Source: Paraphysomonas bandaiensis
Lineage: Eukaryota > Protista > Chrysophyceae
Direction: 5' to 3'
DNA: 64,000 bases
NCBI GenBank assembly: GCA_965644295.1
Contig: CBFFRP010000069.1
Coordinates: 124,001 to 188,000, forward strand
Shown here: piece after piece, positions 1-64,000 of the stretch
Position numbering within the stretch: position 1 is the stretch's first letter
How the letters are laid out: every line of letters starts with the position of its first letter
Notes under the pieces: generated by a model
Databases searched by the model: none
The model's input: the letters and a program-made list of their open reading frames with translations, nothing else
Told to the model about the DNA's origin: nothing
Made by a program: the position numbers and the translations under genes

Positions 1-290
1 AGAGCTGATTCTTTACAGTAGATTAACACCTTTTGCAAGACCTACCTCCGAGTCACTAGGCACAGTGCCTAACGGAAGGCCACCAGGTATCACCAAACTC
101 AGAAGGGTATATTGCTGCTTGCAATAGTTGCCGTCAGGCACATTAGACAGTCCCAGATGTGGTGTAGTCCCAGATTGCGCAAAATGTATGTGTAGTCTTA
201 AGTGTTCCAGTGTGGTAGTAGTAGACTGAGATCATTGCTTTTACTTGTCATGCTGTACGACGTACCCTACAAACGCATATATGAATATAG

Positions 291-478
291 CGAGAATGGT
301 TGCACCTTGGTGCTTGCGGGTATGCACAAGCAATTCTCGTAGCGTTAAATAGTAGGATAATAGAGTTTGTACTAGTTAGTTACAGGTAGACGTCTACTAT
401 CTAGCTTGACTAGTTCCATCTCTAGCTACTACGCTGGTGAAGATTTTTAACGCCTATTGCTAATAATAGGACTTTCAA
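291..478 (+). repeat. Dispersed repeat copy A, resembling the 3' end of a non-LTR retroelement or SINE
   Basis: Shares TGCACCTTGGTGCTTG...CGTAGCGTTA.ATAGTAG...ACGCCTATTGCTAATAATA with 12166-12358 and 39247-39432. Confidence 0.7.
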
Positions 479-904
479 TCATATCTATCACTCTCTGCTA
501 AAGTATACTTATGTATCGCACTTTGTGCTACTCAAGCGTTCAAAAGACGGTAGCGTATAATGATGAAAATAATAATAACTATATTATAACATATATAATT
601 AGTCTTTGCACATTACCCCCCATTACACATATGAGTTTATTTTACCTATTGCACACTATTGACTCACTTCAATTGCACAATATAGTGTATCGCATTTTGC
701 TGCAGAACACAACACACCCGCCTCCATTCATTCACTCCACACACTAGTTGCAATCTCAACAAGTTTCTTTCATTGATGCTGCACTTTGACTATATCCAGG
801 AATAATGGTGTAGGCTCGTCAATAACTATCCCAACTTTTCGTGTAATCCGCTATAATATAGACATGGATACACAGCTTATTTTGTCAATGTAGCTACCAT
901 AGAC

Positions 905-1790
905 CAGGGCCTGGTAGCCATTAATGGCACATTAATGGTAGTCCAGTTCCCGGCAATTATAATGGCATTAATGAAAAAAGTCCCCGCAATTATAATGGCC
1001 ATTGATACCTACTAACTTAAAGTAGATAACACCACTCATATAATAGATTATTAGTGTTGTGCTCCCTTAATTACTAATTTTTAGTTAAATAGCAGACTAC
1101 AAATTTTAACTACTTCTCGCTCTCTACTGGCACATCAGGATCTTCTTGCAGGGCTTCATGGAGGGTATAAACATCCCACAACATGTAATTGGCTCGTAGG
1201 AATAGCAACGATTCTTGACGATATGGATTCATGTTTCTACGCTCAGGTGTCATAATCTACTTTGCACGACTATAAAGAGCCTTTCAACAACACTAGATTG
1301 TGCTTCAATATGAAGCAAGCAGCGGTAGTTGAACTCATAGGTACCAAGTCGAGTTCTCTTGGTGACCTCGGCGCTGTCCAGAACACGCTGTGCAAAATCA
1401 GTTCTTTCACTCTCGTCCTCGTTATTTCTGTCGGGTACACCAACCTCCATGGATGAATCCAGTTGCAAATGTCTAACTGCTCTTCTATCATTACCTGTCA
1501 ACTCTCTTTCATCGTTCCCTTGAATTTTAGCCACTGCCTTCTCTATGGCATAGACTGAAGCTTGCAACCCACCTGATGTCATCTCCTCGTCAAAGGATGT
1601 CCACCAGTTTGCATCAGTGAACATATTGAGATCAATTTCTTTCCGTTATATTGAATGCCTATTTCCACAGAGCCTCGTATACATACTACATTAAATACAT
1701 CATGAGTTTGCATACAGTGACATTCACTTTTTCGTTGGTAATCGTGACACAGTGTGATGTGTGATGTGTGATATATCCGGCCTAGCATTC
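905..1790 (-). pseudogene. Decayed hAT-family transposon end: TIR at 905 plus a disrupted transposase C-terminus
   Basis: CAGGGCCTGGTAGCCATTAAT at 905 matches the TIR of the MITE at 12382. The minus strand reads YRCLLHIEAQSSVVERLF, then after a frameshift SRAK*IMTPERRNMNP...LLFLRAN, a hAT dimerisation-like motif with a stop. Confidence 0.7.
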
Positions 1791-2135
1791 ATAGATATTG
1801 AATATTGTCCACAAACTTCTGCTCCTCAGCCGAATACACATGTTCCATTCCCACTTTAATCCATCATACTCATGACTTTATTAAGTAGTGGGAATCACTG
1901 AGCCTTATCCTGTGGTCCCAGAAACTCCACTCACTTCAACAGAGAACATGAATACTGATTCTTGCATACATGAATAGCTTAGAACTTATGAACAAATTCC
2001 TACCCATGATCATAAGGCTGCTTAAACTGTCTGTCTCAAATTAAGAATATATACTGCATGAATGATGAATAAATTTAATTAAGTTATCATATTCCACCAA
2101 CAAAGTTTTACAAAATACAAACGTACGAGACACGT

Positions 2136-3251
2136 TTAAATGAGAGAAGTGCAAGTTCCGCAAGCAGGGCCAGTAAATCCTTCGAAGCACTCGCACAGGC
2201 CAGTGTTATAGTCGCACTTTCCTCTTCTTCCGCACTCAAAGCTGTTCATATCTGCCAAGTAAGTCTCGGTGTTGTTTCCGGTCATGGGTTCGACATGGAT
2301 ACCGGTGAGCTTGGGGAAGCACCCAGCATCACACTTGTAATCCTCCACAGTGAGAAGGTGCTGGCGTCCCTGGTTGCTATCGCCAGTGAAAGTCACGTTG
2401 ACGACGAGCTCAGTCGGGGTTGTTGAATCATCGACACCAGTGTGGATATGCACACCATCGATCACACCATTTGGTAAGTTGAGAAGAGCAGCTTCCATTG
2501 CGTCGGCCATACCGAGGATATCAGTGGCATCAAACACAATTGGAATAGTGGTGAAAGTTTCATTGAGCTGGGTCTTGAATGTAAGGGCGAATGTGTTGCC
2601 AGTCTGAGAGAGGAGGTTGGCAGGATTACCAGCAGAGTCAGCAGTGAAGCGGATTCTCTGGGTCTGGTACCGAATATCTTCGAGAAGATTTTCACGGCGA
2701 TCCTGGACATCATTTCCGTAAGGGCACATTCTCTTGGAACAGTCAACATCGGCGTATTCGGGATCACAGACGCATCCGCGGGTCTTCTTGGCATCCCATC
2801 CGTAGTAGGTGAAAGAGAGAGGGTCCTGAAGATACTCCATATGGCGGTAGTCGTATTCAACAGCGGCATAAACCATGTCTTCGATGTATTCGCAAGTTCC
2901 ATGGCCGGAGCAATCGTTGGGGCAAGTGGTGCGCTGGCATCCCTTACCCTCGTAACCCTCAAAGCATTCACACTCACCAGTGCCGCGGTTGCAAATACCT
3001 CTGCCAGCACACTCAGCGTATCTATGGCGAAGACCGTTCTCCAAAGGAGCATCAACCCAAGCGAGCTCAAAAGGGCAAATGCGGTCGGAACAATCACCAG
3101 TGTCATGAGCTAAGCCCATGCCCCAGTTATCGTAACAAATGCATCCGCACTCCACTCCACATGAGCATGATCCATGCCCACTACAGCCATTATCACAGCC
3201 AGCATTGGCTGTTGCTAAGAGAGAAAGAATTACAGTAGTAGCGACAATCAT
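2136..3251 (-). CDS. Tubular mastigoneme protein (Ocm1/Sig1 family, EGF-like Cys repeats, signal peptide)
   Basis: Signal peptide; CSGHG and CAGRGICNRGTGECECFEGYEGKGCQRTTCPNDCSGHG; C-terminal ECGRRGKCDYNTGLCECFEGFTG; intronless 371 aa. Confidence 0.88.
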   Translation of the reverse strand: MIVATTVILSLLATANAGCDNGCSGHGSCSCGVECGCICYDNWGMGLAHDTGDCSDRICPFELAWVDAPLENGLRHRYAECAGRGICNRGTGECECFEGYEGKGCQRTTCPNDCSGHGTCEYIEDMVYAAVEYDYRHMEYLQDPLSFTYYGWDAKKTRGCVCDPEYADVDCSKRMCPYGNDVQDRRENLLEDIRYQTQRIRFTADSAGNPANLLSQTGNTFALTFKTQLNETFTTIPIVFDATDILGMADAMEAALLNLPNGVIDGVHIHTGVDDSTTPTELVVNVTFTGDSNQGRQHLLTVEDYKCDAGCFPKLTGIHVEPMTGNNTETYLADMNSFECGRRGKCDYNTGLCECFEGFTGPACGTCTSLI

Positions 3252-3633
3252 ATTCGAGTTGATAAGTTATGCTCGACTATGCGATTGATTTATTGTTGTG
3301 TAGTGGTTGCATGATATTAACGCTTGTTTCCGTTTCATGTCATAAAATCTTGTGGAGTCAAACTAAAATCAGATATCGAATCTTGAATGGACACCCCTCA
3401 TATGCACCAAACTTGATCCAGCCAATCAACTACTAATATTATATCTGCTGATGGTAGTGTAGTACTGTAGAGAATACTTTGGAGTACATGGAATACAGTT
3501 GTCTTAACTAAATGTACTTATGTACTGCTGTATACGCTCTGTGGGTACACACATACTCGTACATGTACAGAACTATATATATATATATGCCCCCCATATA
3601 TGCACAATTTAAGAACACATCCAAACACCTGAA

Positions 3634-5099
3634 ATGGCAGATAACATCTCAGATCACATCCGTAAGCGCGAGTGGGCTGCTCGATACTCTCGACAGATGC
3701 TTGTTCCACAGTTTGGAGGGATTGATGGACAACAGGGTCTTGCATCCAGCTCTGTTGTAGTGGTCGGGGCTGGAGGGATCGGATCAACTGTTATTCTATA
3801 TCTAGCTGGCGCAGGAGTTGGTCAAATTGATATTGTGGACTTTGATGTCGTCGAGGAGTCAAATTTGCATCGTCAGATTATTCACAGCACTGAGTCGGCC
3901 CACAACAGAACACTCAAGGCACAATCAGCTCATGACAGACTGAAAGCCCTCAATCCGTGCATAAAGTGCTCAGCCATTGACATGAAACTTACTAGCGAAA
4001 ATGCTTCTGAATTGGTCCGAGCATATGATATCGTTGTGGATGCGACGGACAACTCCCCAGCCAGGTATGCCCTCAATGATGCCTGCGCTCTCCATCGAAA
4101 AACCCTCGTGTCTGGTTCTGCAGGTAAGAATCATGTTGTATTGTCCTGCTTATTGTGATTATTTTTCATTTAGTTGGTATGGAGGGTCAAATCACAGTTT
4201 TTCCGTACGACGGAACACACTCTTGTTATAGGTGCTTGTACCCGTCTCCGTCGTCGGCTGAAGGATGCCGTTCCTGTGCTAATGCTGGTGTAGTTGGTCC
4301 CGTGCCAGGGGTGATCGGAACCTTGCAAGCTATGGAGGTGATAAAGATACTTACCTCGCCTTCCTCCTTGCTCCCTTCGCCGCACAATACAGGTACGAAC
4401 ATTTACTAATCAGTGGATGTTGTCCTGTTGGTAATTACCATGCTCGTGTCAATATGATATTCCTGTTCAGCATATGTTGACGTGAAGTCCGCAGGTTTAA
4501 GTGCTCTTGTGGGGCGACAGGTGTACTACGATGCCACTTGTGGTGAATTTCACACATTTTCTCTTCCACCCCGCAAGCCTTCCTGTCCTACTTGTGGCTC
4601 CTCCCCTCCTCAACTACCAGACACACCCACTTTACCAGCTGTCACATCTGACTTTCACAGCCTACTTGGAAGTGATAAACGAATTAGTGCTAGTGTATAT
4701 GCTCAAGATGTATTAAGAGCGTCCGTCCCACATTTACTACTCGACGTCCGCCCTGCTATGCAGTTTCGAATGATCAACATTCATTCCTCGGATGTGTTCT
4801 CTACAGCTGAAGTAGATGAGAAGGCGAAAGTGACTGTGTTGAATGTGCCTTACACACATATTAGTTCAATAGATGAGGCAGAGGCGACTGAAGCCTTGGA
4901 ACAAATATGTAATGCCGTAAAACGCAGTAGTTGTGGTGGTAGTACACTACCGGTGTATGTTCTTTGTAGACGTGGTAATGATTCTGTTAGAACAGCACTG
5001 AAGCTTCAAGATATATGTGATGATATCACAGTGTTCAATATCAATGGTGGCTTGCATGCGTGGTCCAAAGAAGTTGATCACTGTTTTCCAGCCTATTAA
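3634..5099 (+). CDS. MOCS3: Adenylyltransferase/sulfurtransferase MOCS3/UBA4 (ThiF/MoeB + rhodanese), 3 exons
   Basis: [33 protein letters not shown]/CxxC, rhodanese LCRRGNDS; introns about 4124-4173 and 4393-4470. Confidence 0.92.
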
Positions 5100-5463
5100 T
5101 AAACGATGTAGATTTTTTTGACTGCTCGTGTATTAGGAAAAACACCATGTCCTGAAAGCTACATGAGCTTCAAACTAGCAAAGAATGATATTACTGTGGC
5201 ACTAATATATAACTGAATACGACCTGGACATAGTATTTCTTGTCCGTGATGAGACTTTCTTCCTCACTACGAAGTATTTCAGTACACGCAATCAGGCGTC
5301 AAGCCATTTGGCTTCTAAGAAGAGCTTGCATTCAAAGTCAAGAAGTATTTATAACATCTAAGTGTTTATGTTATAACAATAAGGCATTTCTACCGTGAGC
5401 GATATATACTTCTGGTCTCATTGTAGGTCGTACATTGAAACCTTTGGCTCCTAAAATCTAAAA

Positions 5464-6030
5464 TCAATGCGCAATATGACTATCTATACATGCGTCTCCG
5501 TTCAGAAGACTCATTATTTCTTCATTGATAGGTCGAGGTGAGTACTCCTCGTGAGAAACATCATCATAGTTCTTCAACAGTGGCCTTTCATTGAGGAGGT
5601 CATCGTCATCAGGACATATGCGGTAAAAGTAACACTGACATGTGCACATCTCATCTTCTGGAGATACTCGTACAACTTCAATATTTTCCCTGTAGTAATA
5701 TCCACTTCTAACCCCTTCCAAAATATCTAATGCTTCTAGCGCTACAGCATTCACACAATATATCTCTCCTTGTACACGCGACCATTCAGTATCACTTGAA
5801 TTATGAGTAGTTAATAGCATAGGACCACGTGTATCAGGAAGTCGAGTTATAGGTCTTAAAACCAATGGATATACATTGACTGTCACAGCAGCTCCGATAT
5901 ACTTAGCATGACCTCTATCGAGTGCTGGTTTCATATAGCGGATGTAATTAGTATACGATGTTTTCAATGTACCATAAACAAAAATATATGTCCAACCTTC
6001 TGTCATAGAAGTTTCTTCATCATATGACAT
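5464..6030 (-). CDS. Gamma-glutamylcyclotransferase / AIG2-like (GGACT-type) protein
   Basis: IFVYGTLK, VQGEIYCV, LDILEG, YYRENIEV. Confidence 0.85.
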   Translation of the reverse strand: MSYDEETSMTEGWTYIFVYGTLKTSYTNYIRYMKPALDRGHAKYIGAAVTVNVYPLVLRPITRLPDTRGPMLLTTHNSSDTEWSRVQGEIYCVNAVALEALDILEGVRSGYYYRENIEVVRVSPEDEMCTCQCYFYRICPDDDDLLNERPLLKNYDDVSHEEYSPRPINEEIMSLLNGDACIDSHIAH

Positions 6031-6130
6031 ATCTATAGTCAATACAATGAGATATAATCACCTCATTAAAGACTGTCAGTGCATTTAATGGTGTATCATA
6101 TTATGCATCATGTGTGTATAGGCAGTCAGT

Positions 6131-6271
6131 AGCATCTTATTTTTCGGAAATATATTGAAGCAGATATTCTCTATATTATTGCAGTACAACTACGGCTGGT
6201 ATACAGATAATTGTTGTCTCAATATTAGAGGCATCTTTCAAAAAAAATATACAAAGGATGCCAATACGGTG
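6131..6271 (+). mobile_element. ~135-bp dispersed non-autonomous element, copy 1
   Basis: 54-bp core (6185-6238) identical to 33537-33590; reverse-complement copy at 25841-25972; ends AGCATC...GGATGCC. Confidence 0.75.
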
Positions 6272-6576
6272 AACTTATCTGTGTAATACCAGTGTAGGTC
6301 ATAAAAGCGAAGTATTTTTATGCAAAAGATAAGAAATTGTTGAAAAATACTTCAAAACCTTATATTTATATCATAAAATACCGGAGTTTGTCACTTTTAT
6401 TCCCCCTTTACAGTGATTGTGCAACACTAAAATTATGAGAATTTTGAAATCTCAGGCCTTAATGTGGACGGATTTGTATAGTCATATACAGTATGGCTAC
6501 TTATGACCACCTACAGCATATATATATATATTGGAGTGAGAGTATATCACCATAGTACTCCATCAACATAAGATAC

Positions 6577-7280
6577 ATGAATGAAAGTATTATTCACAAC
6601 GCTTATGCATGTAGTAATGTGATAGATGAGTGTAGAATGGAGTGTACATACAAACATCTCAGAATGAATTGTGCCGCTGCTGTTACACTAACAACACAAC
6701 AAAAAACACGTATATTCGATATATTCTCAACTAATATGAGGGAAATATACAAACAAACGTGGGGATGGGATGAAAAGCAACAGTGGGACGATATGTTCTC
6801 AGACAAGTCTTGTTTTCTGCTTCTGGTAGATGGAGATGATGAAGTTCAGGCATACACACATTATCAGGTAAAAGATATTAAGATCTAAATTTTATTGTTG
6901 AATATCTGTGTATATATTGCAGTTCACGTGGGATGATGAAGATGAGCCTGAGTATCCTGTTTTATATTGTTACGAGTTGATGGTAGACAACACATGCCAA
7001 GGGACAGGGCTAGGGCGTATATTAATGAAATCTCTAGCTACGATAGCTACCCATTTCAATTTTACAAGAGTGGTAATGTGATATATTGTTTTTCACTACC
7101 ACTATAATGCACTATGATATTCTGCAGATGCTAACGTGTTTCAAAATAAATACTCCGGCCATGGCCTTTTATAAACATCTGGGTTTCACGGTCGACGCCA
7201 ATTCGCCGTCGTCCTTTGGAATAGTAGAACACTATGAAATACTCTCTATAGATAGTCGACATCTTTTAACATCTGGGTGA
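6577..7280 (+). CDS. NAA40: N-alpha-acetyltransferase 40 (NatD), 3 exons
   Basis: NMREIYKQTWGWDE, PVLYCYELMV, QGTGLGRILM, MLTCFKINTPAMAFY; introns 6868-6922 and 7073-7127. Confidence 0.85.
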
Positions 7281-7761
7281 TATATTTTCTTATGATATAT
7301 GTCGATGATATTATAGTTTGGGTTTGGGGTGATATAGTTTTTGTTCGTACTTATGATATAGTGTTATCTATATCAAAATGATCTGACAAGGTAGATGGGA
7401 ATATCATTTTCATCAGCAATTATTTATGCAAATGGAAAGTATTATAAGGTAAATAACTCTTCAATAAATTTTTATTATGGGAATGAAAACGCCTTTCCTT
7501 GTTTGAAAATACTAGAATAGATGTTGCTTGAGTATTTCAATCACGAAATCAGTTAGCTCGAATTATGTAACCCCGTACATGACTCGTTCTATAGATGCAG
7601 TATTAGATTTCATGCTGTATCAAGTAAAAATAATATTGTTAATTTGCAGATATCACTCACATAATCAAAAGATCAAAAGCAATCAATTTCTACAGGTCAA
7701 TAATGCATACAAATCAAACTGCAAAACAGGATGCTATATTTCTAACGCTGACCCACTCAAA

Positions 7762-8905
7762 TTAGTCGCCTCTGATAAGTTTCATTATACTCTCATGAGT
7801 CAACATACGCCGAACGTTGCTCCAATCAACAGACGAATCAGCAATGTCACGTCTCCATTTTGTCACATTGTCTGGTGATATTTCACTCCAGCTATCTACC
7901 AAGACCATAGGAAAACCCATATCCCTGAGGTCTCTGAAGGCTGGGAGATTAAGACTTATTGGGACTGTCTGAACAAGCCAGCTCTCAGCCAGCTTCGGGG
8001 TCTGCACCCCTTGCCCAGGAGGGACAATCAGAAAATTACATTTGGAAAGTTTGAACCAATATTCTTCTGCATTCCAGTGTGAGCGGGAAAGCCAATTTGA
8101 GTTATTTGCAATGAATGCGGCCAATTCTGCTCGATGAGGTAGGATCCGATCTAGTCTGGGGTGCACAGCTCCCCATGCCGCACACACGGGCTGTGTTTTT
8201 CGAACGCGATCAGACGCAGCGATTGCTCTTGCTACAGCGTCCTCCCCGCAGCGCAGGATGTAACTCGCATCCAAACCCATAGGAACAGCACGTACCCGTA
8301 GACCTTCCGCTAAAAATTCCTTAGGCACTTCTGCATCCTTCCCTTCGAACCAGAAATACGAAATCTTATGAAGCATATGGAGGGGAACAATAACATGTCG
8401 CAGCCAAAACCTAAAGTACAGAGAAGCTTAATACGACTTATAGGCGCCATAAGCAAAGAACCCACCTTGACATCGATGTGTCTTCACCGGCAAAGACAAT
8501 GCTTCTGGTGTTGTTCTTGTTAACCTCAGGTAGACCTAACATCCGCCCTCTGTATTCCTTAAATCGCGACGCGGATCCGCTGTGCACCAAAATCGTGCGC
8601 GGAGGGTATTTTCTGAGTTTAGTATGAGCATCATCATCCCATATCACCCAATCAAAAAGTTCAAACACACGCAATGGCTTAAGCAAACGTTTTCGAGCAG
8701 TGACAGAGAGTTCACTTGTATTCACCCCTGATGGATCATGTCTGAAGTTAATATACTTATCCAGCACACTCAATTGTGTCTGATCAAAATAATGTTGATA
8801 TCCTGCGGACCAAGATGGAAGAGATATGTATCCAAATGATATACTTGTCAATATGACGAGTAGTTTAAGGGCACATACACAGAGCCAGAGCTTCTTAATA
8901 TTCAT
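7762..8905 (-). CDS. Exostosin-like (GT47-related) type II membrane glycosyltransferase, 2 exons
   Basis: N-terminal hydrophobic anchor; C-terminal YWFKLSKCNFLIVPPGQGVQTPKLAESWLVQTVPI is exostosin-like; the two ORFs join over a short intron near 8410-8465. Confidence 0.65.
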
Positions 8906-9447
8906 TCCATCTACTGGCCAAAAACATCATTCTAAACAATGACGTGACACTTATCTTCATATAATAGCCGAGTTAGGCTTCCTTCTGAATGATAGTTGAT
9001 TGTCTGGCATGCCGTATGCGGTTTCCATTGATGTAAAGTGCAGATAGGATAGATATATGAGCTGAGTTGTGATGCATACAGCAGCTGTGAGTATATGTAT
9101 TCTACAGATATTTTATATACTTTCAAAATCGGACATTTGATACTGTAAATTGGCACTACTGATATATAAAAGCAGGCATTTTTCTTCTAAAAACCACTTT
9201 CAAAAAACATACAGTTCAACCCATCTTCTACCCTTGGTCCAAGTGGTACGTATGATGTCAAGTCATATGGTGGATGGTATCCCATTCTAGTACGACGAAT
9301 ATCGCTGCTCTGATGCTAATTTTTGTGTATATTTCTATCGAACTCTATAACATCATCATATGATCATTTCTATATATAACACTCATTACAACAGTTAGAA
9401 TTAATATCAATAAGTAACCATTCATATTATTCAATTGATATGTTCAT

Positions 9448-10100
9448 ATGACAAGTAATACGACAAAGTGCAATATGGAAACAAGACGACCATCACGCTT
9501 ATGTCGTAATCAAAAGAAAAAAAATAATTTAAAGAAAACGATTGTATCACCATTAGTAAGACTCTTTCGAACTATATCACCTGATGGAAGAGGATCAGAT
9601 GGTGTAAGAAGTAAAGTTAGTCCAATAGCAGAGTGGGAATTGGATTCTGTTTGTAGTGATTTCACGGATTTGGAGTATCACTACAGCTTCGACTCGAGTA
9701 CAGATATGTTTGATAGGAATTCTGGAAAACAAAAAAAGTCAGATTCAACAGAATGTCCAAAGCTTTGTCTAAAGCAGGCTCCTAAGGTAAAGTTAGAGAA
9801 CAATAAACCGAAATTGGTTTAGTTAGTATGTTGGGGTAATGTTTTCGAGATGTCTATAGAGGTAGCCACTCATGTGAAAATATACAATCCTATCGATGTT
9901 GTCATGTTCTGGTTGGGGTTGTTTTGTGTATATACTTTCTGTTATTTATGTTCATAGCCTACCTCTTAGCTTGATCTGCCTCAATGCCTTAAAAGGATTC
10001 GCATTGGACTATTGTGTCATAATTCAAATGAATATCATACGATATATGTAGCAGATGGAAGTCGTTGTAATATAGATGGTGTTGCCCCTCATACCCATTA
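9448..10100 (+). CDS. Hypothetical orphan protein, probably 2-3 exons
   Basis: 124-aa ORF with a GTAAAG donor at about 9788; downstream reading frame ...LPQCLKRIRIGLLCHNSNEYHTIYVADGSRCNIDGVAPHTH*; no recognised family. Confidence 0.4.
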
Positions 10101-11171
10101 AGTAAAGTGTTATGTTTTAAAAAGTCAGTTCGCTACAGATCAACAACTATGTCAATACTATCATCGTAGTAGAATAAATAGAGTGGACTATATAAGATAT
10201 TAAGGCCCACAATGACTTTTCTCTTAGAAGTATGAGCGTATAGTAAGCACAATACGTTTCGCCATACCACAAGCATTCGTGCTCGGATGTAACAGCGTCT
10301 GACAATAAAATATTTCAAAGAATGATGAGAAATGCTTATCACGATTTTATTGTGCTCACTGAGTTAGTTGTATTTCCACTTATAAAAGTGGAGTCTCACA
10401 CAATTTGCTTTCTTGCGTTTACAGATGACTTGCATCCAGACTTGGGAAAACAATTTTTGGTTTTTATTGAACTAGAAATTATTGCCAATTAATTTAATTG
10501 GCTTTAAAAATGATAAACCCATAATATGTTCGTAGAGAAGAACTTGGATGTATGATGTGCCCAATCCCTATATCGTTATTAACAGTTTAAGGATCAGATT
10601 ACACATTAATCTCAGCACGCAAGAGTAATAATATATCAACGGTCGTCGGCAAATATTAAATGAGCACCTTTTCAACAACTGCCGTGATACACCGTATGAG
10701 CTGATTGCGTATATACTTAATGACTTCGAAATATTTACATAGAGTAGTGTGAATTATGAACGACATTGTGTATCCGTTGGGAACCGCTGTTTGTCGCTAT
10801 ATCACCAGTAATGTGCGTGTAAGAACAATGGGTCATAATAATTGAATAACAACGCTTATCATTATTTATGCATTAGGATGACATCATGTATAGGAACAAA
10901 GTAGAACTACCAATCACGGTATGTAAATGACTATGCCGAGAAGGTTTAGTCGAGAAGGCCTATTGAAGCAACAGGATGGATCAAGGTAAAGGGCGAACAC
11001 GATTCTCAAGCCACGCCAAGTCCCACTGTAATTGGAATAACAAGGTTCAAGCTGCATTAAGTCGAAGAGGTCCTTTAGGTGGTTATGTCTAAAGAAAGAA
11101 CAAGTAGCACTGGTGCAACTGGGTGGTTTTCATATTCTTTCGTCGCTTGAAAAATACCAGGCAGTATGCAC

Positions 11172-12138
11172 CAGAGCAGCGTAACAATTAGTTGTAATTG
11201 CAATTAAATTGTATGGAGTATACGTTATAATTCAACTTTATTACTCGCCGGAAGGTTGAAATTAATGGGCAACTATTTCCTATTCAGTATAAGGACATAC
11301 ATAATATTAGAATTAGAACTTGGAAAACATTGAGGAACAATTGTTATTTTCGCCCTTAATGGACATCACCCTTAATGGCTATTATAAGGGCTACTAAAAT
11401 GGTGGGAAGGTTGGCCTCTCATTATAAATTCCTTTTCGTTTGATTACATACATTTCTTTCCTCTTGACCTTGAGCTACAACATTACTATAAGTTCAGCTC
11501 GAACCATTCTAGGTTTAAGATATCTCTAAGTAAGTCAACGAATTAATCCCTAATACAGTTACACGTGCTAAGTTAGAGTTAAGAGAATCGAAAACATTTC
11601 TATGATTCTCCAGAAAGATGGCGCCAAATAGGCCGATCTTAGTGATATGCGTTTCTTATTCAATACCTTAATTCCCTAGTACTAGCCACCACCTTGGTGC
11701 AGATGCGGACATAATTACGAATCAGACCTTCGAAAATGCTGTTGTGAAAGCCGAAAGTGAATTGCAGGGCACTCTCACTCAACCTGTGAAGGCATAGCTT
11801 AAACGTTTTCCGTTGGACAGAACGGATGAGAAGACACCAACAAGCGCACCAAGAACTGAAGCGACTACCCACCTCCGAACCAAAACTAAGTACCGCTGCT
11901 TGAAGCATATTTACTCCACTACTAATTGTGTAGAAAGGTTTTTCAACATGAGTGATCCGCGTAAATCCATGGTACCTCATCTATTGGAGGCCCTTTAAAA
12001 ACTTCTGTGGAATACAAGTACAGTTAAAGATGCTATTCGTGCTAGTAATAAGTAGTTAACTGGCAATAACAATTAATTGCAAGTTAATTACTCAAAAGCA
12101 TTTGCAATTTAATTTCAATTAATTGTTATGCATCCCTG
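11172..12138 (+). mobile_element. Degenerate internally deleted hAT element (second TIR family)
   Basis: Imperfect TIRs CAGAGCAGCGTAACAATTAGTTG / CAATTAATTGTTATGCATCCCTG; relic peptides DIITNQTFENAVVKAES and YRCLKHIYSTTNCVERFFN; no TSD retained. Confidence 0.65.
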
Positions 12139-12165
12139 ATAAAGATCTTCTCCCTCACATTCAAG

Positions 12166-12358
12166 AGCGGAAGTGGTCGCACCTTGGTGCTTGGGGCAAC
12201 GCACAAACAGCTTTCGTAGCGTTACATAGTAGAATATGAGAATATGCACTAGTTAGCTACAGGTAGAAGCAAGTACATCTCGTCTTGACTAGTTTTCATC
12301 TCCAGCTACTTATCTGGTGCAGATTCTCGACGCCTATTGCTAATAATAAGACTTTCAT
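12166..12358 (+). repeat. Dispersed repeat copy B (retroelement-like 3' end)
   Basis: Aligns with 291-478 and 39247-39432. Confidence 0.7.
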
Positions 12359-12381
12359 ATATTAGTAGGGGTGTTGTATGG

Positions 12382-12503
12382 CAGGGCCTGGTAACCGTTA
12401 ATGGCCCATTAACAGTGGTCCAGTTCCCGACAATTATAATGGCATTAATGACCAATGTTCCGCCAATTATAATGGCATTACTATTAACGGTTACCAGGCC
12501 CTG
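12382..12503. mobile_element. 122-bp hAT MITE
   Basis: Perfect 21-bp TIR CAGGGCCTGGTAACCGTTAAT; 8-bp TSD TTGTATGG/CTGTATGG (7/8 match). Confidence 0.88.
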
Positions 12504-12950
12504 CTGTATGGTATTTAGTGCCATCAACACTAATCACTGAAGAAAACATAATTGAATGCAATGAAAAAGACACAATTAAGTGAAATAACATTGTGTCATT
12601 AATTAGTTTTCTTAAGTTATCCTGAAGTTTCGTGTCAATATCATCTTGCCAACATGGTCGCGGGAGAATAAATAATGGCAATATTATATTGCATTGCAAT
12701 ATATATCGGCTTAGTATTCTGTGACATATTTAGAATTACGAGTTCTCATTCATGTACAACACTAAAGATATGTACAATACTATAGATATAGATTTGATAT
12801 AAAAATATGCATATGCATATATATGAGAATAACATACGATGTAAACAATGACATATTGTACATTGCTGAACAACTACATTGCACAGAAAATAAAAACACG
12901 AATCGCAGTGATCATATAATATGACACTATATCCGAACTGCCAAAAAATA

Positions 12951-14072
12951 CTAAACTTTTAGTATTCTGAAAACTTCGTTTTTAATGAGCTGATCTTCCT
13001 TGGCAAACTCTCTTGCCTTCAATAATTCTCTAAACTCAAGAGACTCCATAACCAGCTCTCTTAGCTTCGGTTGCTTTACTTTGTTGGAGTCGGTTGTTGT
13101 AAAATTAGTCGGTTTCGTTTGCGCCGGGATTTTTTGAATTGCTTCGAGCTTACCAACCGATTTCGCCGCAGGAAAATAGTAATTGGCTGTATGTGAATTG
13201 TTGGTTTTGGCAAGAGGGGTAGTCATGCCAGTGCCATCTGTGGAAACTATAGTTCTCTTTAAAATCTTACAGGAGTTGGACGATGCAACACCATCAAGAC
13301 ACTTAGAATGAGAAATACCACAGGATGAATGCTTTAAGCAGTTTTGAGATGCCATCTTGACAAGTTCTGGTACAGATGGTCCTCTTGGTAGGGCTTGTGA
13401 GGAGACGGCTCGATGAAGAGGCGGATGATAGGACGATTCTACCCGTCTCACAGGCGAAGCATTAGGTGATCCATGAGAGGCTGTTTCTGTCACTGAAAAT
13501 ATACCACTCTTCTCTCCAGAACTGGAACGAGATATTGACATCGACTTCTCTCCAGAACTGGAACGAGATATTGACATCGACTTCTCTCCAGAACTCGAAC
13601 GTGATATAGATAGTTCGACAGAAGGTAACTTCAACGCCGGCATCTGTCCGTTCGGTCGTTGCACATTCATCTTGTCGTGATATTCCTTTTGGTCAATTAG
13701 TACCCCCAGCTTATACTTCCATGCGGAATACTCTCTTGTGCCATGAGATGGGGCAATAAGATTTCGAACATCACCAGGAATATAATCCTTTGATCTTTTA
13801 CGGATATTTATATACCTAATAAGACACCGAGCATCCAGTGCACTCACAGTGAATCCAGCAGAGTCTCCCCATGATATAACTTGATCGATACTAGGTGTAT
13901 CAGCAAGTATTATAGCACATTGTGTCATGATATGAATATTCCCATCACATAATGACCATAGTTTCTTTAAGACTGTATATATATTAGCAGGAGTGATAGC
14001 ATCATTATCAATAACTGATTCAAGATGTCTCAGTTTACGATAAACTTCATGATAAAGTGAATTATCATACAT
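12951..14072 (-). CDS. Hypothetical protein (about 373 aa) with three tandem 12-aa Ser-rich repeats
   Basis: Long ORF; SISRSSSGEKSM x3 encoded by a 36-bp tandem repeat at about 13508-13612. Confidence 0.65.
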   Translation of the reverse strand: MYDNSLYHEVYRKLRHLESVIDNDAITPANIYTVLKKLWSLCDGNIHIMTQCAIILADTPSIDQVISWGDSAGFTVSALDARCLIRYINIRKRSKDYIPGDVRNLIAPSHGTREYSAWKYKLGVLIDQKEYHDKMNVQRPNGQMPALKLPSVELSISRSSSGEKSMSISRSSSGEKSMSISRSSSGEKSGIFSVTETASHGSPNASPVRRVESSYHPPLHRAVSSQALPRGPSVPELVKMASQNCLKHSSCGISHSKCLDGVASSNSCKILKRTIVSTDGTGMTTPLAKTNNSHTANYYFPAAKSVGKLEAIQKIPAQTKPTNFTTTDSNKVKQPKLRELVMESLEFRELLKAREFAKEDQLIKNEVFRILKV

Positions 14073-14399
14073 ATCTTTTAATCTATGAGTTATGAGTTGT
14101 GTATATATATACAAAGAGCTTCATGATGTTAGTAGAATAGTGAACACAAGTGTATGTTAATCCACCATATGATCGCATCAGATCTCTATAGAGTTTTACT
14201 GTATGTGTGTGTATCGTCAGAAACATCGTACTTTACTGGAATACCCTGATTGTCCCATTTGATGGGTTGTGTTTACAGGGATTGTCATATGAACGAATAC
14301 AGTGTATATGCTGAGAATATTCTCATTACAATTTACAGCATATTACGTAGGACCACCTCCATGTACTCCATGTACACAGAGTAGCATACAGCTGTATAT

Positions 14400-14797
14400 C
14401 AGCAATGCTGTACGCTGCTGTATATATAAATCACATACAGCAGTACATATGTGTGTATGTAAATAGCTTTAGCTTTCGTACACACATATACAGCTTTATA
14501 CAGTACATACACACATATACATATACAGCTATATACATACACACATATACATATACAGCTATATACATACACACATATACATATACATATACAGCTACAT
14601 ATACAGCTACATATACAGCTACATACACACATATACATATACAGCTATATACATACACACATATACATATACATATACAGTATAATATATACATATACAC
14701 ATATACATATACAGCTCTATACATACACACATATACATATACATATACAGTATAATATATACATACACACATATACATATACATATACATATACAGT
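14400..14797. repeat. Compound (TACA/TATA/TACAGC) microsatellite tract, left part
   Basis: Repeating ATATACATATACAGCTATATACATACACAC units; the tract continues at 17271-17366 and 21185-21420. Confidence 0.9.
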
Positions 14798-15032
14798 GGG
14801 TGACTACCTAAATTGCACAAACACATAAATGCATAAAAAATCTGGGATTATAGAAATCTGGGTATTTATGCAGGGTGTGACTTCCTTAATTGCATAAATA
14901 CATAAATAATAAAATGGCCATTGCAGATTTCATGCATATTTGAATTTTAAAAATAGTGAAGTCTCTTGCAGTGATGAGTGAGACATATGGAGTGGATATT
15001 TTTAAAATAGTAAAGTAAGGAATTCGTCGAGT

Positions 15033-15900
15033 ATGACAACTTCATCTAGCAGTGGTCGACGGGCAGGTGTCCCGAACTACAAGAAGGGAATTGTCTTGAA
15101 TATAGTCAATGACATTCTTCCGTCTTCTAGTCTAGACTGGGTAGCTGTGGCAGAGAGGTCAGATAGCAGTGCATACACTGAATAGTTATATTTATCAGTT
15201 GTACAGATATAAGATTGCTGCCCAAGAGACTGTTGATCGTGAAGGTCCTGATATGAAGAGATACTTCATACAGAAACTATGCAACAATGGGCGCAAGCCC
15301 ACTGGAAACAGTGGGACGAATGATACCACTCGTCGTGCCCAAGAGATTTATCAACGTATTCTGTGCAAGGAAAATGTCGGCATCTATGGAGACGACTCAG
15401 ACATTGACAGTCCATTGGATTTTGAGGAGGAGTTTCCAGAAATGGGAAATCTCGAAGGACCGGAAAGCAACTCCGACGACGAGCATAATGACGAAATTGC
15501 TGACCAACCAGTAAACAACGAACCAGTTGCCGAGCCTCCACAGAAGAAACGTAGAACCGAAAAGTCGAAGAACTGCCGAAATGGCATCTCGGCTAGAACT
15601 TCCGTCTCGAAAGCAATTAAGACTTGCGTGGACGGGTTGCAAGGTAGCAATAATACAAACGTCTTATTATCTTGCATGCAGATGATGCAGCAACAAAATC
15701 AGCAGATGATGCAGCAACAAAATCAGCAGATGATGCAGATGATGATGTTCATGATGGGAAATCGTGGTTCATCACAGAATACTACTCCTGGTACCCCGCT
15801 GCAAATGTCCACCACAAGTACACCACAGAGCAGCAACTCATCAGATTCATGTGGGAGTAATCCATCAAATTCATTTCAAAATCCTAGTGTAGTATTGTAG
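15033..15900 (+). CDS. Transposon accessory DNA-binding protein (Myb/SANT-like, DUF6818-like), 2 exons, 272 aa
   Basis: Splicing intron 15158-15206 gives GRRAGVPNY...ILPSSSLDWVAVAERYK...KLCNNGRKPTG...RRAQEIYQRI, followed by an acidic region and a Q/M-rich tail. Confidence 0.78.
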
Positions 15901-15957
15901 ACAGCTAGGGTTGATTACTAATGTGAAAGTAAGCAATGCATAATTAAGAAATATTTA

Positions 15958-17088
15958 TTACATGAAGTATCTTGCAATGTGGTCGTAACCTTCCACATTT
16001 ACGTACTCCTCATACAAAGGATTAAATACAGTTGCTATTTGATTAAGTCCTACATGGTGAGTGCGAAAATTGTGAACCAGCACAATAGCTAGTAATATTT
16101 TCCCTCGAATAAATTTGCACGAGGGTAGACGACTCTTCAATCGAGAAAACGTTCCTTGTAGTGCTCGCATACCCCATTCAGCCGCCTGTCTCAATGATAT
16201 GCACTTAGCATGCCTTCTTAGTAGAGCATGCCGCAAATTTGGAGCCAGTTTAGCTCTAGCTTTTCTTGACAAAGGACCTACTAGTTTGTCATAGAGATCA
16301 CCAGAGCGCGGAAATCCTTGATCAACGCAAAAGGCGTATACACCAATGTCTCTTCTGACCTTCTCTATAAAAGAAGCTGCCACTTGTGAATCGTGCCATG
16401 AACCGGGAAAGTTAAGACAAGCGTATAGAACTATACCTTTAGGCGAAAAGGCTAGTACATTGTTAGTCATGGTATCGTGATAGTATCCATTGTACATGAC
16501 GGACTGTTCGTGGTCGTCATCACTGCATTGTACAGGCAGACTCACGCCATCAACGAAACCGATAATATTTTTTAAAGTGGGCTCACGTCTCTCTACTAAA
16601 GCTGCGAACTCAGACATCTGCTCCCTATCGGGAAATCTTATGCGACTGTGCTCCTCTTTTGCAAGAATTCTACATACTTCATATAACATAGTCTTTATTA
16701 CTCTGGATGCGGTTGAAGGAACCACCCCAAACAGTAAACATAGGTGCTTTATACGCATACTAGAATTCACATAAAACAGAAATAGGCCAAGTTTACCATC
16801 ATTGTCAAGGCTACTAGGTCGACCGGATTTGAGGACAACATCTTCAGCAAATAAGATACCCCTCAACAACTTAAAAACCGGTCTCGTCATCCCTGTCAGT
16901 AGTAGAAAAGATTGATCATCTGCCCCATGCAACACACGAACCCATGGTGCGAAACGAGGAGAAACAACTGCCGATCTCGTCAAGTTAGCACGACTTCTAC
17001 AGCTGTTATACAATAGCAACAAGAGAAGTACGCACAGTAACTTCTGCTTAGATTCATTCCTGTCGATTAAGCTACAGTTGGGTAGCAT
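15958..17088 (-). CDS. Harbinger-type DDE transposase (DDE_Tnp_4-like)
   Basis: IGFVDGV, PGSWHDS, CVDQGF, RQAAEWGMRALQ, LVHNFR; N-terminal HTH region; no stops. Confidence 0.92.
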   Translation of the reverse strand: MLPNCSLIDRNESKQKLLCVLLLLLLYNSCRSRANLTRSAVVSPRFAPWVRVLHGADDQSFLLLTGMTRPVFKLLRGILFAEDVVLKSGRPSSLDNDGKLGLFLFYVNSSMRIKHLCLLFGVVPSTASRVIKTMLYEVCRILAKEEHSRIRFPDREQMSEFAALVERREPTLKNIIGFVDGVSLPVQCSDDDHEQSVMYNGYYHDTMTNNVLAFSPKGIVLYACLNFPGSWHDSQVAASFIEKVRRDIGVYAFCVDQGFPRSGDLYDKLVGPLSRKARAKLAPNLRHALLRRHAKCISLRQAAEWGMRALQGTFSRLKSRLPSCKFIRGKILLAIVLVHNFRTHHVGLNQIATVFNPLYEEYVNVEGYDHIARYFM

Positions 17089-17270
17089 ATGTCTACTTTA
17101 TATAGCTTCAGCTCTTTAAATAGTTTATGCATATGTTTATGCATATAGGATAGTTTGTACGAGGGGTCCGGGGGGGTCTCCTAAAAAAACATAAAATCTG
17201 CATAAATTCATGAGTTTATGCAGCCTATTTTATGCAGATTTATGTGTTTGTGCAATTTAGGTAGTCACCC

Positions 17271-17366
17271 AGTATAATATATACATATACACATATACAT
17301 ATACAGCTATATACATACACACATATACATATACAGCTCTATACATACACACATATACATATACAG
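17271..17366. repeat. 96-bp piece of the TACA/TATA satellite between the two transposons
   Basis: Same units as 14400-14797. Confidence 0.85.
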
Positions 17367-20300
17367 GAGCCCGGTGCCGATCAAGACACGGTTGGGGGGG
17401 TTTTTGGTGGTTCAGTGCCAGAATGGACACATTGGAGGGGTTTTTGCTTTTTTGGGGGGTTTTCTGACATTTTCCTTTCCAACATACAGCACACTCACTG
17501 CCAACATATAGAAGGCAGGAAGGTACATTGTGTTCACAACTCCCCTGTGAATGGCTTTCCAGTTGGACGAGGGACCCAGCTCGATGCTCTATCGACACAG
17601 CTAGGGCTATAAAAGGCCAACGTGGAGCAGTTGCTAGATCTCGAAGAACATGCATTCATAGTCCTGCTAGCCACTCTTATACTCCGATGAGATCGAATAT
17701 AGGAGTCTTTCAGATGAACAGGTGTAGGAATCAGAAATATATGAGTAAATATTGGCATATCTATAATCTTCTTTGATTGACATCCCCTGCCTTTGTTGCC
17801 AAATGAATCTTATGGCGCCATGCAAGAGCACAAGTAACTCGTAGAAGGTGGATTAGTGGCTGCTTGAATAGTTCCATACTGTTGGTATTATGTATACTTT
17901 TATAACAGTGAATTTGTGTGCTTCTGTTAATGATATTGTAATTCGTGTATTGATATTCTTTTGACTTTTGACTACACACTAAAAGATATAGCTGTTTTAT
18001 TCCTTTTAAAGTAATGTTGTTGTGCCCCCAGGACGCCTACCCCCCGTTCTGTGTGTATAGTCTTGGTTTCAGTTTAGTATTATCAGGGTGTATGACATGT
18101 AAATTTTCAATGACTGTATAGAGTATAGATAAGGACAACTTTCAAACTCTTTTACATCAGCCCTAGTATCTAGCTATCACAGAATTACAAAAGTTATTTC
18201 AACTAACTAGAATATTACAAGAAGTGGTTAATGTGATCATTTATTATTAGTAGTATGACAAAGGTTCTAGCTAGTCAAGTACAGTTTAAAACACTAAACA
18301 CTACCGTGCATGAATTTTATCACTGAGCAACAACTCAACGACAGTAAAGACACATTTCGTTAAAATTAAAGATATGTAATTGCCCAACTAAACGATAATA
18401 TACATGCGGCCACATAAATTATGGAATACATAACCGATTTCTAACTAAAGTGTGTTGCAGTTTCTTCAGCAGGCGATTCTGATAGCTCAGCGATATCATC
18501 AGGGTAACTCAACTCGTCAATATAGCCGGAAAGAATAACCTCAGGCGGACTGATGCCATTTCGAATACAATACCTGCTACATGCACTGGTGGGATGCAGC
18601 GTCTTGCGCGAGAGCCACTGGTGACAGTCGGGACACTGTTTCTTTTGCTTTTTGAATGAAGCCTGACTAGTAGAACTGTTGTGCGTTATAAATGTATAAG
18701 AATAAATATATCTGACAGCACCTGCTAGAACTTTCTCCGGTACTAGTCAATCGTTTCGAACTCCTGTAAGACTTGGAATCATTAGCAAGAGGAGCTTTGA
18801 TAGTCCTAAACGATTTGGATCGCAATCGATTATCAACTTCTGAAGTAGAGGGAATCGTGCCTAACAATTCAGGCACGTCTGCAAACATATTTTTTACTCT
18901 CATAGTAAAGCAGTCTTTATGAAAGTATTTCTCCGAAAATAGGTCTTGTGGCATTCCATTCGGATACAACTCTTTAAGCAGGAACCACGCATCCTTACAC
19001 GGTAGTCCTGTTTGTTGATACTTTCCACAGTCGCATTTCTGCTTAGACAAGTCCACATTTCTCAACTCGCTTCTATGCACTGCATCCGTGATGGTATGCA
19101 CAATACCTCGCTCGCTCACAGTATCGAGAATGTGAACCTCCATTGGACAATGTCTGACTTTTTTCTGTATATCCTATCAAGTATAAAATATTAGAATGTA
19201 AGCAATTATACACATTACCTAACATATTAAGCTTACTATTGCACAATTTACACGTGCGATATTACATGAAAGTGTTGTTCAGCTTGGGGATGGAGTACAG
19301 TCTGCAACCGAGCAATGTCATCCTTCCGCCTGTTATTACTCTCTAATATATCAACTAAAAACTTCTTTACAAACATGTAAGGATTCAGAAATCTTGTTTC
19401 ACGGCACCATGCGAAGATTGCTTCAACAATATTATCACTCTTCCAATCGTACAACATATGCCCTGTGTCCACAGCTTGGTATAACTGCCAGTTGTTGAGT
19501 TTGCTTAGGTACTCATACATCGGTTTGCATGAAGATTCTATGACACTATAGTAGAAGTATATATATGTTACTCTTGTATTGCAATCATTTACCTCATACC
19601 TCATACATCTCATATGTTCAACGATAGTTGGAGCATTGCGTGCTTTCCAGTAGAGTGGCAACCAATGTGACCATCCCTTGCTCTTCAAGTTTCTTTCCAA
19701 ATGAATTCCACAATGAAATTCAAAGGCTAACGGGAGACTTCTCTGTAGAAATGATATCTCAGCAGTACCTCGGTCACTCAAAATAGTATTCCGTGGATCA
19801 TTGAGAACGACCCCAGCTTCTATCATAGCTGCATTCAAAAAGTCTATGTCGTCTCTACATTCAGCAAATGTTATTGCAAACCCACATACTATCATGTGAT
19901 TATCAAGGGTTCGTCCACTCACAACCGTTAAAAACATTGGTCGTATAATGATATCGCCCTGTAGGGAAATCTTCTTCATATGAGAAACATCCAGACCAAA
20001 TATGCGCCTCAGGTACTCGTGTTCAATGCAATTCTTAACGTATGGAAAAACAAATGCTAAACTATTAAACTCCTCCGTAATATCGTTACGGCGAAGTTCG
20101 TAATGAGCACCGGGATTTTGTTCTTTGTACAGCTCTAGAAATGGCTCTAGCAATGAAAAACTGCCCAATTGGTCTTCTACTTGAATTCGACTGAGTGCTG
20201 CAGCTTTCTTAACCACATCGGGCGTGGCATTTATGCCATCAACCAACAGAAGTTGCTAGTTAAAAGAGCACTTATATTTTATACATTGCGATATATCTTT

Positions 20301-21184
20301 GTGTCGACTAATATATTTGTGTATTCAGTGGTGAGAACAGAAACGCGTAGGTATACTAATAAATGGCGCATTCTCTCACCCTCCCATATCATAAGATTTT
20401 CATACAAAATTACAGTAGTAAATGCCTTGCATCACAAGAACATTATAGCTCGTATATGATGGCAATGATGTGTGTGTGTTCTCACCTGAATGCGGGTAGT
20501 GCTAATATTACGAGGACCGACTCCAACATCCTTCATGATCACTGCAAACTTTTCATTGTTCAACACCTCGTTCTTGAAGAACTGAATAATGAAAAGTTCA
20601 TTCATATATATATATATAAACCTGTGATGCTTTTCCGAAGACGACACAAGGAATTCTCATACCATCCTCGTTCAACACATAATGCTCCTTAATACTTGCA
20701 GCACTATCCATATAGTATGTTTTATCACGCTTACGCCGAGCACATAATCTTAGAGCACATGCTGGATTCATACATATCATAGTAACTCTATTGCTTCCTT
20801 GAGCTACATGTGGATCGCGTCGCAGTTGTTTTCCTGTACGTGTGCCTCCACAACTGGCTATCTGTTGCATGTGGTTCATGATAGATTGAAAGTCTGGAAA
20901 CACTTGACCTTCCTCTGTGAGTTCCATCACGTGCATAAGTAAAATGATATCTCATCATAGTCAATACAGGATCACAATTCATCACTGAATAAGTGGATAT
21001 ATTTGACTTATTAAGATAGACATTCGAATTGATGTATGGATTTGTTAGCTACACTTGGGCTTGTGTGCTGTATGTTGGAATGATCAGAAAACCCCCCAAA
21101 AAAGCAAAAAACCCTCCAACGTGTCCGTTCTGGCACTGAACCACCAAAAACCCCCCCAACCGTGTCTTGATCGGCACCGGGCTC
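17367..21184. mobile_element. Apparently intact Mutator-like (MULE) DNA transposon
   Basis: About 125-bp near-perfect TIRs starting GAGCCCGGTGCCGATCAAGACACGG; 10-bp TSD ACATATACAG (17357-17366 / 21185-21194). Confidence 0.92.
18441..20936 (-). CDS. MULE transposase with SWIM-like and C-terminal zinc motifs, about 6 exons
   Basis: FGLDVSHMK (D), ILSDRG (D), CxxHLERN, SDNIVEA (E), CDC...PCKDA SWIM-like, CPDC...H...C; five GT-AG introns join the ORFs in frame. Confidence 0.85.
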
Positions 21185-21420
21185 ACATATACAGCTCTAT
21201 ACATACACACATATACATAGACATATATAATATATACATATACACATAGACATATACAGCTCTATACATACACACATATACATATACAGCTCTATACATA
21301 CACACATATACATAGACATATATAATATATACATATACACATAGACATATACAGCTCTATACATACACACATATACATATACAGCTACATACACACATAT
21401 ACATATACAGCTCTATACAT
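21185..21420. repeat. TACA/TATA satellite tract, right part
   Basis: Same units as 14400-14797. Confidence 0.85.
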
Positions 21421-21587
21421 AGTCATATCAACTCATAGCACTATTAAACCCACCCTAACAAGCTCATCACACCTAAAACACAGACATATATGTCAGCATC
21501 AGTATATTAAATCCTAACTACATTATAAAACACAAACAATCCTTATAATTTCCTTGTATATACATATATACATACACATATACAGCT

Positions 21588-23529
21588 ATGGGCAAGAATA
21601 GACACACTAAAGACAGAATGTTCATCACATCCACTGAATGGAAACATGAATATGGTGGACATAAACAAGCTGTTGCACATAATAATCAACCGTTACCATT
21701 TGATCATTGTGCTTTAAGCTTAGCACCGTTTGAAACTCCAGTTTGCACTCAAGAGGTATATATATGTATATACGTGTGTATGTATAGCTCACGTATTGTA
21801 TGAACAGGGCGTTATGTTTGATCTGTTAAATCTCGTTCCATTTGTGCAACAACATAAGAAAAATCCTGTCACTGGGTCACCAATGGCTACATCTGACATC
21901 ATACGCCTTCAAATGGCAAAGAATAGCGAGGGCTTATGGCACTGTCCAGTGCTCTTCAAAGTGTTCAACAACAATACCCATATAGTTGCCATTCGTACTA
22001 CTGGGAATGTATTTTGCTTTGAGGCTGTAGATGAGTTAAACTTAAAGGCCAAAAATTTCACAGACCTTCTTACAGGCGAGCCTTTCAAGAAGAGTGACAT
22101 CATAACTTTGCAAAATCCTGAGGATACAGAACACATGGCACTTCGGGACATCAGCAACTTCAAACACCTACAGAGCATGCGGGATGGCAATGTAGCTGGA
22201 GTCGAGCGAAGTGTACGACACAACCCCACGTCCGAACGAGTTTTGAAAGAGCTTGAAAAACAGCAGGCAAGCGGATCGGACTGCAGCCATCTGTTGACTA
22301 GCAGCAGCTCTGCAGCTGAGTACGAAGATGATGTAAAGGACATCCTTGCCCTGCACCCAACCACTGAAGATGTAAACCCAGGGCATATGATGACTGATCA
22401 GCGGGCCAGTGGTGCACTCACCTCTAGTGCAGTGCAGGTACACACGAAGATTGCACTTCGACCAGCAACAGCAGCGGAAATTCGGGAGGCTCGATGGAAG
22501 GCCATGAGAGAGGTGATTCGTGTGCATGACAGTATGCCCATATGTAGTATACTGTTTATGTCTAAACATTGGTGTCCGGTTTTGATTTGTCGTATGTCAT
22601 AGTTAGGAAAGAAGGGGTATGTACAATTGCAGACCTCGATGGGTAACATCAATCTCGAGATTCACTGCGACTGGTGAGTAGAATATCGTGTATGACAGAA
22701 ACAAGATTTTTGTTTATATTTGGCGCTCAGGTCCCCTCGAACGGCTTGGAACTTCATAACTTTATGTGAGAGGGGTTACTATGACAATACTAAGTTCCAC
22801 CGATTGGTGCCAGGGTTCTGCATACAGGTTAGCTTGTGTATAATCATTTGCACGTTGATGCTAACTCCGTCTGTCAATATATAGGGTGGAGACCCTACAG
22901 GCACTGGTAGTGGGGGAGAAAGTGCTTGGGGCACTCCTTTTAAAGACGAGTTCGACTCAAGGCTTGTGCACGATAAGCGCGGGGTATTGAGTATGGCGAA
23001 TTCGGGAGAGAATACGAATGGGTCACAATTTTTTATTACTATGCAGGCTACACCTCACCTAGATTTAAAGCATTGCATATTTGGCCGCGTAGTGGGGGGA
23101 ATGGGAGTAGTAGACAAGATGGAGAAGGTGGAGACGAATAAAAACGAGAATCCAAAAAAGGATATTGTTATTCTCTCTACGAATGTATTCGTGAATCCCA
23201 TTGGAGAGGCTGATGAAGCTCTGCTAGAAAAGATAAGAAAAGCACAAGAGAAGAGGTCAGACAAATCAAGTGGAACAAAAAGATCAAGAGAAGTTAGTAC
23301 GGAGGGCCCCGCTCGTCCAGCACCCTCTGTTCGACCCAAGGAGAAAGTTGCTAGCGCTGCTGCCCCCAAAACGGGGAAGTATCTACCACAAACTGGAAGT
23401 CGTGGTTCATCAGATGAGGCTGCAATCGCATCTTTCTTGAAGAGTCAAGGCGGTGGGGTTGTGGAGGATGATGGAAAGAAGAAAATGGTTAGTTCTAGTG
23501 TCAAAAAAGGGGGATTTAGCAACTGGTAA
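21588..23529 (+). CDS. PPIL2: U-box/RING cyclophilin PPIL2 (Cyp60), 5 exons
   Basis: [75 protein letters not shown], terminal FSNW. Confidence 0.93.
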
Positions 23530-24224
23530 TCTGTAGACCGAGTGCATTTATGTCACGGTAATTAGCTATCGGATAAATAAGTTTAGAGCTAAATTACTTT
23601 AAATCTTGGCACACAAAGAACTTTGAAATGCTTAACCATGGCAAGAGTACATTTAATATTAATAGATAGTGTAATTTTGTCTGAATCACTGCATAAAATT
23701 GTGCTAGATCAGATATCAGACTGGCTTGCGTAACAATTTACGGGAGTTAAGGGGTGAGGGGTATCTGACAATAATAATCGCAATTATTAACCACACATCC
23801 AAGTATTATCATTGCAATTATTATTATCAATTTTCCAATTATTGCCTTTGAATATCTTTCTGAAGTACAATCTTAAGATACATTAAAATTAAGCCAGCCA
23901 ATTAATTAGGTAATATTTTCCTATAATAATAGTAGCTGTCATTTTTAGAACCAAGTAATGTAGTTGGTAATTAAATTGCTTAAATGCTACGTAACTCTGA
24001 TATCAGGAATGGTAACCGATCACCTAAATCCTAAATACCTGAAGCCTGGAAATCAAGTGCTGTCGATGAGCGCATGAGCGCCCCCTAGCTACGTCAGAAA
24101 TATTTCTTCGGGAAAATTGTCAATGCAATGAGCAATACGTAGGGCTTATAAACCAACTTCTGAATAACAATGACACTATCTATTATTACGTACATATACA
24201 TTCACTACACTTCGCTCAGAAATT

Positions 24225-25739
24225 CTACGGACATTTTCTGTCAATTAATGCACTTCCATATTCATCATATTCCGAGCGCCCCATCCACATCTCATGTAGT
24301 GAACCAAGGGAAGCAATAATAGAGCCCCCTAACCAGGTGCATATCGCCCGCTCACTAGCTCCTGATGACAAAACCTTCGTCCTCCAATTGGGGGCATTCA
24401 TGTGGGCGGCCCGGTCGACCTCCTGTCGAATACGCTCTGGCATTCCATCATAGGCGGAATTTCCTCCAGTCACTATCAAATGGCTTGCGAGAGTCACCTG
24501 CTCACGACACAACAAAATATAAGCCTAGATGGTCATAATCGAACAATGGGAAGAAACATTTGCTGACCTGACTGTCCGCCTCACAACGCAGAATAGAGTC
24601 TACGACCAGATTCTCAATTGGGTCAGAGCTACCCGGCATACCTCCGGGACACGAAGGCGATAACCCAAGGGTCACCATTTCTGGAGCCTGAAGATCAAGC
24701 AGTGAGGGGTCAAATAGCAGTTCTGGAGGGAGGAATCGCTCCACTCCGACATCCACGACGGTGCCGTCCGGGAGAGCGTGAGGGAGCAAGGGAATATTCA
24801 TGTATCGTGGATCTCCATCTGTGAGATTCGACGAAGCCTCTGCAGTACGGCAAACTGATTCCTTCATGTCTCGTGCCATCTCCAGATGCATATACGCATC
24901 ATAACTAGGATGAACTTGTTCGACAGAGCGATTGGGTTGCCAAGAGAGAGCTCCAGTCACGGGGTCGACGGACTTTGTCAGCCTAAACAGTGGCTTTGGG
25001 GGGGGAAGGGAGAAATGGTCATGCATGTGGCGACCGAGCATCCGTAAGAGGTGAGCATCCATGAACCTACCTCCAACAAGTCCCCGACTAATGGCACTCG
25101 TCTCCGCCCACCCCTCGTACACTGGAGTGACTACCGTCCCACTAGCACCACAATCTACAGCCACACCAGTAGTCTTTCCGCATGAGTAGCATGATAACAC
25201 AGCGTCCTTGGACATAAATAGTGCAGGGGCATTGTACTTTTCAAACATAAGCTCGCACATCCTACAGAATCCGTATAAATACAGTCATATACAATGCAAA
25301 CTATGACACTTACTTTTGTCGTGACTCAGATGAGTTATACGATTTCTCAGCAAGAAGAATAGGAGTTTCTTTCGTATCAACTTTAAGATAATTTGTCAAT
25401 GAATGATCCCATAGCTCTTCAAGTAAATCCCAATCATTAATAATGCCATCTCTTACAATATGTTCGAGTCGCATATTTGGACGATAATAATTAATATCAA
25501 AATGAGTATTTTTGATAGAATTATTAATTGTAATATCCGTTTTATTATCATTATATGTATCTGTAATACCTATACACTGATAATACATACAATCATATGG
25601 ATATATATATATATATATATATGGAACTTACGGATGGGATATATACACGAGGATAATCATCTCCTGCAAATCCTATACGTGCAGAATGACTACCAATATC
25701 AGCAACAAGTGCTCCAATATCATCGCCACCACAATACAT
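24225..25739 (-). CDS. ARP4: Actin-related protein 4 (ARP4/BAF53), about 4 exons
   Basis: MYCGGDDIGALVADIGS..RIGFAGDD, ELMFEKYNAPA, TWLGGSIIASLGS, terminal RKCP. Confidence 0.88.
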
Positions 25740-25840
25740 TTTAATAAGATTTGATGGTGTTTGATATGATGGTTGCAAGTTAAGTTTGTCCAGTCATCCA
25801 ATTAGAGTAAGCCAACTACATGCATACATACATACATATC

Positions 25841-25972
25841 AGCATCCTTTGTTTATTTTTGTTGAGAGATGCCTCGTATATTGAGACAACAATTATGTGT
25901 ATTCCAGCCGTAGTTGTATATCAGTAATGTGGAGTGTTTTTGCTTCAATTTATTCCCGAAAACTTAGATGCA
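25841..25972 (-). mobile_element. ~135-bp dispersed element, copy 2 (inverted)
   Basis: Reverse complement of 6131-6262 (GATGCCTC.TATATTGAGACAACAATTAT.TGTA..CCAGCCGTAGTTGTA). Confidence 0.72.
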
Positions 25973-26345
25973 TACGTATGTATAGTAGATGTATGTACTG
26001 CTATATTTATGTAGACATGTACAGTGTAGTATATCTGCTCCAGTACATACAAAAAGGTTTTGTTATTCTTAAAATAGGGATATTTCTATAAATTGAAGAA
26101 TTTTTTTCTTTTTCACACTTTGTACATTTCTAAAATCCTGCTTTTCTAAACCATAAATGATCATACAATTCTAAAATTGCTGATATTTTAATCAAGAGAG
26201 CTCAAAAACTGGGAAATTTTAGAAATATATAGAGAGTATAGATGATCATTAACAGCCATCTCATATGGAGCATGTCTAGACATACATATCTATGTAAATA
26301 GAGGTCCTTATACCAATTCATTGGCTTCATGTTGCAATTAATGCA

Positions 26346-27272
26346 ATGTTATCCTTTTTATTCTTATTCATACTCTTATTTTCATACATCCTGACCGTTA
26401 TATCCGTCCAGTCCTATCTAACTACACGTAACTGTCAACAGACATGTGGACCATCAGCTATACTACCTCAATATATTGCACAACATTACACCCCTCCACT
26501 CTTATATACTTTTCCAGGTAGTGGTAATGGATGGGTTCGTTTATTAGTAGAGTATTCTACTGGTTATTTAACAGGATCTGTATATGATGATCACTCCTTA
26601 TATCTAACTCATAGAGGAGAGAGACTGTGCAGTAAATATGTTATTATGATCAAAATGCATCCTACATTGCATAACTTTGATAAAATGATGAAAGGTCGAA
26701 GCTCTTCACGTTGTCATGGGGTTGGTACATTTAAGCGGGCTGTTTTTCTTATCCGAGACCCTCTTGATGCTATATTCAGTGATTATAACCGTCGTGTTAC
26801 GGGTAGTCATGCGGGTCATGTTACTCGAAATAGATTTAACTGGACTATATGGGAGCAAAAAGCTACCTATTTGGCTGAGGAGTATCAAAATATGGAACCT
26901 GAGTCCTACGAGCCATTCAAGCGTGCTTTCCCAAACGGATATATGTACGTAAAATATGAACACCTGAAGGATACTGCAACAAGAATGAAAACACTTCAAG
27001 GGATACTTGATTTTCTCGGGTTTTATAAGCCTGAGAATGCGTTACAGATTAATCGAATGGAGTGTGCATTCGTGTTAGCGGCGTCGAAGCCAACATCTTA
27101 TCGTGCGATATCAACGCATACTGGAACACGTAAGGGCTCAGGAGATGAATACGTAACCAAAGATGAGCTCTACACTCAGGATATTGTGTGTAATGTAATA
27201 TGGCCTCGGGTACGCAACACCGCTGAGGTATATGGATACACGTTAAGTAGTCACAACATAACTTGCGCGTGA
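26346..27272 (+). CDS. WSCD-family membrane/secretory sulfotransferase
   Basis: Signal anchor; LYTFPGSGNGWVRLLVEYSTGYLTGSVY (5'-PSB), LIRDPLDAIFSDY (3'-PB), VKYEHL. Confidence 0.82.
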   Translation: MLSFLFLFILLFSYILTVISVQSYLTTRNCQQTCGPSAILPQYIAQHYTPPLLYTFPGSGNGWVRLLVEYSTGYLTGSVYDDHSLYLTHRGERLCSKYVIMIKMHPTLHNFDKMMKGRSSSRCHGVGTFKRAVFLIRDPLDAIFSDYNRRVTGSHAGHVTRNRFNWTIWEQKATYLAEEYQNMEPESYEPFKRAFPNGYMYVKYEHLKDTATRMKTLQGILDFLGFYKPENALQINRMECAFVLAASKPTSYRAISTHTGTRKGSGDEYVTKDELYTQDIVCNVIWPRVRNTAEVYGYTLSSHNITCA

Positions 27273-27429
27273 GCTCTGGCTGTCGTGTAAGTTGTGTGTC
27301 AATAGTGTGCTAAGTATGATATGTGCTTCGTATGCTAAGTACGAAGTAGTTTTTCTGTTTTGTGCGTCCGTTTTACCTTCATATAATAGTCGAACATTAT
27401 CAATTATAAATCACTACTATATATGTAAC

Positions 27430-29400
27430 AATTAATTGTCAAATATTGATATTGCAACACGAAATAATAATCGCAATTATATTTAGCTAAAACCAGCGTC
27501 TATTTATTGTTACGCGCCCTACCTGTTAAAGCCCTGGTGCTCTGATCCTCTGATATCTAATAGAGCATAAAAAAACTGATTTTGTCGTCAAATATTACAA
27601 AAACCTGCAGATTCTGCTGTCGTAAGATCATTCGGTATGTAAAATACTTACCCCTACTGCAACTACTTTCGGTATCTTACATTCAACTTCCTATGAATCG
27701 AAATTCCCATATAACTTATTACTGCATTGACTATGTAATTAGTGCTATTTCGAATGATAAGATGTATTCAATCTACTGACTGCAATAGTTACGCTAACCA
27801 TCTCAAGTTAATATGAGAAATTTTCCGGAATCCTAACTGAACTAAATATATGCATGTTCTCCTGATCAAACTTGCTTATTATATTTCACCTGTCGATCTC
27901 AGAATTATAGGTATCTATATGCCTGGAACTGAATATAGTATATCAGGAACAGTTTCAATAATGTGTACATTGTACATCAACTTTCTTCAATTGTCACGCA
28001 GGCAGCACTCAATGTAGGATAGTTTTATCAGTGCGGTAATTTAAATTCTGACAGCGAATAATAATAACTGTCATAATTGACTACAACCTGCTTTAATTAA
28101 AAGTCGATATGACAAGCAAACATGGGAAAGTGATAACTATTATTAAATTAGTTGGAATATTTTTTCAATATAGGTTAATTAGTTACTGCACATAATCGTC
28201 AGTGGTACAACCTACACGTAGCTAATTACATATGCTCGAAGTTACCCTGGGACTTTCAACATGTATGCTGTGTTCAAATATGTTCTAAAACTGAATGTCG
28301 GATTGTACAATTCGCCGAGCTGCTGGAAAAAGCTTCGTCGACATAGAACACAGAGCACTATGTAGCTGTTTTCCCACTATGAACCGACGCCAAAGTTGTT
28401 CTGAAGGCTGTGGATACTGATTTCACTGCTGAATTACTCTGGGTGGCTATTTGTTCGCTGAATCACTTATGTGCAGTAATCAAAAGCAAGATACCCGCTC
28501 GGATACCATATTTTCAATGACTGACCTCTATTTGCTTTTATCTGACTATGTGCTATCATGCGGGCTTATTAGTTCTTCCGTGTTTAGTCTAATTCCTAGT
28601 AAAATGGATCATGTCTAGCTGGTGCAATTACAGGACGACTTGAAATCATCCTCTTTCAGTGTGGGTCAAGAAAATTACAGGAGGAAGGCAAGCATCAGCT
28701 CGATCTCCACGACGTTCGTAAGTTGTTTGACGAATTGATCACAAGGCACTCGACCACAATGCAGCTATTATTCATAACGCTGCCTTCGAAAAGAAAGTCG
28801 TGAAGATGAAAGGTGGCAATAAAGCCTCACCTACCCAAACGGAAAAGAATTTAAACGCAATGAGAAAGAAGATGATGATGATGACAGTGAGGGTCTAGTT
28901 CAGAATGTCAACACAGTGCATCGTTTGATTGATAGTAATAACAGGCTGCGGAAGCGAGCACATCTTAACTAGCAAACTCGATACCGCAGCATGAAGCACT
29001 TGCATGTCACAGCCAATAAGTTTGAAAGTTTGTAGTGCTAAGAATGTTATGAGACTGATTTTTACGCAGGAGTATCAGAAGTATGACTCCTCGGCATTTA
29101 GAGATTTAGAGCTACTTATGTTTCTTTCGCATGATCGTCGCCACCCAGAAATGAAGTGACATGTGAAAAAGCTATGGTGGCAGCAAGTAATAATTGCAAT
29201 TTTAATAGGCTATATAACCTACGCCAATTATTGTTACACAGCCCTGATAACAGATAGTGGGAGCGAGCATGCCTTATCAAGCAAATTAGATACCGCAGCA
29301 TGAAGCACTTGCATACCACAACCAATAAAGTGAAAGATTATTCAGAAGGGCTACGATTGTTATGACATATTTACGCAAGAGTACGACTTCTCGGCTACGA
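27430..29400 (+). pseudogene. Decayed hAT transposase remnants with a TIR end at 29246 and a duplicated 3' segment
   Basis: Relic peptides LDLHDVRKLFDELI, AIIHNAAFEKKVVKMKGG, and YRSMKHLH twice (about 28982 and 29291); TIR-like TTGTTACACAGCCCTG ending 29246; left boundary uncertain. Confidence 0.6.
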
Positions 29401-29745
29401 TAAGTCTAGGCAGCTACTATATACTATATATTATAGATAGTTGTGCAGCTTGTATCTTCCGTCTTTGAAACTTGGTCGTTCGTTAGTAATGAACCACGAT
29501 ACTAATTGTTACATTACCAATATAGAGTGTGTCGGTTCATATATATTCATTCCTTGACCACTTCAAATAGAAGAAGTATAGAGAACAAAAAACTAAATAT
29601 CCGTAGAGACTACTAGTCACGAAAACACTATTGGACAAAGAGTGAGAATTCGACATAAACTTAAATCTAACTGGAGTGATACCAACAATGCAATATCAAT
29701 GAAAACAGAAGTTGCACAACGGACAATAATGATATCCATGGTGCG

Positions 29746-32700
29746 CTATGTTGGAGACCCTTCGGTGGTCCAATCAGTTCTACTAACAGCACTAACCAAC
29801 TGCAGCAGAACATGAGTTAAATTCTACAGGTAAACTGATGAGTACGTACATCTTTTTGGTCAACATGACACTGATGGTGTTTTGCTATATGATCACCACG
29901 TATTTGCTGTCGTTTCTGCGAGAACACTGTCATTCTTTCCTTTATATAGTCCAATATCAGATCAATAAAGTGATAAAAAGTATATATACCCTATATTTCT
30001 CCTCCATCACATGCAGTTGTTTGTCTAGATCATTCTTTCTATTTATTAGCCGATCATACTCCCGCCTATAACTCTCTTCTGCCTTCTCCCGCTGTGCGGC
30101 TATGTTGGATATCATGTGTGCATAATCCTTGTCAATTCTACTAATAGGTTACCACATTTATGGTACTATACAAGCAAACCCTTACTTTACTATTCCTTCA
30201 TTATACTTTGACAGTAGGGCGATGTACTCTTCGTCATCTTCGCAACTGCTGTCATCGTCAGAGGCATCGGTATTCAGTAAATCTAGATCAGACCCATACC
30301 CTATATTCCAAGTAACATATCATCAAAAGTCACGGAACACGATTATTGAATTCCAACCTTTGGGTTTGAAATCCGATTCCACGGGACCATTCCCTACAAC
30401 GTATCCATCAGAGACCGATCGCACCGTTCGCCTAAGTGGGGGCTCCGACTGTCGACGAGAGTCCAAATTAGATTGTAACTGCGCCGCCGGGTGAATCCCA
30501 CTAAGGTCCGGCGCAGAAGATATATGGTGCAAGCCCAGAGATGGTGCAGTGAGAGATGAGATAGGCCGTTTGTCAGGGCTCCTCATTTCATGCGGAGACT
30601 GGGAAGAAACAATACCGGAATTACTGATGACAATATTTTGAACTATCCTCTCATCAGGGGAGTCAGCTTCAAGTTCGGACCTCGACCTATCTTTAGACCT
30701 TTCCACCGCCGCACAGCTCAGCGCTGCCAGTGCTCGATCGTCATATACACCCGGCGTTTCCAGGAACTTCTCGATGACCATTTCCGACAGCTGTGGCTGA
30801 TTTTGACCACTATCCAATTTCTCGGCTGCCTTCTCCCCGGCCACTCGCCGAGCCACATCTACCACAGGGGAGATGGAAGCAACAATTTGATCCGCGTACT
30901 CAGCAAGAAAAGTCAATTCTTCTACCTCATTCATCTCTTCCACTATTGTCTGTGGGTCATCCTTAGCTAGATCGAATTCAAACTCTACCTCTTTGAACGT
31001 ATTTTCAAAAGGAACACGTAGTCGGAATATGAGGCATTTGTCTTTGTTGCCGCCGGCTTTGTCCTCGAGATCAACAACACCGAGAAAATTATCAGCAGGA
31101 GATCCTGATATCGGGGAATTTAGTACATGGTCAAGTGGTTTCATATGTTGAGATGCCGGGATTGGTATCGGCGAAGGTGGATGTAGCCCGTTTATTAGTT
31201 GGGATTGTCGCAAGCTGCACTCATGGAATTCAGAAAGCGACGAAGACCGACTGCGATGTGATTCCTCTGGGCGGCAGACCCTCAGCACTCGACTTGCTAC
31301 TTTACGCATATCTGTTCCATTAGACTCACATGACAGCTTCTGATGTTGTTGATCACTATCATCTGACGTTGGAAGATCAGTTTCCACAGCGGTAGGTGTT
31401 GATGAGGGCCCACCACCACTTGGCACATGCTTCGGACTATTCATCCCCTTATCATCTCCATCGTTATTCGAAGTCTCAAGAGATAAATTTTGATGGTCCT
31501 GGCATTCTCCGCGGTCAAATATCCTCTCCAATGGCTCCGCCTCTTGCACTATATCGAGAGCTAAAGGTACTGATTTCGAGCGAGTGAGGGGGCTACATTC
31601 CTCCAGTTCAGAGACCACAACATGAGAAGTGCTCTTGCTTTCCTTGCTACACAGCAGTGGTTTTTCCGAAGACGCATTCCCACTTCTATCTGACTCACTA
31701 TCATCATTGTCTTCATCTTCGCTATCACTGAAGTCTTCTACAACTGTATTGAGTCGTACTCGAACCTCTAGAAAATCGTCCTCCTCATTAGGAACTAAGA
31801 ATTCGTCCAAGAGGAGCTCAGCGGCCGAGGGGCGACTGAGTTCAGGGCGCAAACAGGCTTCAATGAACCGCTTAGCACTGTTGAACTGAACTCGAACTAA
31901 CTCTGGTGGAAGCTCGCCCTGCAGACAATCAATCATACATCAAGCGAAGTCAATATACCACTGGGCGAGAAATATAAACGAAAACGGGAACTTACATTGA
32001 GAACTTTTTTGTATATTTGAGCAGCGGATGTACATTCGTGGTAGGGTGTTAGAGCAGTAACCATCTCCAAGCAAGCCATTCCAAATGCATATATGTCAAC
32101 CTTCTCGTTATAGTTTTCATCGTAGAGCTCAGGGGCCATGAATTCGGGGGTTCCGAGACACGTCATTGCTGCGGCAGTAATCTGGCGGGAGTGATCATCA
32201 TTTGCAGGCCCATCATTGGATGTCTTTGCAGTAGTCCCATTCGATAATCGCCCTTCGGATATACGTGTTGACAATCCAAGATCTCCTGTATGCGCTGTTA
32301 GTAACAGGCAGTGCAAGAACATATACACACAATGTCGCCATACCTATTCTGAGATCCCCAGTGGAGCCATTGATGAAAATGTTGTCACACTTAATGTCTC
32401 TATGAATAATCTGCCGACCATGCAAAAACTCCAGACCTTTGAGGATCTGTCGACACCATCTCTTCACTGCATTCCATCGAATCATAGGATTCTTTTTGAT
32501 ATAACTGAGTCAATGAGTAAGCAACGAAAAGTGCATGCGTAGATAAGAGACGTACTCTTTCAGTGACCCTGACGACATAATCTCCGTGATAAATACAATT
32601 TCCTCCCGTTCACGGTTTACCCAAGAATTGTGGTATTTGATTACGTTCGGGTGTTCTAAATCCTTTAGAAGTTTTACTTCTGTTTTTATGCGTCTACGCT

Positions 32701-33030
32701 CACTGGGTGGAACTCGACTGAGTTTGATTACATTCCAGGCAACTTCAATTCCTTCATTCGTGTCATAGGCACGCCATCTGAAATAAACTATTAGTCTCGA
32801 CACATAGACTAAACAAAAAAACTTACACATCTTTGTAGGCACCCGCACCTAACCTCTCCTCAAGCTACCAACAAACATCACCATCTAATAATAAGTATTA
32901 ATGACGAACTCACCCTGACATAACGCCCTTGGGGTGATGATATAATGTTCTCATCATTTGGAATCCCTTTAGCATCTTTATAATCCTCTTTTTTATCAAC
33001 TTTCTCAGTATTTTTCTCAGTGACAGACAT
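29746..33030 (-). CDS. WNK: WNK family Ser/Thr kinase, multi-exon
   Basis: LGAGAYKDV (catalytic Lys in subdomain I), [50 protein letters not shown] (PF2-like domain), C-terminal coiled-coil exons. Confidence 0.9.
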
Positions 33031-33482
33031 AATAAGTAACTACTATATATATTATACGACTATTATATGAGTAGATACGACCACTACAGGTCTAAACAAA
33101 CTATAAATCAATACTTAAAATATAAGGACATCTTTATTTGTAATAATGTCCTTTTAACAATGCTTTTATGGTTGTTATAACCCTTATAAAACAAGCAATG
33201 TCTTATCTTAAATATCTAACCAGACCCACCACACCACGTATTGATATCTTGTATATGTATCAAGTACCTATAAAGGCAAACTTGTACATATCAACAATAT
33301 CTAATAACTATATGTGGGACTAGTTATAGACTGTAATGTATATATAGAAGGTGTATGTATAACCACACTTAACATCACATCGTATCTACTCAACACTCTA
33401 CACAGATTTCTATATATTAGAATTCTCTATAGTAGTTTTGTGTATGGAGGTTGATGAATGACTGTGGGACGTATAGGTAGTC

Positions 33483-33623
33483 AGCATCTTATTTTTCGGG
33501 AATTAATTGAAACAAATATACTCTATATTTCTGAGATACAACTACGGCTGGTATACAGATAATTGTTGTCTCAATATTAGAGGCATCTTTGAACAAAAAT
33601 ATACAAAGGATGCCGATACGGTG
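33483..33623 (+). mobile_element. ~135-bp dispersed element, copy 3
   Basis: Aligns over its full length with 6131-6271. Confidence 0.75.
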
Positions 33624-33888
33624 TTGATTGTATAAAGGTATACAGCAGTATATACCATATACGTATCAGACAAGTGTGGTGTTGGGTACTCCAATGAACC
33701 ACACTATATATCACAAAATATTTTCAGTTTATGTCAGAAGGGCAACTATTTAAGATACTTTTATTCAAAAGTGACCGTTATTTTGGCGAAATGGTTCAGT
33801 GGCAAAGAAACAAAATCGAGTTGCAATCACAATTCAACACTCGAATTGAATAAACAAAAGCGATATAAAAAACTATAAACAAACGACA

Positions 33889-35319
33889 ATGACAAACTTG
33901 AACTCAAGCGATGTCGCCGACTTCGAGTCTATGCTTGCTCTTGATAACCCTATCAAGTCAAGTGTGCTTCCTAGATGGCAAAGAAAGCAGAATCAGCAAG
34001 CCGACCAACAACAGACTGGTGATAGGTTCATTCCCAGCAGATCTGGAACGGATTTTGACAATTCCCAGCATCTTTTTCTTGGAGATAGCGATTCTGTTGA
34101 TGATTCATCCAGTTCCGATTTCCAGAAGATGCTTGCTGCCGGAATTACTGGTCAGGATCCATCCGATAAGCAGGGAACTAGAGTTCTTGCATACAAAAAC
34201 AAGGCACCAGCTCCGCAAGAAGGGTATCAGAATTCAATGAAGGTCTTGTATTCAGTACAGCAAGGAAAGAAATCAGATATGGTTAAGCCTACTCGGCATA
34301 TCCCATCTGCTCCTGTTCGTATCCTGGATGCTCCTGACCTACTTGATGACTATTACCTCAACCTGTTGTCGTGGAGTTCCACGAATGTTCTCGCAGTTGC
34401 TCTCTCACAGAGTGTATACCTTTGGGATGCTGCTAAGGGAAGCATTCAAGAACTCATGACTGTGGACGAAGACCCCAACGACTATATCTGCTCCGTGTCC
34501 TGGATCCAACAAGGTGGAACACATGTTGCCGTGGGAACCGCGAACAACACTGTTCAGTTGTGGGACGTTCAAGCTGGCAAGCAAGTTCGTTCCATGGACG
34601 GTCACTCTGCCCGCGTTGGAGCTTTGGCTTGGAACGGTCACTTGTTATCCTCTGCGTCACGAGATACCACTATCATTAACCATGATGTGCGTATCCAAGA
34701 CCATAAGGTCGGGGTCATGCGCCAACACACACAGGAAGTTTGCGGTCTTGCTTGGTCTCCAGATGGAACCTATCTTGCGTCGGGAGCCAATGACAATACC
34801 CTATGCATATGGGACGCCGGAAACACGCAGTCTGCGAATGCCCGTGCGCGTCACCAGCTCACCGATCACCAGGCCTCCGTCAAGGCACTCGCATGGTCAC
34901 CCCATGAGAGAAACTTGCTCGCTAGCGGAGGGGGCACGGCTGATCGATGCATTAAGTTCTGGAACGCCTCTAGTGGGAGTTTACTGAACAGCATCGACAC
35001 CGGCAGTCAGGTGTGTGCTTTACAGTGGTCACCCTTGGAGAAGGAGATTCTGAGCAGTCACGGTTACGCCGAGAACCAGCTCTCTCTCTGGAAGTACCCT
35101 ACCATGGTGCGCACCAAGGAACTACGTGGACATACATCTCGCGTACTGCACATGGCAACATCTCCGGATGGATCCATGGTTGTCTCTGGGTCGGCTGATG
35201 AGACTCTGCGTTTTTGGAATGTATTTGCAGGTGATGGAAAGAAGAAGAGCTCCGGAGGAAGCCTGGCTACAGCTGGTGGAGTACTGCGCAGCAAGAAGGG
35301 AAGCCTTAAGATCAGGTAA
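33889..35319 (+). CDS. CDC20: APC/C activator CDC20/fizzy
   Basis: C-box DRFIPSR, RVLAYKNKAP (Mad2-binding motif), ILDAPDLLDDYYLNLLSWS, WD40 repeats, terminal IR tail; intronless. Confidence 0.95.
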   Translation: MTNLNSSDVADFESMLALDNPIKSSVLPRWQRKQNQQADQQQTGDRFIPSRSGTDFDNSQHLFLGDSDSVDDSSSSDFQKMLAAGITGQDPSDKQGTRVLAYKNKAPAPQEGYQNSMKVLYSVQQGKKSDMVKPTRHIPSAPVRILDAPDLLDDYYLNLLSWSSTNVLAVALSQSVYLWDAAKGSIQELMTVDEDPNDYICSVSWIQQGGTHVAVGTANNTVQLWDVQAGKQVRSMDGHSARVGALAWNGHLLSSASRDTTIINHDVRIQDHKVGVMRQHTQEVCGLAWSPDGTYLASGANDNTLCIWDAGNTQSANARARHQLTDHQASVKALAWSPHERNLLASGGGTADRCIKFWNASSGSLLNSIDTGSQVCALQWSPLEKEILSSHGYAENQLSLWKYPTMVRTKELRGHTSRVLHMATSPDGSMVVSGSADETLRFWNVFAGDGKKKSSGGSLATAGGVLRSKKGSLKIR

Positions 35320-35590
35320 GTGGCACACCAACACTTACACCATATTATATGTATTACTGCAGTTTGATTATATACTTCAGTATTTTTATTTCTGTGTTAT
35401 TGTATATACCACATGCGTGTTATTGTATATATATATACATGTTGTACAGCTGTGTATGCTTCAGTTACTTATTACCAGTATATGTACAGTATATGTATGA
35501 TATTACACATATATACACCCACACACGCTTTTCTAAAAGCGACCTTTTTTCGGAAGTTTGGCGACATAGTTTAGTTTAGGAAGTTCAGTG

Positions 35591-35701
35591 TGTTACTTGT
35601 TACTCGTATTTTTTCTTCGCTCATTACTTTGCTGTTACGTAAATAATCAGTCTGTTACTTGTATTTTTTCTTCGCTCATTACTTTGCTGTTACGTAAATA
35701 A
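35591..35701. repeat. Local tandem duplication (about 55-bp period)
   Basis: GTATTTTTTCTTCGCTCATTACTTTGCTGTTACGTAAATAA occurs twice. Confidence 0.8.
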
Positions 35702-36253
35702 CAATAGTTTATTGCAATGCTCCTCTCATTATTATGTATGGGTATAGTGGCTTCAACCGGTAGAGTAGTAATAGTAGTCCTGTTGTCACACCATTGTTGT
35801 GTACACCGAAGTATAGGTTTCCCTGCTTGTAGTTTAAATGAGAACACCGAGAGATTTGACTCAGTCAGTCCTAAAAATGGTCAATCACAGCTAAACCTAC
35901 CATAGGGTTGTAGGAACTGTCAAGAGAAATGGCAAAATGTTTTCAGCAACGGGTTTGTTATGTATTTTATATTATTATGATATTGAGCCTCGCATGAATT
36001 AGGTTGTGATTCATTGGAATCAAAATTTGCTGGAGAAGCAAATAGACTACTTACGAAGACAACGCACACAAGGCAGGTAAAAGACAAGACAAGCACTGTC
36101 ATTTTACAAGCACCATGCACAGTGGGACAAACTTTGTTAAAGAGCGCCCATGGAATAGTACACATACATTGAATGGCCACAAAAAGCAACCTAAATGCAA
36201 TCCCTCCCTATAACACGATACGCTACCCACACTGCTGCCAGCCCCTAAAGTGC

Positions 36254-37036
36254 TCACTCATGAGCGAATTTGCAGGTGTCACCATACGTGCATTCGCCTC
36301 TCTGAAAAGCGTGGCAGTAGAGTTTCGTCTGTGGCTGTCCGTCCCCATTTACCTCATCGTGTGAATACCGGCACCTGTCTCCATATGTGCACTGTCCACG
36401 CTGGAAAGCGAAACATGGGTTGCGTCTCTTATGGGGCTGTCCCTGACCTCTGTGGGGGGGGGCATATCCGAATGCACCGGGCTGCTCCATCCCGTAACCC
36501 ATGGGGTATCCTCCGTATCCATTAAACATACCGAAAGCACCTTCGCCATGGCTGTATCTGCAATCCGAACCAAACATACACTCTCCGCGCTGCTGGAAGG
36601 TGTAACATGGTTTGCGCGGAACGTTTCCCCCACCGTACCCATACACAGGCATACCGTATGCATCCAACATCATGTAATTCATCGGGTAATTTCCATTAGT
36701 ATTTTCTCTGCTTAATTTTTTCTGAGCTCTGCATGGTTTGCAGCGAGTGGGTTGTCCCTCAAAACCTTTCATGCTATAAAACTCTTGCTCTCCAACAGTA
36801 AACAAAAATGTACATCCACAATCACGGCACACAAGAGAAATATCACCTTCAGAAGCCTCATAATCCATACCAGTAGGAATTTGTTGATTCGTTGTCATTT
36901 CCATTTTTTCAGTACCACCATTTTGTGTGATTTCACCATTAGATGGAGTTTCATCAACATGTTTCTCATGATTCAGTTCATTATGGCTGTGACCATTCAT
37001 CATATCACTTACAGGTTCACTGTTAACAAATTCCAT
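36254..37036 (-). CDS. RNA-binding protein: CxxC zinc ribbon (zf-trcl-like) + three CCCH fingers
   Basis: LVCRDCGCTFLFTVGEQEFYSMKGFEGQPTRCKPCR, then three C-x7-C-x5-C-x3-H-type fingers (CYTFQQRGECMFGSDCRYSH and two more). Confidence 0.85.
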   Translation of the reverse strand: MEFVNSEPVSDMMNGHSHNELNHEKHVDETPSNGEITQNGGTEKMEMTTNQQIPTGMDYEASEGDISLVCRDCGCTFLFTVGEQEFYSMKGFEGQPTRCKPCRAQKKLSRENTNGNYPMNYMMLDAYGMPVYGYGGGNVPRKPCYTFQQRGECMFGSDCRYSHGEGAFGMFNGYGGYPMGYGMEQPGAFGYAPPHRGQGQPHKRRNPCFAFQRGQCTYGDRCRYSHDEVNGDGQPQTKLYCHAFQRGECTYGDTCKFAHE

Positions 37037-37545
37037 AGCCACAATATTAAAAAAAACTAAATGTGGCGCGTAAGAAAATTAATGAAAGGTTTAGGTTATA
37101 TATCCTAAACCAACTCTATGTATATGATTTGATGTAATGAGGTCATTCACTGCATCTGATTGTGTGTTACAAGACCCAAACTACCACAAACAACCACACC
37201 ATACATAGCTATAGCTATATACAGTATATATATATATATATATGTATTTTTTTCAAATCAAAATTTGAGTTAAAGTACAAAAATTCTTTCTACCCAAAAA
37301 AATGAAAATATTGAAATGAAAAAATCTCTGACTCTTTAAGATATAAAAGATTGAAAAACGAAACCGACATCATATATTAAAAAAAAAAACGACAAAAACT
37401 TGCAAAGAAATTACTGCAAGCTTGATACATACATACATACACGTTAACATCAACAGACTTAACTGTCAACTAGACAGACATACATACATACATATATATA
37501 TATATATCATTACAATAGATCTGCATTAGAAAGCAGTATTATATT

Positions 37546-38682
37546 ATGGCAAATCCTACTGTCAGAACTTTACCAACTCCATTAACATTAGATGATTTTG
37601 ATGTGGGAGTTACACTTGGAACAGGATCATTTGGTCGAGTCCGTTTCGCCACTCATAAGGTTGCTTATATATAATGATTATATACCATATAACTATGATA
37701 TATGATAGACAACTGGTTCATTTTGGGCTGTTAAGATGTTGAAGAAAGCAGAAGTTATTAGACTTCAACAGGTTGATTGACTAAACTAGTGATTGATTAG
37801 TAGTTCATGAGTCTCATCAGGTGGAGCATATGATATCAGAGAAAAACATTCTTACAAACTTAGATCATCCATTCATTGTTCGTCTATCTGGGACATTTCA
37901 AGGTAGAAGCAAATGCTAACACTCAGTCTCGTCAGTTATTTAACCCTTTCCCTTCAGATGTAAAGTTTCTTTACATGGTCTTGGAGTACATCGTTGGTGG
38001 TGAGTTTTTTACGCACTTACGGAAAGCAGGGCGCTTCGACCACCAGGCATCCAAGTTTTATGCGACTCAGATTATTCTCGTCTTCGAGTACATGCATACT
38101 TCTGACTTTATATACAGAGATTTGAAACCTGAAAATCTGCTTCTAGACAAGCTCGGGTTTCTCAAGATAACCGATTTTGGTTTTGCCAAGCGGGTAGCTT
38201 TCAAAACGTATACCCTTTGTGGTACACCAGAGTATATTGCTCCAGAGGTACTTCTTAACAAGGGTCACGGTAAAGGCGTTGACTGGTGGACCCTAGGCAT
38301 CCTTCTTTACGAGATGATGGCTGGCCAGCCACCTTTCGTTGATGACGATCCTATGGGAATCTACCAGCAGATTCTTGCCGGCAAGGTTACTTTCCCAAGA
38401 CACTTTGATAGAAATGCCAAATCTCTCATTAAGAAGCTATTGGTGGCTGATCTGACGAAGAGGTACGGCTGTCTGAAGGGTGGGGCGGATGACATCAAGA
38501 AACACAAGTGGTTCCAGGGATTCGACTGGGACGCTCTCCTTGCTCGCCAGCTGACAGCGCCAATTGTTCCTGCTGTGTCAGGAGATGCCGACACATCAAA
38601 CTTCGATCCATATCCTGACTCACTTGAAGAAGCGCCTTTACCTGTGCTGGGACAGAATAAAGATCCTTTCGTGGACTTTTAG
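37546..38682 (+). CDS. PKA: cAMP-dependent protein kinase catalytic subunit, 4 exons
   Basis: TLGTGSFGRV, YRDLKPEN, DFGFAK, TYTLCGTPEYIAPE, terminal FxxF (FVDF). Confidence 0.93.
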
Positions 38683-38959
38683 ACAATTCTCCGGAACGCA
38701 CCGAGAGCGACAGATGTAAAAATAAATGTTTATCGAGTTGCGTAGTTCTTGAGTATTGCGAGTAGTTCCATGTATTTTGAATTGGTAGTCGGGCTGTTGG
38801 GTTGCTAAATTGTCTATTGGTCTTGATTGTCTGCCCCTTGCTTTCCAACAGTAACTTATCCGGTATGATTAATATGTACCAAGGCAACATCAGTTATAGA
38901 TATACTATTTGATGAAAAAAGTCAGTCGTGAAATTAATCTTAATAATAAGTAGTTAAAT

Positions 38960-39155
38960 TAACTTAATTTAATGTGCCATTCATTTGCTATGCTAAACAA
39001 ACTGTCACAAGCATTGGTAGTGCTGTATGAATGCTTCAGTGTGGTACATACTTTCGGTCGTTCTTGAGTAAACAAATGGCCTCGTCTTCCTCATCATCCT
39101 CTTTCTCTTCATCGAATTATCAAAAAACTATTACCATTAATGGTTACCGGGTCCA
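38960..39155 (-). pseudogene. hAT transposase dimerisation-domain relic next to a TIR-like sequence
   Basis: Minus strand LKHSYSTTNACDSLFSIAN; adjacent ATTAATGGTTACCGGGTCC resembles the MITE right TIR. Confidence 0.5.
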
Positions 39156-39191
39156 ACGTCCAACCTGTGTCTTCTTCTATATCACGCTGAA

Positions 39192-39432
39192 GCGCCGGTG
39201 AGTCCACGGACACACGATAAAGGCGAATTTCATATCACACAAAAAGAACGGAAGTGGTTGCACCTTGGTGCTTGCGGCGACGCACAAGCAGCTTTCGTAG
39301 CGTTAAATAGTAGGATAAAAGAGTTTGTATTGATTAGTTACGGGTAGTGGTCTAACTAGTATGACTAGCATTCTTCTAGCCACTAATTGATGCAAGGTCT
39401 CAACGCCTATTGCTAAATAATCAGACATTCTC
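39192..39432 (+). mobile_element. Insertion containing dispersed repeat copy C, flanked by a perfect 60-bp direct repeat
   Basis: 39132-39191 is identical to 39433-39492; interior 39247-39432 aligns with copies A and B. Confidence 0.72.
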
Positions 39433-40625
39433 TACCATTAATGGTTACCGGGTCCAACGTCCAACCTGTGTCTTCTTCTATATCACGCTGAATACTCAGT
39501 ACTACGTACTACGTACTACTATCTCGAAATATGCGTCTGCACCCAGGGTAGTGAATAATTAAATCATCGAATCATCCAGATCAAGCTGTACTTATCCATC
39601 TGATTAAAAAAGTTACAGCGATGTTAAACCATCTCATAAATGAGAAAAAACACTCCAATTCTGGCACGATCTACTTCGCTTGGGATTAATCTCAAGACAT
39701 CAACATCCACGCAGATAAGTGGACAATTCCATATACTTCTTGACTATCATATCATTACATGTACTCCGTCTGTCAACAACTTAACCAAATATACTCGGTA
39801 ATACTTCATTAAGGTTGTTCTGGGTATATTTTACAAGTTGGACTGTTTCTTGATACTCTCGCGACAAACAAATAAGTAGATCATCCATATAACCACCTGC
39901 TAGTTGTAGCAGTGATACACATTCCAGGGGATAAGGCGACACCTTCCGCTTGACATAACCATCTAAATGACTAATATAGTGGTCCCCAACGAATACGTAA
40001 CATCACTCACACTACTAAACCGTTGAGTATCTGTAATCAGCTTATGCTCGTGTGGAGGTATCACGACGATCGTTGTGAAGGTGCTCAATTTGTTTTATTC
40101 CAACAATCTTTGACATGTTATTACTCTGCGTGGTGAGGTTATAGTGCATACTGGCCCTTTTACTGTGTCAGACTATTACGATTGGAAACGATAAAGTGAC
40201 TGCACATACATCCAAGTTCTTCCCTGCTAATAATAATGGGTTTACACCTATGGTATAGCTATATACAGTCTGTTGAATAGTGAATAGAGAAGTGGTTGAC
40301 TGTATTATGAGAACTAATGTAGTGAATGTTTTATTGCTAGCAATAGGCGTGTAAGAGTCAGAACTATTGTCACTTGTCAGAAACAGAAATATTATGACTA
40401 TTCAAGATACGGAAGTTTAATAGTTGTTATTATCAGAATGATGAAATTATGTTGGTGATGACTTTTATGCGCAATGTCTCAAGTCTCATGTGCTAATGCA
40501 ATAATAATACTAATCACCTACTATCTAGTCCAGGGCTGCGAAATGGTACTTGCAATTAAATTGCATGGAATTTACGTAACGACATAACTTCTCTTTAACA
40601 TATAAGGAAGTCAATGCATCTAAAC

Positions 40626-40697
40626 CAGGACCTTGTAACCGTTTATGGTAATTGCATTAATAACCATTTATGGATCATTAATAGGTACCAGGCCCTG
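40626..40697. mobile_element. 72-bp hAT MITE
   Basis: Imperfect TIR CAGGACCTTGTAACC / GGTACCAGGCCCTG; perfect 8-bp TSD ATCTAAAC; lies just after another TIR-like start CAGGGCTGCG at 40531. Confidence 0.82.
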
Positions 40698-41270
40698 ATC
40701 TAAACATGTCAAAACTAGATATTGCAGGCATTATTTTTAATTTAGTTGTTACAAGTGTAGCAACGTAAGACTAACGTTTCGGTGCACGTAACAGAATAAC
40801 AAAAGGAGTTTAAATGCTAATAGCTTATTAGACAAACCTTAAGAAGAGAGACATTACGAGACTCGCAACTTTAGTTGATTCCAACTGAGTAATATAACTA
40901 CCTAGTCTAAAACACTTAGCCTTTCTTTCACGACCAAATTTCGAATTGTCACCTGAAACCAACATTTTGTCAAGTTGTACTATTACTGAATATAGTTCGA
41001 AAACTCCAGCCGGAGATGGCCAAAGAATAAACAATTCCTAAATGTCTTCATGTGAACGACAAGATACGGCGAATTATCAATATCTACCCGTCATGGAAAT
41101 CTACATCACTGCAAAACACGAAAACGTCAATATTAAATTCTATGACAATGTAATATAAATAATAAACACAATCATTGGCACGCTGCAGAGTGGAAAGTAT
41201 TCAATCAAGGCCAGGACACCAGATGCAATACTTCCCCACGCTGCAAACCGACTGATTGACGTTATCATAA

Positions 41271-43592
41271 TTAGAAACGAAAGGCATCTGAGTCGTGACT
41301 AGAAACCGGCGACCGATCAGCACTGGCGGGGGAGCGCCCTCGAGAGCGCGGAGGGTGGAGCTGGAAGTATTGCTGCTGTCCCCCAGTATACATCTGGGGG
41401 TTCCTCTGCGCGCGGATAGCAAACCCCATTAAGAAGTGGTAGATCATTTCTGCCATAAGAAGCCCAGACTGCTTTTCTTCCACGTCTGGGTTAAGGCCAC
41501 TAATGCTGAACACAGCAACCTACGCATATACTGTGACCACAGTAGAGCCTCATATACGAAAATGCCATACAAGTACACATAATGTCACAGAAGTAAGCAC
41601 TTACGTTAGGATCAGACCCTGATGCCAGGCACATATCAAGAGCCTCATCACTAGACAAGCCCGAGGAGTTGAGACACGAACGTCCAGGACAGGCAGCACT
41701 ACTGAGGGCGTTCATCGAGAAAGACACGAACACTGGCCTCTTGGAACTAGGACCCGTAAGCGTCCGTATAAGATGATGAAAAGCCGGGGGAGGCGGGATA
41801 GAGTGGCTACTTTGACTACCTGTGCCTGATCCCCGTGCAGATTGCGAATTCGGCTGTGAGAATTGCTCCTTAGCTGGTGCTGAGAAGCCGGGAGGCAAGT
41901 CATCCACATCCACAGAGGTTGCATTAAGATACATTTGAACCAGTTCCTGTTGCTGTTGACTGTGCAAATGGCCTGCAACTGAGCCTTCCTCTGAGCCGTC
42001 AGAGTTTGTGGTATTAGAATCACTCCTGGCAAAAGCTCTCAGAATGTCTTTCCTGCGTATATCCTTGGTAAGCCATAGCACAGACCCTCCTCTATTATAA
42101 ACGAAATCCACGTTCTCTTGGCTACAATAGGCGCCCTGTACAGCATAGGCAATAAATTTCCCGTCACACCAAGGCTCAGAGCGCAGCCCATCCCTAGGGG
42201 GACAAAAGCGTGTGTCACTCAGGAGCAGACGAGTGGCAGAAGCGGCTTCAATCTTACCCTCCGTTGTCTACGATATCACACAAGAACGGTTACCATAACA
42301 GACAACTCATCAAAGAACGCTCTACAATAAATAAAAATATAATGAGGCCATACACTCACCATGTACTGTACGTTCAGTCTCGAGTTTACACTGATGACTC
42401 CTATTGATCCCCCAGCCACCCCCATGAGACCGGCGGCTGTGGCATAGGACTGATCCTCTGCGCCGCCCACTACTAGCGGTACTCCTCCGCGCCGCACAAT
42501 CTCTGCTACCGCCTCATCTAGTCGAGATAATGCCTCTTCCAGGGTCAGACCTAGGGCAATGTCTCCAGTGTCCACAAAAGACAGGGCTGTGAGATCCAGA
42601 CCAAGCTCCGGATTGTTCGGTGCAGAGAAGAGGCGACGAAGATGTTGTCGAGCCACTCTCGACCCTGCAGCCGCGCCAGGTAGTTGACCAGAGCGCTTTG
42701 CTCCTTCGTCATACGGGAAACCAATGATTGCCACACACCCTGCGTATACGTCCATAACACTGCAGCGACGTATAAACGAATACAGTCCACCCTCAAAACT
42801 CTCCGCGGAGGCCTCTAAGGAAGCTACATTATTAGGGAATGGTGCCTTAGACACATTGAATCGAATTGCGACGCGAGGAACATTAACCATGAGCTCAGGT
42901 TTGTATTCATTAGCTCGCTGAATTTTGAGTACACTAGCACGATACACAATGCCGTCGAGTTCCAAGCACGCTTGTGTCAGCTCTATAGACTTCAGCTCAA
43001 TGAATGCGAAGCACTTTTTGTGATTCATGTATACAGAAAGTATGTATGAGTTGTTGTTCTCCTCCTCTAAGCACTTACTGATAACATCATTGAGAAAGTT
43101 CTTCAACTGATCTTCGTTTGTCTGACCTGGGGGAATGCCACCTACATAGAGTCGCCGCGCATGTCTGAAATAATGTGAACCACTACTGACAGTTTCCGTC
43201 GCATAAGTTTTCTCAGCAGATCCCCCCTCATATAAATACCCATCAGATACATTTGAAGACATAGGAACAACATGATTTGAAGATGGAAATGGAGGAGAGG
43301 ATAAAGGAGGACCTCCCATCCATCTATCAGTATCTGAATGAGCTCTAGTAATTCTCATTCCATAATTATCACGTTCAATATTCGATGAAAAATTATATGG
43401 ATCAACTGAACCAGTAGATGATAATGATCTTGAACTCATTTCATTATATCCACGATGATCAGTATCTATATTATTCCATCCATATTTATTTAACTCTGTG
43501 ATATTTTTTGGGAAATGATTATCATCATGTTTATTTCTTGGATAATATTGTTCAAAACTTTCAGACCATGGATCAGGTCCTCCAGAATTCAT
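41271..43592 (-). CDS. U2AF65-like RRM fused to a catalytically degenerate formiminoglutamase/arginase-family domain, 3 exons
   Basis: ARRLYVGGIP...KCFAFIELKS...LDGIVYR..LKIQRANEY (RRM); IIGFPYDEG, DTGDI, PLVVGG.EDQSY, FIAYAVQGAYCS, VFVSF, CPGRS, LNPDVEE (ureohydrolase); introns 42359-42268 and 41604-41520. Confidence 0.85.
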
Positions 43593-44323
43593 GACAAAAG
43601 AAAAGAAAAGAAACCCTACAAATATATTTAATTATATATATATATATATAGTGACATGAGATGCTAGTAGTAACACACTGCTGTATTGTATCTCATCCTA
43701 TAGATATAGAGGTAGAGAGAAGATGCGGTATATACCATATATATCTCTATATATAGATACCTGGGATACGTACAGAAACGGAATATTTCATGGACTTCAA
43801 ATGAAAATATCTTGAAGGGATATATTCAATTTTTTTTTATTTGAATGAAAATTTTAAAAAGGAATTTTATTTGGGAAGTATATGGTATAATGTGTACTGA
43901 TAGACACATAGAGTGTGTACTGATAGACACATAGTGTGTACTGACAGACAGAGGATTCAGTAATAGACACAATATGTATGAGTACTGATAGATATAGTGT
44001 GTACTGCTATACTGCTGTACCTATAGAGTATACCTTGTCCAACCAGACATCTACATTACAAATCATACACTCTACTCATAGAAGAACACACACATACTTA
44101 AACAAGGAAGAATTCCTCACTCTTAACCAGAACACACTACTCTATCATCATAACATATCCTCAACATCCCTCCATGCTCATATATCATTAAGACATCTGA
44201 TATATATATACACGTGGTAACATTAGAGGTGTGTGTTACATACATACATATAACTACAATACAGTGGTGTTTATATGAGAGATAGAGTGATAGTTTAATA
44301 CTATAGTGTGGGATACATTATCT

Positions 44324-46978
44324 ATGGCTTGTTTCCCTAATAACATTAAAGAATCATCATATATATTACGAACAGATGTTTCACTATCATCTGTTCAACA
44401 ATTCTTAAGTACTCATATTGGTACATCACATGCTGTATATGTACATGGTGACTCTGCATGTGGAAAGACATCGTTCTTACGATTACTTATGCATGATGAT
44501 AATCTTCAGTGTTGTTATCGAACCCGAAAGTATTGGGTCACTGTGGGAAAAGTTGAAACACTTAAGGAACTATTAGTCATTTTTGATTTCGTTGGACAGC
44601 AAATTATATCCGACCACTCGTCTAGTCGTGATTGTATATATCGACCTGGAAATATTGAAGATTGGATTTTATATATAAAAGATTGCATTGGTAAAGGCAG
44701 TACTATTATTGTGTTGGATGATGTTCGTGATCAGTTCGTTGTCGATACGTTTCTAGCTTTGGGTGTGGCTCTAGTTGTGTCCAGCACTCTTCTGGATTTG
44801 AAATTTATCGATACACATGTGCATTCTATTTCTCTTGGGGATTTGTGCCAAGAAGATGTATTGAGTCTAACACAAAATGTTATTGGACCATCATTGCCGC
44901 TTGAGGCTTCCCCTCATAAACTTTTAACAGACATTTCACGATCCCCCCTTGAGGTGTTGATGTTGTGTACGATGATTGCACGGTCTGTCGACAGGTCACA
45001 GTCATACATGGAGTCACTGGTTGCTCGCCGGGCTGGTCTTGCAAGTGGAATGATGGATGCTATGGACCAGGAAAAAGGGATTTCGACCCATACGAGTCCA
45101 CTAACAGCAAATGCTCTTCCCCATCCCAGGAGTCCTGCGACATCTTCCGGTCGATGCAGCGGTCGTAGTGGAGACACACATATCGTGACATGGGACGAGT
45201 CGCGGATGCGACGGGTATCGATATATATCACTATGCAAATGGTTCTCAGTACCCTTCCGGAACACCTTCAAGCTAAGTACGTACTCTTAGCTGTGCTACC
45301 CAGAGGCTCTCCCGTCTCTATCCCATTTTTATGTGCCTTGTGGAATGTTAACGAATCTACTGCGGTTTCTGTGGTGTCCGACCTTCATGCAGCGCACCTA
45401 TTGGAGTGGGAATTTATTCTTCACAACTCGCAGTGTCCTTTGCGCGACACCCGACTCGTAACTCTTCATGATATACAGCACGATTACATAGCTACTCTTC
45501 TGTCTCAATCTATCTGGGCTAGTAGGGCAAGTATTGCAGCGTCGCGTGCAGCTGAGTATCTGTCCAGTTCGGATGCGCATTGTGCAGATGATCCATTGTT
45601 TCCTCATTCATTGGCTACGCCGTGTCGCCTCGTGAGATTGGGGGTCTATTGGAGGCAGGTATGTTGTGCTCCCTGCCTGCCTCTCAATATATGATGTGTA
45701 TCTCCTGTATAGATATTAGACTTCCAGCAACGCGGCTTGGTTTCCAACGACTACTCTCCACTTGCTCTCTTTGATAAACATATTCAAGAGATGCATCACT
45801 TGTCTGATGTATCTGCGGCTGTGAGTTACATCAAACACGCGTGTATTGTGGTGGAAGAGATTTGCATGGAAGAGGTGTGAGTTATTTTGTATTTCTTCGG
45901 AAGCTGATTTATACGTATATAGGTTGTTACGCTGATTGAATGGTACCGTCTTCTGCTTCGCCTCATGGAAGAAGACCCGCTGAGTAGCCACACAGATATC
46001 GCTCTGTGTATGGACAGCTACGCACTTTTGCTCCTCCATTCTGGAGATGAAGCAGGTGCCGAGGCGGCTTTTCTTCAGTCCTATCGTATCAACTCATCAG
46101 TGCATGGTCGAGAGCACTGTAGTGTTTCATCGGCTGCCTCTCGACTGGCGATATTAATGCAGCGGCAGGGGAGGTTAGCAGAAGCCACCGATTACATGCG
46201 CGATTCTGTAGAGATTAAGTCAAAGTTACATGGAACGAGACATCTACGAGTTGGACGGGAGCTTAATAACCTCGCAATGCTTCATTCTTCTCAGGGAATG
46301 TATTCCGAAGCAACTCTTTGTCACATGGGTGCAATATATGCCTTCCAGTCATCTCTTGGCGAGGAACACGTTGAAACTATTAATGCCCGTGGTAATATGG
46401 GTATCACACTCCTTCTTCAAGGAAATCAGGCTGGCTTGGGGGTTCTGCAAGATGTTATATGTCTTCTGATGCAATCAGGGATTCCTACTACCCACCCGTG
46501 GATGAAAAAGTTTGTCGCTCATGCACGCGCACCTCAGCGGGGAAATGAGGAGGGAAATCTTGTTGACGATCTTGACATATTGCCGCAGTTGGAGACTTTG
46601 AGGCCTCCTCGACCTTCCTCAAAACTTGAGAATAGTGAGAAGGGGTCTGGTAGTAGTAGTAGTAGTAGTAGTAGTGGGTGTCGACATGGAAGATTGGGTG
46701 TGTTGTCGAAGACTTCAATGAGAGATTCATACCACTTGCATCCCTTATCCCATGCAGGGTCAGATGTAGGCTCATTCAATAAGTTCGTAGAAGCGTACTC
46801 AGTGCGTATGACTGATTCGCCTTCTCACTTAGAAATGCTCTCTTCCTCGCTCCACCATCCAGAAAATGAGATGAGTCCTGTGTGCAGAATATCTCAGGTG
46901 CCAGCTGAAAAGTGTGCCCGTGGAGACGTTGATGATAGCGATAGACTTCCTTACGCCGCACTCGTTCTGACTGAGTAG
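44324..46978 (+). CDS. NB-ARC (APAF1-like STAND NTPase) + TPR protein, about 3 exons
   Basis: Walker A GDSACGKT, Walker B IIVLDDV, winged-helix LAVLP...LCALWNV, MHD-like LHDIQHDY; kinesin-light-chain-type TPRs (ELNNLAMLHSSQGMYSEA, LGEEHVET..ARGNMG); start codon uncertain. Confidence 0.8.
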
Positions 46979-47698
46979 AAGTTGATAGCAAATTCTGTTG
47001 TAGTGGCAGTGTTGTGTAGTGTGTAGTGTATAATATATGTATATAGTAACGACTAGGCACCGAGGTATGGCGTTATTATTTTATTAAGGATGGTATGGGG
47101 TCATGATGACGTTGAAATGCGAAAGCATTATACCACTATAATGCAATCGCTTCTGTGAAAGTAGTATGTGCATGCCAAGCTGTATGTGTATGATACTACG
47201 ATATACGATACTACTACTACACGCAGACAGTTAAATCTAAATGACAAAGCGATATATCAAAACTACCTAATCTATAGTCATATCAGTACTTTATTCTACT
47301 TTTGAATTTAGAAAAATTAAGTTGCATAAATTTTTAGATGCTGTCCTTTAATCTTACAGAAGTCGAGCTGCTACACATCAAATCCCATGGCTGGAGTTGC
47401 TTATAACAATAGCAACCTGCTGTATGTAATTATAAACTAAACAATAGTTATTCGTGTTTGTATTAAGCATCACTATGTACTAGAGTATTTCATCTACTCA
47501 ACAGTGTAGTGAGATAACATAACGCATCTTTATTCAAGACGACGACAAAATTCATGCTTTATCCATCATAATGGTCTAAATTTGTACGAAACGTCGAAGA
47601 AAACTGCGCAGCCAGTCCGATTTAGTTAATAGTAAATGCAACTCGTTTACAGCTATCCACAAAAAATTAAAGTATATCTACGTACACTACGAAAACGA

Positions 47699-48166
47699 CT
47701 ATTCATTTCCCTTTTTCTTCATTGCTATCATATGCTCAATATGCGTTTTCATGGCTGCTATGGGATCCTCCTTGAAACTGGGGTGTTGCTGGACTAATTT
47801 CATCCGTTCTGTTTCTCTAATAGCGACGCTCTTTTTCATTTTATTTGATTTAACAGATACTGCAGCAGGACGTACAACAGAATTTTCTCCAGACGGAAGT
47901 GCAGCTTCTAATTCCGATAAAAGGAATTTAAAATCAGGGGATTTCTTTACAGGTGCAGTTTTGAAACCCTCTAATGGTAATTTTCCTAGTTTTCTCATTA
48001 CTCTTTCTTTATGTTTTTGACGTTTTCTTTGTCCACGATTTAATATATCATTATGTTGTTGTATATTGTTATCATCTACATCATTCTCATGACTATGTTT
48101 GGTATTGTGATATGGTTCAGTCTGTTTTGTTAATTTATATTTTCTTAATTTTTGAATTTTAGGCAT
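47699..48166 (-). CDS. Ribosome biogenesis protein SLX9/FAM207A-like
   Basis: Basic protein starting MPKI; C-terminal ETERMKLVQQHPSFKEDPIAAMKTHI. Confidence 0.72.
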   Translation of the reverse strand: MPKIQKLRKYKLTKQTEPYHNTKHSHENDVDDNNIQQHNDILNRGQRKRQKHKERVMRKLGKLPLEGFKTAPVKKSPDFKFLLSELEAALPSGENSVVRPAAVSVKSNKMKKSVAIRETERMKLVQQHPSFKEDPIAAMKTHIEHMIAMKKKGNE

Positions 48167-48544
48167 TGTTAGAAGGAATTAGTAAGGTAGATATATGTTT
48201 GATATGTAATATATGTATATATATGGTTTGTTGTGATGATATAACACTCCAATGAACCATTAATACACTACACACATATGGACATGTACATGTTGTCTAT
48301 GATGATACACTGTATATAGCCATACATACAGAGTGTGTGTGAGTGAATTCTACACCACAAATTGGTGATTTTCAGCTTTTTTAGAGTTAGTTTTTATTGA
48401 GCACCATCCATTCAAGAGGACAATATCTAGGATTTTTATTGATTATATAATCTGTAAAATTTCATGATTTGAGTAAAAAGTGCACCTAAGAATTAAGTTT
48501 TATGATCTATATTTCGGGATTTTTAGTTAACCATACAATATTAC

Positions 48545-48760
48545 ACTGTACTGCTGTATCTGTATATGTGCATATGGTAACTCCGTACACACTCGGAGGA
48601 CACACACTGTACTGCTGTACCTCTATGTGCATATGGTAACTGTACTGCTGTACCTCTATGTGCATATGGTCACTGTACTGCTGTACCTCTATGTATATGG
48701 TAGCACACACTGTACTGCTGTACCTCTATGTGCATATGGTACCTCTGTATACAGTGTGTT
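48545..48760. repeat. Minisatellite, about 32-bp unit CTGTACTGCTGTACCTCTATGTGCATATGGTA
   Basis: About five imperfect copies. Confidence 0.8.
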
Positions 48761-48966
48761 GTGCATATAGATACACATACATACATGTACACACCACTCT
48801 ACATGTTGCTTAATGCACAACAGACTTATATCTAACTATATAATCTACATACCATTCAAGTCTTTTCAAGACAAAATTAATCCATTCATTAAACATCAAA
48901 TAAAGGCTTTCATTAATGCATATTGTTAATATATCAGTGATAGTATAAGATATCCATATATACATA

Positions 48967-50490
48967 ATGGAGGAATCATACAAGCGTCATACACTCTATC
49001 CTGAAGTTCCTTTACATCCACATTCTCCTATCTTATCATTTGAACCTGTTCATATTAAGAATTCATTTGTAACACTCATACATCATAATAATGTACCTGA
49101 AACTGAAGCATATAGCACCCCTCCTCCCTCGAAGCCTCATACAGGAGCTGATGGATTAGATGCAAAGAGTTTTTTTCTTAAAATGTATGGTAAAAAGGAT
49201 ATGTTTTCCAAGGAGATTATACAACCAGAAGGAAAACTTAGTAAAGCTTTTACTCCTGTTGATGTCGATACTGAAGAAACTTTACTACAAATTTCTGCCC
49301 CTTCAGTCGATTCCACACCAAAACATTCGGAAGCTAAGACCTTAAAGACGTCTCTCACTGGTCTGTTCGGCTCAATGGATGCATCTGAAGATGTACTTGA
49401 TGTCACAAGTACCCATTCGTCCGCTGCGAATAGCACCTCAATACCCCCAGGTGCATCCACCGCACCCGACAACTCGTTCTTCGATGCCTTTGGAGATCAG
49501 TCGCAGTCAACGTTCAGTGCCCCTGCGTCCGCAGATGCATTTTCTTTTGATGCATTTGAGTCGACTTCTGCTGCGTCCAATACAAACACGACTCCGTTCT
49601 CTGCAACCGATGACTTGTTTAGCGCCTTTTCTTCTTCCCCTGCCCCTGCTGCCGATCCTGTCGTCAGTGTATATGACGCTGACGTAGAGGTTACCTCTGC
49701 AGAAGAACTGATGTGCATGTACAAAGGGACTACCACTGAGAAGTTTGATATATCTGGGTCTGTGCACTTGCGGGCACGACTAAAATCCTCTTCATCGCAT
49801 CAGGGCGAGGAGTTATTTGGGTCAGAGGAAACTGTTTGCGTAGAGGTCGAGATAAAAGATCCTTCCAGTCGTCTGTCCAATAAAGTTGCCCTCACGACAC
49901 CACATCAGTGCTCTCTACCGACATCAAGTAAACTTGTAGTTGCACTTTCCCCTCCTTTTTCTATGCCCTTGGAGTGGCCATCTGCCCCCGTTATGAAATA
50001 TAGAGCTGTATCCACATTTCGTCCGGAGTTCGTTCGTTGTCGAGTGTCTGTTTCTCGAAAGGATGGTCAACCCGGTGTGAGTGCTGTGTCTATTCATATT
50101 CTTCTTAACAAGAACTTCAATTTGCTTTTGGAGAACATTCAAGTGTTGGCATCTTTCACGCCCTTTGCGGACATCAATGGGGAGGTCAAAAGTCGCCCAA
50201 CAGGTGCATACAATGCAACATCGAAGGTCCTGACATGGCGGTGTGGTAGTCATTACCCCTCGAAACAGCCTGCGCTTCAGATGGATGCCCTTGTTACTTC
50301 CTCCTCTCTTCCGACTACAATTCCAGTTATCGTCAAAGCGTGCACATCTACGTCGCTTATACCGGACTGTAACTTTGATTTAGGAGACATTGTGCCAAAA
50401 CATAAGGGAGAAGTGTGTCCGAATAAGAGGGTAAATGTATCCAACGTGTCTGTGACCTCCAAAAGTAAAATTGAATATCGTTTTTTCTGA
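48967..50490 (+). CDS. Mu-homology-domain (muniscin/TCUP-like) endocytic adaptor
   Basis: Disordered linker with FFDAF/FDAF/DDLF motifs; C-terminal beta-rich domain EVTSAEELMCMYKG..FDISGSVHLR...RPTGAYNATSKVLTWR. Confidence 0.6.
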   Translation: MEESYKRHTLYPEVPLHPHSPILSFEPVHIKNSFVTLIHHNNVPETEAYSTPPPSKPHTGADGLDAKSFFLKMYGKKDMFSKEIIQPEGKLSKAFTPVDVDTEETLLQISAPSVDSTPKHSEAKTLKTSLTGLFGSMDASEDVLDVTSTHSSAANSTSIPPGASTAPDNSFFDAFGDQSQSTFSAPASADAFSFDAFESTSAASNTNTTPFSATDDLFSAFSSSPAPAADPVVSVYDADVEVTSAEELMCMYKGTTTEKFDISGSVHLRARLKSSSSHQGEELFGSEETVCVEVEIKDPSSRLSNKVALTTPHQCSLPTSSKLVVALSPPFSMPLEWPSAPVMKYRAVSTFRPEFVRCRVSVSRKDGQPGVSAVSIHILLNKNFNLLLENIQVLASFTPFADINGEVKSRPTGAYNATSKVLTWRCGSHYPSKQPALQMDALVTSSSLPTTIPVIVKACTSTSLIPDCNFDLGDIVPKHKGEVCPNKRVNVSNVSVTSKSKIEYRFF

Positions 50491-51155
50491 TTATCAGTTA
50501 GTGCTTCCTGGGTAATTGAGAATTTTTTGTGGTATAGAGTATGGTGGATGTGATAAGCTTTAAATATTGGTATTGTAATAAGTAATAAGTAGTTTATGTA
50601 AATTGTAAGGAATTTGGCATAGTCTTTTTGCAACTGCTGCATGTATCACCTAACCTATGCTTCATTAGTTTGATCTTACTGCTATGACCTCATCGTAATG
50701 TCATGCGCAGTTATATGCGACGATAGCATGTAACTACGTATTCCAAATAATGGACTAGTTCGAATCAATATTTGTTTAAACAAGGTCAACCCCATAAGCA
50801 ATAAGCCTTGTCAATCACATTGTTAATAAAATCAAAATTATGTCTTCCGATGTAATGTGTGCTATTGCGCCATTTTTGCCCGGAATTGTTGTCATTTGAA
50901 CCCTATGTAACTAACTTACATTACTTGCAATGGAATTGCAACAGAAGTAGTTGTAGAAATATATAGGTCAACGTTCAGCGTGCCTCACACAACACTAAAT
51001 TAAATCGTTAATAAGTTACCAAAACTAGCAAAGGGTAAGAATACGAATTACTTCATGCCTGTTGAATCCTAACACTATATCTGGTACAATTGATATAGGC
51101 TAATTTTGACTAAATAAAAGGTTCATTATTCTACGACTGCCTCTACATCACATTA

Positions 51156-52348
51156 TTATATGGGACATGGCAACTCCAATTCCTTGAATAAGGCTGTGAA
51201 TAGCATGTCACTAGTTGCCCAAACTCGCAGATCTGCTTTGTGATCCAAATCTGTCTCTTGCAAATTACAAATAACAAGTTTCTTTGCATGTGTCGGTAAA
51301 ACATTGGCCGGCGAGACGGTTAATGAAGACCCTATGCAAAAGCACATATCTGCGCGCTCGCACTCCGATTCAGCCTTTGGGAGACCGCCTAAAACTCGCT
51401 CGTGCAGGTCATCGCCAAAATTGACGATAGTGTCTTTTAGCTTTCCCTTACATTTCTTAACTTTACATCGTCTACTGGTGTAGTGGTTAAATTTGCAATC
51501 TGGACACTTTACAAACCACGCCTCCGAGTAGCTATGTAAAGTCATTTCTACAATGAGTATACTGTTGGGTGAACTCACCAGTCGGTTGACCAGGCGTCCA
51601 CGGCATAGTCTCTATAATACTCTTTCTCACACACTTCACAGTATTCACAGAACACATTCCCGTGAAGCTCTGATAAACAATTCCTAGGAAATCCTCCTTT
51701 CGCGTGTAAATCATCGCAGTTCTGTGTAATGCAGAAATGCATCATTCCTTCCCGATGAAGAGCAGCAAGTGCTCGATGGGATAGAGTTGGTTGCAAATCT
51801 TCATACGACATCTCCTCCTCTTCCTCTTTGTTCCCGGAGTTGTCTGAGAGACGGGCTTTTTTGAATGGCCCTTCTTCGCTTTCATCTATGGGGCGCTTAG
51901 TAGCACCTCCGTACTCAGCAATGGTGTCGATTCCCTCCGCTCCCCGATAGGTCGGTATTCCAGCTGATGCACTTATACCCGCTCCAGTAAAACAAACTGT
52001 ATGAGAAGAGTTCCGCAATATCTCCGCTAATTTCTTAGCTTGTTGTTCGATTTGTAGTACACCATCGAATCTCTCTACAGTGTCTTCCACTTCTCGCATC
52101 AGGTTGAACTCAACAGTGCCAACTCTTTTCCTAGATGGTAACTTTTGTTTAACATCATTCCAGCACTGAAAATGGAATGAATTTGCAGTATTGTAACAAT
52201 CCCATTTTATTAATAAGGAGCTCTTCGTTTTCTCACTTAGTCTGATTAGTTTTTTTGTAGGCACAGTTACAATACATGCTGTGTCTGTGGGAGATATCCG
52301 TTCATTACATATATTACACACTTGATTATCACAGGGTCGAGTTAACAT
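51156..52348 (-). CDS. Class IV sirtuin (SIRT6/7-like) with an N-terminal Cys/His finger, 2 exons
   Basis: FTGAGISASAGIPTYRG, TQNCDDLH, ELHGN, LKDTIVNFGD, IGSSLTVSPA, ICNLQET; intron about 51577-51533. Confidence 0.88.
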
Positions 52349-52924
52349 ATTTGGAAGAAATGTATAAATCACACTTTGATTGTTAATATTATGATGAACT
52401 TTGCAATACTATGCAACTCTCCATCATTACACTCTATATTAATTCAAGTGCACATTGCTATGCAACCGTATGTGTGTCCGGGAACTGTCTGGAAAATTCT
52501 ACTAACTAAAAGTGTATAGGAATGATAGTTGCTGTGTATGTATAATAACTACTTATATATATAGAGAGAAGTAGTATACATACACTTGAGTATACCGAGA
52601 GAATACGTAGACATTTTCATTCAAAATGGTTGATTTTAATAGTCAAAATTCATCATTTTAGAGATTATTAGGAGAGAAAATGTGGGATATTGTATGATGG
52701 TACAGCTGTATACAGTGTATATACAGCAGTATATAGCATATTTAACTGCTATATGTCTGTTACGTATATACACAGCAGTGTATCGTTGCAGTTAAATATA
52801 TACATAGTTACATAGTAACATAGAAACTAATAATATATCACTTTATATTCCAATCTTGAGAAGATTACTATAACAGATCTCAATTTTTATCTCATAGTTT
52901 CTTTCTTGGGTTGTATCAATCACA

Positions 52925-55227
52925 ATGGGTGCCGGTACATCTGGAATTCATATGGCAAGCGTATTCGAGACCATGTCATCATGTCTGTTGCTTCATAACT
53001 AGTATTCAATATATAATATATACTATATAGGGTCTTGGGATCATGCACTGACTGTTCATAAAGCATACTGTGAAAATGACTATGAGTTTTCTATTGACAG
53101 TAATACAGTGTCCTCATGGACAGGCTTGGGCAGTGATGACTCACTCGCACTTGTTAATGCATTGAAGAAACATGACAATAAAATGTAACTACAAAATAAT
53201 TTAATATACGAAATAACGTTAATGCTTTATAGCGTTAATTCTGTAAATTTGATCATCACAACGTTTTCACTGTGTGACTCACCGAATCCAAGATTGGAGT
53301 CAAGGCTGACATATATTTTCCAGGCACTGGATTTTTCTCGTACATCTGTAATATCAACGGAAGAATTCGTATGTTTTTAAATTTATTAAGGTGTCAAGTT
53401 GACATTTTGACAGGAAATTCTTTTACATTGTGTGGCATATTCACTTGCCACGGTCTTGAAACGAAAAGTTTCTTGTCCGAATGATGCGGCAATAGCCAAA
53501 ATAGTGGCAGGAACATACGAAGATTTAGATAAACGGTTTTCCAAACAAATAACACAAACTGAGTTTGTTGCTTGGGGTGTGGAACTTATTCATGGTTTGC
53601 CAGAAGTCAGCGTGGACTGCATTTACGACTCCATATTTCTAAAGAACGCTCGCATTCCGGAAGACTCTAAGCTGAAGGATATACTTTTGGCGCAAAAAGA
53701 AGTTACTGAAAAGAAGAAACCAAGTACGGAAAATGAGCCTCCTGAACCAACATCTGCTGATGAAGATGCTGTTGCAACACCTGTTGCAACACCTACAGAT
53801 GAACCCCAAGGAGTCTTGGAAATTTTATCGCTAAAAATGACCGGGCTTCGTCTGAGCGGTATATGGATGGAATTGTTAAACAGCTAACTGTAACTGCTCT
53901 GCTATAATCAGAACTTGAAGCGTCTCAAAACCCCTTTGTGGAGTTCAAGATAGGCGACGGAAAATCTTGGCAGTTCTCCACTGAGGCTAAGAGTGGTGGC
54001 TTGGCATTAGCGTCATGGAGCGCATTGGACTTTGCTGGCTCAGTTCCACAGGCCGATCTGCATAATAGCCCACTCATCGTCCAGGCCAAAGTTGAGGGGG
54101 GTGATAGTAATTCGTTAATTGGGACAGCATCTATTGAGTGTTCATTTCTTTTGGGAAAGAGGAATCAAATTGTGGCGCTCCATGGGGTTCTTGTCGATGA
54201 CAATGGAAACGAAGGGTGCGGAGAGTGTGACATGAAGGTGCGGTATCGGGAGGAATCGTTTAATGATGATGGATACTTGGATATACTTGGCGTGGATTTA
54301 ATAGACATTGAAGGCACAGGTATGTTTTCAAGTAGCACTTTTTCAACTTCATGGTGATTGTGTCGTAGATGATGGCCCCCTGAACTTGTACGCTGAACTT
54401 CTCGTCGGAGACGGATCACAGTGGAAGCATACCACTGGCCTTTTGGAAAACGTTACGACTAAAGCATCATGGCCTTCTCATACCACAGGGCCAGTTAAGC
54501 AGAAACAGGTCCTTCAAGGAAGTATTTTATTGCGATTGAAACGGCGGTATGAAGCTGGTGATAGCTTGGTCGGTGTGACTGTTGTTAGCGATGGAATTGA
54601 GATATTTTCTAACGAAAATGATTGGACCAAATTGCGTGGTAGTTTGGTAAATTCGGAAGGGAGTTTCACTGGACAATATGAAATTACTGCAAAGTTTCGT
54701 TTTCCGTCTAATCCTCCGTCATTTCCAGATAGCCTTCATGAAACGGAGACAGCAGAAGGTACTGGGGATGCAGATGAAGAAATATCTTTAGAAGTATCCC
54801 GAGCAGAATTGACAGGACTGAAAGATACAGGTAACGATAAAGCATTCATTTGTTTATGTAATTCATGCCATACACAGGATCTATATTCAGCAAGCAGAGT
54901 CCGTATCTTGAGCTGAAGGTTGGCGATGGTAGTACTTGGCAACAGAAGACCTCCGTAAAACAAGGCGCTGGTGTAAATGCAACTTGGGATGATTTAAATA
55001 TTTCGGCTCCCGTACAACACAAGATGATAAAAGCTCGCTCACTTATTGTTAGGGCAGAAAGTAAAAGTGGTGATAAGCTGATTGGTGAAGCCACAATTAA
55101 CGCTGATGAGGTACTCTCTGGATCTAACGATTGGGTAAATGTAGAAGGGACCTTGGTCGACAAAGATAACAAACCTGCTGGAAAATATGTTTTGAAAATG
55201 AGATATAACAAATCTCCTACGATGTAG
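52925..55227 (+). CDS. N-myristoylated EF-hand + tandem C2-domain protein, about 7 exons
   Basis: MGAGTS start; EF-hand-like IFQALDFSRTSVISTEEF and DLDKRFSKQITQTEF; three C2-like repeats (PFVEFKIGDG..W, LYAELLVGDG..W, PYLELKVGDG..W). Confidence 0.7.
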
Positions 55228-55766
55228 TGTGCAGTGTGTTGGAAAAAATAGCTACAATATTTGTCAACCATTTAAATAAATACTTTCATCTCTACTATTG
55301 CAATTTGACTTTTAGCATCCGTAGTTATGGATTGAGTAAGTAGTAAGTAGTTTCGATATGCAGTGCTCATACGCTTACCACTTACCACTATTCATTCTAG
55401 CAATGATATCGTATTCTTAAGTATTTCACATAAAAGATTGATTTAGTGACTTTAAATACAAGCACATAACACCTTTGCTGTCCATCTGTCCATAGGACTT
55501 CAAATTATTACAAGTTCAAACTGAGATCAGCTCAAATAAGTTAATTCAAATATACATACACACCATGTGACACCATCTATTAACTACAGTAGCATGTATA
55601 TAGTGTTTAAGAACGGTAGAAAATTACGTTTCATGAAAAGTAATAGTTAGCTTGACTTCAACCAAATTAAAAACATAGGCATATTACTTTCATATTGTAG
55701 CTACATAAACATAACACTATTTTTTATACTCACCCTGCATGTCAATAAGACATATATCTAGGACCA

Positions 55767-56736
55767 CTACAAAATAACACAGCTTCCAGGGCAGCTTTTA
55801 GAATCACGTTTATTCTTTTTCTCGTCAGAATTGCTCACGTCTAATTCGTGAGAAACTTTCACACTATTAGTGGCTTGACCGCTATGTGTACAGAGATATA
55901 TTAATGTGACGCGGTGATCAGCGATAAATTACTTACGATGAAGAGTCTCGGAACACTACGGCATTGACCTGGTGAGTACCGTTTACAATCAGGCCTGTGG
56001 GAGCCTCCAGCTCCGGTCGAACTGAAATGGCTTCTCCGGTCCATAAATTTAAGTACTTAGATTTCTCCGGCAAGTAGAGCCAGCCTTTCGGCAGGCCCTG
56101 ACTAGTAACATAATCCTTGATATGTGGTAGCAGTTGAGCTACAGATACAATTACGCGTCTGAATGCTAATTCCACATGCTCCCCAGTTCGAGCGGATGTC
56201 TCCACGAAATCTAAACCTGTGCACTCTGCAAACTCAGCTGCCTCGGCGATAGAAATGACTCGACGGCTGGAATCCGTGTCACACTTGTTACCAACTATGA
56301 TCACAAACATATCCTCATGACCAAACTCACGGAGCTGTACCAGCCACTTATTCTTCATATTCTCGAATGACAGTCTGTTTCCAATGTCATATACTAATAC
56401 AGCGCCCACAGCATTTCGAAAATAAGCCTTCGTCATGCTTTCAAACCTTTCTTGACCAGCTGTAACATACCATTATAAAAATACATAGAAACAGTAACAA
56501 TTATCACCTGTGTCCCATACTTGAGCTTTCACTATATATTCATTCAATGAGATCGTTCGTGTTGCAAATTCGATTCCAACAGTTGATTGTGAATCACTTG
56601 TAAACTTTCGCTTACAAAATCTATATATAATATATCATAATCTATGCATTGGATTGTAGGGATATCACCTTAATGATAGTTGACTTTTACCGACATTAGA
56701 ATCGCCCACCATAACTATTTTTAGTGCTGTTTCCAT
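55767..56736 (-). CDS. Divergent Rab11-like GTPase with a WW-like module and CaaX terminus, 4 exons
   Basis: GDSNVGKS, STVGIEFATR, KAQVWDTAGQERF, AVGAVLVYDI, GNKCD, ETSAR; the spliced last exon ends KSCPGSCVIL*. Confidence 0.85.
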
Positions 56737-58146
56737 TATAATACTAGTTTATAATAGATAGATATATAAGTATGTTATTATTGTGAATAAATGAAAAGAG
56801 ATTGAAGGTTATGCACTACCAGTGAGATCAGATTGATAAATTGTGTTTTAATCAACTTGTTAGTGAGGTTATATTACAATAATATGCAATTGACTATATG
56901 CACCATCCAACGCCTATAATTTATGCAATCCTCATAGCAATACAGCAGTAGTATGTATCTATATATAGCTATAGTACATGAGTAGATGCGTATATGTATA
57001 TGTATATGGTGTAGCTCAAGGTATAGACAGAGACCAGTGGGGATAAAATATTGGATGATGGTGTGTGTACTGCTGTACGTAGGAAGGGCATTTTTGTTCC
57101 AGACTTTTCTCAACTCTAGAAGACAAAACAATACAAAACTGGGACTTTCCAATATTGCAATAACATAAAAACCAATATATTTACCAAAATGGGAGAAATT
57201 GTGCAGCTGAGTACAGTATTTTCGACCTATGAATATCGGGATATTGTACTATGATGAAATCCGTAAAAAAGGACATAACTTGATACTGTTTATATTCCAG
57301 CAGTCCTAGCCAGTTGCAAGTAGAATATCATAGTGCAGAATAGATACAGCATCCCCCTGCTCCTAGTGATAATGCACAGAAAGATGCTTCAATATATTTG
57401 AATAAAGAGTAGAGTAGCACCACTGGGTTGCAACGTTGCAACAGATAACAATACCACATGATGGACCCCTAAGGAGCTGTCACATTTTATTATGTGCTGG
57501 AGACATCAACGCTGAAGAAAAATAGCGCTCAGTAGTTGTATGATGTGTGACTATAACAGTACAAGGTATTGGATGGTCGTCTTGAATAATTTTTGTTTTC
57601 AAATACTGTTATACTTTTACTGTTGTACCTTAACTGTTTGTCGCTACACTCACTCACTCAAAATCCAGTACAAGACTCTTGTATAATCTTAAATACTAAA
57701 TGGTACCAATTTGCTTTGTGCCTTGATATATTCTCACGTAAATTTAAGCTATTCAATAATATTTAAATATTCCAGGAATGCGTTTATTTTATTATTTCAA
57801 GTCGTACGCGAAGTGGTGAAAAGTTAAGGTACAACTATCAGGTGCTATACTACTCTCTTCTAGGACATCATATAACCAAAAACCGCGATATTGTTAGATC
57901 TTTGGTGTATTTGATGTAAGCAGGAAATTATATTGCGCATGTACGCATATGCTCGTCAAAATTACAGCTATTAAAGCTATCCAACAACAAAGAGCAAAAC
58001 GTAAACTCTATATATTTCTTTCATCAAAATCCAATACAACCCATATTTCACAAAAAAATGTATTGGAAACTTATTCACACCTCACAGGAAATACATCACC
58101 GCAATATGGACTATTTCTAACGCTAACATTGCATAACAGTATATTA

Positions 58147-59642
58147 TTACGACATCTGACAAACGTCAGCACCACCCCCTGACCCATCCTTGCTTGATAT
58201 CATTCTATAATGAATGTCAATTACTACGATAGTATGATAACATCATATTTACCGTGCTAGCAATCTCTCGCCAATGGCTACAGCAGTCTTCTCTGGGTCT
58301 AGAGTGTACACGATACATTGCACACCCTACATATAGTCACGACAAACACAACAAATCAGCAACAGTACTCACGTTAGACGCCTCGGTGACGTCAAACATT
58401 CCCCCATTAGCCAGGACGGGTCTGCTAATCAGCGCTGGTATCCTGATCGTATACACGTCAGCATCAGGGTATATATACGTTGTACACAGTTTTGTACATG
58501 TCTGGCGTGGTGGGATACGTAATTCTAAAAGTGTTAGCCTGGCCCGGCACGCTATCGATATGAAAGTGCGCCGCTGGATCCTAAAGTATTAAGACATAAA
58601 TGAGACAAAAAGTAGAAGAGAATTTGTTATTTACTTCTGTGGTATCATCAGACTTTAGATTGCCCATTGATTGGTCAACTGGGGAAAACATAATGGGATT
58701 GGAAGGTAGAGATGTGTCCTTATCAAGACTAAGATTGATCAAATCCTCCATCCAATCTAGTAGAGCATGTAGCTATAGTGCATCAGACATGATTAGCAAA
58801 ACGTTCTTCAAATCCATACCTGTTCTTCGGCGACTTCGTGATCAATGCCTTTAAACTCCTGGAACTGCACCTGAATATCAAGTAGGCCTAGAGATGTAGC
58901 GGTTGCTCTGCCCCAATCAGCTGGAACTTCCTCGTCATCTTGTCCTGTGTAATATTAGTATCGGAACATGTCCTCATATAGTTCGTACCATGCATCATCA
59001 ATACCGGGACATTTGCAATGTCCGCAGTGGTGGCCTCAGGTGAGCGATTTAGTAGCACAGAACAGCTGGGTAAGTAGCACCCGATAGTAAACACACCAAT
59101 AACTTTAGGGTGAATAGACTTGCGGAGAAGGTGTAGGCTCATACCACCACCAATAGAGATGCCTCCAATAAAAATAAAATCATATCTCTCTTGCACACTG
59201 TCAATAAGCTGTGATATCTAAACGAAAGTTAGAAAAATATATAAAACATAAACTTCATACCTGTGCAAGAGATCTATCTATGCCTTGAACATCCTCATAA
59301 TCATCGTCAAGGCCCAGTGACTTCCATTGTGCAGAACAATTATACCAAGCACTGACATTAACACCACCAGATGGGGAAAACGGGATTTCCGGAGCTGAAG
59401 GAGTTATGATATCAATACCCAGAGTAGAGAGAGCTTCACTAAATGGCATATCTCCAAAACTATGATGTGATATAGATCAGGATGAGGAGATAGATATTAT
59501 GCTGCTATGTTATGTATATATATGTGTATAGGTGTATGTACCTTTCCAGTGGGGCATATTGAAAGAAGGACTTTAAATCGAGACCAGAATCATCCGATCC
59601 ATGTAAGACTATAGCTAATACTCTCTTCTTGGCGGGTTTCAT
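58147..59642 (-). CDS. Acyl-protein thioesterase / LYPLAL1-like alpha/beta hydrolase with a C-terminal extension ending in CaaX, about 9 exons
   Basis: VLHGSDDSG, AWY, GGISIGGGM (nucleophile Ser), MMHGQDDEEV (Asp), GIDHEV (His); four further small GT-AG exons in frame to GGGADVCQMS*. Confidence 0.75.
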
Positions 59643-59697
59643 GTTAGAGTTGTTGATATTGTCTAGTTGTTCTATGATACCCACAGATAAATCTAGC

Positions 59698-59698
<1 letters not shown>

Positions 59699-59728
<30 letters not shown>

Positions 59729-60852
59729 TGTATGTATGTATGTATGTATGTATGTATGTATGTATGTATGTATGTATGTATGTATGTATGTATGTATGTA
59801 TGTATGTATGTATGTATGTATGTATGTATGTATGTATGTATGTATGTATGTATGTATGTATGTATGTATGTATGTATGTATGTATGTATGTATGTATGTG
59901 TGTAGGATGCTTATGTATGTATGTATGTATGTATGTATGTATGTATGTATGTATGTATGTATGTATGTATGTACGTATGTATGTATGTATGTATGTACGT
60001 ATGTATGTATGTATGTATGTATGTATGTATGTATGTATGTATGTATGTATGTATGTATGTATGTATGTATGTATGTATGTATGTATGTATGTATGTATGT
60101 ATGTATGTATGTATGTATGTATGTATGTATGTATGTATGTATGTATGTATGTATGTGTGTAGGATGCTTATGTATGTATGTATGTATGTATGTATGTATG
60201 TATGTATGTATGTATGTATGTATGTATGTATGTATGTATGTATGTATGTATGTATGTATGGATGTATGTATGTATGTATGTATGTATGTATGTATGTATG
60301 TATGTATGTATGTATGTATGTATGTATGTATGTATGTATGTATGTATGTATGTATGTATGTATGTATGTATGTATGTATGTATGTATGTATGTATGTATG
60401 TATGTGTGTAGGATGCTTATGTATGTATGTATGTATGTATGTATGTATGTATGTATGTATGTATGTATGTATGTATGTACGTATGTATGTATGTATGTAT
60501 GTATGTATGTATGTATGTATGTATGTATGTATGTATGTATGTATGTATGTATGTATGTATGTATGTATGTATGTGTGTAGGATGCTTATGTATGTATGTA
60601 TGTATGTATGTATGTATGTATGTATGTATGTATGTATGTATGTATGTATGTATGTATGTATGTATGTATGTATGTATTTATTTATTTATGTATGTATGTA
60701 TGTATGTATGTATGTATGTATGTATGTATGTATGTATGTATGTATGTATGTATGTATGTATGTATGTATGTATGTATGTATGTAGGATGCTTATGTATGT
60801 ATGTATGTATGTATGTATGTATGTATGTATGTATGTAGGATGCTTATGTATA
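59699..60852. repeat. About 1.15-kb (TATG)n microsatellite with six AGGATGCT interruptions
   Basis: Directly visible; interruptions near 59903, 60161, 60410, 60578, 60783 and 60836. Confidence 0.97.
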
Positions 60853-60918
60853 TGATACACAGCTTCTTTAATATAAATCCATATATACCAAACACTCGAA
60901 CCAAACTCTCTCTCCGTC

Positions 60919-63900
60919 ATGCAAAACATTTGGAGTGGTCTTCTCCCTAAATCAGAAACTCAAAGTATGCAGTTCTTATCCAATAACCCTCAATGGGACG
61001 GTAGAGGTGTTATAGTCGGTGTATTAGATACAGGGGTCGATCCAGGGGCTATAGGACTACAACAAACTACACAAGGGACTGTAAAAGTGATTGATATTAT
61101 TGATTGTACAGGATCTGGTGATATACTTCTTCAACCACCTTGTATGGCCTCTGAAGATCATTCTATTCCTGGTATTGGGAATAGGAAATTATATATAAAT
61201 CCTGCATGGAATAATCCTACAGGAAAATATCGTGTGGGTGTAAAGGTTAATAAATATACTTAAAATTATATTAGTTAATAATAATATAGGCATTGTATGA
61301 TTTGTATCCTGATCGATTGAAAGAAAGAGTTTCGAATCATCGAAAAAAAATGTGGTCTCGTGAGCATGAGAAGGTATCTTTGTTTGCTCCATGATTATTT
61401 AGTAAGTTTCTTCATTATTACATGATGTAATAGGCAGAATGGCAACTTCAAAACAGCAAAACTGAACAGAGTGACGAGGATTTACAGGCCCGTATTTCTG
61501 TTTTGCGATCAATGGGAAAGGACGTATCAGACCCCGGGCCGATAGTAGACTGTATTGTCTTCCACGACGGCGAGGTATGGCAGGCCGCTATCGACTGCTC
61601 TGGTACAGGAGATCTGTCAAAGGTTGAACCAATGACGGATTATCGTCGGCATAATCAGTACCGCCGGTTCAGCGAGGATGACGCTCTCAACTATTGCGTG
61701 AATATTCACGACGATGGAAGTGTACTGTCAATTGTCACTGATGCCGGTGCACATGGCACTCATGTCGCGGGGATCATATCAGCTTTTCATCCAGAAAATC
61801 CAGAGTGTAACGGAGTTGCTCCGGGAGCGCAAATTGTATCTCTTAAGATAGGAGATAGTCGGCTTGGATCGATGGAGACCGGGCCGGGGCTTGTGAGGGC
61901 GCTCATTGAAGCAGTCAAACGGGGTTGTCACGTTATCAATATGTCCTATGGAGGTCAGTTATTTTTCCCCAGTCCAATTAACGTATGATTGTTTCTATGT
62001 GCAGAGGCAGCTACTTGGGATAATGAGGGTGTATTTGTGCGACTGGCGGAGGAGCTTGTTCATAAGCATGGTATTATATTTGTATCGTCAGCGGGCAATA
62101 ATGGTCCTTGCCTCTCCACTGTGGGCGCTCCAGGTGGCACTTCCTCGTGCATGATATCTGTTGGCGCCCTGGTAACACAATCACTGATGAAAGCGGCGTA
62201 CTCAATGAAGTCCTCTGTCCCTGACACTAATTTCACTTGGTCTTCGGTGGGCCCGGCTACCGATGGTGACATGGGTGTGACTGTACTTGCACCCGGTGGG
62301 GCAATTACATGCGTTCCCAACTGGACACTTAACAAAACCCAGCTCATGAATGGGACCTCAATGAGCTCTCCTAATGCATGTGGGTGTATAGCTCTTCTTT
62401 TATCTGCTGCGCATGCATCCAATATTCATGTTCCGGACACTCTTCCTGTCAGCCTTCTCTCCCCTGCTCGACTGCGTATGGCGATTGAGAATTCTGCGCT
62501 TATGCTCTCACGAGATGCCGTCGATACCCTAGGACAGCATCATGGTGTTCTTCAGGTAGAGAATGCCTGGGAACATATCGTGAAGAATCAGTCGGACTCC
62601 TCTGTGGACATCCCTCTCAGAGTAACAGTGAAATGTCAGCGTTTCAAGAGAGGCATTTACTTGCGACAGCCCTCCGAAGTGGCCACTGCTCAGACTTTTG
62701 TTGTACAAGTGGACCCTATCTTTCACGAAAATGAGACGGCTGACACCAAAATACACTACGAGATGCGTCTTCACGTGGAGTCTTCTGCCTCCTGGGTGAC
62801 ATGTCCGGAGTACATGTTGCTAGCGCAGAGTGGGAAGGTCATGAAGATAAGTGTCGATCCTACAGGTCTCCCTGTCGGAGAGCACTTCGTTGAGTTCGTT
62901 CGTGGGTATGATGAGAATAACCGGGAGAAAGGTCCTGTTTTTGAAGTGCCTATAACAGTAATAATGCCGGAGGTGGTGCCTGCCCTCTCAAAAGAGCTCC
63001 GGTTAGGCGTTATCGAACTTCCTGAGACACAGAGACTGAGGAAGTTTATTGTCCCCCCCCAGGGCTGCACATTCATCGATGTCATTATCACAGACGAGAG
63101 ACTTTCCATTAATCCAGCAGATGGTTGCGATGATGAAAGTGATCACACCTCAAAAGATTCATCAACACGGATGATTGTGATGCATGCATTACAGCTTATG
63201 CCAGGGCAGCCATACAGAGACAATGAGAAGCAGGTGAGCATATCTCTAGTACTCTGTCTAATCTAAAATATATATGTGATATACGCAGTCATATATAAAT
63301 CTGACTCCAGGCTCAACCCACTGCGTGTCTTTTTCTGTGACCGAAGGTGTTACTGTGGAAATGGTACTGGCTCGATTCTGGTCCACCCTTGGGGATGTGA
63401 AGGTCAATGTCGTACTGAACTTCCGAGGTGTAATTCCATCTGTAAATCCTCTTTGTATATCAAACGGTAATCAAGTTAGTGATTTGGTCACATTGGCGGC
63501 GGAGTTAGAGACTGTAAGTATTGATCCCACTTCTAAACTGGACAAGTGGCAGACAACTATTCAACCCCTCAAAAAAGGTGAGGTCACTTCACTCGGTGAA
63601 AGGGATGTGCTCCCGTCAGGGACACCATTGTACCAGCTATTACTCGAGTATAGTTTTAAACAACGTTCTAGTGGATCCATCACACCAAGATGGCCTGGAT
63701 TGAACGATATGCTTTACGAATCTCCTTTCCATGGTCAATTCTATATGATTTACGACAGTCGTAAGTGTTTGATTGGTACCGGCGATGCTTGGCCTCGTGC
63801 TGTTAGCATAAAAAAAGGCGATCATACTGTTCGCATTCAGATTCGTCACGAGTCCCCTAGTGTTCTGGAAGGATTGTCGCAGCTGCCAATGGTGCTAGAA

Positions 63901-64000
63901 CGGTCGCTCACTGGTAACGGCGTGCTGAAGCTAACTTGTCATAAGAGTAAAATGGACGCACTGCTTGACGTTGCTCTCCCGCAAATGGATATTTTACGCG
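60919..64000 (+). CDS. TPP2: Tripeptidyl peptidase II (runs off the window)
   Basis: LLPKSET, WDGRGV..GVLDTGVDPGA, HGTHVAGI, GNNGP, MNGTSMSSPN; several short introns. Confidence 0.95.

Follow-up and report, generated by a model that had tools for sequence, protein, structure and literature searches.

A U2AF65-type RRM fused to a ureohydrolase fold that has lost its metal ligands in Paraphysomonas bandaiensis and other Chrysophyceae

RNA-binding metabolic enzymes of the IRP1/aconitase type tie an enzyme fold to RNA binding, with catalysis lost. In the arginase family, an arginase-like protein of Trypanosoma brucei reportedly has the arginase fold, has lost the metal-coordinating residues and has yet been retained. 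Metal-free pseudoenzymes of this family are known, among them MetCb, which acts as a binding partner; the family is commonly homomultimeric, and the functions of its metal-free proteins are mostly unknown (PMC11271267).

Here we analyse a gene in a 64,000-nucleotide stretch of P. bandaiensis DNA (hereafter the window), whose product joins an RRM to a ureohydrolase domain of the formiminoglutamase (FIGase) type. The T. cruzi enzyme (2a0m, 4mxr; HutG-type) has the motifs GFPYDEG, GD(I), GG..DQS, QG..C, PG.S and NP.VEE in common with the window protein, whereas its VDSHLDV, HSGSPF and FDVD read VNSRLNV, EAASAT and FSMN in the window protein, which differs further in its RRM at the N-terminus, its long disordered inserts and its RS-like tail. 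MetCb/MfmB, a non-catalytic subunit of metformin hydrolase, likewise retains the arginase fold without the metal-coordinating residues (PMC11271267). Chains of metformin hydrolase are also found among our fold and sequence matches. Unlike the window protein, MetCb/MfmB and the T. brucei protein are stand-alone, belong to the arginase/agmatinase branches and have no RNA-binding domain fused to them. In IRP1/aconitase the enzyme fold itself binds RNA, whereas here a dedicated RRM is fused to a dead fold. We consider the best explanation to be an RNA-binding protein with a non-catalytic ureohydrolase domain that serves as scaffold or for oligomerisation, representative of a chrysophyte-wide family, and we put its probability at roughly 0.55.

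Gene structure, paralogue and family

The features of the gene are listed below. P0001 denotes the transcript-derived product of a paralogue that lies on contig C120 and is 76% identical to the window protein in exon 1; full-length fold and Pfam coverage were taken from it.

41271-43592, minus strand: whole gene; three exons, ~714 aa, intact frame
42360..43592, minus strand: exon 1, 411 aa; from the start codon through a disordered N-terminus, the RRM and the linker into the first third of the ureohydrolase fold
43182..43592, minus strand: N-terminal low-complexity region, aa 1-137; P0001 equivalent predicted to be disordered (pLDDT 31-49)
42894..43181, minus strand: RRM from U2AF65 RRM1, aa 138-233, by its match to that domain
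42753..42893, minus strand: linker, aa 234-280; ANEYKPE motif, then a flexible stretch (family alignment and model)
42360..42752, minus strand: ureohydrolase fold, part 1, aa 281-411; GFPYDEG, DTGDI, VVGGAEDQS, VNSRLNV (PF00491, T. cruzi FIGase)
42268..42359, minus strand: intron 1, 92 nt, GTGAGT...GTAG, phase 0; an intron at this position is spliced out of the paralogue's mRNA
41605..42267, minus strand: exon 2, 221 aa; ureohydrolase fold, part 2 (T. cruzi FIGase 165-220, 229-272), and a lineage-specific disordered insert
41758..42027, minus strand: S/Q/P-rich insert, exon-2 aa 81-170; fast evolving, pN 0.30
41520..41604, minus strand: intron 2, 85 nt, GTAAGT...GTAG, phase 0; GT-AG
41271..41519, minus strand: exon 3, 82 aa and stop; last strand and helix of the fold (LNPDVEE...YHFLMGFAIR; T. 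cruzi FIGase 276-311), then the RS-like tail PPRSRGRSPASADRSPVSS

On the minus strand, the first ATG past an upstream stop begins an open frame of 438 aa that covers 43592-42276. Exon 1 is followed by the donor GTGAGT at 42359 in phase 0, a position that matches the one in the mRNA of the C120 paralogue, and 41271 is the final base of the stop codon. As the sequence-only reading of this DNA had it, one open exon runs through the RRM into the Arginase-family domain; it holds the first 130 residues of the latter.

The C120 paralogue is syntenic, has 76% amino acid identity and shows the same build, including conservation of the RS-like C-terminal tail. A spliced 2.7-kb Paraphysomonas mRNA (MMETSP1103) spans both domains and matches this paralogue; this transcript, L021, lacks both introns and agrees with the exons of C120 at 99.7-100%. 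The C120 copy is not an allele: the two copies are 70-77% identical in coding sequence and saturated at synonymous sites, which marks it, to judge from sequence comparison, as an old duplicate inside a collinear block. With exons aligned one by one and codon counts pooled, the comparison of the two copies gave pN 0.022 and pS 0.77 for the RRM, and pN 0.105 and pS 0.675 for the ureohydrolase fold, values that point to strong purifying selection on both domains. The N-terminal low-complexity region has pN 0.23 and a dN/dS of ~0.36; dN/dS values are approximate, as dS between the paralogues is saturated. In the family alignment, mean column entropy is 0.71 for the RRM against 1.47 for the fold.

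Two homologue searches returned 98 and 73 matches, most of them containing both RRLYVG and GFPYD, and about 85 public homologues have the same architecture of RRM and ureohydrolase domain. The fused members that could be named, from Paraphysomonas, Mallomonas, Epipyxis (two copies), Chromulina and Chlorochromonas, are all Chrysophyceae; no fused member from UniRef or nr was among the search results. Together with the single open exon, the paralogue of the same build and its spliced mRNA, these homologues establish, as had been argued from the letters, that the fusion is not an artefact of the gene model. For the family as a whole, an artefact is refuted by the same observations and by selection. 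That the window copy itself is a chimeric model, a misassembly or a decaying pseudogene is very improbable: the transcript support does belong to the C120 paralogue, but the three-exon frame of the window copy is intact, its introns are GT-AG and pN lies far below pS.

The architecture had been thought undescribed. This holds for the literature, in which our search for a fusion of RRM and ureohydrolase domain found no paper describing it. In public data the proteins are present, though uncharacterised: collections of chrysophyte sequences contain them widely, with automatic names such as 'arginase family enzyme'. Because the RRM scores under the Pfam threshold, the domain combination would be hidden from Pfam-based architecture catalogues. 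Neither RRM proteins nor arginase-fold pseudoenzymes without metal are new in themselves; what appears to be new is their conserved, selected fusion.

The RRM and its relation to U2AF65

The PDB matches of the RRM are exclusively to U2AF65 RRM1, with other RRMs far behind; the human domain is matched by exon 1 with E 7e-16 and by the RRM alone with E 4e-18 (phmmer), in keeping with the U2AF65-RRM1-like domain first recognised by eye. Identity is ~40-48% and includes (T)R.ARRLYVG.IP, RNP1 K.FAF.E and the C-terminal LKI.R...Y.P. The motifs LYVGGI and KCFAFIEL are present, and the domain retains the U2AF65-type N-terminal extension RHARRLYVGGIP (RNP2) as well as KCFAFIEL (RNP1). Its next-best match in the genome is the cell's own U2AF65 on contig C406 (48% identity, E 7.5e-25), a complete protein with RS, RRM1, RRM2 and UHM that has TRHARRLYVGG and KCFAFVEL.SIELT.AC..LDG in common with the fusion family. 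In an AF2 model of P0001, residues 149-228 adopt the beta-alpha-beta-beta-alpha-beta topology of an RRM. Pfam RRM_1 scores 16.9 bits on the window protein, under the gathering cut-off of 20.7, and is likewise sub-threshold in P0001 and in the Mallomonas protein P0029; what supports calling the domain an RRM is therefore its match to U2AF65, together with the U2AF65 encoded in this genome and the fold predicted for the paralogue. In the preferred account, the domain arose by duplication of RRM1 in the U2AF65 of this same lineage of cells. The ANEYKPE linker motif that follows it is invariant across the family, with invariant columns R228-E235 (family alignment A1), and the flexible stretch of the linker has low pLDDT at 248-268 in the P0001 model.

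The window protein is not a U2AF65 orthologue, as it has RRM1 only and lacks RRM2, the UHM, the segment that binds U2AF35 and an RS domain proper. It may nonetheless act at polypyrimidine tracts as a paralogue of the splicing factor, either as a competitor of U2AF65 or in support of it, with the dead domain taking over from RRM2 and UHM as the module for interactions. The close copy of RRM1, N-terminal extension included, would suit such a role, as would the tails, which are RS-like in the window protein and the C120 paralogue and Gly/Arg-rich in Mallomonas-type members; the missing RS domain, RRM2 and UHM speak against it. We regard this account as unlikely in itself, and it overlaps the best explanation, an RNA-binding protein with a non-catalytic scaffold, rather than excluding it.

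The ureohydrolase fold and the loss of its metal ligands

PF00491 (Arginase) matches exon 1 with 50.7 bits (cut-off 22) and exon 2 alone with 17.9 bits; on full-length proteins it scores 72.8 bits for P0001 and 108.6 bits for P0029, the latter over profile positions 3-277. The best sequence match of each exon is T. cruzi FIGase (4mxr/2a0m), with which the three are colinear: exon 1 corresponds to residues 32-152 (E 5e-21), exon 2 to 165-220 and 229-272 (E 1e-9) and exon 3 to 276-311 (E 5e-3). Foldseek with the P0001 model returned the formiminoglutamases of T. cruzi and B. subtilis as top matches, with target-normalised TM of 0.75-0.85 (T. cruzi 0.80-0.85), while an ESM Atlas search gave no usable feature match. 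By Pfam and by fold, the fold being that of the P0001 model, the protein thus belongs to the ureohydrolase superfamily. The model has pLDDT ~80-88 in the RRM and 70-95 in the fold; N-terminus, linker and insert are disordered, the counterpart of the S/Q/P-rich insert (P0001 residues 478-572) having pLDDT 30-42, so that two folded domains connected by disordered segments are predicted. In the family alignment, this insert is missing from Mallomonas-type members.

All the scaffold motifs picked out in the sequence-only reading were found again (GFPYDEG, DTGDIA, VVGGAEDQS, VQGAYCS, ACPGRS and LNPDVEE), and so were the lost metal ligands, with VNSRLNV for VDSHLDV, FSMNAL for FDVDSL and EAASAT for HSGSPF. 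The replacements map as follows.

42456..42458, minus strand: E379 at the position of T. cruzi FIGase Asn114; GAEDQS against GGNDQS (wild type) and GGHDQS (N114H variant)
42372..42386, minus strand: NSRLN (N403, R405, N407) for the DxHxD ligands; aligned to VDSHLDV of 4mxr and IDSHLDV of P0096
42232..42249, minus strand: EAASAT for the HSG(S/T)PF loop; alignment with canonical relatives
41710..41718, minus strand: SMN (S184, N186 of exon 2) for the DxD ligands; VSFSMNAL aligned with FSFDVDSL

The position of Asn114 of the T. cruzi enzyme, which is His in arginases, is numbered here after PDB titles and alignments. Where a competent ureohydrolase has DxHxD, DxD and His/Asn in GG(D/N)H/DxS, the window protein has NSRLN, SMN and E379; its ligand positions are thus occupied by E, N, R, N, S and N, and none of them by His. 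The replacements VNSRLNV, EAASAT and FSMN make a binuclear Mn site impossible. Two marks of HutG-type sequences, the HSG(S/T)PF loop and, after GFPxDEG, the stretch RNxGRxGA, are kept by T. cruzi FIGase and by the canonical P0096 and P0128, and are replaced here by EAASAT and KRSGQLPGA. None of the ~85 fused homologues retains DxHxD and DxD, both of which are retained by the unfused relatives P0096 and P0128. Since the fold has been kept by purifying selection despite this loss (pN 0.105 against pS 0.675) and is homologous to an enzyme, the protein answers, in its sequence, to the selected pseudo-enzyme that had been suspected.

When the columns of the fold are ranked by their entropy over the family, the HSGSPF loop and the positions that once held ligands come out at the 57th-90th percentile; their residues vary with the clade, and some clades have the HSGxPF loop deleted. 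In one subclade the ligand positions are taken by N-H-N plus H-E, a set that could in principle hold a different metal. Several pocket-lining motifs shared with FIGase (GFPxDxG..R, D.GD, GGS.D.S, QG..C, NPxxEE) are invariant.

These patterns bear on whether the domain could still be an enzyme, with another metal site or without metal, that the RRM targets to RNA or RNPs, for instance to RNA-bound or protein substrates. The strong purifying selection on the fold is compatible with this, as are the invariant residues D293, R298, R313, E327, D339, D342, D378 and E649 and the subclade with His, His and Glu at ligand positions. The old active centre, however, has no family-conserved candidate catalytic set, and the window protein has no His at any of its ligand positions. 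We judge retained catalysis to be quite improbable.

Candidate roles of the metal-free domain

In the preferred reading, a duplicate of U2AF65 RRM1 would have been joined to a formiminoglutamase-type ureohydrolase domain and have given rise to a chrysophyte-wide protein family. As RNP1, RNP2 and the U2AF65-type N-terminal extension are kept, the RRM would bind RNA that is probably U- or pyrimidine-rich. The ureohydrolase domain, no longer catalytic, would most likely be a structural module: it would either bring copies of the protein together as homo-oligomers, raising RRM valency, or offer a partner a surface to dock on, and the RS-like or Gly/Arg-rich tails would fit a role in RNPs or in nuclear RNA processing. 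Such a protein would mean that a core splicing-factor domain has been reused in a little-studied group of protists. For a metal-free arginase-fold protein, the partner RRM points to RNA biology and makes RNA binding, oligomeric state and ligand binding testable.

The alternative is that the RNA-binding protein is gated by a metabolite, with a relic pocket that binds FIGLU, arginine or a related nitrogen metabolite and thereby alters RNA binding or splicing. Because the pocket-lining motifs outside the metal ligands remain invariant, the pocket may still bind a ligand, and the genome offers some context: with genes for histidine ammonia-lyase and urocanase, the cell probably makes FIGLU, and neither an intact FIGase nor FTCD was found. 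The variability of the former ligand columns and of the HSGxPF loop, which depends on the clade, weakens the case that the old metal site has become a conserved sensor of metabolites, and the RNxGRxGA stretch of canonical relatives is degraded. We think gating by a metabolite unlikely. A specific form of it, in which the pocket binds FIGLU, arginine or a related guanidino compound and a rearrangement of the oligomer switches the U2AF65-type RRM at pyrimidine tracts, seems distinctly doubtful; if true, a ligand-gated RRM would be a direct protein link of amino-acid catabolism to pre-mRNA processing or translation in chrysophytes. A conserved small-molecule sensor is less likely than a structural module, and, of the two functions proposed from the sequence, oligomerisation seems to fit better than binding of Arg or FIGLU.

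The search for an intact HutG/FIGase paralogue in the genome came back negative; the best matches there of the canonical P0128 are the two fused copies. The presence of an N-formylglutamate amidohydrolase suggests another route for FIGLU disposal. The other ureohydrolases of the genome are an agmatinase-like protein (C19), a guanidinopropionase-like protein (C362) and a canonical arginase (C373).

Gene structure and a transcribed paralogue

The gene lies on the minus strand of the window and has three exons, which are colinear with Trypanosoma cruzi formiminoglutamase (FIGase):

43592-41271, minus, three-exon gene
43592-42360, minus, exon 1 (411 codons in a single open frame, starting at the first ATG past an upstream stop)
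42267-41605, minus, exon 2 (221 codons)
41519-41271, minus, exon 3 (82 codons and stop)

Both introns have GT-AG boundaries and are in phase 0. Searched separately, exons 1, 2 and 3 matched the T. cruzi enzyme (PDB 4mxr/2a0m) in order, at residues 32-152, at 165-220 and 229-272, and at 276-311, respectively, a colinearity that supports the gene model independently of gene predictors. On the plus strand, 44306-45694 encloses an ORF of 462 aa whose match to NB-ARC/P-loop NTPase (PF00931) is weak, at 24.7 bits; it is head-to-head with the gene, some 700 nt upstream of the gene's start.

We observed that window positions 29745-43598 are collinear with positions 10189-22815 of C120, another contig of the same genome, at 70-77% nucleotide identity; the block holds at least four coding stretches. 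The level of identity across the collinear block indicates that the two genes are old duplicates, and we rejected the reading of the C120 copy as an allele; the block itself suggests that a segment, or the whole genome, was duplicated long ago in this chrysophyte. Comparison with C120 also revealed short repeats of 150-240 nt (75-87% identity), dispersed over the window and present several times on C120 as well:

297-487, 6113-6268, 12157-12362, 25842-25971, 33471-33620 and 39192-39430, dispersed repeats

The C120 copy has the same three exons and domain architecture, with dead motifs VNSQLNV, FSMHAM and EAACAT. Its product in the MMETSP1103 Paraphysomonas transcriptome, P0001, is identical to the C120 exons. 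The corresponding contig L021 (2730 nt) matches C120 at 99.7-100% over three blocks; it lacks both introns, whose positions are identical to those inferred for the window copy. The genome is accordingly that of the MMETSP1103 strain or of one very close to it (taxid 36769, Chrysophyceae). L021 is thus the spliced mRNA of the C120 copy and covers the RRM and the entire ureohydrolase fold. A copy of the same build and the mRNA of that copy, which spans both domains, bear out the sequence-only reading that the fusion is not a gene-model artefact; all the motifs that it quoted are present in the window protein as stated. The window gene was searched exon by exon, and P0001 was used for full-length questions.

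Origin of the RNA recognition motif

Residues 138-233 of exon 1 resemble human U2AF65 RRM1 with an E value of 4e-18; the PDB contains no other RRM that is comparably close. The match takes in the N-terminal extension and RNP2 (RHARRLYVGGIP versus RQARRLYVGNIP), RNP1 (KCFAFIEL versus KNFAFLEF in human U2AF65) and a C-terminal LKIxRxxxYxP. The genome also encodes a complete U2AF65 (RS, RRM1, RRM2 and UHM) on contig C406:

G000:C406:5776-9072 (L010), minus, U2AF65; ORF 1366-2337 carries the RS-rich N-terminus and RRM1, ORF 571-1365 carries RRM2 and the UHM, presumably with an intron between them

Since its RRM1 is the genome's next-best match to the window RRM (48% identity, E 7.5e-25), the fusion RRM is a duplicated RRM1 from the U2AF65 of its own lineage. 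Competition with U2AF, an alternative to which this kinship is relevant, seems to us of lower probability than the structural role proposed below. Pfam RRM_1 scores only 16.9 bits on exon 1, under the 20.7 cut-off, and is similarly low in two further homologues, which would conceal the architecture in Pfam-based catalogues.

A ureohydrolase fold without its metal site

The C-terminal domain scores above the Pfam Arginase cut-off, and its closest PDB relatives are formiminoglutamases. An AlphaFold2 model of P0001 that took the family alignment as input shows the canonical RRM topology between residues 149 and 228 (pLDDT about 80-88) and a confident ureohydrolase fold at approximately 275-475 and 575-675 (pLDDT 70-95), with the N-terminus, the linker 248-268, the insert 478-572 and the tail disordered. 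Foldseek ranked T. cruzi formiminoglutamase first (target-normalised TM 0.80-0.85).

Active-site motifs aligned between T. cruzi FIGase and the window protein
VDSHLDV: VNSRLNV
FDVD: FSMN
GGNDQS: GAEDQS
HSGSPF: EAASAT

Relatives numbered 98 and 73 in two word-index searches. In most of them the signatures RRLYVG and GFPYD occur together; complete members are 600-1000 aa long. All named members are chrysophytes (Paraphysomonas, Mallomonas annulata, Epipyxis sp. with two copies, Chromulina nebulosa and Chlorochromonas danica). A profile search past the fusion family reached ordinary U2AF65 proteins only, and no fused member among the search matches came from UniRef or nr. None of the papers that could be searched brings together an RNA recognition motif and either formiminoglutamase or ureohydrolase, in keeping with the earlier suggestion that the architecture is undescribed; judged by sequence, it is a new arrangement of known parts, conserved across chrysophytes.

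None of the approximately 85 fused members retains DxHxD together with DxD; the canonical set is complete in the unfused relatives P0096 and P0128. In Paraphysomonas the two motifs are replaced by NxRxN and SxN or by NxQxN and SxH. Mallomonas has DxRxG and HxS, and its HSGTPF loop is intact; another clade shows SxHxD and DxG, with the HSGxPF-type loop deleted. One metagenome subclade (P0006, P0016, P0018, P0019, P0031, P0114) has conserved NxHxN with HxE at the five former ligand positions, which could be an altered metal site and not an absent one. A re-tooled enzyme is the alternative that such a site brings to mind, and we give it lower probability for the family. Ligand positions are invariant in real ureohydrolases; here the six former ligand columns fall at the 57th-90th entropy percentile within the fold (16-sequence full-length alignment). 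Because these columns are variable and their replacements differ by clade, the old metal site has been freed from constraint and has eroded independently across lineages. The FIGase-type motifs GFPxDxG..R, D.GD, GGS.D.S, QG..C and NPxxEE are invariant in the family.

Nei-Gojobori counts, window copy versus C120 copy (exons aligned separately)
RRM: pN 0.022, pS 0.77, dN/dS not computable (pS above 0.75)
Ureohydrolase fold: pN 0.105, pS 0.675, dN/dS about 0.07 (dS saturated)
N-terminus: pN 0.23, pS 0.48, dN/dS about 0.36
Exon-2 insert: pN 0.30, pS 0.76, dN/dS not computable (pS above 0.75)

The RRM and the ureohydrolase fold are under strong purifying selection, and the ratio near 1 that would speak against a selected ureohydrolase part was not seen.

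Possible function and metabolic context

The sequence-only reading had proposed a selected pseudo-enzyme fusion that may serve as a metabolite sensor or oligomerise. Ligand loss and purifying selection uphold the pseudo-enzyme fusion; the putative sensor, a metabolite-gated RNA regulator, is somewhat disfavoured and of lower probability. We found no intact FIGase-type paralogue in the genome, whose other ureohydrolases are a canonical arginase and two more genes, one resembling agmatinase and one resembling guanidinopropionase. Histidine ammonia-lyase and urocanase adjoin within about 6 kb (G000:C358:39511-45902) and an N-formylglutamate amidohydrolase lies at G000:C371:173770-174468; as these are present and FTCD was not found in the genome, formiminoglutamate is probably made and then removed by another route. 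This gene set leaves a sensor possible without supporting it.

We propose instead that the protein would bind RNA, probably a U- or pyrimidine-rich sequence, through its U2AF65-type RRM, with the dead ureohydrolase fold as a non-catalytic structural module. A single RRM is a weak binder, so multimerisation would confer avidity. Oligomerisation or docking seems to us the likeliest function of the fold because the old centre is unconserved, because arginase-family proteins are commonly homomultimers, and because MetCb, a metal-free family member, acts purely as a binding partner (PMC11271267). The RS-like C-terminal tail of the window protein (PPRSRGRSP...DRSP) and the Gly/Arg-rich tails of Mallomonas-type members would fit those of RNP proteins.
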